Source: Folioceros fuciformis
Taxonomy: Eukaryota
NCBI GenBank assembly: GCA_049999805.1
Contig: JBNGIO010006005.1
Span: forward strand, 52,691-116,690
Length of the DNA: 64,000 nucleotides
Direction: 5' to 3'
The position numbers and the translations under genes are program-made. Positions 1-64,000 of the stretch are shown one piece after another (the stretch's first letter is position 1; the number at the start of each line of letters is the position of its first letter). The notes beneath the pieces were generated by a model. The model was not told the origin of the DNA. It did no database searches and saw only the letters and a list, made by a program, of their open reading frames with translations.

Positions 1-2
1 GC

Positions 3-776
3 GTGGACACTCAGGTGCTGTCGCCCCAGCCCCACGCTCGCCATAGATTCAGGCAAAAGGATGGGCATGGACACCGCTCACCCCTGCGCTGCACCGCGTC
101 GGAGGAGACCCAGGCGGACAAACGGGAATCCAGCAGGCTGGTGGAGCTGCCGCTCTTCCCGCTCCCGCTGGTTCTCTTCCCGGGGGCCATTCTCCCGCTG
201 CACATCTTCGAGTTCAGGTACCGCATTCTGATGCAGACCCTCATCGAGACAGACCTGCGCTTCGGGGTGGTGTACACGGACCCAATTTCCAACAGGGCCA
301 CTGTGGGCTGCGTGGGCGAGGTCATAAAGCACGAGAGGCTGGTGGATGACCGCTTCTTCATGATCTGTAAGGGCCAGGAGCGCTTCAGGATCGTGAATTT
401 TGTGAGGAGCAAGCCGTACTTGGTGGCGCAGGTGGAGTGGCTGGAGGACAGGCCGTCCTCGGACGAGCAGGAGGATGTGGAGGCCCTGGCCAACGAGGTG
501 GAGACTTACATGAAGGAGGTCATTCGACTCTCGAATCGGCTCAATGGGAAGCCCGACAAGGAGGCTCCGGAGGACTTGAGGAAGAAGCTCTTTCCAACCC
601 CTTTTTCTTTCTGGGTGGGCAGTACCTTTGAGGGAGCCCCCGCAGAGCAGCAGGCTCTCCTGGAGCTGGAGGACACTGTTGTGCGTCTCCAAAGGGAAAA
701 GGAAACGCTCAGGAATACTCTCAGTTATCTCACTGCTGCTTCTGCAGTCAAGGATGCTTTCCCGTCGTCTGAGTGA
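3..776 (+). CDS. Lon protease N-terminal (LON substrate-binding) domain protein, probably plastid-targeted; 5' end runs off the window
   Basis: ELPLFPLPLVLFPGAILPLHIFEFRYR...FGVV...VGCVGEV...CKGQERFR and EQQALLELED are typical of the plant/cyanobacterial LON_substr_bdg family; stop TGA at 774-776; no intron seen. Confidence 0.9.
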   Translation: MDTQVLSPQPHARHRFRQKDGHGHRSPLRCTASEETQADKRESSRLVELPLFPLPLVLFPGAILPLHIFEFRYRILMQTLIETDLRFGVVYTDPISNRATVGCVGEVIKHERLVDDRFFMICKGQERFRIVNFVRSKPYLVAQVEWLEDRPSSDEQEDVEALANEVETYMKEVIRLSNRLNGKPDKEAPEDLRKKLFPTPFSFWVGSTFEGAPAEQQALLELEDTVVRLQREKETLRNTLSYLTAASAVKDAFPSSE

Positions 777-1573
777 AGCAACAGGTACCAGGACCAGCGC
801 TGGTGTTCGTTTCTTTTCTTCTAGGTTTCCAATTCTTCCTCTTTCTCTATGTGCACCTTTAGGGCGGATGAACCGTCTCTTCTGCTTGGGTGCGTCTATT
901 TTTTACCGATTTGGCTGTGTTGTAGATTGATTGGAACTAGGAGACCGGAATATGGTACTTTCATGCTTGTATCATGCTTGCACTTCAGAAAATCTCCGTG
1001 CCAAACGATGAAGTGCAATGTCTCATTTTGTACACATCGGTTTTTCGTCTGCCACTTTCGTTTGTAATCGATCAATGCTGTAGAATGTTTGAACTTTCTC
1101 TCACTTTCTTGCCTTTTGTTCACTCCGGAACTGAAGAAAATTTCAGCCTTGCCAATGTCACTGTCCGGACGCATTATGTCTAATCTGAAATGTAAAGCTC
1201 CTATCGAACTTCTCCTATTGTACGAAAGGACGCGTTATTTTGGGACCTATCTAACTTGCCCAGATACCGCAACATAGCTTATCTTCACTTTGAAGTCAAT
1301 TGTCATGAAAAAACACTCCACCACTACATACATAGTTTGTAACTGCCATATAAGCAACTGCATAATTACAAAAATAAATACTCTGCCGGGACTGCAATAG
1401 AAAGCAGATTCCTGAGTTCTCAGTTTTGAAACAAAACAACCCCGATGGCACGATAGCTACAAGAAAAACGTGGCAATAGGCTTGCCATTCAGTCCCATTT
1501 ACTCTGAAAATCTCCGCTCTGACCTCATCAGCCAGTTGAGGAGATGGAAGGTTAGCTGCTAGGGAGCGTTTCT

Positions 1574-3365
1574 TCACAGTCCTTCCTTCCCGTCGGCAGC
1601 TCTGAGGGAACCAAGCTGCACAGGGGCCTGAGTGCTCACAATCTTGGAGGACGCATACTTGGCACTCAAATCAGCTCCTTCACTGCTCTCCTTATCAATC
1701 TGCTGCTTGATCCAAGCATAAGTTATGCGCAGACCATCCTGCAGATAAGATAAAAACATAAATGTCAGAATAACGGGCAGAGGAGTTGCTCTCTCCTCCG
1801 ACTGTGACATCCTGTCGGGTTCTCGTCCAAGTGAGTGACATATGGCCCACCTTCAACTTCATTGTTGGGGCCCAGCCCAACTTCTCTTTGATCAGGGTAT
1901 TGTCAGAGTTACGTCCCCTGACTCCCTCCGGACCAGGAATGTGGTGGATTGGAATCTTCTTCGAGTCGAAGCTCAACACGATTTCAGCCATCTCATTCAT
2001 GGACACCATCTCGTCGCTGCCAATGTTGAGAGGTTCTCTGAAATCCGACTTTGTCAACCTGAAACAGCAGCACGAAAGCTGTTACGATCTTTCCCACAAA
2101 ACTGCTTCCGTGTTGTCTTAAAATAGCCTGTGGTTGTGAGAGACCGACCTTAACACCCCCTCCACACACTCATCAATGAAGGTGAACGACCGAGTCTGCT
2201 TCCCATCACCCCACATCTCAAATCTCTCGGTGGAAGTGATAGCCTTTCTGCAGAAAGCAGCGGGGGCCTTCTCTCGTCCACCTACAAGTCCATCCTCAAA
2301 GATTCAGCGAACGCACGCAAACCATACATACCATGACTCGTGACCACGAGGGCAGGAGGTCATGTGAATGTTTCACCTTTCCAAGTGCCGAATGGGCCGT
2401 AGATGTTGTGAAACCGCCCAATTCTACACTCAATTCCAAAATCCTTGGTATAGTGCTTGCAGATCTCCTCCGTCGACAGCTTCTCGAGCCCATACGCATC
2501 TTGGGGCTTCATGACAACATGGAGGAGGGTGAAAGCCGGAACTAAAGGTGGCGATCCTTGTCTACAGAATAGTCAGGCACAAATGCTCCGGATCAATCCC
2601 TGGGGACATACCTCGGCAGGCCAAGCATCGGACTCCTTCAGACTGACATTGGTCTCCAGCTGCTTGAACTCAGGGTAGATGCACGCACTCGAAGCATAAA
2701 AGAACCTGTTGGGCACCCACACGGCTTCCGCTGTCAGAACAAACGTCAGCCACCACCCGGTCCTCCCATCGCAAAACTGCAACCATCGCGGGCCTGGAAG
2801 TCTAGTCGGTAACCGGACACTTGAGTGTACATCCCCCATCTGCAAAACCGTATCCCTCCTACTGCCTGATCCGGTTCCAAAACGGAAGACAAAAGCAGGC
2901 AAGGCACAGAGCGGGCGCTGACAGGATCACCTACCTCTTCACCCCGTTGATCCGAGCAGCCTCCAGAACGCTGAGGGAGATCATAAAATTGTTGTACATG
3001 ATGACCGCGTGGTTGGACTGAATAAATCCCATCCCACCCATGTCAGCCGCCAGATTGAATACATGGTCAACGCCCTTGGTAATCTTGAGGCAGTTGTCCA
3101 TGACTCGCAGATCCACCAGGTGGAACTCGTTGCAGAACATATCCTCCGTCATGTGCTCATTGGGCTTCCAATCCGCCGCCACAATGTAGTGCCCCTCCTG
3201 CTTGAGCCTCCGAGCCAGATGCGAGGCGATGAACCCTCCAGCCCCGGTGACGGCGATCCGCAGCTTCGCTTCGGGCCAGTAAGGCTCCCGCTCCAGCTCC
3301 GCGTACGTGAAATCCCCTCCGAGTTCAGTGCTGCGCCCATTGGCGTGCCCGTTGAGTGCCGCCAT
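1574..3365 (-). CDS. GME: GDP-D-mannose 3',5'-epimerase (6 coding exons: ~3365-2935, 2705-2612, 2506-2377, 2281-2149, 2058-1851, 1738-1574)
   Basis: LEREPYWP, TGAGGFIASH Rossmann motif, FNLAADMGGMGFIQ, FFYASSACIYPE, PQDAYGLEK, GGREKAPAAFCRK, GPEGVRGRNSDN, LGSLRAADGKE; GT-AG introns join the pieces in frame. Confidence 0.97.
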
Positions 3366-4267
3366 TGCCGCACTCCTTGCACACGCAGCACAGAAGAAGA
3401 CCGCAACTCCAAGTCCTTCTAGAAGTAGCACCGCGGCAGCAGAAAAGGAAGGCGCTGGATCCCGAGGCGCCTTAACACTTGGACCTGAGGCAACCGTGCG
3501 CTCTTCCAGAAACAAGTGGTCCACGAAGCGCCGCCGCCCTTCAGCTCAACTCTCCCCCTGAAACCCTGAGAATCCGGCGCAGATTGGAACCGACAAACTG
3601 GATCCCCAGTGGCTTCGAGATGGAGAATGGATGGCAAGATGCGCTCATATACCGCTGCTTCCTTAGCTGGCGGGAGGCAGATGCCAACACAGAGAGAGTT
3701 GAGGCCACGGTTTCCACGGCCCACGGCAAGGTCGGACCGGGACTGCACTTGGACTGCGTGTCTGCGACTCGGGCTCCGCTCTCGACTGGCTGGACTGGAT
3801 GCGTGCAATACGACTCCCACGTTTTGAAGGCCAAGGGCGCGCCATGGCCACACACTTTCCATTGACAGCGACTTGTTCGTTCCTTGCCATTCCAGTGTGG
3901 CCGCCACCCACCGTCACGTTACTCCGCCAGTTTCGCCCCAATTACATACGGGTCCACGGACATGGTTGCACGATTGCTCTGGCGTAACAAGAAAACCGTG
4001 CCTTCCAACGAGTCTGGGACCACATACTAATGAACGAGCGCATGGTGTGTGTAACATATATGACGATATATATTATTAAATTAATATTTATCTTAGAAAT
4101 GAGAGGAACAACTGTACCACAGGTCAAAAAAAGGGACTACCTCCCTCAAGGGTTTAAATATATAAAATATAAATTTTATTATAAAAATTATATATTAAAA
4201 TATATTTATTTTTATTAATCATCAATCTCAAAATATTCAACTCTACAAGATTCATTATAATTTCCTA

Positions 4268-4337
4268 TGACATGAATGTTTATGTTTATATAACCCTATG
4301 AATGACATGAATGTTTATGTTTATATAACCCTATGAA
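4268..4337. repeat. Exact 35-bp tandem duplication
   Basis: TGACATGAATGTTTATGTTTATATAACCCTATGAA occurs at 4268 and 4303. Confidence 0.95.
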
Positions 4338-7180
4338 TTTCTTTAAAATACATGAAATGTGTAGTGGAATATAAGTGTTTATAAACTTCATGCTCTTAAC
4401 CTTCACCTTATTGTTGTTCCAAGTGTCATGAGATGTTTATAATTCTAGCCTCATTGCCTATGAGAAGATTGCTTGCAGCTAGTGCAAATGTTATGGATTT
4501 GCAACAATGGCCAATTCTTTATTACATTTGACTTGAACAAGAATCCCTACTTGATATGGAACAAATATGAAAAATGCTCTATTCTTTGTACACTCACACA
4601 CACTCTACAATCTAGCTCAATCTATGATCAATAGCTTCAATACATAACGCATTTAAACCTAAGGTTAGAGAATTTTAAATCTCCTGAAAGTTTCTCTTGT
4701 TTGTGCGGACCCTCCACCTACCTTGGTATCTGGATTCCCTAAAAGATCAACGAATTCACATCCAGAGTTTGTGGAACTGGAGTTTGGGCAAGTTTGTGAT
4801 GAGTGGTTTTTTGGTGGAGAGCTTCCACTAACTCCTCTATCTGCAAATGGAGATTAGCTAAATGTTAGCTCGGAAGGAGCAAGTGGATTGCTAAACTCCT
4901 GTAAGCTACCTAACAACTCCTCCTATGGCTATTGTTGTTGTTGAGACAGTCACTCCCTTCTAATTTGTCCCCGTTGTGAAATAACTCGCCAAGGGATGTC
5001 TAGGATTCTTAGTTACTGAGAGCTAGTCTCTTGGACCTCAAGATGCATTCCCCATGCAAGTCAAATCTAAGAGTAATGTGCTACTCTGAAAGGAATAAAG
5101 CTTTCTCAACAATCTCAACATGGAGAAACCCAAACCCCTAAAGGCTAGCCAAAAGACAACTGCGCAGCCTCCTAGGAATCCCGAATTTGATCCGATTCTA
5201 GTCCCAAAGTCAGCTCCCACAATTGAAAATTTAAGGCTGAAATTGCCAGCCACTTGCCATAAACACCTAGTGACCTACATCAAAGCCTAATTTGAGATAT
5301 CTGGAAAAATCATCAAAAAGCTCAAGACCTACAATAAGCTCCTTAATTTGGCAACTTTGACTAGCCTCACTTGGCTCCCACAACCTAGTAGAGGCCTAGC
5401 ACAGCTTGGGTGCTACTTGCGGGATGAGATACGAGCTCCACAACGAGAATTAGGCCCTTATACAAGTAGATGAGGCTTACGATGTTGTAATTCAATACTG
5501 CTTGTTGACTTGCTTTTCTCTCCCTTTTTTGGCTATAAGACTCTTGACCCCTTGCTTGCTCCTTTGGCCGTAGGACTCTTCCTTCTTAGTTACAAGTCAG
5601 GTTTGTCTCTTGGTATCGAGATCCTCCTCACAACCTTGCTTACAGTCCTCTCAACAAGGTTCTTGTTGCAGCTCACTTGTGAGGTCCATGATAGTCAATA
5701 CCTTAGTGTGTTCCGGCAAGTGTAGAGCTCTACTACTCTTTTCTTGTAGTCTCCTTCCGTCACTGCCCTTTTTGGTGTAGGCTCTTGCTCCGAGTCGACC
5801 TCTTTGTAGTGGAGGTATACCATAGAAGATCTCGAATTCTTGTACTAGCCCCCCATGTAATGGTGGCCTGTCGTGAAAGCGTGAACTATGGGGAGGAAAA
5901 CACTCTGATGTGAAGGGGACTCTCACAGTCCTAAAGTCTACGCGCTATAAGACTTTGCTACTCCCAATTCCCAGGACTACCTTTGTGACAGCTTAAGTCT
6001 TAGCTACGGGCACTTAGTCTCTCAACCACTAGTTGGCTTAGGTGTTGCTTGTTCAAGCTCTTAAGTCTCTTTTTACACGTCTATTATTAGAATAGCTTAT
6101 GTTCGTTGTTTCATAGGTTGATTGGCGGATTTCACGTTGAAGGAGATGGCAGTGCCTGTGAGGCTAAGAAGAGGGCTAGGGCAGAAAACAACAGTTGTTG
6201 AAGTTGCGCCATAACAACGTTGTGTCTAAGAGAGTTCTTCTACAATCCCTTGAGAACATTGTCAAATCTGAATGGAATCTTGTGATTCGAGTGTTCGAGG
6301 GTGTGGAGATTGATGGGCGCAACCTAAATGCCTGATTTCTAACGCCTAGCCAGGCAAATTGCCTGGCCTCTCATGTTTTTTAGCAACATGCAATCCTTAA
6401 TGTGGCTCAAATTATTGGTAGAGAAGATGTTCATTTTACTATATTTGCTGATTTGGTTTTAGCCGAGTTTGCTAATTTTGTGTTTTCAAAATCCGCTGCT
6501 AATGAGGCAACTTTTTGTTGTGATAATTTGCAATGTATTGCTTAAGCTGGTGCAGCCCTTAGCAATTATGTATGTGGTTCAAGTCTAGAGAAATCAGACT
6601 TGTATGAGTGTGTGTGTGATTGGGGACTCCTAGGACTGTCCCAGCCCTGGAGATCCCATATGTACAGGTGGCCAACACTCTAGGCGCCTCAAATACTTGG
6701 GACTCCTGGAACATACCTCTACAAGGTGGCAGCCCTATCATAAATGGCAGGCCACCCTCAATTAAATTAGTCTTGAGTGTCCTAGGCATGAGGAAAAAAA
6801 TTCCAAACTGGCCATTCGAGCCTTTGCAAGGAAATATGGGTACGGTTTAGTAAAACTTCAACGCTAGCCGAAACCCGCGATTAGGAGGCCAGCACCAGAG
6901 CCGGTGGGTGCAATTGGGATGGTTCCTAGAAGAAATGCGCGGCTGTGAGGAGGTCTTGGTGAAGCGCCACATGCCCTGATCTCTAGTCGCAGAGCCATGT
7001 GCGTACCAAAGGTGATGAATGCTTGAGGCACGCTTGAATCTCGTAGCTAGTAAAATTGTTGCAGGCGGGCTCAGGCTCATTCTTGGAGCTAGCATGCTTG
7101 ATGCGTGTAGGCTAAGGTCCATTGTTGTAGGTAGTGTGCTTGATGCGCGGGGGTTGAAACCCATTCTAGTAAGTGGCAAA

Positions 7181-7671
7181 AAAGTAGCAGTTGGCTTAAA
7201 AGAAATCGGGCTTTGCTAGTTTCTTTAGCAATGAGCATGTCCTCCGCACAAATTTGCTTGGGTTGTTGAAATTTGTGTTGTTTATGAAGTGTACTGAAAG
7301 TTGTGGTGATGGCTGCGATGCTTAATCTAAACCCCAGTTACGATTGTTGTTATGCAGCCTATGGAAGCCCGATGGACGAATGTAAAATGACATTGAACGT
7401 TTGAGAATTGTTTTTGGAACCCGAGATTCTTAAAAGTAGCAGCTGGCTTAGAAGAAATCGGGCTTTGCTGGCTTCTTTAGCAATGAGCACGTCCTCCACA
7501 CAAATTTGCTTGGGTTGTTGAAATTTGTGTTGTTGATGAAGTGTACTGAAAGTTGTGGTGATGGCTGCGAGGCTTAACCTAAACCCCAGTTATGATTGTT
7601 GTTATGCAGCCTATGGAAGCTCGATGGACAAATGTAAAATGACATTGAACGTTTGAGAATTGTTTTTGGAA
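7181..7671. repeat. Near-identical direct duplication, ~240 bp per copy, period ~252 bp
   Basis: AAAGTAGCAG(T/C)TGGCTTA...GAGAATTGTTTTTGGAA at 7181-7419 and 7433-7671 with a few substitutions; followed by a 2x GGTAAAATGTTTGTTTCTAGGT duplication (~7703-7754). Confidence 0.93.
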
Positions 7672-9126
7672 AAAACTCTTAAAACATATGTGAGACCGGT
7701 ATGGTAAAATGTTTGTTTCTAGGTGATACCCAGGTAAAATGTTTGTTTCTAGGTAATGCCCAAACGAGACACAGCCATAAAAAAGGATCTTTGGATATAT
7801 ACCTGCAGATACCCTAGATGAAAGCCCTAAAATAGTCCAATATCTAGTGTCTTGTTTGGTATGCTGTATGACTCTAATACTTTACTGTATAATTCTACAG
7901 CGCTCTCAATCATCAGCAACGAGTCAAGCCGTTTGGCCCATGGTGTACTGATGGCGAAGCACTTTGATCCTTGTAAAAAGAGTTAGTTTTATTTTTTAAT
8001 ATAATATATATCATATAATATATTTCATTTTGTTTCCAAAATCGTTTACGTAGGTGCGGTCTTTGGCCTCGAGCGTCAGCGCAGGCCGCAATGCTGAAAG
8101 CTGCAAGGGTGGCTCCACCTCATGGCCCCTTGTGTTCCTCTTCCTGCGACTCCTTCCCATCTTCCTGCATCCTCCTGCCGTTGTCCCTCCGCCTTAATGG
8201 CCTCCTCCAACCACGTAGACGAATGGTGTCCGTCAACGCAGACTGTCTGTTACATAATATAAAATATAACAGCGAGACTATTGCTTTTTCGTTCTGGTCG
8301 GCCTTTCGCACAGCATTTGGGCGCATGCGGAGGACGTCCGTTGCGCCTGGCTGTCGTACTTTCCTATCTCCGAGACTTTCCTTGAGCTTGGTTTGCTCTC
8401 GCCTGCCTGCCCTTTCCACTCGCCTGGCCCTTCCCTTGAACTGTAATTGTTTTCATTATCTAGGAAGGGTTGAAAATGGCGACGGAATACGGAGGACTTG
8501 GCTGTGCCGTAACCTCAGCCGCCTGATGGTGTCACCTTCCAGCGGTGGCACAATTTACTGTACTCTTCAATTCCTTAGCGCGAAATGCAAGGACGCCACA
8601 TCTCAGATCTGCTACCAAGTAGATGCCGTGAGACTCCCGGCTACCGTGGTTGTCACATGCGCACAGCCCTTGCGACGGGAGTACATGAGCGTTCACGGAG
8701 GACATTATCACCTCAGCATTGCCACATCGTGGGGCCATGCATACGGTGTTGGAAAGAGAACGAGGCTACCATGTATGCGGAACTGAGACTAATTTGAGAT
8801 CAAATACTAAGGAAACATTAAAATGTGATAAAGGTATTCCAGGCGGGAGGCATATTGCAGGCTGAGATACTTGGCTGTTCCTAGCATCAGCCCTTCTAGA
8901 CCCACCACAGGTTGCGGGAAGACAAGTGTTCAGGACCCGGCATTTCCTGCCTCCACGCACACATGCGGACCTGGATGGAGCAATCTGTTAGAATTCCAGT
9001 TCCACAGCCACAGCACAGCAGCTCGCTCACACCTTTTCCAGCCAGGAAGACAGGAACATGGTCCCTGCCTCCCACTGTGGGAGGACATGTGTATGTGCAC
9101 GCCTTGTTACCAGGGCATTCACCTTA

Positions 9127-9945
9127 CTATGACTGCAACTCTGGCCGTGATGGTTCCTGTAGATTAAGAGCAGCAATGCCTTTATCTACGCTGGATGGGG
9201 CTTGATTTTGGGCAGGCTTACAGCTTCTCGCAAGCTTCGTTTCCTTGTCTTCGTCAACTTCTTCTTCCTCATCCTCAGGTTTCGAACTCTGCATCCGCAT
9301 CATTTTGGCTTTTCGATACTCATCGTAGTGCTTCCGTCGATGTTCCTCAAAGCTCAACTTGTTCCCATTCATATCAACACCTGGCAACCCAACGCAGAAG
9401 TATAACGAACATTGAAAACAGAGAAATACTCGTTCCCTCACCAGCCACCAATTTCTAAAAAACGCAAGTCAGACACAGCGATTGCCATGACAGGCACAAA
9501 CCTTCACCGTCAAAGTCTCTATCATCACCCTCGTCCTCTGAGGACGTCCAGCCCCCTCCTCTTGACCTGCTGCTCGATCCACCACTGGTAGATGCAACTT
9601 CTGAGAGTGCATTCCTTATGGCTTCAGCATGTGCAGCAGCCTCCATAGGCAAAAAGTCATCATCTGGCGTTGGGGAAACAACCCCTGCATGCACCAAACG
9701 CGGAAATAAAGATTGACGAAGAAGAAGTCATGCAGCTCACCAGGCAAAGACCCTTTGCATGCCGCCTTTCCTACAGCAAACACACGCACACAACGTCCTC
9801 TACAGCATACAAAAGCAAAGTCCCTTACCATCTGAACTGCTGGGTGCATGATAAGGAGTCTTGGGCTCGTTGATTTTCTGCTTGGGCGTCTTACTGGCCT
9901 CTAGCAGGTCCAAGTTCTCTTCATCCCATACAACTCGAACTCTGG
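9127..9945 (-). CDS. Protein phosphatase 1 inhibitor-2 (IPP-2/PPP1R2) family; at least 3 exons, first exon upstream not resolved
   Basis: RVVWDEENL (RVxW PP1-docking motif), KQKINEPKTPY, GWTSSEDE and SFEEHRRKHYDEY across exons ~9943-9828, 9685-9502, 9380-9127. Confidence 0.9.
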
Positions 9946-11058
9946 AAACATCCACCAGAAGAGTGCTGAGTACGAAGAGAACAGGCCTTTCACAATTTCG
10001 TGCAGCAATGAGGTCCCAAGACCAAGGTAAGCATCTCGCCTGCGGACACACAACTACAGCAGGGACTTCTGTCTGGAAGAGAGACAGATTAGCAAAATCC
10101 TCCCCACCCGAGACCTAAACCCTAACCCACGGACGAGTCCTGTTGGCATTGCCAACTATCAGGGAATCTATCGCCACCCGCTCACACAAACACGCCAGCG
10201 GGCGAAGAGCGGAAATCACAAGTGTAGAGATCCGGTGCCCTAAACAATCAAAAAAACGATCCCCAACATCAAACTGCTACGGGTCCAGTCCGCTACAAAC
10301 CAAGTCTGGGCCAGACAACGTCCCAGTCCAACGTTTGGACCCGCCACCCGAAATCGATTCCCGATTGCCACAGCCTCCAGTAATGCAGTCGGTGACGACC
10401 GCGCCGCCCCAATCCAAGCTCATCCATGACTCATAGACGCTTCACAGAGCAGACAATCCTTGCACTCCAACGTACACATACAAAGGTAGGGATGAGAGGG
10501 GAAGATACCTGGGTTTGGTGCGCCCACTTTTTCTCATTCCTTCGCCTTGTCAACACACCGACAAAGAGACATCCGGCAAAATGCATTCCAATTGGTGGAA
10601 TCCAGTGAGCCTTCGACCTGTGTCGGCTTCAGCAGACCCGCCCACGACGACAAGTTCAAGGGCCCCTACTCCGTGGTCGGCATGCTAGAGGGATGCCAAC
10701 CCGTACGCCAAAAACCCTGAATCCGCAATCAGCGTCGTGCCTTCCAATTTTGAACCGACCAACGCGCCACGTTGATGAGCACATTCCAAGTGGTGACGGG
10801 AGAGCCGACTGGTGGAAGAAAAGCAAAGCCCAATGTAGCGTATGTGCGGGGTAAAGTCCGTTTTTATCTAACCGCTCAACAGTATTGGCTGTATTTGTCC
10901 TCGGGAGGGTCCAGGATTAGCTTTTAGGTCTACGTGTGCAATTGAAGCAAAAGCAGCCAGCAGCCACGTTTCTGCACGATGGACGATCGATTTCACCGCT
11001 CTCGCTTCGACAAGGGCGCACCACAGCCACACACTCACAGCCGGGGCTCGGTCTGGTG

Positions 11059-12782
11059 TTACGCTCGCAGAGTTATGTCTGCACTGAGGAAAATCTGGCC
11101 ATGGCTGAGCCAGTGATTTCTGTCAGCAGCCAGGTCCTTGAAGTCTAGGCCGAACAGGTCACCACATCTCACCAGGTGACTGTCCTGGTGGAACGTGTGC
11201 CTGGCATGAAACCTGTGGACAAATGAAGACTGCTGCTGGGACCAGAGGAAGACGTTCAGCTCTGCCACCACAGGTCTGCCAGAAGGCGGAGCCGAGCACA
11301 TGGCCAGATCAAGGGCCACTCTCAGGTTCTTGGCCACCTGCCGGATCCGAAATGCGAAGCCGATGCCGGAGAGTCGGAAGGACTCGTAACTTAGGGCTGT
11401 GCCGGAATCTGTGCACTTTTCCAGCTCTTCCAAGGTGGCGCTGAACCTTATGGAAGCTGCGGGCTGGGGCTGCTCCAGACACATGGCCTGCACGGGCCTG
11501 GGGTAACCGGTCCGCTCCTCGAACCTCCTATGCTGCAGCAGAGGCTGCCGGAACCGTTGCTTCATGTCCAGGGACGCGGTCCTGAATCTGAGGCCTTCTA
11601 TCACCAGCTTCTGGCACTCGGGGCTGGAAAGCTCAGGGTGCTCGATGAGGCCGCTCAGGACGTCCGCCTTCATGAACGGAAATCTGATGAGGGGAGCCAG
11701 CTTGTCCATGGTCCGCACGCGGCTCTCTTCGCCTTCGCCTGCATTCTCCCTCACCCATAGAATCAGAGCGTAGAACGCTGTCTCCTCCCTTTCCACCGGA
11801 AGCTCATTGCTGCGTAGTAGAGCTTCCAGCGCGGATTGGGGCAGGCTCTTGAGGTCCCTCAGCACCTCCTTGTCGCTGTGGTGCCGGGAGTTGACGAAGC
11901 TGAGGTTCTTGAAGCGCCGAATGAGGATGCACGTGCACGTTTCCACCAGAGAGCGCAGCTCGGGAGATCTCCGCGCTGTCTCTGCCCCCTCTATGATTTG
12001 AACGGCGTGACCAAACTCCAGGCTTGCGGTTTGCAGCTTCTGTAAGCAAGCTCGTGACAGATTTTGGACGAGGAATTGCTCGGCGAGAAGCCAGAGGCCG
12101 ATTGATTCCTCCACGTTGCTGGCTGCTGCATCTTTTCTGCTGTACACGAATTCTAGCAGCCTCAAAAACAGCTTCCTCTCTGCGGGCAAGGCAATCCAAA
12201 CACAGTGTGTAGAGGGGGTTGGAACTCGGACTGGATCCGGAACGTCAGCTTTGGCAAGGACAGTCGCATCACACGCAGTGCAGGCGTTGTACGATACCTT
12301 CGGCCTTGATGTGAATGTCAACTATTTTCGAGTCGGACTCCTGGAATCCATAGCCTCCGAAGAGTGTCAGAAAGTATTGGGACTGATTTGCCAGAATCGC
12401 AGAGTTCACGGGTAACTGCAGGATCTCCTCCTCCACGTGGTCCTCGCCCTCTGTCATGTCAGGCCACCAAGCGCTAACGTGATGAGATGCATTCAACAAA
12501 CGGCCACTGCAGCTAGCAGCATCAGCATCAGCATCTGAATTTAATAGCTCTCACATAACGAAGCATGTGTGTTGAAGTATGGAACATGATACCGCTGTGA
12601 CCACGATTTTGGAGAGTAGTCCCTGGAGATATGATAACTCTGAGAGTTCTGTCGGAGAAGCGTGGATGAAACCTGGCAAATTCGAAGTTGTCACCGCTTG
12701 ATCCAGAGGGCAGTAGGTGATGCAGTGGAGCCTTAGCTTCGGGCAGGCTGAGTTTGTTCCCAGCTGTAGTCCGCCGATCCAT
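11059..12782 (-). CDS. BTB/POZ-BACK protein, divergent POB1/LRB-like CUL3 adaptor (exons ~12782-12593, 12450-12298, 12179-11059)
   Basis: NFEFARFHPRFSDRTLRV, LPVNSAILANQSQYF...GFQES, LLEFVYS, LWLLAEQFLV, LLRSNELPVEREETAF, IRFPFM and HRRFEER match the POB1/LRB pattern; splice junctions keep frame; start ATG uncertain. Confidence 0.85.
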
Positions 12783-13796
12783 TTGTGCGCAGCCGCCAAG
12801 AGCCAAGTGCTGATCAGCTCCCAGGATAAGTACGGGTTCTTCAAGAAATCGTGCCGGCAAAGAGATGCATTTTCACCTCCTGCCAGCAATCAACCAAGAC
12901 TTCCTCCGTCGGATCGGAGGTAAGGCAGGAGGAGGAAGAAGCAGGAGAGAAAATGAAACCTTTCCTACTGGGCGGCTATGAAGGAAAGAGCTGTTGGGAG
13001 ATGCTGGATACGACAGCCAACGTCCAGCGGACACCATTAACATTGGCAAAGCGTGGTAGATGGTGATTATTACCTTCACAACTGGCATTGGAAGTGACGC
13101 TTTCCTCATCAAGAAATCTTTTCACTATGCCTTTGAGTAGATCTTACTGCAAAATTCCTTGGAAGCATAAAGACGACAAAATCGAGGTGCTTGCGCTTGG
13201 CTCGATGCGAGGGCAGCCGGCGACTGTTTGCCACTTCCTGGTAGAGAATGGTGGAGACTTCCCTTCCCTTCCCGGGTGACTTCCGGAGCATAAAAAAGAT
13301 GGACCCTGCAACGTGCTGCAAAACTAATTTTGGGCTACCAACTGGATCATCCACGGCCAGAGTTGTCCACCTTCTCGTCCCTTTTATCCCTTCAGTTTTG
13401 AAGCTCGAAAAATATATGTCCAAGCCATTATGCCTACTGCATTATTGATTTGTTAATATTTAACCCATTTTATTATTATTATTATTATTATTATATTTTA
13501 AATAAATAAATACAGAAAATGAAATGCTGGCCACAATTCTTACATGGCTGTGCAGTTTGATTGGATGAAGAAAATATGATTAATTTGAGTTTATCCATTT
13601 TATTTTTTATTTTCTGCCTAAAGACGAATGAAGTTGATTCTCAAGATTATATATATATATATTTTATTTTGGTCACTAGAATGATTAAATAGTATATCAA
13701 AATTTAAAAAATAATGTCTCAAAATAATTCAGAAAGCTTATTTCACCTCCTTTTCTAAGGAAGGGTTAAGGAGTCTCATGGGCCTCTTCCTAGAAA

Positions 13797-13927
13797 ATCA
13801 ATATGGCCAAGCATTAAGAGCCCTTCTTTCATATTCATCAATCAATATGGCCAAGCATTAAGAGCCCTTCTTTCATACTCATCAATCAATATGGCCAAGC
13901 ATTAAGAGTCCTTCTTTCATACTCATC
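13797..13927. repeat. 3 x 44-bp tandem repeat
   Basis: ATCAATATGGCCAAGCATTAAGAGCCCTTCTTTCATA(T/C)TCATCA at 13797, 13841, 13885. Confidence 0.95.
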
Positions 13928-13976
13928 TATCCCTAGGTCTTTTCGGGCTCATATTCGCTCTTGTTTAAGTAAAGGA

Positions 13977-14535
13977 ATGAACTCTAGGATTTTTGCTCGA
14001 CCTTGTATCCAAGTGTTGAGAATTGCACCATCAACTTTTCACACCACGATGAGATTTCTCTTAGGTTTGACCCACCACTTGGCTTTTTTCTCTCTCTACA
14101 TGTGTTGTGGGGTTGTCATTGTCAACATAGGGTCCCATCTAGCATGTTGTTCCGTCGGGGGGGGGGCACAACATTGCTGTGCATGATGCAGTTCAGGATG
14201 TCATGTTCTCAATGGCTAGGGAATGTAGGTTTCTTTCCTATAGAGAACGTTCATATACTTTGCGTGATAGGGTTTTACTTAGAGCCAACCTTTTTTTCAC
14301 TAGAGGGAAACATGTTTGTGCCGCAGATGTAGGTGTTATGATAGTGGGATTCAATTTTAGGAGCACATCATCATCAACCTCCTTGGATGAGCAGCAACAA
14401 CGGAGGGTTGTGCAATCACTGAAGTCCATAATTATTCTCCCCTGCAAGACATACATACATTTATCCCCCTTGCGTTTGACACTCGTGGGGCTATGGGCAA
14501 GGAATTTTCAAGGCTTATCAAAGAATGCGCCAAGG
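13977..14535 (+). mobile_element. Degenerate non-LTR retrotransposon 3' fragment with restriction-like endonuclease (RLE; CRE-like)
   Basis: Frameshifted translation gives FARP...LRI...F...MRFLLGL, CCG...GSHLACCSVGG (CCHC knuckle), HDAVQD...AREC...RANL...ADVGV and FIPLAFDTRGAMGKEF, the usual RLE motif order. Confidence 0.7.
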
Positions 14536-14539
14536 TTTA

Positions 14540-14646
14540 CTGGAGCAATAGAAATGGCGTTCACGCTCTTTCAACTGGAGCAATAGAAATGGCGTTCATG
14601 CTCTTTCATCTGGAGCAATAGAAATGGCGTTCACGCTCTTTCATCT
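14540..14646. repeat. 3 x 35-bp tandem repeat
   Basis: CTGGAGCAATAGAAATGGCGTTCA(C/T)GCTCTTTCA at 14540, 14575, 14610. Confidence 0.95.
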
Positions 14647-15265
14647 GTGATGGCCTTCTTTCCTGTGTGGTGGCCTTCTTTTGACAACATTATGATATTT
14701 TGGGAGCAGTAGGTAGTTTTTGAGAATGATGTTTGAAGGGGCTAGTACCTTTTTGGCTTTTGGCCCTGCTTAGGTTGTTCTTCAAATCTTTGGAGTGGAT
14801 GGTACTTTCCATTTCTTTTTCAATAAAAAATACTCTTAAAATTTTATAAAATTTTATTATATATATTTATTTATTATAATTTATCTATTCATATTACTTT
14901 AGTTATATTGTTTATACTCATAATAGGTGAAGATGATTTGGCCATGGATTTTGTTGAATTTGTCTAAAAACAAAGTCCTATTGTCTATTGGATCATGAAT
15001 TTTGAATCCACTAATTATAAAGAAATATTACATCGATAAAACCAACAGAAACTAGCACATATACATGCCACATATGGAAGTTTGCAATGATATCATTCTA
15101 TTTCTTTTAGTAATGAATATTATAATATAAAACTATTATTATTTTTAAAATTGTTTTCAATATTAGTCAACAATTTTATTCTTTTCAACTTTTGTCCAGA
15201 CATCAGCTATAAAGAAAACCCAAACTTTTGTGATCTTATAGGGTGGTGAGAAAGGTGTGAAAGTC

Positions 15266-15754
15266 ATGGGATATGTTAGATCACTTATTTTTCTCTACTA
15301 TACCATAATAATATTAATTTCATCTATATTGGGTCAAAAGATATGTATATGTGGATTGCCTCAATTTCCTTTTGTGGGCAAAACTTGTGTTGGGTTTGCA
15401 GGTCCAAATATATACGATAATGCTGTTGCAAAGCTTATTGATAATTTGGCTATAAATACCACGACTCAAAGTCAAAACAATTGTCTTATAACCTCGAAAG
15501 AGGTAGCAACAACTGTAGATGTGCACATGCGAGCTATTGGTGAAGGTTGTTGTGTACAAGCTTTACTTCAAGATGAGTGTGTTCAGTGTCTACAAGAAAT
15601 CAAATCACATATATTCAAAGAATGTGGGCCTGCTTTTGCTGCAACATATGAGTTAAGTGGATGTATAATAAAATATACAGTTACCACGAATAGAGAGAGT
15701 CTTTATTTTGACTTTGGCCCAATTGATGAGAAGAAATTTGAGAAAATATTTTAA
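15266..15754 (+). CDS. Secreted single-DUF26 (Gnk2-homologous) cysteine-rich protein, CRRSP type
   Basis: Hydrophobic N-terminus (LIFLYYTIIILISSILG), exact C-X8-C-X2-C motif (C-VQALLQDE-C-VQ-C), downstream C...CIIKY; intronless; ATG at 15266. Confidence 0.8.
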   Translation: MGYVRSLIFLYYTIIILISSILGQKICICGLPQFPFVGKTCVGFAGPNIYDNAVAKLIDNLAINTTTQSQNNCLITSKEVATTVDVHMRAIGEGCCVQALLQDECVQCLQEIKSHIFKECGPAFAATYELSGCIIKYTVTTNRESLYFDFGPIDEKKFEKIF

Positions 15755-17281
15755 TGTAATGAATTTTAGTTATCCTGTTCACTCGTGTATATATATATAT
15801 ATATATATTAATATAATTATATAACTTTAAAAAATATAAATTAAATATAGGAGAAATTAAGAAAGGATTACAAGGTAAAGTTTTTTAATATTATGAATAA
15901 TAGAAAATATTTTAAATGAATAAAAAAAATAAAGCCCTCCTATGGAATACCGGAGGCTCCTTTTTAATATAGGCTCCTTTTTTTGATGGAATACTTAGAA
16001 TATATGTGAATATTCTATGACATCTAAGGAATATTCCTGTATACACCGTATAACAATTTTGTTTAAATATCTCTAACCTCTTTGTGGACTGAAAGAGACA
16101 CAACGGTTTTCTTAAGTTTCTGGCATAGCATTCCAGAACAATCGGGAGCTCCTGAATCTCTTCCCGTCCTCGCTGCGCACACTACTAGTGCACAGTGCTA
16201 GTAGCGGGTGAATTTGATGTCTGGGTGCTTGGAAACAGGCTAACACCAAAAGCGTGGTTCTGAATCCAGAGGGGAGCGAGGACCAGACCACTTGGCATGA
16301 ATTCCGCCCCAACCGGCCGGTTTCTCCCGAGCACTTGCAAGGTGATGATTTTAGCATCTGACATGCTCCAGCTGGATGCAAGAGCAAGTGCAGCACCAAG
16401 CAGCTTGGAATCCACCCCCGCCGGCTTACACCGGTCGTCGAACCAGAGGACCTGCTTAGACTTCCTGTTTCGAGCCTCCTGAGATTGACTGCGATCTTGG
16501 AGCAATGCAAAGTCCAACGCAAACTTCTCCCACAAGAATTGCTGGTCGATGGAAGGCCAGCTAGAACTCCAGTTGCATGGATACCAAATGGGCAGCCAAA
16601 TTGCTACACCTGGCAGCTTTGTTGTGTGCCAACATCTGCTTCTGTGAAGTCAGCTGGGTGAAAGGCCTCCTTAGCAAGCCTGTCACCCTCCACACAGCCA
16701 TGGCTCTCGCATGAACCTACGGATGCTGTGTCCCCCCACTCGCCCCAGAGCTTGCTCTAGAGCTACACCTGGCTGGGACCCATCCCGATCGGGACACCTA
16801 CTTTGTGCCCTATGACTGCAGCGGGCACAAACATTATCTTTGCACCGAATACCGCCGCCCTAAAATTTCTATGAAAGAACCCTGATCCGTATCGGTATTC
16901 TGTATTTGCCTATGATGTTTTAAGAACAAGAAGAGTAAGTAACTTTCGTTTACTCCAACTTCCATGTTCTTTTATTGGCTGTTCCCTTTAACATGGGCTT
17001 TCTTTCTATATTTATTAATTTTAAATAAAAATGAGTTATTTTCTCTTTTTTAAAGCAAAATAGACTAGACATAAAGAAGGGTTAGGTGCTACGAAGGCAA
17101 ATTGGACGGCTCCTAAACAATCCATACGTTACTGTATCAATAATAATTGGACAAAGATGTCGCTGTTTTCCGACAAAGACTAATTCTACCAAACGCGGAA
17201 GCGTAGAGGGTGAAGGAAGCAAGGCTCCGGTTGAGACTGGGAGGATGGAATGATCTTGGGACGGAGTTGAGTGTGACGAGC

Positions 17282-19170
17282 ATGGCAGGCTGTTGGCGCG
17301 CCGTGGGCCCTTCTGTAGGCGGGCTGTCCATGGCTCCCGGATGGCAGGGCTTGTTGCAACCCTGCACAGTGTGCCCCTTCACCTGTGCGCCTGCCCAGAA
17401 GCTGAGGAGGCTTGTGAAAGGGAAGCAGCTCCAGCGTTCTAGATTTCCTCCACCATCCCGAATGGTTGTGGTGGGAATGGGATTGCAGGCTGACAATGAG
17501 GACGTGACTGTAGCAACGGACGACGAAGGTTTTAAGACAGCAGTCACTGTTTGATGCTGTGGACTGGACTGGGCTGGCCTGGCCTGGGGTGTTTTGCGTT
17601 TTCTGAGAGGGGATTCCCGCCCCGCAGGTGTGAATTTTTCTGGCCAGGGGCCGGAAGATGAGGGGCTGGCCTCGCTCCAGGAGGAGAAGAGGAAGATGGA
17701 AATCCAAGCTCGTCTTTTGCTTTTCCTGGTGCCTATCATGTGGGGAACCTATGCTCCTTCAATGCGCTTCATCTACGCGCAACCAGTCGCGCCCTCTCCC
17801 AGTGTACTGACCTTCACTCGGAAAGGTTTGTTGCAAGTATGGCGCTTTGGAGGATGGTATGCGTGAGGACGCGTGCGCTGTACTGCTTTCCTGCCTCTCT
17901 CACACTGTCGGGCTTGTGCAATGCTGTGGTGCAGTCTTGTCTGTACTGTTCGTCTTCTTCGTGCTCCCAGCTGGGCAATCAGGAGAGGATAGTATTACGC
18001 CCACATCAGGCTCGTACGGAGCATCCAATTCTGATGTCCCACAATCGTCCCTGCTGGGAGAAGCTGGCATGGAGTGGGCAGCTGCTGCGGAACTGGGCCT
18101 GGAAAGCTTCCTGGGCACTGCATTGCAAGTGGGTCGGCTTTCCTTTGCCCACATTTTATGCCTGCTCCGTTGTGCTTCCTTTGTCTCATGAGCTCTCATC
18201 AGACAGTGGGGTTGGAGAGCACGACGGCCACCAGGGCATCATTTCTGCTGCAGTCCATCACCATCTTCGTGCCGCTGCTATCGGCGGCGTTTGGAGCGAA
18301 AGTGAGCCTCACAATGTGGGTCGCTGCGACCATAGCGCTGTGTGGCGTCACCTTCCTCACCTTATCCCGTGGAGAGGTACCTGTGGACGAGCTGTTTAGT
18401 AGTGTGTGCAGGTAGACGAGTCTCGGGTCTCCGTTTCTACTGCTCCCTGCTGCCTTTAGTCCATCCTCAGACCAGCAGTCTTGCCTGGCTGCAGCGGCGA
18501 TCTAGAATGCTCGGGGTTGCACATCAGCGTGGGAGATTTGGCCGTACTGGGAGCAGCGGCCTTCTACGCGCTTGGCACAGTTAGACTGGGCTTTCATGCT
18601 ATTCAAGTGAACCCAGTGCAGCTGGCCGGGAAGGTGATAGCTGTCACTTCCGTCTTCTCCGCCTTCTGGGTGCTGTTGGATCTTAGCAGAGCTGTATTAG
18701 ATGGTATTCCCGTGAACACAAGCTATCCATTTCGGATCCAGAGTATGCAGGAACAGAGGAAGAGGCAGAGGCTGACAGTACGTTGCCATTGTTGCAGGGC
18801 AAGAGCTCGGAGCCGGGTGGGAGGGCCTGGGGACGTGGAGCGTGTTAGGTGCCGTCATCTTCTCTGCTATCGTGCCTGGAACCCTGGCAGCTGTGGCCCA
18901 AACTACGGGCCAGAAAATTGTCCCTGCTTCTGAGGCCCAGGTATACCAACCTTAACCTCTTGTGTCTTGTTGCAAACACTGGCAGAGCCGAGTATGACGT
19001 GATCTGGTTGCCAGGTGTACTTCTCTCTCCAACCCTTGTGGTCTGCGGCATTTGCATCCCTTTGGCTGGACGAGAGACTCAGCCCCTCGGGCTGGATAGC
19101 AGGAATCGTGGTGCTTTCTGCCGGTCTTCTGGCAAGTTATGATACTCAAAGGACAAAGAGTGGAGCGTGA
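17282..19170 (+). CDS. EamA/DMT-superfamily transporter with probable transit peptide (7 exons)
   Basis: LLLFLVPIMWGTYAP, ELGLESFLGTALQ|TVGLESTTATRASFL...IFVPLL, GDLAVLGAAAFYA, AQTTGQKIVPASEAQ|VYFSLQPLWSAAFA...ERL; stop TGA at 19168-19170. Confidence 0.88.
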
Positions 19171-19328
19171 CGGAGACAGAGAACTTCGAGATAGCTGTAG
19201 GAGGACCCCAAAATTATATTATATCTTCCTCTCACACAGTGGAAGAAAAACCCCCGTGCGTTCTGTACAATGTGGTACAAGGAAGGCAACAGAGCGTTTC
19301 AATGTCGACGAGTTACCAACACACAATA

Positions 19329-21555
19329 TCACCTGCTAGGGTGCACTCCGGCTATCGAGTGCAACAGAAGATCATCCTCATTGAACTCCACGTCGCCAAG
19401 AATATCTTCCATGGAAATTTCTTTGCTGGGGTCAAGCAACTCCTCCGCGGAATGCCTGTGTTGATGTTGCATGTCGAACATGGTGATGACCGTGGTCGCA
19501 AGCATCACCAGCTGGAAATCACTCAAGAACAGCTGATCAGTTATCGACTTACACCTGATTCCTTTTTTTTGTGGAAAACTCAGACGCCACTCACAGATCC
19601 GAAGAGCCCCACGACTTTGCTAACAGCGCCGGCGCTCCTTACTCCTGTGCTCATTCGATTCACCATCGTCTGCTTACAGCGAACATAATTAGTTAGGCTA
19701 GGCTGTACCTCTTGGATGGAGGCAGGGGCGTTAGCCTGAAAGGTTTCCTCATGGCACCTGATGAATCATCACACATATCAGAGCTCCACACAGGCGCAAC
19801 ATGTATGACATGAGGAATGCCACAGCAGCTCCAAACTGCACCAGAGTTTACAGTATAGTGAGACAACTGAGTCTACATATGCACAACCTTGAAACAAAAA
19901 CACTCAAGCCAAAGCACACATCCGAGGTGGGCTGGGTACTCACAAGGGAAATAAGAAAGACGCTAAGAAGGGATAAAGGGTGCCTGGAGAAAAAATTCAG
20001 GGCACTAAGAACATGCCTCTCCAGCAAAAAAGCTGTTCTGGAAAATCAACAAAACAAATCAAATTACAAGAGCACAAGGTCTGAAACGGTGCAAGGCACC
20101 AAGTCTCGGTCTCAACATCATCGGCATTACATATAGTTACCCACACTTCATATGCAAATGAGCATTACCAGTCAGATTGATGGACGACGCAATTAGCGAG
20201 ATGAAGAGGACCTGATCCAAAACAGTCGTATTGAACTCCCTAAACAGCTTTTCCTGGAAGGTCTGGTTGAGCCCGAGAGTGCTGTACAAATAACCACAAG
20301 GAATACATTTACACCACCACCATATGACAGCCACAGGTTTATGCACACTGATCATGAACATGCTGTAGTATATCAACCAGGGGAACTGTGGGCGGGCAGC
20401 CTGAAAGAATGTGACTGAAAACTGGGCAAGAAATTGGCACAAGTCACATTCAGCCACAACTGAAACGGACAGGTACGTCCTGTACATGGAGCTACTTACA
20501 CACCCAAGATATAGCAACGCCAAGGGTAATCCACCGAATGAGTGGTACCACTGAGCCTTACTCTCGTTTGCTGATGTGCCCTGGAAGTAAATCGATCGCA
20601 GAGTCAGCATAGATCGGGTGCACACATTGAATAGAACTAAGCGTCGTGTTGTGGCAGGGAAGTCGTGAAAAATCGGTTACCCATGGCGTGACAGAAGTCA
20701 TACACCCCAGAATAAAAATTACACCGATCAGCCAGCTCCTCCAAGAATAGGTGACCTTCATCAGCCCCATTTGCCACACCTAACAAGACACAAAAGATTT
20801 TTCAGGCCCATCCTTGCACAACAGCGCGTGACTGAAAAGGGCCGGCAATGCCCATGCGGCATGAGACACATCGAAAGCAGTACCATGACAGCGACAACAA
20901 TGAAGCACTGCCATGAAAGATTCACCGACGCATTTAGCTGGCCCAGCTGATGACAAAAATGACGATGAGTCAGAAATTGGACTTCTGTGAGACAAAGAAG
21001 ATATACATGAAAACAGCACACGGATGTCTGTACCTTCATCTCAAATCCAGCTGCAACAGCACCCGAAATGGCTATAATCACATACGAGTATATCGGAGCA
21101 GCAGGAACGAATTCCCTGGACTGGACCTGCAGCAAGAATCAAATCATCCCCCCACACCAACCACACCAGAAAAGGCGGCCTTCAGGGACAGTGAGAGCTC
21201 TGGCAAATACCACAGTCAAGACCGTCGCAGCTAGCGTGGTGATGACACTGGTGCAAAGGTTGGTGAAAGACGAAAAAGCGAGAAAGCTCTCCTTGTCCGT
21301 CCCATAGGTTTGGGCCGCAGCCAAGGCCTGCGGCAGCATCGAAAAGCGAGCATCATGCATCAGGCAAGACAATCCCGCGTGGTAACACAACTGAGGCCCC
21401 CCGAGACTCACCTTGGTTAACCCCCGCGAGGTAAGCTGCAACACTCCCACGGCCAGAGCGGCCAGCGTGAGCTTCACCCATTCCCGACGCAGCAGAGCCC
21501 CGAGCTGCTGCACACGCGCCTCCGGCAGGGCCAGCGCGTTGCGCAGCCCGTCCAT
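19329..21555 (-). CDS. Highly divergent UAA/SLC35B (UTr5/PAPST1-like) nucleotide-sugar transporter homolog, ~10-11 exons; 5' extension possible
   Basis: Exons collinear with recalled UTr5: YGTDKESF, PAAPIYSYVII, VMVWQMGLMKVTY...LGC, YLG|TLGLNQTFQEKLF...DQVLF, HVLSALNFFSRH, MSYMLRLCGAL; GT-AG boundaries; 3' exons least certain. Confidence 0.7.
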
Positions 21556-22328
21556 GCTACAGTCGAACCACGCGAGCGACTCTGGCCGTGCACCGTCACC
21601 GCATCGGGGCTGCCCGAACGCCGTTGCCACACTGTCTGTACTCGGTGCCGCAGTACAGTCCCGCAGCCGCCCCGAAGCGGATAGGGCACACGGTGCCCAA
21701 CCCGCCCTGGTAGGCTGCACGGAGCGGTCGCGGTTAGGCAACCCCGACAACCCGGTACCCGGGCGGCCGGCGGGTTGGGAAGCTATCTGGAGGTACAGTT
21801 CCAGACAGAGATACAGTAATTAAGATGCATTGTAGCGACCAGCGGGTAACCACAGGTTAGTCAGTACAGTGCAGGACAGTAAAGTATGGACACGGATACT
21901 GTTCACCCACGTGGTGTTCTCGTACGTACATATATGCTTTCTATATATGTATGTACATACGTACATATTTTGGGCGCAAGGGCCCAGGAACAAAGCAGCT
22001 AGCCGCAAGCAAGGCGAAGTGGAACAGATTCGCGAATTCTTCGGGTCTGCCGTTCTCAGTAGACCGGACTCGACTAGGGTGGATTAGACCAGATTGGATT
22101 CTTCGACCGTGGGAACGACACCCGAAAAAGCTCGTTGTTTCGACTCCCTGTGGCCCTTGGTAAGTTGTGAGTCGGTTAAAGTTATAATTCGTTCTTTCTG
22201 GTGCGGTAGTCCCATGGTGATGAGCATCGGCATCGGGGCGTGGAGACGACTCAAAAGAAAGGCGCCTAGGCTCGCGTTACCGAGATCGACCACCTCGGTG
22301 TCAAGCTCGAGCCGAGCTGAAGAGGCAG

Positions 22329-22366
22329 GTCGAAGTCGAGGTCGAGGTCGAGGTCGAGGCCGAGGT
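22329..22366. repeat. (GTCGAG)n hexamer microsatellite
   Basis: GTCGAAGTCGAGGTCGAGGTCGAGGTCGAGGCCGAGGT. Confidence 0.8.
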
Positions 22367-23037
22367 AGAGCCAGTCATCATCGATTCCAGCGGGGACCGA
22401 GGGGGCCCGAGAATGATGACGTAATGGTGTGTGCCCGCTCGATTCTATGATGCGCCAGAGCGGTCGTGATGCGAGCGACGCGCAAGGTTGTTAGCTCCCT
22501 GCGTCCGACTCCGACTATGACTCCCATTTCGTGTCCTTCCCTTGCTAGTGCTGGGAGAGGATGATTGGGGGCAACCGAGGCGAACGGATCGATTGCCTTG
22601 GCGTTGCGGAGGCTGCTCGCCTTGTCTTGCTTTGACCATCATATACAAAGCACGTACGCGAGCAGAAAAAGGACGGACGATTGGGCTGATGCGGGCCGTG
22701 CTGGAGGCATGCCATGGGGTCCGGTCGCTGTCTCGTTCCGCCCCTGGCGCGTCTGTGACACACAGATGTTAGTAATTGCCGGGGGAGCCTCTGCCTGACC
22801 AGACCACCGCAGCTCCAGGATATCGATGTGCGCCCGTGTGAGAAGAGAGAAGATTAATCGGGGCGGAAGCCAGGCTTGAAACAAGTTGAGCTCTCGGTGG
22901 CTCGCTGCCAAGCTGCAGCTGCGGCTGCGGCTGCTGCTGCTGCACTTGCCATTGGGCCCAGTTTTTCTCCTGCTCCAGCTGCAATTGGATGTGCAGGTGC
23001 ATGTGGAGAGGGATCCGTTGATCTGCTCTGGCTGGAG

Positions 23038-25085
23038 ATGGATGGTCTCACGGATTACGAGAGGCAGAGGCTGGAGAACATCCAGCGCAACAACGCGCGG
23101 CTCGCGCAGCTCGGGATGGACCTCGTGCTGGACGAGCTCAGGGCTGTAGCTACTCCCAAGAGGTGAGAGGACCGCTGCTTGCATGTTTTGTTTCTCTCGG
23201 CCGAGGAATTTGATTGCCTTCTCCCCTTCTCCGTCAAAGGCAAGTCTGTTGTGATTGCCTGAATCCGTCGAGGGCGGAGGATTGATGGGTTCTACCCTCC
23301 GGCTTCGGGGTTGTTTTTCGAATGAGATTTGTTGACAGTGAATGTCAGAGCGGTTTCTGTTGCGGAGCGGAGGGAAGGGGATGGTGAGCTTGTGGACTCG
23401 CCAATTTCCGGAGCCCGTTCAGCATTGACGCCCCCGCATTGCTGTGTGGAGTGCAGGGGACCGCCCAAAGGGTACAAGCGAGGCCAGAAGCGGGCTCGGG
23501 AGGTGCCCATGGTGTTACGGAGGTCGCTGCGCACCAAGCGAATGAGTCCCTATAGCAAGGGCCTAGAGGCAGGGTCCCCACAGCTGGCGAACACGAGCAA
23601 TGAGAGGGCTTTGGTCTGCGGTGTTCTGGTGCAAGGCCCTCGCCCGATGGTGACCGTTCGTATGACAGAGACAGCCAATTCAGAGTGTCCCGTGGATTTT
23701 CCGGCCGTACTGCGCAAGGAATTGGCAGCGCAGCCTCATGCCGACCGGTTATGGAAATCCAGATTCGATTACATCAACGACGAGCGTGTGCGAGAACGGG
23801 TTCGAAGTCTGAATTTGGACAAGTACGCGGTGGCCAAGATTGTGCCAGACCGGGTGTCTAGCCTCTTGTTTCTTCACCTCAGGAGCAGGGTGATTGTTGC
23901 AGCGGGAGACAAGGCGGGTCATGTAGGGTTTTGGGACACGGAATCCGGTGCTGTGGAATGGGAAGGTGTTCATATCTTCCGCCCTCATTCCGATATGGTA
24001 TCTGGGATTGCTAGCTCTCCAAACGACTATACCAAGGTGGTGTCTTCTGCTCGCTGCTGCGAATGCTTTTAGTTTTTTCGGTGTTTTAAGTTCACTGTGG
24101 TGACTGACTGACGGGTGCCCGTTTTCTCACGTGATTGTGCAGCTCCTGACCAGTAGTTCCGATGGATTTGTACTTCTCATGGACGTTGACAAGGCAGAGT
24201 TTTCTCAAATCTACCATTCACATGAGAGCTTGTCTGCTGTCACTTTTGCAGCGCATTCGGATGCTGTTGTGGCCTATGTTGCAGAGGGCGAAGGTTCACT
24301 CAAGGTCTTGGACGCTAGGCTGCCCGCATTGGCTTCTAGTTACAAGCTACATGATAGGAAAATAAATTCCATCGATGTTCACTCGGGTAGGCCATATTCC
24401 ATCACCACAAGCTCCGCCGACGGTAGAGCTGCAATTTGGGATGCCAGGAATTTGAAGGGGTGGGGCACCCAGACCATCGCAGAACTGTCACATAACAAAT
24501 CTGTGCACTCTGCCTACTTCTCGCCTTCTGGACACCAAGTTGCCACCACCAGGTAAACATATCTCACCACCCAGGTAACGAAACCTCAATTTGCAGCCAG
24601 GAAAATAATGTTAGTAAAGTTGGTCCAGGACCTGCTCATAAGCTCATCTCCCTTGTCTAACCAGAGATTTTGCTTGCAATTCCAGTTATGACGATCACGT
24701 CCGCCTGTGGAAACCCTTTGCTCGGGACAAAGATGAAGACAACGAAGTCAAGAAAATCTATCACTACAATCAGATTAATCGCTGGATAGCCCCTTTCCGG
24801 TAGGTTTGGCGCTTCTCAAGCAACCATTGCGCAGTAGAGTTTTATCCCCGTGATTGACACTTTGCATCTTGCAGGGCTATATGGGGGTGGAATGATAACT
24901 TACTTTTTATCGGAAACAAGGCTAAGTCAATTGACGTCTTTTCTGCTGTCACACGAACTTCCATGGGGAGCCTGAGTAGCCACTGGATGACCAGGATTCC
25001 CTACAGGCTAGCTTGCCACCCTCTTCTTCCGGGATGCATAGTTGGCGGGAGTTGGGGCGGGGAAGTGTACATCTGGCAGGCATGA
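23038..25085 (+). CDS. WDR76: WD40-repeat protein of the WDR76/Cmr1 (Arabidopsis DRS1) family, 5 exons
   Basis: LTDYERQRLENIQRN N-terminus, AAGDKAGHVGFWD, LHDRKINSID...TSSADGRAAIWDAR, HNKSVHSAYFSPSG, HYNQINRWIAPFRAIWGW, GGEVYIW; stop at 25083-25085. Confidence 0.9.
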
Positions 25086-25636
25086 ACAAGAACAACTCGA
25101 CAGTGAGATGCCCCGCGCAAACGACACGGGACGAGTTAGGTGCAAATTTTGAAGAGCTGCAAGCCTAACAAAGGGTTTGCCTATGCAATGAGGTCGTGGG
25201 ACACAGCAGCCCGGTGCAGCCTGTGAGATTGAGTTGAGTGCAGGGTGGGCTGAGAAATGGATTAGAATGTAGGCAGCAGCATCCCAATGCACCTGTAGAG
25301 CTACAGCGCGTCTCCAACAACTTGTACAGGCTGTACATAGATCTTTCATTGCTGGGGATTTCGCCTCTTCCTACGAAAAACATTAAGTGATTTATTGTGA
25401 CCTGGATGTTGTCTTGCCGACAACCAACTCTCCAGGTAAGGAAAAGCTCGTCAGTGATCGTATGCGGTGACGCTTTCCAAGGAAATGTTCAGTTTGGGAG
25501 AGGTGCTGATCTCCCCACGAAGCAGCAACAAAACGGAAGTTGGCTGGGATGCTCAGCAGAAAGGGGCGAGAATGCAATTGAATAATCTAAGAGCATGATT
25601 ACCACACCTAAAATGTCCGGCAGGCTTTCATCCTCA

Positions 25637-28600
25637 TCAATCAGATTGTGCCGAAGGATTGATAGCAGCCAGTTTCTCGTAAATAATCCTAATATTTGGC
25701 CGCAAAGAGCGAGTGGCAATGCAACTTAAAGATATCGCTAACATGTCATCCATCCCCTTAGGGGGTTCCTGGTCCCTATGCACACCAACCAAAGCGGGAT
25801 CGAAGCAATCCACTGCTCGTCCTTCGTTCGCTAGAAGTCTGACCCAGTCAGGCAAATCAACTGCCCCAGAATTTCCTGAAATAATATCCCCTGCACCTTT
25901 ACCAGTGAGAATCTCCATGAGTATAACACCAAATGCATACACATCAGCCTCGAACGATGGCTTCGGTTTTTTCGCCGAAGCAAGTTCTGATGACCGATAT
26001 CCGAGAGCTCCAGCATTCAAGATAGTGTTTGCCGTCCCTGCTTCGGTGACTAGCCTGTGCAGACTGAAGTCAGCAAGTCGACCATCAAGATTAGGCCCAT
26101 CCAGTAATACATTCGTGGCCTTCAGATTACCATGGGGTAACTGGTGCTCAAGTTGCAAGTAGTTCAAACCACGTGCAATATCCACTGCAATACGGAGCCG
26201 TTGCTCCCAACTCAGAGGCGCGAATCTCCGGCCCGTCCTTTCGTACAGCCTCCCAGCCAAACTGCCTGAAGGTATGAAGTCAGAAACCAAAAGCTTTTCA
26301 TGCTCCCTTGGCCCCCAATAGTATCCCCTCAATGCCATCACATTGGGATGCTTGACATTCCCAAACTTTCTGGCCTCCCCTATGAACTTCTTCCTACTCT
26401 TCGCCAATCCCTCCCTGAGCCACTTTACAGTAAGTACATGGCCACTGTCCAAAGTTGCTTTGTAAGACGTCCCATGGCTGCTCCTTCCCAGCACTTCAGC
26501 GGGAGCCCTAGACAGCTCCTCTGCTGTAAACACTATGCTAGTATCAAGCAAAAACAAATCCCCTGCAAGTCGCTCCGGTGAACACACTCTTAGGACGGCT
26601 GGCTGCTCTTGCGGCATTGCCTCGCCAGGACCTTGGGGTTGCAGATGCACATATGGAACTGGTGAAGGGACATCCGTCTTGCCATTGCCTTCCACACTCT
26701 TGGGCTCCTCCACAGAGGCTTCTGTGGAGGCTCGGTAGCTATGGCCCTTCAAAATACCTTTCAGTTTCACAGTCCCAGAGCTCGCAGCTTCTGACCCTGA
26801 CAGTGAGCCAGACTCATTCTCCTGCGAGTCACCTGCCCTCAAGTGATTGTGTTCTGATTTGGTGCGCCCAATATATTCAGGACTCCTGGCCATTACCACC
26901 TGTGATTTAGACATGTTCCTGTAGTAAAGGAAGAGTCCTGCAGCAAGAAGAATAGCTGCTGCTGCACTGGAGCCACCTATTAGACCTGCTTCAACTGCAG
27001 ACCGATTTCCTTTCTTCCCATGTGAACCATCAGTCCCAGATACCAGCGACCCGTTCCAAAGCTTCAGCAGCGGATTGTTTGCAAAAGAGGAAGGTGGGAA
27101 CCTTTCCAGGCTTGCAGGCAGCGTCCCAGAGAGGTTATTGTTCGACAGATTTAATCCAATCAAACCAGGAAGCAGTCCAAGGTCACTAGGAATGGGGCCT
27201 GTTAGCTGGTTGAAGGACAGATCAACATCATGTAGATCCTGAAGGCTTGACCAGTTAGAAGGAATAGACCCGCTTAATGAGTTGTTGCTGAGATCTAACG
27301 AAAAAAGATTAAGAAAATACATAAACAAAGGAGGAATAGGGCCGGTCAACTGGTTACTGGATAGATTCACAACAGCAAGTGGTGATTGCATCACGTCAGC
27401 AGACCCAAAATCTGGTAATTCGATACTCCCAGTGAACGCATTGTCTGAAAGGATTAGTCTTCTTATAGACAAGTTGAAGAGAAAAGCAGGTACTGACCCG
27501 TCTAGAGAATTGGAACTCAAATCAAGGCCTTCCAATCGGGTGAAGTCAGTAAACCCCGAGGGGATCTCACCAGAGAGACTGTTGTGAGAAAGGTTTAGTG
27601 ACCACAAAGCAGCAAGAAAAGCAGGTGCATCATCAGGTAGTGGGCCAGTGAGAGAGTTCCAACTGAGATCTATCACCTCCATTGTAGATCCCCAGCCTGA
27701 GATATCCGAGACCACCCCTGAGAAGTTGTTTCGGCTCAGGTCCACCAGACTAACGCTTTCAAACTTGGATGGCAGCTTGCCCCCGAGACGATTCCAAGAG
27801 AGATTTAGGATCCTCAACGTTGTGGACGTAACTTTATCCACTGGCCCCTCAAACTGATTTCCACTGAGATCAAGCTCTTTCAAAGGAACTTGACTGTACA
27901 GTTCTGAAGGCACCCTCCCACTGAAGTTGTTATTACCAAATCGCAACGTGGTGGCCCGGTCAAGCTTAATGCTCGGCAGGTGGCCAGTAAACTGGTTGTG
28001 GCTCACATCCAATACCTCCAAAAAAGCTGACACAAAGATTGCAGCAGGACTGCTCAGCTCGACACTGAATTTGTTGTAGCTCAAGTTGAGATACTCCAAT
28101 CTATTCAGCTGGGCAGGATTGATCAACCATGAGTCGTTTGCTGTCAGCATGTTACTGCTCAAATCCACTATCTTGACCAGTGGCATCTTCAACCAGGATT
28201 GATCCACATCGCCCGAAAAGTTGTTTCCTCGAAGGTCCAGAACCTCAAGCACTGAAAACCCATTAAACGTAACCATGCCTGACAAACCATTGAAGGACAG
28301 ATTGAGCGAGACGAGGTTGTGAAGGTCGCCCAGAGACGGAGGTATGCCTCCTGACAGCAGGTTGTGGCTCAAGTCTAACTGCAGCAGCTGTGACAGACCC
28401 GCAACCTCATCAGGTATCCCACCGTCAAACTGATTATTGCCCAGAGACAAATTCTGAAGGGTCCGCAGACTTCGGAAAGAGGCGGGGATATGTCCCACGA
28501 ACCCATTAAAGGATAAGTCCATAGACTCGAGGGCCTGCAGTGACCCGAAGTCATCTGGCACACCCCCCGAAAAGAAATTGTGAGACAAGTTGAGGGATGT

Positions 28601-28894
28601 CAATTGCGTGAGATTGCCAAGCGTGTTTGGTAAGATCTGGCCACCCAATGAGAAACCGCCAAGGTCAAGTCCCACCACACTTCCGACTTCAGAGCAGGTC
28701 ACTCCCGACCAGCCTTGCGGGCACCCATTTCCATCCACGCTGCTCACATTCCACGACCCCAGAGCCTGCGCATTACTGCTTATCCCACGAAGGAAGTCGA
28801 GAAGTCGGTTGGAGTCACCTAAAGGGTCCGCAAGGACACACAACTGCAAAATGGCCAGGAAGAGAAGCGCCACAATCCAACGAAGCGCCTGCAT
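25637..28894 (-). CDS. LRR-III receptor-like pseudokinase, GHR1/SIRK1 clade; single exon
   Basis: Signal peptide from ATG 28894, CPQGWSGVTC cap, ~20 LRRs, TM, SPERLAGDLFLLD...LSRAPAEVLGRSSHGTSYKATL...TVKWLREG...YYWGPREHEKL; HGNLK replaces HRD, DFS replaces DFG. Confidence 0.93.
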   Translation of the reverse strand: MQALRWIVALLFLAILQLCVLADPLGDSNRLLDFLRGISSNAQALGSWNVSSVDGNGCPQGWSGVTCSEVGSVVGLDLGGFSLGGQILPNTLGNLTQLTSLNLSHNFFSGGVPDDFGSLQALESMDLSFNGFVGHIPASFRSLRTLQNLSLGNNQFDGGIPDEVAGLSQLLQLDLSHNLLSGGIPPSLGDLHNLVSLNLSFNGLSGMVTFNGFSVLEVLDLRGNNFSGDVDQSWLKMPLVKIVDLSSNMLTANDSWLINPAQLNRLEYLNLSYNKFSVELSSPAAIFVSAFLEVLDVSHNQFTGHLPSIKLDRATTLRFGNNNFSGRVPSELYSQVPLKELDLSGNQFEGPVDKVTSTTLRILNLSWNRLGGKLPSKFESVSLVDLSRNNFSGVVSDISGWGSTMEVIDLSWNSLTGPLPDDAPAFLAALWSLNLSHNSLSGEIPSGFTDFTRLEGLDLSSNSLDGSVPAFLFNLSIRRLILSDNAFTGSIELPDFGSADVMQSPLAVVNLSSNQLTGPIPPLFMYFLNLFSLDLSNNSLSGSIPSNWSSLQDLHDVDLSFNQLTGPIPSDLGLLPGLIGLNLSNNNLSGTLPASLERFPPSSFANNPLLKLWNGSLVSGTDGSHGKKGNRSAVEAGLIGGSSAAAAILLAAGLFLYYRNMSKSQVVMARSPEYIGRTKSEHNHLRAGDSQENESGSLSGSEAASSGTVKLKGILKGHSYRASTEASVEEPKSVEGNGKTDVPSPVPYVHLQPQGPGEAMPQEQPAVLRVCSPERLAGDLFLLDTSIVFTAEELSRAPAEVLGRSSHGTSYKATLDSGHVLTVKWLREGLAKSRKKFIGEARKFGNVKHPNVMALRGYYWGPREHEKLLVSDFIPSGSLAGRLYERTGRRFAPLSWEQRLRIAVDIARGLNYLQLEHQLPHGNLKATNVLLDGPNLDGRLADFSLHRLVTEAGTANTILNAGALGYRSSELASAKKPKPSFEADVYAFGVILMEILTGKGAGDIISGNSGAVDLPDWVRLLANEGRAVDCFDPALVGVHRDQEPPKGMDDMLAISLSCIATRSLRPNIRIIYEKLAAINPSAQSD

Positions 28895-30549
28895 TTTGTG
28901 CGAAAGCAGGGCAGGGCTGAGCCCCACACGACGGCGTTGCCGAGCGTCGGTCACCCAGCATTCATTTTGCCCGCCAAGCCACCACCCACTGTACGACTAG
29001 CCGCCGTGCCGACTCTGTTTTCGAGGCAAACAACACGCGCACACGCCAGCAGCAAGTGTGAGCACCACGACAAACTACCCAGCTGGCGGCCGCAGAAAGT
29101 CTTGCAAGGCGGAGGAAACTTCACAGTGCGAACGTCAAATAACCGAATGCAAATGTGAGCCATACCCAGCCGGTGCGCGAAAATGCCACAAGATCCCGCC
29201 CTTGCTGCCACCATCCACCTTGCCGGCGATGCTGCAACGAGCACACCCGAGAGGTAGCTCAAAGTCGTCGTACCCCTGGCCCGCAGCACCGCACCTGCAT
29301 TGCTTGCCTGCAGCTGGCCCGGCCAAGTCCATGCTTCCTACATAATCGGACGTGCTCCCGCCAAGCCCACACCACCCGAACAAGAAGGCGACAAACGAAC
29401 AACAGTGTTCTTGCGGCGGGGGCAAATATAGCCACCAACAGCTGACGGGCAGGTGCTGTTGGTGGGGATAATGAAAGCAGAAGGCGGCTTCTTGGTGTAA
29501 CGGCACACAGCAGCCGGAAAGGCCAGGAGGGGGGGAGGGGGGTGTGCTTTGCTGCGCAATGCCGTGCTGTGCTGTGATTGATAATAGTGCCGGCTCAGCC
29601 CGCAAAGCAGCTTTTCCACACGCTTTGAGGCCACAACATGTGCCTGCATTATTCTGCTTTCTTGCCAAACGCTCGGGAGTGACGGAATGCAAGTAAGACT
29701 CCGATCAAACCCTAAAAGCAGAATGCACTGCCAGTGCCGTGCTTGTCATCTGACACTGGCAACCCGCTGCCGCAGCGAATGGGGGAGCCCGACGTTGGGC
29801 TTGTTTGATGAGAATCTTGAGCTTCGCAACACGCCTTTATTAGACTGCCCGCAGCAAAGCCAATGGACCAACGGCCCAGTGACGACACTGGCCCTGCTCC
29901 CTCTCCCTGCTGTTTCCTATTTCCCCTTGCATAAAGCACCTCGAACTTTCCCCCATCGTTCTCCAAAGCCGCAGAGTTTGCAGCGTTTGCGGTTACAGTC
30001 ACATGCGTCTGCACGTTAGCTCTTTCAGCAGCTCCAGCTGCAGCCCTGTACCTGTGACCGGTGTGACCCTGTCCAACCAGAAAGGCTTTGTTTGATAATA
30101 TATAAAAAGGCTACGTCCATATCTGAAAGCACGGAGTTGATTGTGAGATGCATACGTAGCGTGATGCGGTTTTGGAGCTGTGTTAGCGAATACTTGCGTC
30201 TCACAATCAACTCCTTCTATCTTCATTAAATCCGGTGACCCGCATCCACTCGTACGGCAGGCACTAGCCATACGTGGCTGCAGCTGCAAACGGATGTGGG
30301 TGAAGTACATCGTAAATCACACTCCTTCGCGGTCCGTTCGTGATATTCTGCTGAATCGAACATCTCAGATTCTGATTCAGTGAATCTGTGAAATGCGTTA
30401 CGGTGCGCTCCTCTAGTCGTTGGCGCCGTCGCCGTCCCGATTGCATCGCCTTCAGGCTGCCGCCGTCGGTACCAGAGCGCTGGGTGGTGTGGATTTGAAT
30501 TTGGGCATGAACAACTTTCGGTCGGAGTTCGGGGAAATCTATTGAGAGT

Positions 30550-33438
30550 CATGGGCGGTTTGGCAGCTGTGCTTCCGTGGGCAGTGGCGGGAGGCAAAAC
30601 TCAGAGCCATGGGAGCCGGGGCAGTGATTCGATGGGCAGGTTGCGGGAGAATCGTTTTGGGAGACATCATTCCTTTGCTTTGAGGTGCCGAACCGAACGA
30701 TGCGTAGACGACGTAGCTGGACCCATTGAGACAACCAAGCTTGATAAGAGGTGTGCTGTTGTGTGCGTTTCAGCAATGGCTTCCTTCCCATCTGAAGCTT
30801 TCCTATCCTTCGGCCCTAGTCCGTAGTCCGAAATTTCGTTTTTCTTTTTCCAGGGCTGAAGACGAGGCCAGACCGTTATTGAGAGAGACGTCGAGGAAAC
30901 GATGGATTCGCAGGTTCGGCTCCTCCGCCCCCAGACATTATGGCATTGAGTGGTGTGAGGCAGTGCCATGAGCAAATCTGCTGTGACTTTCCACGTATTC
31001 TAATGCCAGATTAACAGCTACTGGCTTCACAAGTCCACAGGGAAGTTAAGAGTAGAGGAGGAGGAATTGGATGGCCATGGAGTATCAACCAAGCTGAACA
31101 GCAGCAGCCATGGTGAAGAGTCACCAGCATTGCGGCTTCCTAACCTGCCGCAGCCTGTTGTCGACTTCATTCTACCTGCTAGATATCCAGGTAACCGTGT
31201 CCTTGAAGGATGTGTTCTCCTTAGTGGACAGAACTGTGAGAAACTAACATTAGTCCCTGTATTCAAGGACACAGAGTCTGTATCAAGTGATTACCTTCAA
31301 TACATGCTTTGGCAGTTTCCAACTCATCTGACGGGGTGGACATGCAGCACGCTGGTGACATCCAGCCTTTTAACGGTATGCGGTCATGGTGACTAGTGCG
31401 TACCGTGTTGTGTTGGTTGTTGAGTTTGTTATGCTTACATGCGGCATGCTCTGAGCCCCGTATCGCAGGCTGTTGGCATTGGTGGGGATGCTGGAACGGC
31501 GGCAGCTACAACTGCTGCTGTCAAGTATGTCCTCCAAACTAGCATACTTCGCTTTGCAGTGTGTCGATCTCAAGATTTATCTAGTAGAACTCACAATACG
31601 CTGGGCACCTTGATGTAGGTGGGTGGTCAAAGATGGATTAGGAAATGTCGGTCGGTTCATCATAGGTGCGTTCAAACCTTCGTGTACAGGATGACCTTAC
31701 GGGTGTGCCTTTCTTATCTGGTTGTTTTGTCTTATGCAGGGGGTAGTTTTGGGAGTATATTTGATGATGATCCCAAGCAGTGGAGACTGTATGCTGACGT
31801 TATTGGTAGTGCTGGAGGGTACTTGTCTCCCTGCGACCTTTCAAGTCCACCTGAAATATTCAAACGTACTGTGCTTGCCCTCGCTTACAATTGAATTTCT
31901 GGTTTGGGGGTTGTGCAGCATGTTTGAGCTGGCGACTCCTGTCGCACCAGCATACTTCATACCCTTGGCTTCAATTGGTCGGCTGTCCAAGGTGATTGCC
32001 CCTTCAAGTATGCTGTCTTGGAACTGCTGAATATGGCATTTGCCAAGAAATGATATGGATGGACACTAATATGATGGTAGCACGTGGTGTCAGGCCATCG
32101 CAAAAGGCCTTAAGGATCCTTCCGCTCGCGTGATACAGAGCCACTTCGCAGTCTCAGACAACCTCGGTGATGTATCTGCTAAGGTGAGCAATTCAGTCTC
32201 AGTTGCTCCTGAAACAGACATTTAGCAGAGCAGATTCACCTGGTTGAGACTGCTGATCACCTTCAACTTACTGGCAGTCCGAGGTGTGGGAGGTTGTTGC
32301 TCAACTCATGGGTTTAGTAGCCGGTGTATCCTTTCTGGTGAGGACGACCACAATGCAGCGGTCACATAAGAAGCCAGCAGTTGTGTATGCTAGGTGCAAA
32401 TGTGGACGGAGTTGCTTCTGGTTAAATCTCTGCTTGCAATGTGCAGAGTGCTCCTTGGGTGACAGAATCTTATTGGAAAATAGTCCTTGGGTGGGCAATC
32501 ATTAGGTCATGTCATCTTTATTGCCGCTATCGTAGTGTATCATCTCTGCAACTCCGCACTGTAAGTGGCCTTGCCGTCCAATGTTAAATTCTTGGAACTG
32601 TAACTCGGTTTCACTGAACTTGACCCGCCCGCAGATCAACCACAAACGAGGACTTGTGTTGATTCACGCCTACATCCAAGGGCTTCCTATTCCTGGTACA
32701 GTTTACTTACTAGTGTGGTGGTGTTAGTGGCACTGGAAAGGATGCATGATCTTACATGGGTTGTTATCCACTGTCAGGGATTCAAGACTGCAATCTCAAG
32801 GAGAGCATCCTGGTGCCACGCTTGCTTCTGGGGCCGCACGTTTCAGTGGGGTGCACCGTGACGGAGGTGGTAGGAAGTCGATGCACTCGGTTGGAGGTGG
32901 GACGCCTTGAGCGACTTTACTGCTGGTGTCGTCTTCACTTGTGAACGCGCGTGCGTTACCTCCTGTTGTTCATTCCGATTGACTTTCATGTAGGTGAAGA
33001 ATCTCAAGCGTCTGTACGAGAAAGAAGACTACATCCTTGTGCTCCATCCACATCTTCTTCATCAGCAAGAAGCAAGAGTCATATTCAAGGTGCTGTCTGA
33101 AAACATCCATACGCTACCCCGTGCTCCGTGTTTCTGTCATTCTTGGCCTACTGGTGTGGGATCTCACTCGCAAAGTGCTGTCCCAGAATGGAGCAACGAG
33201 CATGACGGTACTGAGAAGCATGTGGCAAGCTGTTTGGTTGGTTTGCAAGTCGCCACATGGAATGACCCCGCAAGCTGGACTTCAATGGCAGTCAGACAGC
33301 TTGCGTTCTAGTATACAGGCTCTCCATGAGCGTTTTGATCTCTTTCTGGATGCTATACGAGACGCCGGATGGGATACGAGTAAGAGTGTCCTACAAGTTC
33401 CAAACTCAGCCCCCCTTCTTCTGGAGGATCTGATCTGA
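30550..33438 (+). CDS. ROOT UV-B SENSITIVE (DUF647) family protein, RUS5-like, multi-exon
   Basis: DFILPARYP, SVSSDYLQYMLWQFP, WVVKDGLG, GSIFDDDPKQWRLYAD, KGLKDPSARVIQSHFAVSDNLGDVSAK, EVWEVVAQLMG, LRSMWQA; start approximate. Confidence 0.9.
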
Positions 33439-34260
33439 GTAGGGGTCGGGGTCTCTAGAGCATCCATCTGGAATCTTCAAAGATCGAAGTATCTTGTAGT
33501 GAAGACATGAGATTTCACTGATGAATGAAATAGGTTTGGAAAATAAGATGAAAGAAGCTCACAAAGGCAAGGGTCGAAGACTCCTTTCGGTATGTCAGGA
33601 TCCAGGAGTTGTGCTTTGGTATGCCTTAGCCAAGGTCGTGAGAAACTGGCATGGCCGCCCCATGGTCTACATGAAGGATATGCCCACTCCAGGGGAATAT
33701 TATGTCGTAATTGTTTAAAATATATGTACATATAATTATATATAATGTAATCTTATTTTTAGCACATTCTTTGACTTATTAAGGACACTCTTTTGGAGCA
33801 CACGGCACGCTCAACCAGATGCTTGCACGGTGCCCTGTTCCCTTCCCCTTACTGCTAATATCCATATCGGCTTCTTCAAGCTGGATGCCTCGAAGAAGCC
33901 CACTCACTCATCCTTCAACCTTTGGAATGCCCTAAAGGCGACTTGCTCACCCTTGGATATTTGGCTGTTCCATTTTCATACAGGATAAAAATATCTGGTT
34001 TCACATTCAAGTCTGTCACTTCCCAGAAGAGGACTTTCGTTTCAGTGCAGCGCACCGTGTGTGAGAATCTCGGCCAGCCTTTTCACCTATCTCTCGGCAT
34101 ACATCACGGCACCTCGCATCTCTGCCACGGCTCGATCCTCCGCATGCGGGGTGCAGGTCTGCATGAAGGCATTCTGCGCTGGTGAGTGTAGTGAAATTCT
34201 CAACAGTCTAAGGCCACGTTCTGCTCCGGTGGACGCTGCCCTTGAGATACTGCCGTGCCT

Positions 34261-34806
34261 CTACACACCTTCACGGACGAGGCGGAGCTGCTCGCGCACT
34301 TCCATAAGCGCGTAGCCGAGCAAGTTGAGGCCGCGCCACTGCCGCGGGTCCACCGCTCGCGGATCGGACGCCGAGAGGCCGATGCCCCAAATGCAGTCCA
34401 AAGGGCTTGCCTCCACCAACACGCGGTCTCCGGTGCTCAGCAGGTAGGCGGCCAGATCCGGATGCTGCCCGAACTTTCCGAGATTGCCTTGCACGACTAT
34501 CCCCGACCGCTCCCGCGTCCACACCTCTTCCTGGAAGCCTTTCACCTTCCGTCCCAGCCCCTTTGCTGCTCCCGGACTGTTCGCTGCCAGTATCAGCCCT
34601 TCCGAGGCCTCGTCTCCGAACAAGCGCGCCTTGGCTGCCATCATCCAATGCTCCGCGGTGGCGTACCGAATTCCATCTATCGTAAACTCCGCAGGCCACC
34701 ATTGGCTCAGGCAGGCTGACCCCGCCCTGCCGTCTCGCGCCTTATGGCCCCAGAACAGCAGATACTCCGTGTCGTCCATAGTTGCAACAATTTGCCTGCT
34801 AGCCAT
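34261..34806 (-). CDS. Stand-alone NADAR (COG3236/DUF1768) N-glycosidase / ADP-ribosylhydrolase family protein, bacterial-like, intronless
   Basis: LLFWGH...CLSQWWPAEFTIDGIRYATAEHWMMAAKARLFGD...AKGLGRKVKGF...GNLGKFGQH...LLSTGDRVLVEASPLDCIWGIG...WRGLNLLGYALMEVR; ATG at 34806 (or 34779). Confidence 0.93.
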   Translation of the reverse strand: MASRQIVATMDDTEYLLFWGHKARDGRAGSACLSQWWPAEFTIDGIRYATAEHWMMAAKARLFGDEASEGLILAANSPGAAKGLGRKVKGFQEEVWTRERSGIVVQGNLGKFGQHPDLAAYLLSTGDRVLVEASPLDCIWGIGLSASDPRAVDPRQWRGLNLLGYALMEVREQLRLVREGV

Positions 34807-35528
34807 CGTCTTCCAAGTCACACAGAGATCCAGGGCCGATACTCGAAACTATGTACCTTGAAGCCTCGGCGTTGCGTGCTTGACAAGCATTCAGCGAGGG
34901 TGTAAAGGTGTTCAGCACAATTTGGCAGTCTTGCTCAACACAGCAGCAAGGCGAGCCAAGTTGCCTTCTGCACAACTAACTGTTATAGCTGCTGCTCAAT
35001 CCCTCTCCCCGGGGGAAACCTGGCGGGCGATAAAAAAAAAACCAGAAAAAAAACAACTCCCTAAACCTTCGGTACGGCCCAAAAAGATATATGACAATGC
35101 ATCCACCGTGTGTTTTCCAGAAAATAATATTTTCAGCCTTTTCTTATGAAGCGTTCACGGTTTTATTCCCCGCGAATGCTCCATGGGCTAAGGACTCGTT
35201 GGGGTAATTAAGGCATGAGGCCAAGCTTTACAATGGATGACGAACACCTGACCAGATCACACACTTGACTTACCTCTAGGTTTCTAGGGCTACAATTTTC
35301 ATGATCCCAGATCATGTTTTTCTGCGTAGAGGAGTTTAGCATGATGTACCGGGCTGCAAACCGTGAGCATGATGTACGAGGCTGCCAACTTTGAGTGTGC
35401 CTCCTCCGAAGTGAAGACTGTCTGCCTGATCCAGGGGTAGGGAACCAGATTGCTTAATCGCCCTACAAGCGTCGCCAAGCATGAACGATGAAGACGATGG
35501 CGAACAGACGCATTACGAAGTGATTGCC

Positions 35529-36392
35529 CTAATCGGGCTTGGTCACACAGATGACGTGCGTGGGAACCATGTAGGCGGTGATGACTTCAGATGTCTGAAT
35601 GTGCTGCATTCCCAGCTCTTCAAGTTTCTTCCTATACTCTTGCAGGTGGTGCAGATCCCAGATGATGGCACGCCCACCAGGTTTCAGGACCCGCACGATC
35701 TCGAGGAGACCCTTGGACCTCTCGGCGGCTGCGGCCTCTTTGGCCCCGCTGGTCCCGAATATGTCCCTGCCCAAGGTGTGCAGGCACAGCGCCGACACTA
35801 CGAGATCGAAGTAGGCATCGTCGAAGGGCAGATGCCGGGGATCCCCGGTCTTGCAGGTGACGAACACTTGGGTCCCTTCCCTGCTGCTCGTCTTGAGGGT
35901 GTCGGCCATGCTTCTCCGGGGCTTGCTGCCATCGGGCAACCAGAGATCAACCCCGACCACCCTCCCGCCGCCTCCCTCCTTCTTCAGCTTCTCCGCAACC
36001 GCGTTGAGAAGCATGCCTCGGCCGCACCCCACGTCCAGCACCTTGTCGATCTTGGACCAGTCCTCCACCAGCTCCAGCATCCGGTGGGAGGTCTCGTAGC
36101 ACACGATCACATCCGAACAGAGCAGGTTGGCAGCCGTCACCAGGCAGCACACGGCCAGCAGGGCAGTCAGGGCCACCGCAAAGCCCAGCACCAGATTCCA
36201 TAGCTGGAGGGGTAGGAGCGGGAGGGAAGCCTTCAGGACCAGCGCCAGCCGCGCGAGATAGCGCACTAGCACTGATGCGGAAATTCCTAGCACCCCTCCT
36301 TGCACCAGCAGGCTGAACACCAGCCACCCGTTTTCCAACCCGTAGACATCCCACACCCACAGCCAGCCTGCCTTTCTCGATCCCCGGGCCAT
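35529..36392 (-). CDS. Membrane-anchored class I SAM-dependent methyltransferase (Methyltransf_11), intronless
   Basis: N-terminal hydrophobic helices, VLDVGCGRG motif I, VVGVDLW, GDPRHLPFDDAYFDLVVS, EIVRVLKPGG. Confidence 0.9.
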   Translation of the reverse strand: MARGSRKAGWLWVWDVYGLENGWLVFSLLVQGGVLGISASVLVRYLARLALVLKASLPLLPLQLWNLVLGFAVALTALLAVCCLVTAANLLCSDVIVCYETSHRMLELVEDWSKIDKVLDVGCGRGMLLNAVAEKLKKEGGGGRVVGVDLWLPDGSKPRRSMADTLKTSSREGTQVFVTCKTGDPRHLPFDDAYFDLVVSALCLHTLGRDIFGTSGAKEAAAAERSKGLLEIVRVLKPGGRAIIWDLHHLQEYRKKLEELGMQHIQTSEVITAYMVPTHVICVTKPD

Positions 36393-36807
36393 GCCGGGGC
36401 TGCACAGATTCGCCCTGAACCCAGCTCCAAATTGTGAGTCGGGATCTGAGCTTCCGCTTCCCACGCTCTGAAATGCCTGACTGTGCTTGCCGCTGCTGCC
36501 GGACTCCCCAAGCGTGCATACACAAATGGCCCACGATGCTCATATACCCACAAACAGGCTTTCCAGTTTCACTTTCAGTATTACGACGGTAAGCTTTCTT
36601 TGATGGGATTGTGTCATGCCCAGCGGACAGTGCGTTGTCAGCCGATTCTCTTCTTCTGGTCACGTGATCCGTGGCCGCTCGCTCCCCATTTCGCTACGGC
36701 CTCCGTGCTCCTGAGGAATTGGGTGCTGCGGACAGCACAAGTAACTGAGCTTCACGACTGGGTACACGGATGAGCTGCAGGTGACCGGACGAGAGCGTGG
36801 TGCAGCC

Positions 36808-39800
36808 ATGGTAAGCGAGCCTTTGGCACTTACACCGTGATGGCGTTGCTGCGGAACATTGTTTCTGCTGCCCTCCCTCTTTTCTGGGTTTTGGCGTGTC
36901 GCTTGTTTGTATCTTTTTCGAGTCGAGGACTTGCTGGGACTGTGGGTTTTACTTTATCGCTGCCTTTGGCTCCTCTGTGGCTCTGAGCTGCGGCCAATTC
37001 TACCTTTCGATGCCTCTCTGGGCTGCTTCGGTTCTGTGTGGGTGGAGCTCACTCATGTGAGACAGAGTTCGCGCTCATGCACTGCTGTGGAAGCAGGCCG
37101 GAAGCCTGGAGGAATGCGTCAAGCTGCTGCAGGGGGGGACCGATGAGAAGCGCTTGGTTGGGCTACTTCTGGCAACGAAATTTGTCTCGGGGAACGATGC
37201 AGCAGCCATTCGCCAATTGTTTGATGCCGTTGGGATGCAATTTATAAACCGACTCATCAAAACCGGTCTAATCTCCTCGTGACTCGCTTACTGAGGCTCG
37301 GTTTTGGGCTTGAATCGACTCCTTTTTTGGCGGATTCCATGTGGCTGCGGTGATCACGTTTTGCTATTTTTCAATTTCTTTTGCTCAGGAACAACAGAGA
37401 TTCAGCATGCCAGTGAGCAACTAGGGCAGCAGCAGGGTTACTTGCACCTCGCCCTGACTGTGCTAGCAGCATTTAGCAGGTTGCCTGGCCTTGCTTCAAC
37501 GGATGAGTTTGTGGATAAAGTGCCAGTCTTAGTTCAAACATTGGGCAAGAAGTATGTCCCGAGCCATGAAGAAGGCATCGCTATTTCGTCCTGTTTGCTT
37601 GACTTGGTTGTTCAAAGTTCCCTCAATGTACTTACCTTCGATATCTCCATTGGGTCTGCTGCCGTGCGTGCTTGAAAAGTATTGAACGTCAGTGCTTCCA
37701 GGGACTACGAGGCATCATTTGGGGACTGCTGTGAGTGCCTTCTTTCAATAGCAGGAGCCTCGGAAAGAGGACGTGTGGCAGTGCATGAAGCCCAGGCATG
37801 GCTTTCAGTTGCAAAGATCCTATATGATCCCTCAGGTATTCCATCTTTTCTATCTCATTTTACGTCGATCTTCACCGTGTTGTGGCATGCTTTGGAATCT
37901 AAAACACAAGATCTCGGCTTGTCAGATGCTTCTTGGGTGCAGGTGGCAATGACTCTCCTGTCGTTCTTGCTTCAGTCTCACCCAAATAAAGCTGATATAG
38001 CTGCTCACAGGGCAGAATTGGTTCCTGTGGTAGTCTACAATTTTACTGTTTTATCTGACTCTTGCCTTGTGCATTGTGGTGTTCAAGTTGGAACATCAGC
38101 GTGCTGTACAGGTCAATAACTATCTCAGCTCTTTCGTGGTTCAGGTGCCTTATATCGCCAAGCAGCTTGCCTCTCAGCAAGATCTTCGCAAATTTGAGGC
38201 GTTGAGTCTCCTTCGGATTCTTGTTTCCTCCAATATTCGGGTAGATTTTTGTTTCTTAGCAGGCTATACTTTGGTGCTCAGATGGTGAGCGGTTTTCCTG
38301 CGTCTCGAGGCTATACCATGTGTCCTCCAGTTATTAATTACCGGTTTTGAGCTAAACTTTCTCCTTTGGCTGTCAGAGAGTTGGGCTGTCAGCACCTCAG
38401 TTCCAACCTCAGGGCGAATGGACAAATGATGCCCGCTCAGGCCTTGGACACATTTTACAGAGTCGTGTAGGTAATCCACTCGCTTTACTACATTCGTTTC
38501 CACGGATCTTCTATTCAACTTTCTAGCCTGGTGGCCACCATTCCTATCTACAGAGAAACAAATCGAAAGGTGTGTGGATTTCAGTCGCAGAGCATAAACA
38601 GGCGTGCCTGGAGCTGGTGGAGGCTATTGTAGAAATTGTAGGAGATGATTGGTTGTTGGGCTCGATGACTCTGCCACACGAGACAAAACCAGCTCCCCGG
38701 TTCAGGTGTGTTTACTTCTGCTGGTCTGCTTTGAGAAATATTGATCTTTGACGCATTTAATGGACGTTGTATTTGCAGCTTACCAAGGTCGTATTTCAGG
38801 TTTTTCCGTGTAGTTGTTGAGGCCTTGAGGGTTGAAACACAGTCAACGCTCCACGATATTGCTCAGACATTGTTTGCATCAGGAGAAAACGCTTCTCAGC
38901 ACACCCCTGAAGCTGCTCAGAAGCTGCATGCACTCGCTACATACTATGCTCTGCTTGAACGTGTAGTCACCATGATCTCTGAGGAAGCAGGTCTGCTGTG
39001 ACTTGGAGGCCAGATGTCCTTGCGTTTCTATTTGAGTACTTGGATAGCTTCCAAGGGAACTCCTATTTCCTGGTTCACTGATCGTTGGTGCGGAACAGCT
39101 GAAGATAATCAGATGAGTGAGAGCTTGCTGGAGAAAACCTTCACAAGCGTAAATGACATTGTGGGTGTGGTCATTGAGCTGCTAGAGGGTGCACAGGTGC
39201 TTGAATAATCCTTGCTGATTTTTTTCCGATTCACACAGCTAGTGTCCGTCTGCATGATTCTCTAGTCTGACGTCTGGTGTTCCTTGCTCAGGAGCATGGT
39301 CTCACTCGTGGTGATATCCTTCTTGCGTCCGTACGTCTGCTGGGCAGGTCTGTGATCCTTGTAGGCCGTCGAAAAAAGTACACAACACTCATTCACCTTC
39401 CTCTTTGCAGTTATACTTATGCACTAAAGAATGGGACATTGTCTGTGGCAGGTACTTGGGTGAGGCTCCATCTGCTCATAACCAACGCGTGCTTCGTCTT
39501 CTCGGTTACCTGCTGTCTGTTACCACTGAAGGTGAAGAAAGGTACGTGCTTTCTGTCGATTGTGACACTATATCCTGACCATTGTAGCCATTCTGCACGT
39601 GTGGTAAAACGGCACGTTCGTGAAGGACGCTAACCCCGTATTTCTATAGACCGATACATGCCGTCAGTTTTATGCTACCCTCCTTGTCTTTAATGACGAT
39701 GGACGTTGAGGGATGCACTGCTCTGTTATCCTGTGCAGCACACAAGCAGGTTGGAGTCCGTGGAGTCGCTGTCTGTTTGGTGTTTGATTTCTGAGTGTTG

Positions 39801-40794
39801 TCCATAAATTGGCCCTTAAAATGTTTGCGTGTCCATCCAGATTGTCGGATTCCTACAAACCGCGGTGGACGACTTGGACAATGCTCCAGCAGGGATCATT
39901 GTCGGAGCTTCCGATGTGCTCCTGAATCTTTTCGTCAAGGTAACTAACTCATCACGCGAAAATTTGCTCACACGTAGCCTGCCCATCGTCTGAATTGACT
40001 TTCACGAGGGCACTCTTGGAGCTGCAGAAGAATGAAGTACCTTTGCAGCTAGAATCTCAGGATTTCGTTCCAGTCCTGCCTACAATGGCTTCTTGGGCTG
40101 GTAGGTTGGCATACTCGCGTACTCGAGTCCATGGGGAAGGAGACGTGGCTCCACAAATCTTCACCATCGTAACACTGCGTCGTCTTTGCCGATTTCCAAT
40201 GGTCAGGCCGGGGAGCATCGAGGATGGAGAACGCATTAGCAGGAACCCTGTCGTCCCTGGTGCTTGATCTGACCAACGAAGATGACCTGCTGAAGAAACT
40301 CGGAGCTGAAACTTTCAACGCCGTGATTGAGTTGATAGCCCTCAACGTAGAAGCCAGTGTGAGGGTGAGCTCCTGACCGGTTAAGATTTGTGCTTGTTCG
40401 GCGCATCTTTCACTTTAGTCTGACTTGATCCCGGCGTTTTAGGCTGAAGATACGTCAGAATCACCAGATGACGAAGACCTGTGGGACATAACTGTGTCAG
40501 GTGGGGTTGTTTCACTCCGTTTAGTGTTGCCATAAGCCGCTGTCAATTCCCAGAGTGCTGACCCCATGCTGCTTGACGTCGGATGCTTCTCTTCCAGGTT
40601 GCGCATCATGCTTAGATCGGTATCCATCATTGAAGCATATTTTGCTCTCATCTCCCGTTATTCAGTCTCACATCGCATCAAGGTTGGTCCCAGCAACTCG
40701 TTTCTTCTGTACGGGTGCAGCTCACCGTGATCGGAATTTAACTTCTTTCGTGTGCGCGGTCATGCCAATCGGCCGCTTCTGTTCGTTGGCTTGA
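36808..40794 (+). CDS. Neurochondrin-like ARM-repeat protein, multi-exon
   Basis: SLEECVKLLQGGTDEKRLVGLLLATK, FDAVGMQFINRL, YLHLALTVLAAF, KFEALSLL, GDDWL, GDILLASVRLLG|YLGEAP, FMLPSL; ATG at 36808 followed directly by GTAAG. Confidence 0.85.
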
Positions 40795-41409
40795 TTAGGA
40801 ATGTGGAAAGGGAGTTTGACACAACGAAGCCAGGGGTGCAGTTACTCCTGGCAAGCTTGATTCGCGCCTAAAGTGCGTTACGGCCGTTTCTGTTTTTGCG
40901 AGCTGATGCATTCGTCCCTTCTTGTTGAAGCCATGGGGAACGGGAATGTCCTCATCCCTTGCTGAGTCCTCGGTGGGGAGGACTTCCATCGAACGTGATG
41001 GACAACATGTAAACCTTTCGGCTGAGCTTTCTGGAAATGCACAGAAGCCACAGTTTGTTTTCTCCGTCATTTGGTCCAATTTTTTCTCCCAGTCTTCGAC
41101 CAAGTCCAGATCACAAGGGAGCGACTGGGTGAGTCAATCCCACAAGCTCGCTCCCAGGGAAACTACTCTCAAGCACGTGCATTGCTGTCAGAACCGGTCT
41201 TCACGTGACATGAAATTGGGGCTCCTGCACAAACCGGCCAGTACCTACCTTTGTCTGGTGGCCACCCATGGACTAAAGCCGCACCAGCGACTGCGTGTGT
41301 CAAAAGTCAGAGGCAACACGGAAGGATGACGCGACAGTGCGGACTGACCATGAGTGACTAGATTAGGCTGCGGAGACTCGGGGTTGAAGTCAAGGAGGAT
41401 TCCAGGCCT

Positions 41410-42824
41410 TCACGATAATCTTCTCAGCACAGAGAAGTATAGTGGTCCCCAGCCCTGGGCCACGTCCGGCAGGACAATCCAGCCGTGTTCTGTTCTCTCG
41501 CCGATAGGCCAGGTTTGCGGCACGACTTCGAACTGGACTTTGGATTTCCTCATAGCCTGCAGGAGGACAAAGATGACAAGAGATACGTCAACAACAAACC
41601 CAGCACAAGCGGCACAGAAGGTTGACAAATTGCTACATAGTTGAACCTTTGAGATGACACCGTCGTTTTCCAAATGGCTTATGGAACAAGTAGAGTACAC
41701 CACGATGCCACTGAGATGGACACTTTTCAGGGCCGCAGTCAAGAGCGCATACTGCCTTGTTGATAGGGTACTTGATCGGCGAGGCGTCCACTGCTGGAGT
41801 TCGTGCTTGTCGTGGATAAGGTGCCGCTCTGACGAGCAAGGTGCATCGACCAGAATCTGGATTTTTCAGGTCAGCGTGATCAGCAGCCACAATGAGACAA
41901 CGCTTATAGAACTGGAGTCTCTTCCGCCAATTCACATGCAAGGTGGGTGCACCTACTTTGTCATACAGCTCTCGTGCCAACCATCTGGTGCCATCTCGGG
42001 AAGTTACTCGAACACAGTGACGGAACTGTTGCGGTATGTAGTCCCGGATAATCTGTTCGTCACACCATCACCATCACCGCCTTAGAGTTCTTGCAACACA
42101 TGAAGCATGACAGCATGCCACAACCAACCTTCAAAAGTCTCCTACGTCGGTCCTCCGAGAGCTCGTTGGCAGTGAGGGATCCGTTGGGCAAATCCAGTTG
42201 CTGCAAAATAGCCAAGGACTTTCCCCCAGGCGCCGCGCACATATCCAGCACTCGGTCCCCGCCGTTCAGCTGCAGAGCTTGAGTTACCAGCACTGAGGCA
42301 GCGTCCAGTAGGTAGTACGACCACACATCTCCCGCGTCTTTCCCTGGCTGGGGAAACCTAGTGGCTGCCGCGTACACTGGGATATTGAGAAACTGGAGCT
42401 GCACCAGGCCGGGCATGGATGACAGCACCTCGGCACATGACTGCGGATCCGCGAAGCGATTGAGCATGCAGGAAGACTGTACATCGCGTTCCAGAGCGGG
42501 CTGAAGCGACAGCCACCGATCCCTGTACTGCTCCCGGTAGAAGGAGAAGAAGGCCTCCACCACCGCAGCCTTTCTCTCAGCCTCCTGCTCCTTCCGCCTC
42601 AACAACTTCATCTTGGTCCTGGAGAGCGGCTTCCCGGGTCTGTCTCCACCCCCTGGTGTCTCTGATCCTGCCCCTGCCTCCTCCTCGCATACTACTGCTG
42701 TACCTCCACGCTGGTGAGCCCACATCCTGCATCTCTTCTCCACCACAACCCCAGGCTGGGCTAGACTCTGAGGATACCTCGTGGGAAGGGCATTGCCAGC
42801 GGGCCTGATGCTCAACAAGCCCAT
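41410..42824 (-). CDS. RsmB/NOL1/NOP2/Sun RNA m5C methyltransferase, NSUN3/NSUN4-like, 4 exons
   Basis: YYLLDAASVL...VLDMCAAPGGKSL, LTANE, YDK|ILVDAPCSSERH (motif IV Cys), VVYSTCS...END (motif VI Cys), C-terminal GWIVLPD...WGPLYFS. Confidence 0.88.
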
Positions 42825-43288
42825 GGCTGCTGCAGCTCAGCAGGCCTTCATTTAGCAACTTTTTCATGCCGAACTTCCTTCGCCAGGATCTTCGTCTTCT
42901 GTCACTTGGAGTTAGCTCCAGCTGCGCATCCTTTCCTTTGAGAGAGCTACAGTTCATGTCAGAACAATTGCCGTCTCAGCGATGACATCAAGCACACAAA
43001 GCCCCTGGAAAACGAACTTTTGCTGAGGACGAGACTGCGATGCATTGGTAGAGAGAAATGCACTTTGGTAATTATGTCACCGCCTCTCTGGTGTTTACTA
43101 CTATTGAAATAATGTGAAAACACTCACAACCACTGGTTGTAGACGTGATATCAAAGAAGCCTGGATGGATGGCTTGTTTCAATGGGTCTTGCAGGTTGTG
43201 ATTGCTACGTCCTAACAAGGAACCTTTGACACACACCTTGCCAAACTATTTCTCTATGTATGTACAGATCCTCATGATCGGTCTTAGC

Positions 43289-44909
<1,621 letters not shown>

Positions 44910-45319
44910 CTAATTCGCAACCTCTTTAGTCTGATAGAGATCGTCAGAAAGGAACGTGAATGGGAGGGAAAGAAAACAACGGGCAGCTTCAAACAGTCGA
45001 CTTCAACCAATAAAAAGTCGTAGTTTGGTCCACGGATGGTGCCACAGTCGGACAGGAATCCGCGAAAGCATTGTATTGGGGAGGGAGTTTTCATAAGCAC
45101 CCGAGGGCGCCTAATTTTGGGTACATTATTATTAATTTCAAAGTTTGTTGGCCTAGCCTTTTTATCCTACAATTAGTGTTTATTTCCTATTTAAAAAGGG
45201 ATAAAACCCAAAAAATACTAACCCATTCCAACATCATTCTTAAAATACATTGATAAATTAAAAAAAAACTTTACTTTTACCCATAAAAAAAAGTCACTTA
45301 ACCTGCAATTGTTAGTATT

Positions 45320-45645
45320 ATAAAGACCACATTGGCCAATGTTCTTTATAAAGCAATGGATTTGAATGTGGTCAATTCTTTGCAAAGCAATGGATATGCT
45401 TGTCACTGTTCTAAAGATTGCATTGGCCAATGCTCTTGGCAAAGCAATGGATATGCTTCTTTCTATTCTAAAGACCACATTGACCAATGCTCTTAGCAAA
45501 GCAATGGATACGCTTGTCTCTATTCTAAAGACCACATTGGCCAATGCTCTTTGGCAGAGCAATGGAAGACCACATTGGCCAATGCTCTTTGGCAAAGCAA
45601 TGGATATGCTTGTTTCTATTTTAAAGACTGCATTGGCCAATGGTC
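45320..45645. repeat. Imperfect ~57-bp tandem repeat (~5-6 units) with palindromic core CATTGGCCAATG
   Basis: TAAAGACCACATTGGCCAATGCTCTTGGCAAAGCAATGGATATGCTTGTCTCTATTC repeated with variants. Confidence 0.9.
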
Positions 45646-46122
45646 TTTACAAACCAATTGATAAGTGTTGTAGAAAGAAAACCATTACTAAGAAAAAAAA
45701 AAACTCCTATAGATATGCAAATATTGAAATACCATCAATTGTCTTGTGAAGCACTATAAAGTTATCTCACTGATTATTAGTGGGTACTATATAGAACTCT
45801 ACCCTTGGGAGTTGCCACTCGCCCCCCTTAACAAAGCAGCACTATATGAACACATTTTTTTTCTTATCGAATTTTTAATTTTCATCACATATCACTTACA
45901 CCATTACTCTCCCCCATTAGCGGGATCCCCAAAGCCTAAACCTTGATCACCGTGTGTAACGTGAATGATATGTATCTAACCGGTCTTCACAAACTGATGG
46001 GCGCCCGTGCCAGTCTCAGTCCACTGTGTGCTCTTCAATCCTGCAAAACGGCTGCCCTAAAGTGAGCACGGACATCAGAAACTGAAGTTGTCTTGTTCGT
46101 GTACGCGGCTTCCCGCATTCCT

Positions 46123-49100
46123 ATGGCGGAGGTGGAAGAGCTACCAGTTCCTCCGCACCGGCTGGCTGCGGAGACGCAGGAGGTGCCACGGATTGCCGTG
46201 AACATCGACTGGTCGCAGGTGGACCTTGATTCTATCATTCTGCCACCGGATGAGGACTTCGGCATAAAGAGGTGTGGGGTGTTCTTGAGCTGAGGTCATG
46301 TGCGTGGCTGCACTGACCGAAGTGTGCAGCTTACATTTGCGCGGCATGACGTAAAATTGGTCCTCGTAGTTGGGGCGCGAAAGTAGGGCTTTTGGTGGGT
46401 GGCGGTCGGATTGGTGCCTTTGCGCTGAACACTAGCTTCGTTGTTCCTGGTTGTCCAGTGATGAGGAGGAGGAGGAGGAGGAGGTGCTGGAGACGGAGAC
46501 TGGGTTTGGGAACGTCATCGTGGTCGATAACTTGCCGGTTGTTGCGCCTGAGAAGTTTGACAAGCTCGAGGGCGTGATCAAGAAGATCTTTGGACAGATT
46601 GGTCAAATCCGGGATGGAGGGCTGTGGATGCCCACTGACCATGAGAACCGGAAGACGAAGGGTTATGCCTTCATTGAGTATGCGACTCCGCAGGTAGGGT
46701 TCGTGGTTTGAGTGCTGAAGCCTGTCGTTGTTGTTGATATGCTGGGTGGGTGACGGTGGTTTAAATGATCGAAAATTGGTGTGTCAAGGAGGCTCAAACT
46801 GCACGAGAGCAGACGAATGGCTACAAATTGGACAAGTCACATGTGTTTGCGGTGAACATGTTCGATGATTTTGACAAGTATTTGAAAGTTGCCGATAGTT
46901 GGGTGCCGCCTGAAAGCAGGCCCTACGCTCCTGGAGTAAGTGCTCGTCGGAGTTGATGTAGAGTTAGTCTGTGCCTTCCGCCTCGGGTACCTAGTGTCTT
47001 CAAAAGTAACGTTTGATCATGTCTGGTGGCATACAGGAAAATTTGCTGGCTTGGCTGACTGACGAGCGTGGACGAGACCAATTTGTGATTCGCTATGGGT
47101 CTGAGACTGAGGTGTATTGGAATGATGCAAGGCAGGGAAAGCCTGAACCAGTCTATCAGCGTACAGTGAGTTCCTCGGCCTGCACTTTCTCACTAGCCTG
47201 CTGCTGTTGATTGTCAGCTCTACTCAAGTGTTGGTCTGGTTAACTTGGTTGTTTCGGATCAGTATTGGACGGAGAGTTTCGTTCAATGGTCGCCTTTGGG
47301 CACATACCTGGCTACAATTCATAGGCAAGGAGCAGCAGTTTGGGGAGGTGCCCAGACATTCAACAGACTTATTCGCTATATTCACCCTCAGGTTTAGTTC
47401 TCCCTTTGTTGAGTGTCCGCTTTATGCTTTGGATTCTTGTTTTGCTGTCAGATCGTGTTGATCCCTGTGTGCACTGAACAGGTCAGATTAATCGACTTTT
47501 CACCTGGTGAAAAGTATATGGTGACCTACAGCAGCCATGAGCCCAGCAATCCACGAGATACTCATGTGTGTGGAGTTGCAACCTTTGTCCTTTCTTCAGG
47601 CGTGTTGTGGCAAGGTGGCATTTCCGGCTGCCACAGACGCAGCTTGTCATGACTCATGTTGTGGTTTTCCTGCAGCGTGTCACTTTGATGATCTTTGACG
47701 TAAGGTCCGGCAAGCTCCTAAGAGAATTCAAGGGCAGTGCAGATGATTTTGCTACGGGTGGAACAGGTGGTGTTGCGGGGGTGTCGTGGCCTGTCTTCAG
47801 GTAAACTGGGTTGATGGTAGTAGGAAGGTCAAGACCTGCGTTACCATTTAGTGAGTGTATTGTGAGAGGAAGTAGCAGCCCTCAGTTGTTCTGAATCCCT
47901 GGAGCTGTGGTTTGTCTGATTCATTATCCTTGCAGATGGGCTGGAGGAAGGGATGACAAGTACTTCGCCCGGATTGGAAAAAATGCGATCAGTGTGTATG
48001 AGACAGAAACGATGGTGCTGCTGGACAAGAAGTCAATTAAGGTTGACAATGTCATGGATTTTAGCTGGTCTCCCACAGACCCATTACTCTCTCTTTTTGT
48101 GCCTGAGGGAGGTGGAGGCAACCAGCCTGCTAGAGTAAGTTCTTCATTGCAGGTCTGCTGTTTCCATGACTTCCTACTTTAATCTCGGACAGTAACCTGG
48201 CAAGCGTCTGGGTTGCAACAGGTAAGTTTGATTCAGATACCAAGCAGAGAAGAGCTGAGGCAGAAAAATCTGTTCAGCGTCAGCGACTGCAAGATGTATT
48301 GGCAAAGTAATGGTGATTACTTGGCGGTTAAAGTTGACCGGTATACCAAGACCAAGAAGAGCACGTATACAGGTTTTGAGCTCTTTCGAATCAAGGAGAG
48401 GGATATCCCAATTGAGGTCTTGGAGCTGGAGAACAAAAATGACAAGATAGTTGCATTTGCTTGGGAGCCCAAAGGCCATCGCTTTGCCATAATCCATGGG
48501 GATGGACCGCGTCCAGATGTTACGTTTTATTCCATGAGGAGCCCAAACAATGTGGGTCGTGTGACCAAGCTGATGACTTTGAAGGGAAAACAGGCCAATG
48601 TGCTTCATTGGTCGCCTATTGGTAGATTCATAGTGCTTGCGGGCTTGAAAGCATATAATGGTCAGCTTGAGTTCTATAATGTGGATGAGTTGGAGTCGAT
48701 GGCCACAGTCGAACATTTCATGGCAACGGATGTGGACTGGGATCCCACCGGCAGGTATAGCTTTGAGCCTTATGCTTGTTTGCGGAGTGCTTTTTGAATT
48801 CTGGCGACCAACCTTTTGTGCTGTCTTACAGGTATGTGGCTACCTCTGTGACCTCGGTACATCAAATGGAGAATGGGTTTAACATCTGGGCTTTTAATGG
48901 AAAACTTCTTTATCGGCTTCCAAGAGATCGATTTTACCAGGTTTGACAGTTATTGCTTTGTGCATGAACCTCGGAGAGAGCCTGGCGCTTGAGTGGTGTG
49001 TGCTGACTTTTAAGTTCTCGTGCGCAGTTTTTGTGGCGCCCAAGGCCCCCGTCTTTGCTTACCCCGGAAGACGAAGCAGAGATAAGCAAAAATCTTCGGA

Positions 49101-49375
49101 AGTACAGCAGGAAATATGATGTTGAAGATGCTGAGTCATTAAGTGCACTGAGTGCTCAGGACATGGAGAACAGAAGGAAAATGATTGATGAGTGGAGGAG
49201 CTTGATAGCAAAATGGAGGGACTACAACGACGAAGAAAAGCATATTCGTCAGGAACTCCGAGATGGTGAGCCCAGTGATGACGAAGACGATTATGAAGCC
49301 GAAGAGGTCGAAGTAGAAGAGATAATTCACATTGAGGAGGAGGTTATCGCGTACGGTTTTGAGCAGTTAGATTGA
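46123..49375 (+). CDS. EIF3B: Eukaryotic translation initiation factor 3 subunit B, multi-exon
   Basis: RRM (IVVDNLPVV...KGYAFIEY...TNGYKLDKSH), WTESFVQWSPLGTYL, QKNLFSVSDCKMYWQSNGDYL, FAWEPKG, WDPTGRY, WRPRPPSLL, acidic tail. Confidence 0.97.
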
Positions 49376-50102
49376 GCGAGCCGCGGAGTAGTTTCACCAC
49401 CACCTCACGGTCAAAGTTGTTACTGATTTGTGGTAGTGATTTTTCTCACTCTGAATAACACACTTGGAGGAGCACACTTGGAGGAGCGCAGTCAGATAGG
49501 TAGTACACCTTCAGTATTTTCAAGGTGTGGTTTGCAGGGCCTAAACGGCCTTAAGATCTAGGTTTGTAGAGGGCCACTGTTTTGAAGTTCAGCGGTATGT
49601 GCGTATGTCATGAACTCGGAGCTTGGCAGTGCGTTTTCCACAATTCAAGGGGTCCTTACGCAAGATTTTGAATACGGGTTTGCGTTTCCGGACCCACAGA
49701 TTCCAAACCGTAGTTAATCCTGTGGCATTTTCGCTGTCCTATGTGGCATGCGCCTGGGAGATGGCATGTTCACGCGGACGTCTGGCTCATGGTAGCTCTG
49801 AATCCCCTCCGGTCGCCTCCCTGTCACCGGCTCCTGGCTAGAACTGTCGCAAGAAAAGGGGTAATGTGCACGACTGCACGGCAGCTGAGGGGCCAGTTTC
49901 ACGAAAGCTGACTGCGCGAAAATTTCTTAGATGTGCCTCGCGGCGCAGAAGATGGAGGAGGAAATCTAGTGTCGTGGTGCGTCCTTGGAAACAGGAATTT
50001 ATTGCCGCTCCGTGATTGTTCGTTGGAGATGCGTTTGTCTATGTCTGAGCGCTGGTGTCACCTTTGTCACAGTGAACCTGCTGTGGGCTTCGCTATTCCA
50101 GC

Positions 50103-52028
50103 ATGGCTGGGAGCAGGAGTAAACAGTATTTGGAAACAAACAGGCCTTGGCTGAGTACGTTGCTTCGACGATTTTAAGTCTCTGTTTGCAGCACAAGGGT
50201 TTAGGCTCGTAGCGGGGGCTGGATTGTAGCAAACTAAGTGCTGTCATCCGAACAGGCTTGTATGGAATGAGAGTGAGGCCAATCACGAGTAGCCAACTTC
50301 CGCACGATTCAGCCCTGCTTCATCGGATTCTTCCTGATGAACTTCTCCATGAGGTAATCCGGTTAATCTAATCGTTGGATATATGTGTAATGCTCTGCAG
50401 AATCGTGTGCATCTGGTGCTCATTGCTTGTTGCTGGTTTTCAAGGCGTTCAGGTCTTCGCACGGATGTCTTCGTATACGTTAGGTCGGGCAGCTTGTGTC
50501 TGTCGAAAGTGGCGTTTCGCTCTTAAAAACCCTGAATTTTGGCGTGTTAGTTGCCTTAAGGCTTGGCAGGTATGTTGTTTGCTTGGAAGCATCCAACGGT
50601 ATCTGCTTCCTACTTGTGTTCGTGTTTTTGTGTAGAGCTGCTGAATGAAACATAAACCGATTTTATTCAATTTACTCCATGTGTGTACATTAATTCGCAC
50701 ATCCGCTGATGAGTTTTAGATGACCGGGACTCGGGAGAATGAAAAAATTGTTCAACAGAGTTATGGAGGTTCTTGGCGGGCAATGTGGATTCAGCGACCC
50801 AGGCTACGATTTGATGGTCTGTGTTTCCCTGTGAGACCTAGAATTTGTTGGCTTTTGTGGGTTTTTTTTTGTGAGGCACTCTGCATCTGTTGTTGCTGAG
50901 GTTTTGCGGTACACGTCTAGGGCTTTATGTGAGTCGGAACACATATATCAGGGCCGGAGTTACTGAGGGGAGAAACATCAGTCCCGTGCATCTGGTATTG
51001 GTTGACGCTTTACTGGCTGGTGGCCCTGCCCGTTTGTAAATGAGGTCCCCGTAAAGCATATCTATCCTTGGGCTCGTAGTCTTCCTGTGGTCAGGAAAAC
51101 TGACTGGCTTCTCTGTTACAGGTTTGTTACTATCGGTACCTTCGTTTCTTCCCTGGCGGCAAATTCGTGTATAAGGTGAGATTTCTTGTTTGTGTGAAAT
51201 GTTTCTACAATTCCTTGCCCAATGCGTAGGATCAAGGGCTCGTTGCTGTTTGCTTGTCCCCGGGGATATTGGTGGCAAAACTTTCGGTGTGTAAGGTATG
51301 TCTACTTCCTTGTCGGCAGACTTCTCCCCTACGTGTAAAAGAGGTGGCAAATGTGATGCATGGCCGGCCCTCAAAAGTTGATGCAGTCTATTTGGGGCAA
51401 TTCACTCTCACAAGCAACCAGGTTCCCGCTGTGCTCACAGATTCATTGACTTCTTTGTGGTGGCTGACCATTTGATCTTCAAGCAGAACCATTCTTTGTT
51501 GCCCTACAACGACAGCCCGTGTTTTCCTCCCTAACTCTTCTTCAAACAGGTTGATGCAGCTACTTTGTATTCAGGGCGGAAACCCACTATGCTGAGGTTT
51601 CGACTGAGGTAAGTCCGATCTGGAAGGGCCCTTGTAGGATAATGTTGAGAAGTGTGCACCCATATGAACAAGTGTGTTGGATGTGGAGCAGAGTGCGTGG
51701 GACAGTTCCAGGTGCCAACAACCGTCTTGACATCTTGCGGATTACGACAACTGGTGCCGGCGAGGATGTAGATCATGAAAGTGTGCTGGAGTTTGCTGAT
51801 GACTGGCAAGACGATGAAACACATGATCCTGATGTGCCTGCGATTTCTCATCGACGTGGCCTCTCTCCTTGTGTCTTTGTTCCATTTGACGAGGTACGGA
51901 GTCGTGTGGTTGAGCGAGGTAGCATTTCTCCTCTCTAGCTGCAGATCTCATTGCTTTACCGTTCTCAGGTGGAGACGTCATTCTTGAACCTGCCTGTGGA
52001 TAAGATGGACTACTATGTTCCTGGTTAA
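50103..52028 (+). CDS. FBP7: F-box protein 7 (FBP7/FBXO9-like), multi-exon
   Basis: [102 protein letters not shown]. Confidence 0.93.
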
Positions 52029-53776
52029 GCGCCAGCCAAACAGATGAAAGTGACGATTGCTGGAAATCTCGTCCAAGTCGGCATCAGCAGCTATACTTGA
52101 TGGTTTGTGTTTTGTAGACATGTTGTGCACAGTGTAGGGGGTCATTCAGGGCGTGTAAAGTGAAAGCTGCAACTATGGAGCGTGCTACGTCCCATGTGTG
52201 TTTTGTGTGTTAGTGTGTGTGGGTCGACATTATGTATATTGCATTTTGTAATAAGTGGATTGGCCGGTGTGATGTACCGTGTGCGTGGTCAGATCACTAT
52301 ACGTGTATACACGTATGTCTGTATGTGTAGTTGGCTAGCTTATCCGCGTGGAGTGAAAGGAGGTGAGCGCTGCCTTGGACTACGACTTTGGAACCCGTAT
52401 GAGGTGCGCTGGACATCTGCAGCCGAAGACCGGTCTGTAGGGGGGGGGGGCAGCGTGCGCAGTGGGTTGTAGAAGGGTCTCATCGGACCAGTGGTCAATC
52501 CCGTTGAGAATCGATGTGAATTAAGACTTAAGACTTTACCGAGGCCCCCGAAACGTCTGGTGGCAACAATTTCTTCACCTCCTTCACAGGGACCAACTCT
52601 CTGACCCGACTTCCAATCGGTTCCAGGACATTCCAACATCTGGAAGATGCTACTCGGTGATGTGAACATACGGTACATGTACTGAAGATGGAGCGTAGAA
52701 TATGAAACAAGAGGCGGTGAGCTTCGCTGAAGTCGGGAAGTGTGTTAGTAGTGTTAAGAAAAGGGAGTGGGTAGAGGTGAGCGAAAGGACGGTTAATGAG
52801 AGCTCCGGTAGACAAGGTCCGTGCGGCCTTGCGGCCGTGGGTCTGTCGGTCCGTCCGTCCTTCTTGTCCCGCCGAGCCCGTTGCTGGCGTTCATTCGCGC
52901 GTACTGGATGGCGTCCGCGTTTTGTGCTCCTGAATCACGCACGTGGGATATATAGGATTGTCGCATCTGGTAGGGCCAATCGGGTTGGTCCACTACATAC
53001 CCGGAAATTCGCCATCTCGCCGTCTGAACGGGATACTATCCTTTCTGTGCTTTAACAATTGGTTGATTGTGTCACACCATTTCCGTGGGAGGCTGGTTCC
53101 GGCTGCCGGCGGCGCCATCTCAATGCGAGGTTCGTCGAGTTGACGTGATCAGTTGTGGGATGTGTGGATGGATCCGTAGAGAGCCGCAGACGGGGTCCGT
53201 CAGCCTGCCATAATCCGTTGCTTGGATGTGCGGATGGAGGGCCCTTACTGGGCGGCAGACCGCGGGATCCCCTTGGATGGAAGGATGGTCGCATCGCCAG
53301 GGTGTGCGGCCTGCCCTGCCTCCAAGCTCCTTGTCTGCACTCTGCACGCCAGGCTCATTGAGTTCCTGGTACGTACGAGGAAACTGTGCGATGTGGGACT
53401 TGAGTGAGCTTCCTAGCTTGCGCACACGGGCTTCAAATTCAGTCCTCAGGCAAGCTTCACCACAACTCATTCCCACAACCAGCTGGTCTGTGGTCTTGCA
53501 GTCCCGGACAAAGTGTTGACAAGTTCCCAGACGAATTAAGTTGTGCGGAGAGGAGGGGAGCGGCGCGGGGCGGGGCGGGGCGGAGTGACACTGCTCCAAG
53601 CGTTAGTCAAGCACCAGCCTGGCAGGCCTTTGAGAGAAAGCTTCTTCTTGCGCTTGGAAGGCAAGCAGCTGCTGGGTCAAGAGTCACACTGTCGTGCACT
53701 GCCTCTCCCGCGGACTTCCCGGCGGTCTTGAGCAGTGTGCTCCAGGTCTTTGATCAATTCTGAGCTTCTTCCCAAC

Positions 53777-55886
53777 ATGGCGACCGCTCTGCTCGCATTC
53801 TTCATTTTGCCGGGCGCCGTCATCCTCCCGGCGGCTATCATTATCCTGCACGCTATCTGGTTCGTCCCACGGCAAAGGCGAAGGTGGTACGAAGCGCAGG
53901 GGATTCGGGGACCCAGCTTCCATCCCATCCTCGGCAATAATCAGGAGATGAAGGCTGCCTTGGGCGAAACGATGCAGCTGAATCCGGTGCCCATGAACCA
54001 GCTCACATCCGCGATCACTCTCCCCGACTGCTCCACCTTCTCCCAGCTATACGGTAAGACCATGGTGTCATCCCAACGTCATCTACAACGTTACTACACC
54101 CTGTCTGTCTCTTCCATGTACATGGATTCAACTCGCGATCGCCAGTGTTGGGCAATGCAAGGTCCTGAATTGCAAAGCTGTGCGCAGGGAATGTGTTTAT
54201 TTACGAAATTCTGTGGACCACCATGCTCACCGTGGCGGACCCAGCGCTGGTGAGGGAGGTGCTGGTGGCCAAGGCCGCTTACTACCGTAAAGCGCCTGTC
54301 ATTCGCAACCTGGTGATGAGCCTGCTGGGCAACGGCCTGGTCTTCTCCGATGGCGATTTGTGGAAGCAACAGCGCAAAATTCACAATCCTGCCTTCCAGA
54401 AGACCTATCTCAAGGTGAAAAATACATCGACACTCACTGTCACACTACCTGTCCTCACCACCTCCTCTTTTCCTTAAGCGTCGAATTTCACGGGCCTGGC
54501 GCTCACTGAATCGGGTCCGGCCATTGCCAATTACGTGATCACAGGGTCTTCTGCATCACTTCAAGGACTGCAGCGATGAAGTCGCCAGACGATGGACAGC
54601 GCGCATTGCGCAAGGAGGGGGGACAGCAGAAGTGGAGGTGAGCATGGACATGTCCACAACAACGCTGGACATCATCGCCAGAGCCGCCTTCGGTGCCACC
54701 ATGCCCGGCAGCGCACCCACAAGCAAGGGAGTCTTGGCCTTCGAGTGCATCACTCCGCTCTTCGTCGGAAATCTGAAGAAGCTCTTCACAATCGTTCCGC
54801 TCATTCCAGGATACAGGTAATTAATTAACTGGGGTCGAATCGTCCACTTTCCACCGCACACACACATACTCGAGCGCAGTTCGCGACTCAGAAGTCTACT
54901 GTCTCAATGCTTCAATCTTTGATCACTCAGTCTGGCTGCCAGCTGCATCAATTCTGATCCCACTTCCGTGCTCCCCTCACTTGCGCCAGATTCCTGCCCA
55001 CTCCTGGCAACGTCAAGGACTGGAAGCGCGAAAACTACATCAACGGCCTGCTGGAGGAGATATTGGACGCTCGGCTGCAGGCCGCAGCGGAAGAGCATGC
55101 ATTGAACGGCATGGACAATGAGCATCCCTACGGCCACGACCTCCTAGGGATGATGATAAAAGCTTGGAAGAGTGGCAGCCCCACAATGACTCGGAAGCAG
55201 CTCCTGGCCGAGTGCAAAACCATCTTCGTTGCCGGCCACTCGACCACGGCGCTGGGTATCACGTGGGCTCTTTTCCTCATGTCCAAGCATCCGGAATGGC
55301 AGGACCGCTTGAGGCAAGAGGTGCAGCACGTGTGTCATGAAAGCGGGAGAGGGCTCACCATGGACGCTTTCCGACAAATGACTCAGGTGAGCGTACGGAA
55401 TCATTAATGAGGGCCAGCCGCATTTCATTTTGGACCAATCCTGACTGAGCTCCTGGTCAACAGATGGACATGTTTGTGAAGGAAGTGTATCGACTGTACC
55501 CACCGGTGTCCAACGTCTTCCGGCAGTGCCATACAGCCCACAAGATCGGGGACATCAATGTGGCCCCCGGAACATGCATTCTCGTCCCCATCGCACTGCT
55601 GCATCAGAGCAGAGAGCAATGGGGAGACGACTATGACCAGTTTCGGCCAGAAAGATGGGAGAACAAATTTTCCTATAGCAAAGACCTCATGGCGTACTGC
55701 GCTTTCGGGGCTGGTCCACGCCACTGCTTGGGAAAGGAGTTTGCCTTGATGGAAACGTTCACCATGTTGTCCACCCTCGTCTCTCACTTCAAATTTGCCA
55801 TCTCTCCGACGTACAGGCATGCCCCGGGCCACGTCCAAAGCATCCGACCATTGTACGGCATGCAATTACTCATTACAGAGCTTTAA
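53777..55886 (+). CDS. Cytochrome P450, CYP72 clan, 5 exons (~53777-54052, 54188-54413, 54545-54816, 54990-55386, 55464-55886)
   Basis: N-terminal TM, QGIRGPSFHPILGN, GNGLVFSDGDLWKQQRK...PAF, TLDIIARAAFG, ECKTIFVAGHSTT, EVYR (ExxR), PERW, heme motif FGAGPRHCLG. Confidence 0.93.
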
Positions 55887-56229
55887 TGTAATGGAGTTTA
55901 AGGGGCTGAACCCCGCGACACCAATTCATTGTGAAGCGGCTTACATTGTAGCTTACGGATTGTGGACGTGTTAGGGCGTTGAGCCTGTGAAACGGTCTTC
56001 CTCCTCACGCCACGGGGTGCAACGTGACAAGGATCCCTCGGTCTCTCTTCTCTCATTACACACACAATGTGGTCACATCCATGTGTTCTTTTGCATATAC
56101 TACATTAGAGACTATGGTCAAGGACTTCCTCACAACCATGTGCTCATTCATACAGATCCCCTAGCTCTTGGTAGCCGGTCAGTCATCTTCATGATATCTT
56201 TGGCAACCCCAAAGTTGGGTTCAAGTATA

Positions 56230-56318
56230 AGGCAGGTTATGATGAACCAACTTGTTTTCTTTTTATCATAGGAGGCAGGTTATGATGAACCAACTTGTTT
56301 TCTTTTTATCATAGGAGG
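56230..56318. repeat. ~43-bp tandem duplication
   Basis: AGGCAGGTTATGATGAACCAACTTGTTTTCTTTTTATCATAGG occurs twice. Confidence 0.9.
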
Positions 56319-56484
56319 TTTCTTGTGGTTTCTTCCCATGGGAAAGGTTTTATGTGGTTCTCTTCGACCAGCATTTGGCTTTCAATTTGCATCTATAATC
56401 TTTTCCACGCACCATCATATATTTTTAACAAGCTTGGTCCATCCTTTGGCTTATTATCTTTCTACTTGCAGTTCTTCATGACAC

Positions 56485-57196
56485 CAGGACACACTTGCCT
56501 CGCTGGCCCCTGCTACAGTACTATGTTTTCCTCCCACTATGCAAAGGGTGGAAAGAGTATCAGAGCTACATACCAAGATACATTGCACCAACACTAGAAC
56601 ACATTTGCCCCGGTGTCCCAAGTGACCATATTTTCCACCCACTACGTAGTGGATGGAAAGAGTACCATAGTTGCATACCCGGACACACTTGCCCCATAGT
56701 CCTAGGCTACCATATTTTCCACCCATTGTGCAACCACCCCTTGTGCGGTGGGTGGAAAGTGTAGTAAAGGTGCATACTGGGACCAAAGTTACATACTTGG
56801 ACACACCGCACCCATACTAGGACACACTTGCCCCATAGTCCCAAGCTACCATGCTTTCCACCCATTGTGCGGTGGGTGGAAAGAGTAGTTAAGTCGCATA
56901 CTAGGACACAGGGTGGAAAGAGATATTAAAGGTGCATACCAAGACAAAGTGGGTGGAAAGAGTACTATAGGAGTATATTAGGGCATAGTGGGTGGAAAGA
57001 GTACAAGAGGTGTATATCAGGACACGTAGTGGGTGGAAAGAGAACTAAGGGTGCATGCAACGACACAATGGGTGGAAAGAGTACTAGTGGTGCATACGTG
57101 GACACACTACAACAACACTAGGACACACTTGCCCCATTGACCCAAGCTACCATGTTTTCCATATGCAATGGGTGGAAAGAGTGCCAAAGGTGCATG
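56485..57196. repeat. Complex ~39-bp repeat array with GGGTGGAAAGAG core, in direct and inverted orientation
   Basis: About 10 GGTGGAAAG cores plus 4-5 inverted TTTCCACCC copies; GGACACACTTGCCCC...CCAAGCTACCAT modules. Confidence 0.88.
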
Positions 57197-57639
57197 ATCT
57201 ATGTTGAAGGTGCATAGGTCATAAGAGTATCAACATTATTAAAGAGCATCTACTCTCATTAGGGAGCACCTATTGTGTTAGGCATATACGTATTGGAGTA
57301 GATTCACACTTATGGGCTTATAGCTCATAAGAGCTATACCCAATTAGAGGTTTATAAATGAAGAATTAATTGATTTATAAATTAAAGTAAATAGATCATT
57401 AAAATAAACTAGAAAATTAAAATATACTAGAGAATATATCTAGATAAATAATAAATATATAGCTAAAATAATTAAAAATATTATAAAATCATAAAAATAT
57501 TCTAGATGCAGTAAATAAAGTAGTTAAGTAGTAAGTTAGGATAATAAAGATCATAAATAAAATCATTAATACATTAATATGAATGACCAATTTAATTAGT
57601 TGTATATACATTACTCTCCTTTACTGGAGAAAAACAAGA

Positions 57640-60100
57640 TGCGAAATCCATCTACCCGGAAAAAGGTGACACAAACCTCAAAAGGTGGCTGGGCCACGAG
57701 AACTAGCCCTTAAATGATAATCTACTCCACAATTTCATCTATGCCTAAGTTTGGAGGGATATTAGGTTTCTCCCATGCCAAAGTTTGGATTGACCTTATT
57801 GGATTTCTTTCATACCAAAGTCTCAAGGCTTTCTACATTAAGGCCACATAGCCTTTTGAACCACTAAGGCCAAGTCACCTACTCCATGCATTGTAATCAC
57901 TTGCTAAATCATTTTGTGAAAATGTTGCAGGATAGCTCTTAACTTCAAGCTTGAGAAACACCCTATCCTATAGTTGTTTCAACAATCCGTTGACAAATAA
58001 TAGAGGGAAAGAGTGTGGAAATGTTAATATTCTAGTAAAAATGTCTTCATCTTCCAAGATATCCCAATGCATCACCTAGTACTTCGCCATGTCGTTGGAC
58101 ATGGGCAATCTAAAACAATGAGCCTTGTGTCCATATCTTGACTTGTTAAGTGATTTCTTTGCCCCTCCATTCGCATGACCAATTTCTTGCTCCATTCAAC
58201 TGCTCAAGTGTAAGCCATTCTTTACCTCCTCCATCCATATTCTAATTCCTTGCTCCATGCATATATGATTGAAATTGAGTTAGTAGAAGGTAACATGTTG
58301 GAGTGTAAGCGATTTGTTTGCCTCCGCCATTCGCAATCATGTTTAGTAGGAACTCTTTTTAAAATATGTTGCTATCACAACAACCTCTTCCCAGAAACAA
58401 ACCAAGTCATTGTGATGAAAACGTCTCGAAGAACTTGGCTAGGGACTCCCTTTCTTCTACTTCGCATCCCCTTAAATGCATCAATGTGCTCTTTTATGTA
58501 TCAATGCACTAACAAAGATGACCCCTTTGCATTCAACCTCACATCAAGAACCCTTGCAACCCAAAATAGTGTGTTGTGGGTGTTAGTAAAGTAAGGTGTT
58601 GTCATGAACATGTCCTTCCGAATTTCAAACAATGGGTCACAAATGTCACAAAAAGTCCCTTGACAAACTTATTCTCATCCGCCACACCCACCCCCCAAAC
58701 CGCCCCTTCAAATACCCCCTCACCCACCTCACCTACCCCCCACTAACAGTAGGGAAAGGGAAACCATGTGATGTTCATGGAGCATGGCAACCGACCCTGC
58801 TTTGAGGGCGTTGCCCAGCTGGTACCCTCAAACCCCATATTTCCTCTCAAGGGTTGGCCTCCTTTGTCATTACTAGAAGGACGTTGCCCACTAGGCACCC
58901 TCAAATCCCATATTTCGTCTCAAGGGTTGGCCTCCTTTATCATTACAAGGAGGGCACCGGCTAGCTGGCGCCCTTCCACACCTGGTAACTTTTCACACAT
59001 TATTTTGGGTAATAAGTGGATACAAGTAGGGTTTCAGTTAAGCAGATACATAGGCTACGCGGCAAAATCATAGTCACAGGAGAATAAAGTGGATGAAGAC
59101 ATAGAGGGTACCTTGGTTCACTTTCGTCGATGCATTCTAAAGAGTTGCTGTCAACCCAGCACACAAGGCAGAAGTGGAGAATTGGTTTGACTTCACAATC
59201 TTCACTCTGCTAAATTGTAGTTTCCATAGCTTTAGAAACCATGTGTACATTACAGCACGCAACCTAGATCAGTCACACTGCCCCTTATACAAACTCCATA
59301 TTTCGAGCTTAAAGCTCAAAATATGGAGTTTGGGTATAGGTTTGTATAAGTATCTGGCATATTGTAGACCTCTACGTTTCGTAACCGCTCTACCATTTGA
59401 AGGAATGACATGTCCATCTATGCTACTACTTGCTTTGCTTTGGCTGAGGCATTGGGTGGATTCTCCCTCACATTGTTCCAAGGGGCTCGATGAACAATTC
59501 TTGTCTTCAACTTCTCATACCTCTTGTGGTGAATGCAAAACACTCTTCTGAAGGCACGCAAACAACATTGGAAAGGAGTATCCCCGAAGAGATATGTCAT
59601 CACTTTTTGCCTCTGCTCTGCATTCCCTTCTATGTGCAATAGGGACTCAAGATACGTCTCTTACTCTTGACGCAACATTCTGAGAAAGCAATACCGCACT
59701 TCTTGGAACATTTCTTTTGTCATTCTATGGACGCACATGCGATTGCAACATACCTTCATATAGTCAATCAGAATGACTGGGCCCTCGCTCTTCCGCAAAG
59801 GAACACTTGTTGATCTTCGGCGATGTTGAATTACAGGACATTCCTTTGTCTGCAACAACGTTTCAATTCTAGATTTCCTTTGCATATCTTGCGCATGCGG
59901 CTAGGGCCGGAACACCTCCGGCATGAACGCATTGTCGTCGTCATCAATGTTTTCTACATCTTTGCTGCGTGTTCTGCCTCTTCCCCAACCAACTCCTTCC
60001 GCACCCCCAACAAGCCCTCTCCTCATCGCAACGATGTTATCTGTACCTCCAACAAGCAATCGAAGCCTGCATGGAATCACCGATTTCTACTAGCAACTCG
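57640..60100 (-). mobile_element. Degenerate DNA transposon relic, Sola/DUF7869-like
   Basis: Stop-interrupted frames: CCNRMC...F...R..FL..L.QE*..YL...Y...CC.RAF..VF.I...R; Y.WF.KLW...FSRVKI...F...ALC; further 3' FWVARV...LLVH*Y. Confidence 0.5.
58825..58950. repeat. Imperfect ~50-bp direct repeat inside the transposon relic
   Basis: CCCTCAAA(C/T)CCCATATTTC...TCAAGGGTTGGCCTCCTTT(G/A)TCATTAC at ~58826 and ~58898. Confidence 0.8.
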
Positions 60101-63100
60101 GGCTCTTGGATACCACTGAGTATAGATTGATATTTCTTGGTGTTGCAGGAATGGCAATAGGAATAGGTGACGCCGGCAGCCCACTTGCATGCCACCCATG
60201 ATCGTGATGTCATTGCCCTACTCGAAACATTGTTTCACAAGCTCATACAATGGAAGATGACAATGTTGGTTAGTGCATTGCGACTCAATAGCAAGCACTT
60301 GGCGTAGTGTTGGGTTTGGAAGAATACCTGGGCTTGGTGGCATGGCCGTTGTGGGGTGTAATGATTGTCCCCTTCTTTCTGTCTCAACGATTCGTGGAAG
60401 TCTCATGTACTAGGAGCCTGTTGGCACTCCTCTCGTGGGCACCTATGGGAATCCAGGACATGATCGACTCATATTCGACAAGAAGCCGGCAGCACTATGG
60501 CTCTTGGTATCTAGCAATGTATAATACCTCATCATCATGTGGAGTATGTAGTGCTTGAAGCATTTTCGTTCTGTGTGATGCGTCCTCATCGTCGTCACAC
60601 TAGAAGCTAGTGATTTTTTATGTTTTAGAAATTAATGCTGCAAATTGAGCAATAATTCAGAGTCACACACAAATAATAACAAGATTTGCTCATGCCCAAT
60701 GTATTGGAAATGGTCTAGGGTTCACTCGCAGGCGTCAGTACCACAATTCTAGGAGAGCGGATTCCGCTGTTCAGCGTGTGTGGCCTCAATGGCAGTGCCC
60801 CAGCTCTCCCTCAATCGGCTGCACTTGGCCTAGGCCTCTTCGAGCTGCCATCCCTACGCTGCCCTCTCCTCCCCTTAGAACGTGTCATGTCCCTAAACAG
60901 CTAATAAAGCAGGTTTCACTTCCAAGAGTTCCTGCATGTACCTATCTCGCTCCTCCCAGAGTTTGCTGGACTCATCTTGAAGTTCCAAAGTGAGGTCCAC
61001 GGCTCGTTCCTTAAATGACGTAAGCTGGTATGTGAGCTCCATCATGCGCCGTCAAAGGGTTATGTTCTCATCCTCCTTGGCTACGACCTGCCTGAAGGAC
61101 CAAGCTAAACCTTCGATCAGCAAGGTGACAATTCCTTGTGCTACCGACGTAGCTCTCTCCGAGGTGCGTCTGATGTAAAACCTGTAATTGGGAGGCAACT
61201 TCACCCTCCCAAAAGAAGTCTGCATGGCCCATCTCATGGCCTCTAGGTCCATGATTCCTCCATCGATCAAGCCCTCCGAGACTACTCATTGGGGTAGGTT
61301 CTTCCTCTTGTCCAAGGCTTCATTTGCTAGTTGCGAGGTAGGGGCTGGCACAACTTCGGTTGGGGGTGGACTAGGGAACCACGGCCCCCTTCATTTCTTT
61401 CTCCCATGCGATGAGGGGGGTCGCTTCACTCCTGATGGTATGATCCCATGCTTCTCATTGTAGTCTAGCTGCGCAACTATCCAAACTAATTCTGACTGCT
61501 CCACCTGCTCCATGCTCATGGGAACATCTTGAGGCCAAGGTCTGGGCACCATTAAATCATCTGGCTCCATACTAGGAGGCAAAGGGGCACTTCAAATTGG
61601 AATCCTCTTGGGTACTGGGACGGTGGGCCAAGTGCTCCATTGTTTGGGAATGGGGACATCCTTGGCCGGAGCAACCGCTGCCTTGCATTTCTTTGCTAGT
61701 ACTAGGGAGGGCTGGCAAGAGAGCTCGAAGTAGACGCCTAGGCCATCGGAGTGGACTCCTCTTAAGGAGCCCTACTAGCTACCTTGTCCTCTATGCTGTC
61801 AGAGACTAGGAGCAAAACTGGCTCCGTGGGCAAAGTTACAATATGGGTGGCATGAACCACATCCTTCTTCTTAGGGGCCGAATCTTGTATTGGAGCGAGA
61901 GTAGGAGCAAGAGGAGCTAGGGTGAGAGGCATAAGTCGAGGGACTGTCAGCTTTTCCAGGTTCGTTAGGGCCTTGTCGTGGCCCCCAATACGAAAAAGGA
62001 AGGAGAAAGGCCCAAAGCGGGTAGTTTCTCCTATCGCAACCTTCTAACATCATACTAGATCCGATGTGCCACTATCTACTTTCCCCAATCTACTGGGGAT
62101 CCCTGGGCCAGCCCATATAGGAGCATTAGTACTCTATCTGCCACATGGTCCCTTTTGGTAATCAACAGCCAATTGACAATCAATTGTGCCACTCAACAGA
62201 TTCGTAGGTCCTCAATGGCATGGAAGAGCCACCCATTGGTGGTCTTGAAGGACCCATTTGTCAATAGGGTCTTGGCGGCCTCCTTGACGAGGCCCTTGCT
62301 CCTCCGCAAGTTGAGGTAGATTCATCCTCACTCCGAAGCCCGTCGAGCCTCCTACAAACCTCACGCATAATTTGTATGGTCTAGAAGAGTGGGTTATCCC
62401 AGACCTTGGTGAATTCTTACCTCCCTTTCGCGCATTGGCACAGGTTCCACGCGAACTCTTGAATTGTTATTGTGGATTAGATGTTCCACAAAATCTAGAA
62501 TAGGCCTAATTCCCATTGCTCCATCAAGTCGCCGGCCACCGCCATCCAAAGTGTGAAATTGGGGTATGCCTAAGTTTGGATTTGATCCTTGTTGATTCTC
62601 TATGGGTTGCCGGTCTCGAGAAACAGTCCAAGCGCTATATGTAAAGTGGAGCAGAGTAAGAGAGATTGGAAGGGGGAGATAGGGTGCACGACACCAAGGA
62701 CCACAGCATGAGGAAGTGTAACGGCGTGGCGAGAGAAAGATTGGAGTTGCGAGGTAGTCGAAATGGTGGGGAAAAGGGAGGAAGAGTGTGGAGCAGGGAG
62801 GGGGGAGGGTAATGCCAACCATAGAGCAGCTTAAGAGTTTACCTTGCTGCGCCTGCAACCATCCACAGACTGTTACACTCATGCGCTCTCATGATGGTCA
62901 GTACTTCGAATGTTGATATGGTTGTGAGTCATGTTAGACTACTCACCAACTGACTTCGCTCGGACTACGAACCCTAGGTACATGCTTTCTAACGCATCAG
63001 ATCCAATAACTGTGACAAATCGAAAACTTAACAAAACAAACCATTCAGGTCCGGCGAAAGGTCTGTCGGTTGTCTAGAGTAGGACTTTAATTATTTAGAG

Positions 63101-64000
63101 TCTACAATGAGCACAAGATATCTTGACAAGTTGGGACCCTAATCCCGTACCCTTATCACTAGGGGATTTTGTCTCTTGCATCCCCAATCCTATCCTTACT
63201 AACAAGGGGTATGCTTGTTGCATCCTCGGCCCCCACTGTTGCCACAGGATTTTTTTCTCTTGCATCCCCTTACTCTTACCACCACCTTAGTGAAGCATTT
63301 AAATGCGAGGCAGGTCAAGAGGAAGGAGGCATCTTCTACCTACAAATGAGGGGGGAAGGTGAGAAGATATTTCCTTATCTTTGTACTTTTTACCCTGTTT
63401 GAAAGCCTTGTCCCATCACATAGGATGAAAGGATGATCTACACCATGAACCATTCCTCATTTATTAGATAGATCGAATCACCCAGTGACCGGTGAAATGT
63501 TGTAGAAGTGTCTCTTCATTTCATTTTGATCCCTAAGAATCTATGCCATGATATCTTTTTATGCATCTTATGAGACCAATACTATCCCAAAGGAAACAAT
63601 TGAACTAGGTTTATGACAAATCCTCAAATTCCATGAAGCTCGTTTGCACTTTTCTAGAAATATGGAATCCCAGCCAATTTTTAACATTTCATCATAAAAT
63701 TTCAAATACAAGATGATAAATATGTGTTAAAAAAATATTGAATATAAGGGTGCTCTTGGTAGAACCGCAGATAAAATTTGTTTGCACAACCCATAGCGTA
63801 ATGTATCCATTACGAGATCACTTGAACACTGGACTATGCATATGAGCTAATATTGAAACTTAAATGTATTTGTCCAGTGAAATATGTATCATAGTACTTG
63901 GAAACATGACAACATGTACCTGACCAAGTGGAGAGATTGTAGTGATCAAAGTAGTAGCATACTCGTTTGACCACACTAACACTATTGGACTGACCAGTGC

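Follow-up and report, generated by a model that had tools for sequence, protein, structure and literature searches.

How did a small gene of bacterial appearance come to stand between ordinary plant genes in a hornwort chromosome, and what might its product do there? The question is raised by a NADAR gene in the 64-kb stretch of DNA analysed here (hereafter the window). A sequence-only reading of the window had taken this gene for a stand-alone, bacterial-type NADAR that may have been acquired from actinobacteria and co-opted against toxins that ADP-ribosylate DNA. We consider it fairly probable that the gene is the ortholog of the published hornwort gene AANG001420, that it came from an actinomycete by horizontal transfer and was kept as a working enzyme, and that this enzyme is a base-ADP-ribose hydrolase of the type of Streptomyces coelicolor SCO5665, with a role against toxins. 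The evidence for the parts of this joint reading differs in kind, and we take the parts in turn, together with the alternatives to each.

An expressed, intron-free NADAR gene linked to plant DNA

The gene, its transcript and its upstream region are laid out as follows.

34261..34806, minus strand: intronless NADAR coding sequence of 181 aa plus stop, an ATG-to-stop open reading frame (ORF) matching PF08719 with E 2.9e-52
33958..34965, minus strand: unspliced NADAR transcript contig from run X3, 1012 nt, with 0 differences and 0 gaps
34849..34890, minus strand: upstream ORF of 13 codons in the NADAR 5' UTR; its TAG at 34849-34851 shuts the frame above the ATG

The protein matches the Pfam NADAR family (PF08719) over residues 18-175, that is, over profile positions 2-163 of 163, with 177.7 bits (cut-off 35.1). 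This full-domain match above the curated cut-off places it in the NADAR superfamily and is far above chance. The model for anti-phage NADARs, NF053876 (DS32_2), gave 34.3 bits, well short of the 240 required for that group. The translation contains the motifs LFWGH, CLSQWWP, TAEHWMMAAKARLFGD, EASPLDCIWGIG and WRGLNLLG. The domain sets in at residue ~17, behind an N-terminus that falls short of those of the bacterial homologues in the alignment, which leaves no space for a transit peptide. Translation of the sequence places an in-frame TAG 14 codons 5' of the ATG, and the run X3 contig, colinear with the genome, gives the transcript a 5' UTR of ~159 nt and a 3' UTR of ~303 nt. With the upstream stop and the colinear transcript bounding the 181-aa ORF, no fusion partner was found; in particular, the plant-type fusion to a riboflavin-pathway deaminase/reductase is absent from this protein. 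The locus is, in short, an expressed, intron-free plant gene encoding a small NADAR, and the sequence-only reading was correct in describing an intact, intronless ORF with the quoted motifs and with neither transit peptide nor fusion partner. No second NADAR was found in the 64-kb window. A single chance-level match at 10390-10515 (E 0.008, 270 queries) was rejected as a candidate, the ORFs at that site being devoid of NADAR-like features.

Native plant genes flank the NADAR gene on both sides.

30748..33543, plus strand: native RUS-family gene (DUF647) with spliced introns, in convergent orientation to the NADAR gene, with PF04884 and PF24160 in its exons and at least 9 GT..AG joints in an X3 contig
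35529..36392, minus strand: native, intron-free Methyltransf_11 gene upstream of the NADAR gene, identified with Pfam and counted from the first Met of the ORF 35529..36539
25637..28996, minus strand: LRR receptor kinase of the syntenic block, with Pfam LRR and kinase domains; counterpart of AANG001423
41410..42836, minus strand: exons of an RsmB/Nop2-type RNA methyltransferase of the syntenic block, with PF01189 in two ORF pieces; counterpart of AANG001417

According to Pfam, the gene order in the window is LRR receptor-like kinase, DUF647, NADAR, Methyltransf_11, an unknown gene and RsmB/Nop2, and the position between a RUS-family and a methyltransferase gene that had been read from the sequence is borne out by the domains in the neighbouring frames. 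The Methyltransf_11 protein has its relatives in land plants; among the named ones, Marchantia paleacea (56% identity), Diphasiastrum (57%) and Riccia (53%) gave the best matches. No match of this protein in the database search exceeded 72% identity, so the lineage of the window is poorly covered by the searched database.

Contigs from public sequencing runs (Logan) were aligned to positions 30500-38500 of the window. Run X1 is possibly the source sample, and run X3 carries the same organism code and stems from a different sample and study. Of the 15 GT..AG-bounded joints listed for the neighbouring genes, 14 are skipped by X3 contigs, and on that ground we treat X3 as RNA. One X1 contig, spanning 30500-35108, links the RUS gene with the NADAR gene, and the X3 transcript described above is unspliced and identical to the window. 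Both expression of the NADAR gene and its physical linkage to plant DNA, two of the checks that the sequence-only reading had proposed, are thereby observed. One X3 contig has a loose end at 34290 that maps nowhere within the window. Diverged copies are present in two related organisms. In organism C, positions 34269-34792 are covered by eight small contigs, and those longer than 90 letters differ from the window in ~7-11% of letters; organism B covers the NADAR gene at 34269-34394, and the difference per piece across B and C is ~6-11%. A 6.7-kb contig of organism B extends over the methyltransferase gene and the next gene, with 7.5% (coding part) and ~10% of its letters different.

The base composition of the NADAR gene agrees with residence in a plant. 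Its coding sequence has a GC content of 62.8% and a GC3 of 74.2%, compared with means of 72.4% and 93.1% (minimum GC3 82.5%) in 78 actinobacterial homologues; the three native neighbours range over 50-62% GC and 51-81% GC3. Six-frame peptides of the region 29000-37000 match 80 bacterial loci solely within 34203-34858, which indicates that the ORF arrived without bacterial neighbours. Bacterial contamination or misassembly would be suggested by one feature of the data, namely a break in run X1 at 35108-35116, where a second contig sets in at 35116 next to a poly-T tract, so that the NADAR-methyltransferase joint stays unbridged in that run. However, the contig joining the gene to the RUS gene, the transcript with plant-like UTRs from an independent RNA sample, the diverged copies in organisms B and C, the GC3 value, the lack of bacterial flanks in the region searched and the same gene order published for Anthoceros angustus (PMC7027989) rule out the NADAR gene as a contaminant, and this explanation is refuted for practical purposes.

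Actinobacterial affinity and the published counterpart

The horizontal transfer of the hornwort NADAR, which the sequence-only reading had put forward as a candidate, is already known and has been in print since 2020. In the report on the A. angustus genome, 19 genes in 14 families are described as horizontally acquired, with three families from Actinobacteria (PMC7027989). Supplementary Tables 31 and 32 of that report give AANG001420 as a DUF1768 gene that is intronless, supported by transcripts, derived from an actinobacterial donor by a hornwort-specific transfer and of unknown function (Zhang et al. 2020, Nat Plants, PMC7027989). In Supplementary Table 32 it stands in a series made up of AANG001417 (Nol1/Nop2/Fmu), AANG001418 (no annotation), AANG001419 (Methyltransf_11), AANG001420 itself, AANG001421 (no annotation), AANG001422 (DUF647) and AANG001423 (LRR receptor kinase). 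Taken in reverse, from AANG001423 to AANG001417, this series is the gene order of the window, and the synteny in a related species that had been proposed as a check is thus present; from the matching order we conclude that the window is hornwort DNA and that its NADAR is either orthologous to AANG001420 or that very gene. The two also agree in Pfam family, in being intronless and transcribed, and in their actinobacterial donor. They differ in length, AANG001420 being listed with 762 bp and the window coding sequence having 546 bp (588 bp for the longest stop-to-stop frame), in a comparison made by description, not by sequence; species, gene model or the meaning of 'length' may account for the difference. 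Among the papers listed in literature searches on NADAR/DUF1768 in plants and hornworts, no title or abstract was found that treats the function of the hornwort gene.

Searches point to the same donor group. Organism names were attached to 72 of the 120 best matches of near length, and all 72 are actinomycete proteins with 61-69% identity, from the genera Streptomyces, Streptantibioticus, Plantactinospora, Yinghuangia, Actinacidiphila and Rugosimonospora; the other 48 were unnamed, and no plant protein was present among the 120. The protein atlas entry for the window protein likewise reads NADAR, mostly Actinomycetota. In a scan of prokaryotes with one genome per species (185,579 species), at least 596 NADAR stretches were confirmed (596 of 600 candidates), and the best 80 loci among the matches listed were all from Actinomycetota (69 from Streptomyces and 11 from other genera), with 58-67% identity. 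The best 120 of 201 longer relatives are bacterial fusions, with GrpB, QueC, ADP-ribosylglycohydrolase, NMNAT-like, PF10021 and GNAT among the partners, and include one mollusc protein; neither a plant protein nor a RibD-type domain was found in these 120. The grouping with plant or PyrR-fused forms that the sequence-only reading had named as contrary evidence was therefore not seen.

Phylogenies place the window protein among these relatives without naming a donor. In a FastTree analysis of 270 rows it falls within the block of near-length protein matches, in a tree whose 150 cluster representatives bear no organism names. In a quick IQ-TREE run with 105 rows it formed a group (SH-aLRT 85) with an unnamed protein and a locus from Glycomyces, and a more careful tree of 42 rows, which omits 11 Streptomyces loci and most of the unnamed representatives, paired it with Glycomyces (UFBoot 86, SH-aLRT 58). 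The backbone around it in the 42-row tree, comprising Streptomycetaceae, Micromonosporaceae, Streptosporangiaceae and Nocardiaceae, is without resolution. Identity to the bacterial proteins (58-66%) lies in the range seen between actinomycete families (61-70%), in line with a transfer long ago or with a donor absent from the sampling. The affinity of the hornwort NADAR with Actinomycetota is clear from these comparisons, whereas the tree data fix neither the donor family nor the nesting.

It is in this context that an ancient, vertically inherited plant gene, bacterial in look and lost in all other plants, has to be weighed. Such a history would put the gene outside the actinomycetes sampled, and an AU test on 176 columns did not reject (p 0.49) a topology that unites the 25 named actinomycete rows to the exclusion of the query. 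Yet the absence of plant proteins from the best matches of either length class, the actinomycete identities of 58-69%, and the land-plant proteins that the same search returned for the neighbouring methyltransferase all speak against it. So do the lack of introns amid neighbouring genes with many introns and the description of the gene as hornwort-specific in the published analysis (PMC7027989). We consider vertical descent very improbable. The view that the plant chromosome carries a bacterial-type, stand-alone NADAR of actinobacterial origin is thus upheld by the protein and genome searches, the linkage, the GC3 value and the trees.

The active site and the predicted reaction

NADARs, including an orphan enzyme from Phytophthora, hydrolyse guanine-linked ADP-ribose, and for orphan NADARs the physiological targets may be small molecules (Schuller et al. 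2023, PMC11543638). The groups are told apart by a residue of the last strand: YbiA-type enzymes have Glu there, those linked to DarT1 have Asp, and those of phages have His (Cihlova et al. 2024, PMC11125620). SCO5665 of S. coelicolor removes the G-ADPr and C-ADPr that ScARP and Scabin write on DNA and RNA (Mikolcevic et al. 2026, PMC12945103), and section 2.5 of the same report deals with the role of the last-strand glutamate; E167D and E167Q abolish the activity. As described there, homologues of SCO5665 are general in Streptomyces and accompany ScARP homologues, and they are also found without them. Two codons of the hornwort gene are of particular interest in this respect.

34411..34413, minus strand: codon of Glu132, the predicted catalytic glutamate on the last strand, equivalent to SCO5665 Glu167 and P. 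nicotianae Glu125
34393..34395, minus strand: TGC codon of Cys138, a position occupied by Arg in 195 of 198 actinobacterial homologues

Glu132, within VEASP, is invariant in alignment A1 and pairs with the catalytic Glu of the YEAS motif of 8BAU, so that the window protein has at the catalytic position the Glu (not Asp or His) characteristic of the SCO5665-type 'NADAR family'. The residues named for SCO5665 (W53, S69, W71, E87, K94, K117, E167, S169, D172 and W175; PMC12945103) correspond to W19, S34, W36, E52, K59, K82, E132, S134, D137 and W140 of the window protein; all 10 are kept and are invariant in A1. The residue spacing is that of the Streptomyces homologues except for a one-residue deletion in the loop W19-S34. 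This correspondence is made through the identical spacing in the Streptomyces homologues and the generality of SCO5665 homologues in that genus, SCO5665 itself standing outside the alignment, and the exact SCO5665 numbering occurs in 0 of 270 homologues. The window protein resembles SCO5665 also in standing alone and in its size class (~180-200 aa), and differs in being encoded in a plant nucleus, in the shorter loop and in the substitutions R138C and F165Y.

An AF2 model built from a 13-row alignment (mean pLDDT 77.9; weak at residues 1-7, 19-31 and 134-140) has a YbiA-like fold, with low confidence in the loops 19-31 and 134-140. The only structures that Foldseek matched at E <= 0.001 were the ADP-ribose-bound NADAR of P. 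nicotianae (8BAU) and YbiA of E. coli (2B3W). The best solved relative is 8BAU, an orphan eukaryotic guanine-ADPr hydrolase (PMC11543638), which matches with TM 0.65 and 34% identity in fold and, in sequence, more strongly than YbiA (E 6.1e-22 and 3.6e-11, respectively), although it is far more distant than the actinomycete proteins. The DarG1 (BC4488-type) antitoxins of DarT1-NADAR systems belong to the same superfamily and share the same general guanine-ADPr reaction, but have a catalytic Asp (PMC11125620) and a DarT1 neighbour where the window protein has Glu132 and plant neighbours. No toxin gene stands beside the NADAR gene in the plant locus, nor at the one scanned Streptomyces locus (L028), whose neighbours encode an aldehyde dehydrogenase, a DUF4190 protein, an adenosine deaminase and a GDPD.

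Conservation bears on whether the gene is functional at all. In 198 actinobacterial homologues, 70 columns are conserved at 95% or above, and the window NADAR keeps 68 of them, the two exceptions being R138C and F165Y; the decay to be expected if purifying selection were lacking was accordingly not seen. The sequence-only reading had explained the change from DRIWG to DCIWG by deamination at a CpG. The TGC codon is indeed there, while the deamination is possible and unsupported. Among 78 bacterial loci the codon at position 138 is CGG in 52, CGC in 23, CGT in 2 and CGA in 1, and of these, CGC and CGT alone would allow a single C-to-T change at a CpG. Moreover, CpG observed/expected is 0.99 in the NADAR gene as against 0.53-0.69 in the three native neighbours, so the gene bears no trace of heavy CpG decay. 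Position 138 is Ala in both 8BAU and YbiA, so Arg138 characterises the actinomycete clade and not the superfamily as a whole. Cys138 adjoins the ribose-binding Asp137, and the substitution could alter or weaken substrate handling. One radical change at a near-invariant residue, and a CpG ratio unlike that of the native neighbours, are what one might cite for a functionless passenger, that is, an ORF that is transcribed and drifting. Yet so complete a retention of near-invariant columns at an overall identity of 58-66%, an ORF that is intact in this genome, and the organism C pieces, seven of which are free of gaps among the eight listed (one has a gap), are hardly what drift would leave behind. 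The coding differences point the same way: four are listed, a small and non-random sample, three of them synonymous and the fourth, R155Q, at a variable site. We regard a passenger as quite improbable, and retention as a working enzyme remains the preferred reading.

A further alternative accepts the same horizontal transfer and assigns the enzyme to small molecules: like E. coli YbiA and the fused COG3236 domain of plants, it would act as an N-glycosidase clearing riboflavin-pathway intermediates or a nucleotide-like metabolite. The likeness is real, since the window protein shares with these enzymes the fold and the catalytic Glu, and it scores above the cut-off of TIGR02464, 'riboflavin biosynthesis intermediates N-glycosidase' (167.2 bits against 73.7), a domain model that does not separate NADAR subfamilies. 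Small-molecule targets are possible for orphan NADARs (PMC11543638), and the neighbours of the Streptomyces homologues are metabolic, not toxin genes (aldehyde dehydrogenase at 51 of 72 loci, adenosine deaminase at 45 of 72). However, the protein is nearer to 8BAU than to YbiA and is unfused, and its relatives among the longer proteins, several of them joined to ADP-ribosylglycohydrolase, NMNAT-like or PF10021 domains, indicate NAD/ADP-ribose chemistry and show no RibD-type domain. In addition, the A. angustus supplement lists AANG001436 with PF08719, PF00383 and K11752 (PMC7027989). Hornworts hence also own a native, riboflavin-type fused NADAR, and with this separate copy at hand the stand-alone gene is not needed for the riboflavin job. 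Nor are the two activities exclusive. YbiA-type enzymes also reverse guanine ADP-ribosylation in vitro (PMC11125620, PMC12945103) and hydrolyse both G-ADPr and C-ADPr (PMC12945103), which makes the earlier assignment of this reversal to non-YbiA NADARs outdated. On balance, a small-molecule role seems unlikely to us, and hydrolysis of base-linked ADP-ribose through Glu132 is the most likely activity that we infer from the sequence.

A possible defence against actinomycete toxins

Scabin is a toxin of the potato scab pathogen. Toxins of this kind, the pierisin-type ScARP and Scabin, are the relevant counterpart for the clade to which the hornwort protein is related, in place of the DarT1-type toxins that the sequence-only reading had considered. 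The preferred reading would run as follows. A hornwort ancestor would have taken a bare NADAR coding sequence of ~0.55 kb from an actinomycete; in the plant, the transferred gene would have acquired UTRs of the plant kind, its base composition would have shifted towards that of the host, and its product would have stayed functional. Judged by sequence, this product would be a member of the Streptomyces 'NADAR family' that SCO5665 exemplifies. In the predicted reaction, the putative catalytic residue Glu132 would serve to hydrolyse the N-glycosidic bond by which ADP-ribose is attached to the exocyclic amino group of guanine, and probably also of cytosine, in DNA or RNA. The role of the enzyme may be to undo the base ADP-ribosylation caused by pierisin-type toxins that soil actinomycetes secrete. 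That the role in the plant is defence against such toxins follows more weakly than the reaction itself, by analogy with the bacterial system.

Precedents exist in animals. Their NADARs have been proposed as a shield against actinomycete genotoxins (PMC12945103), and ladybird beetles acquired bacterial NADARs (cited in PMC12945103), a case of capture by a eukaryote that is linked to defence against bacterial infection. The beetle case differs in concerning an animal, with two genes and RNAi evidence, whereas the hornwort case is known from sequence and expression. A bolder version of the preferred reading would make the captured actinomycete self-protection enzyme a factor of innate immunity, which strips ADP-ribose from G and C in the plant's own DNA and RNA when actinomycetes of the soil or of the thallus attack with secreted relatives of ScARP/Scabin, and in which Cys138, beside the ribose-binding Asp, is tuned to the plant; we put this forward tentatively, as a somewhat unlikely refinement.

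What has changed since 2020 is the biochemistry, through the demonstration in 2026 that SCO5665 acts on ScARP/Scabin marks (PMC12945103). To the published transfer we add the link to SCO5665, expression and linkage from independent runs, a measure of conservation and the radical substitution beside the active site. If the bolder version is true, the hornwort NADAR would be the first plant enzyme to erase ADP-ribosylation from the bases of nucleic acids. An expressed and conserved plant copy lets one ask whether base ADP-ribosylation occurs in plants and whether they defend themselves against such genotoxins, and since hornworts are now transformable, the question is testable.

Relatives of the NADAR gene in bacteria and hornworts

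Among the matches listed (the best 120 of 201), the longer bacterial relatives of the window NADAR (P0391-P0498) are multidomain fusions with ~47-64% identity to it, in which the partners are GrpB, QueC, ADP-ribosylglycohydrolase, NMNAT-like, PF10021, and GNAT domains; one abalone (Haliotis) protein, with 42% identity, also falls within this listed set. This NAD/ADP-ribose-flavored assortment of partners is specific to the NADAR type found in the window. The native, riboflavin-type fused NADAR of Anthoceros angustus is AANG001436, which lies outside this window: the entries of Supplementary Table 32 of PMC7027989 give it PF08719 together with a cytidine/deoxycytidylate deaminase domain (K11752) and put it at a distance of just 16 gene models from that species' acquired NADAR gene.

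In Streptomyces, the NADAR gene is part of a conserved block (e.g., L028:4186-8876, from the 80 best prokaryotic NADAR loci), which includes genes for an aldehyde dehydrogenase (present in 51 of the 72 loci), an adenosine deaminase (45/72), and a DUF4190 membrane protein (39/72). No ADP-ribosyltransferase adjoins NADAR among the neighbors scanned in L028.

Structure and transcripts of the window locus

The following features frame the NADAR gene:

25637-28996, minus strand: native LRR receptor kinase frame of 1119 aa, without introns
34849-34890, minus strand: upstream ORF of 13 codons in the NADAR 5' UTR, in the same frame as the main ORF
35032-35057: poly-T tract between the NADAR and methyltransferase genes
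35529-36392, minus strand: native methyltransferase gene, without introns

Given that two native neighbors, the LRR receptor kinase and the methyltransferase, are intron-free, the absence of introns alone is no sign of foreignness here. The TAG closing the NADAR reading frame is the end of the upstream ORF. Logan contigs from X1, a public run possibly from the source sample, are interrupted at 35108/35116, and the support for the NADAR-methyltransferase joint thus comes from the assembly and from the A. angustus gene order published in PMC7027989.

In one RNA contig from X3, a run from a different sample and study, the match to the window stops at 34290, with unrelated sequence beyond. Because an AG (34292-34291, minus strand) precedes this position on the strand of the NADAR gene, the break could be a splice acceptor for another transcript, or the contig could merely be chimeric; a 20-mer from the loose end does not occur in the window.

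CpG content

The CpG observed/expected ratio is 0.99 for the NADAR coding sequence (34261-34806), whereas it is 0.53-0.69 for three native neighbors (25637-28996, 35529-36260, and 42060-42836). Methylation of the acquired gene may differ from that of host genes, or the gene may not yet have reached the host CpG level.
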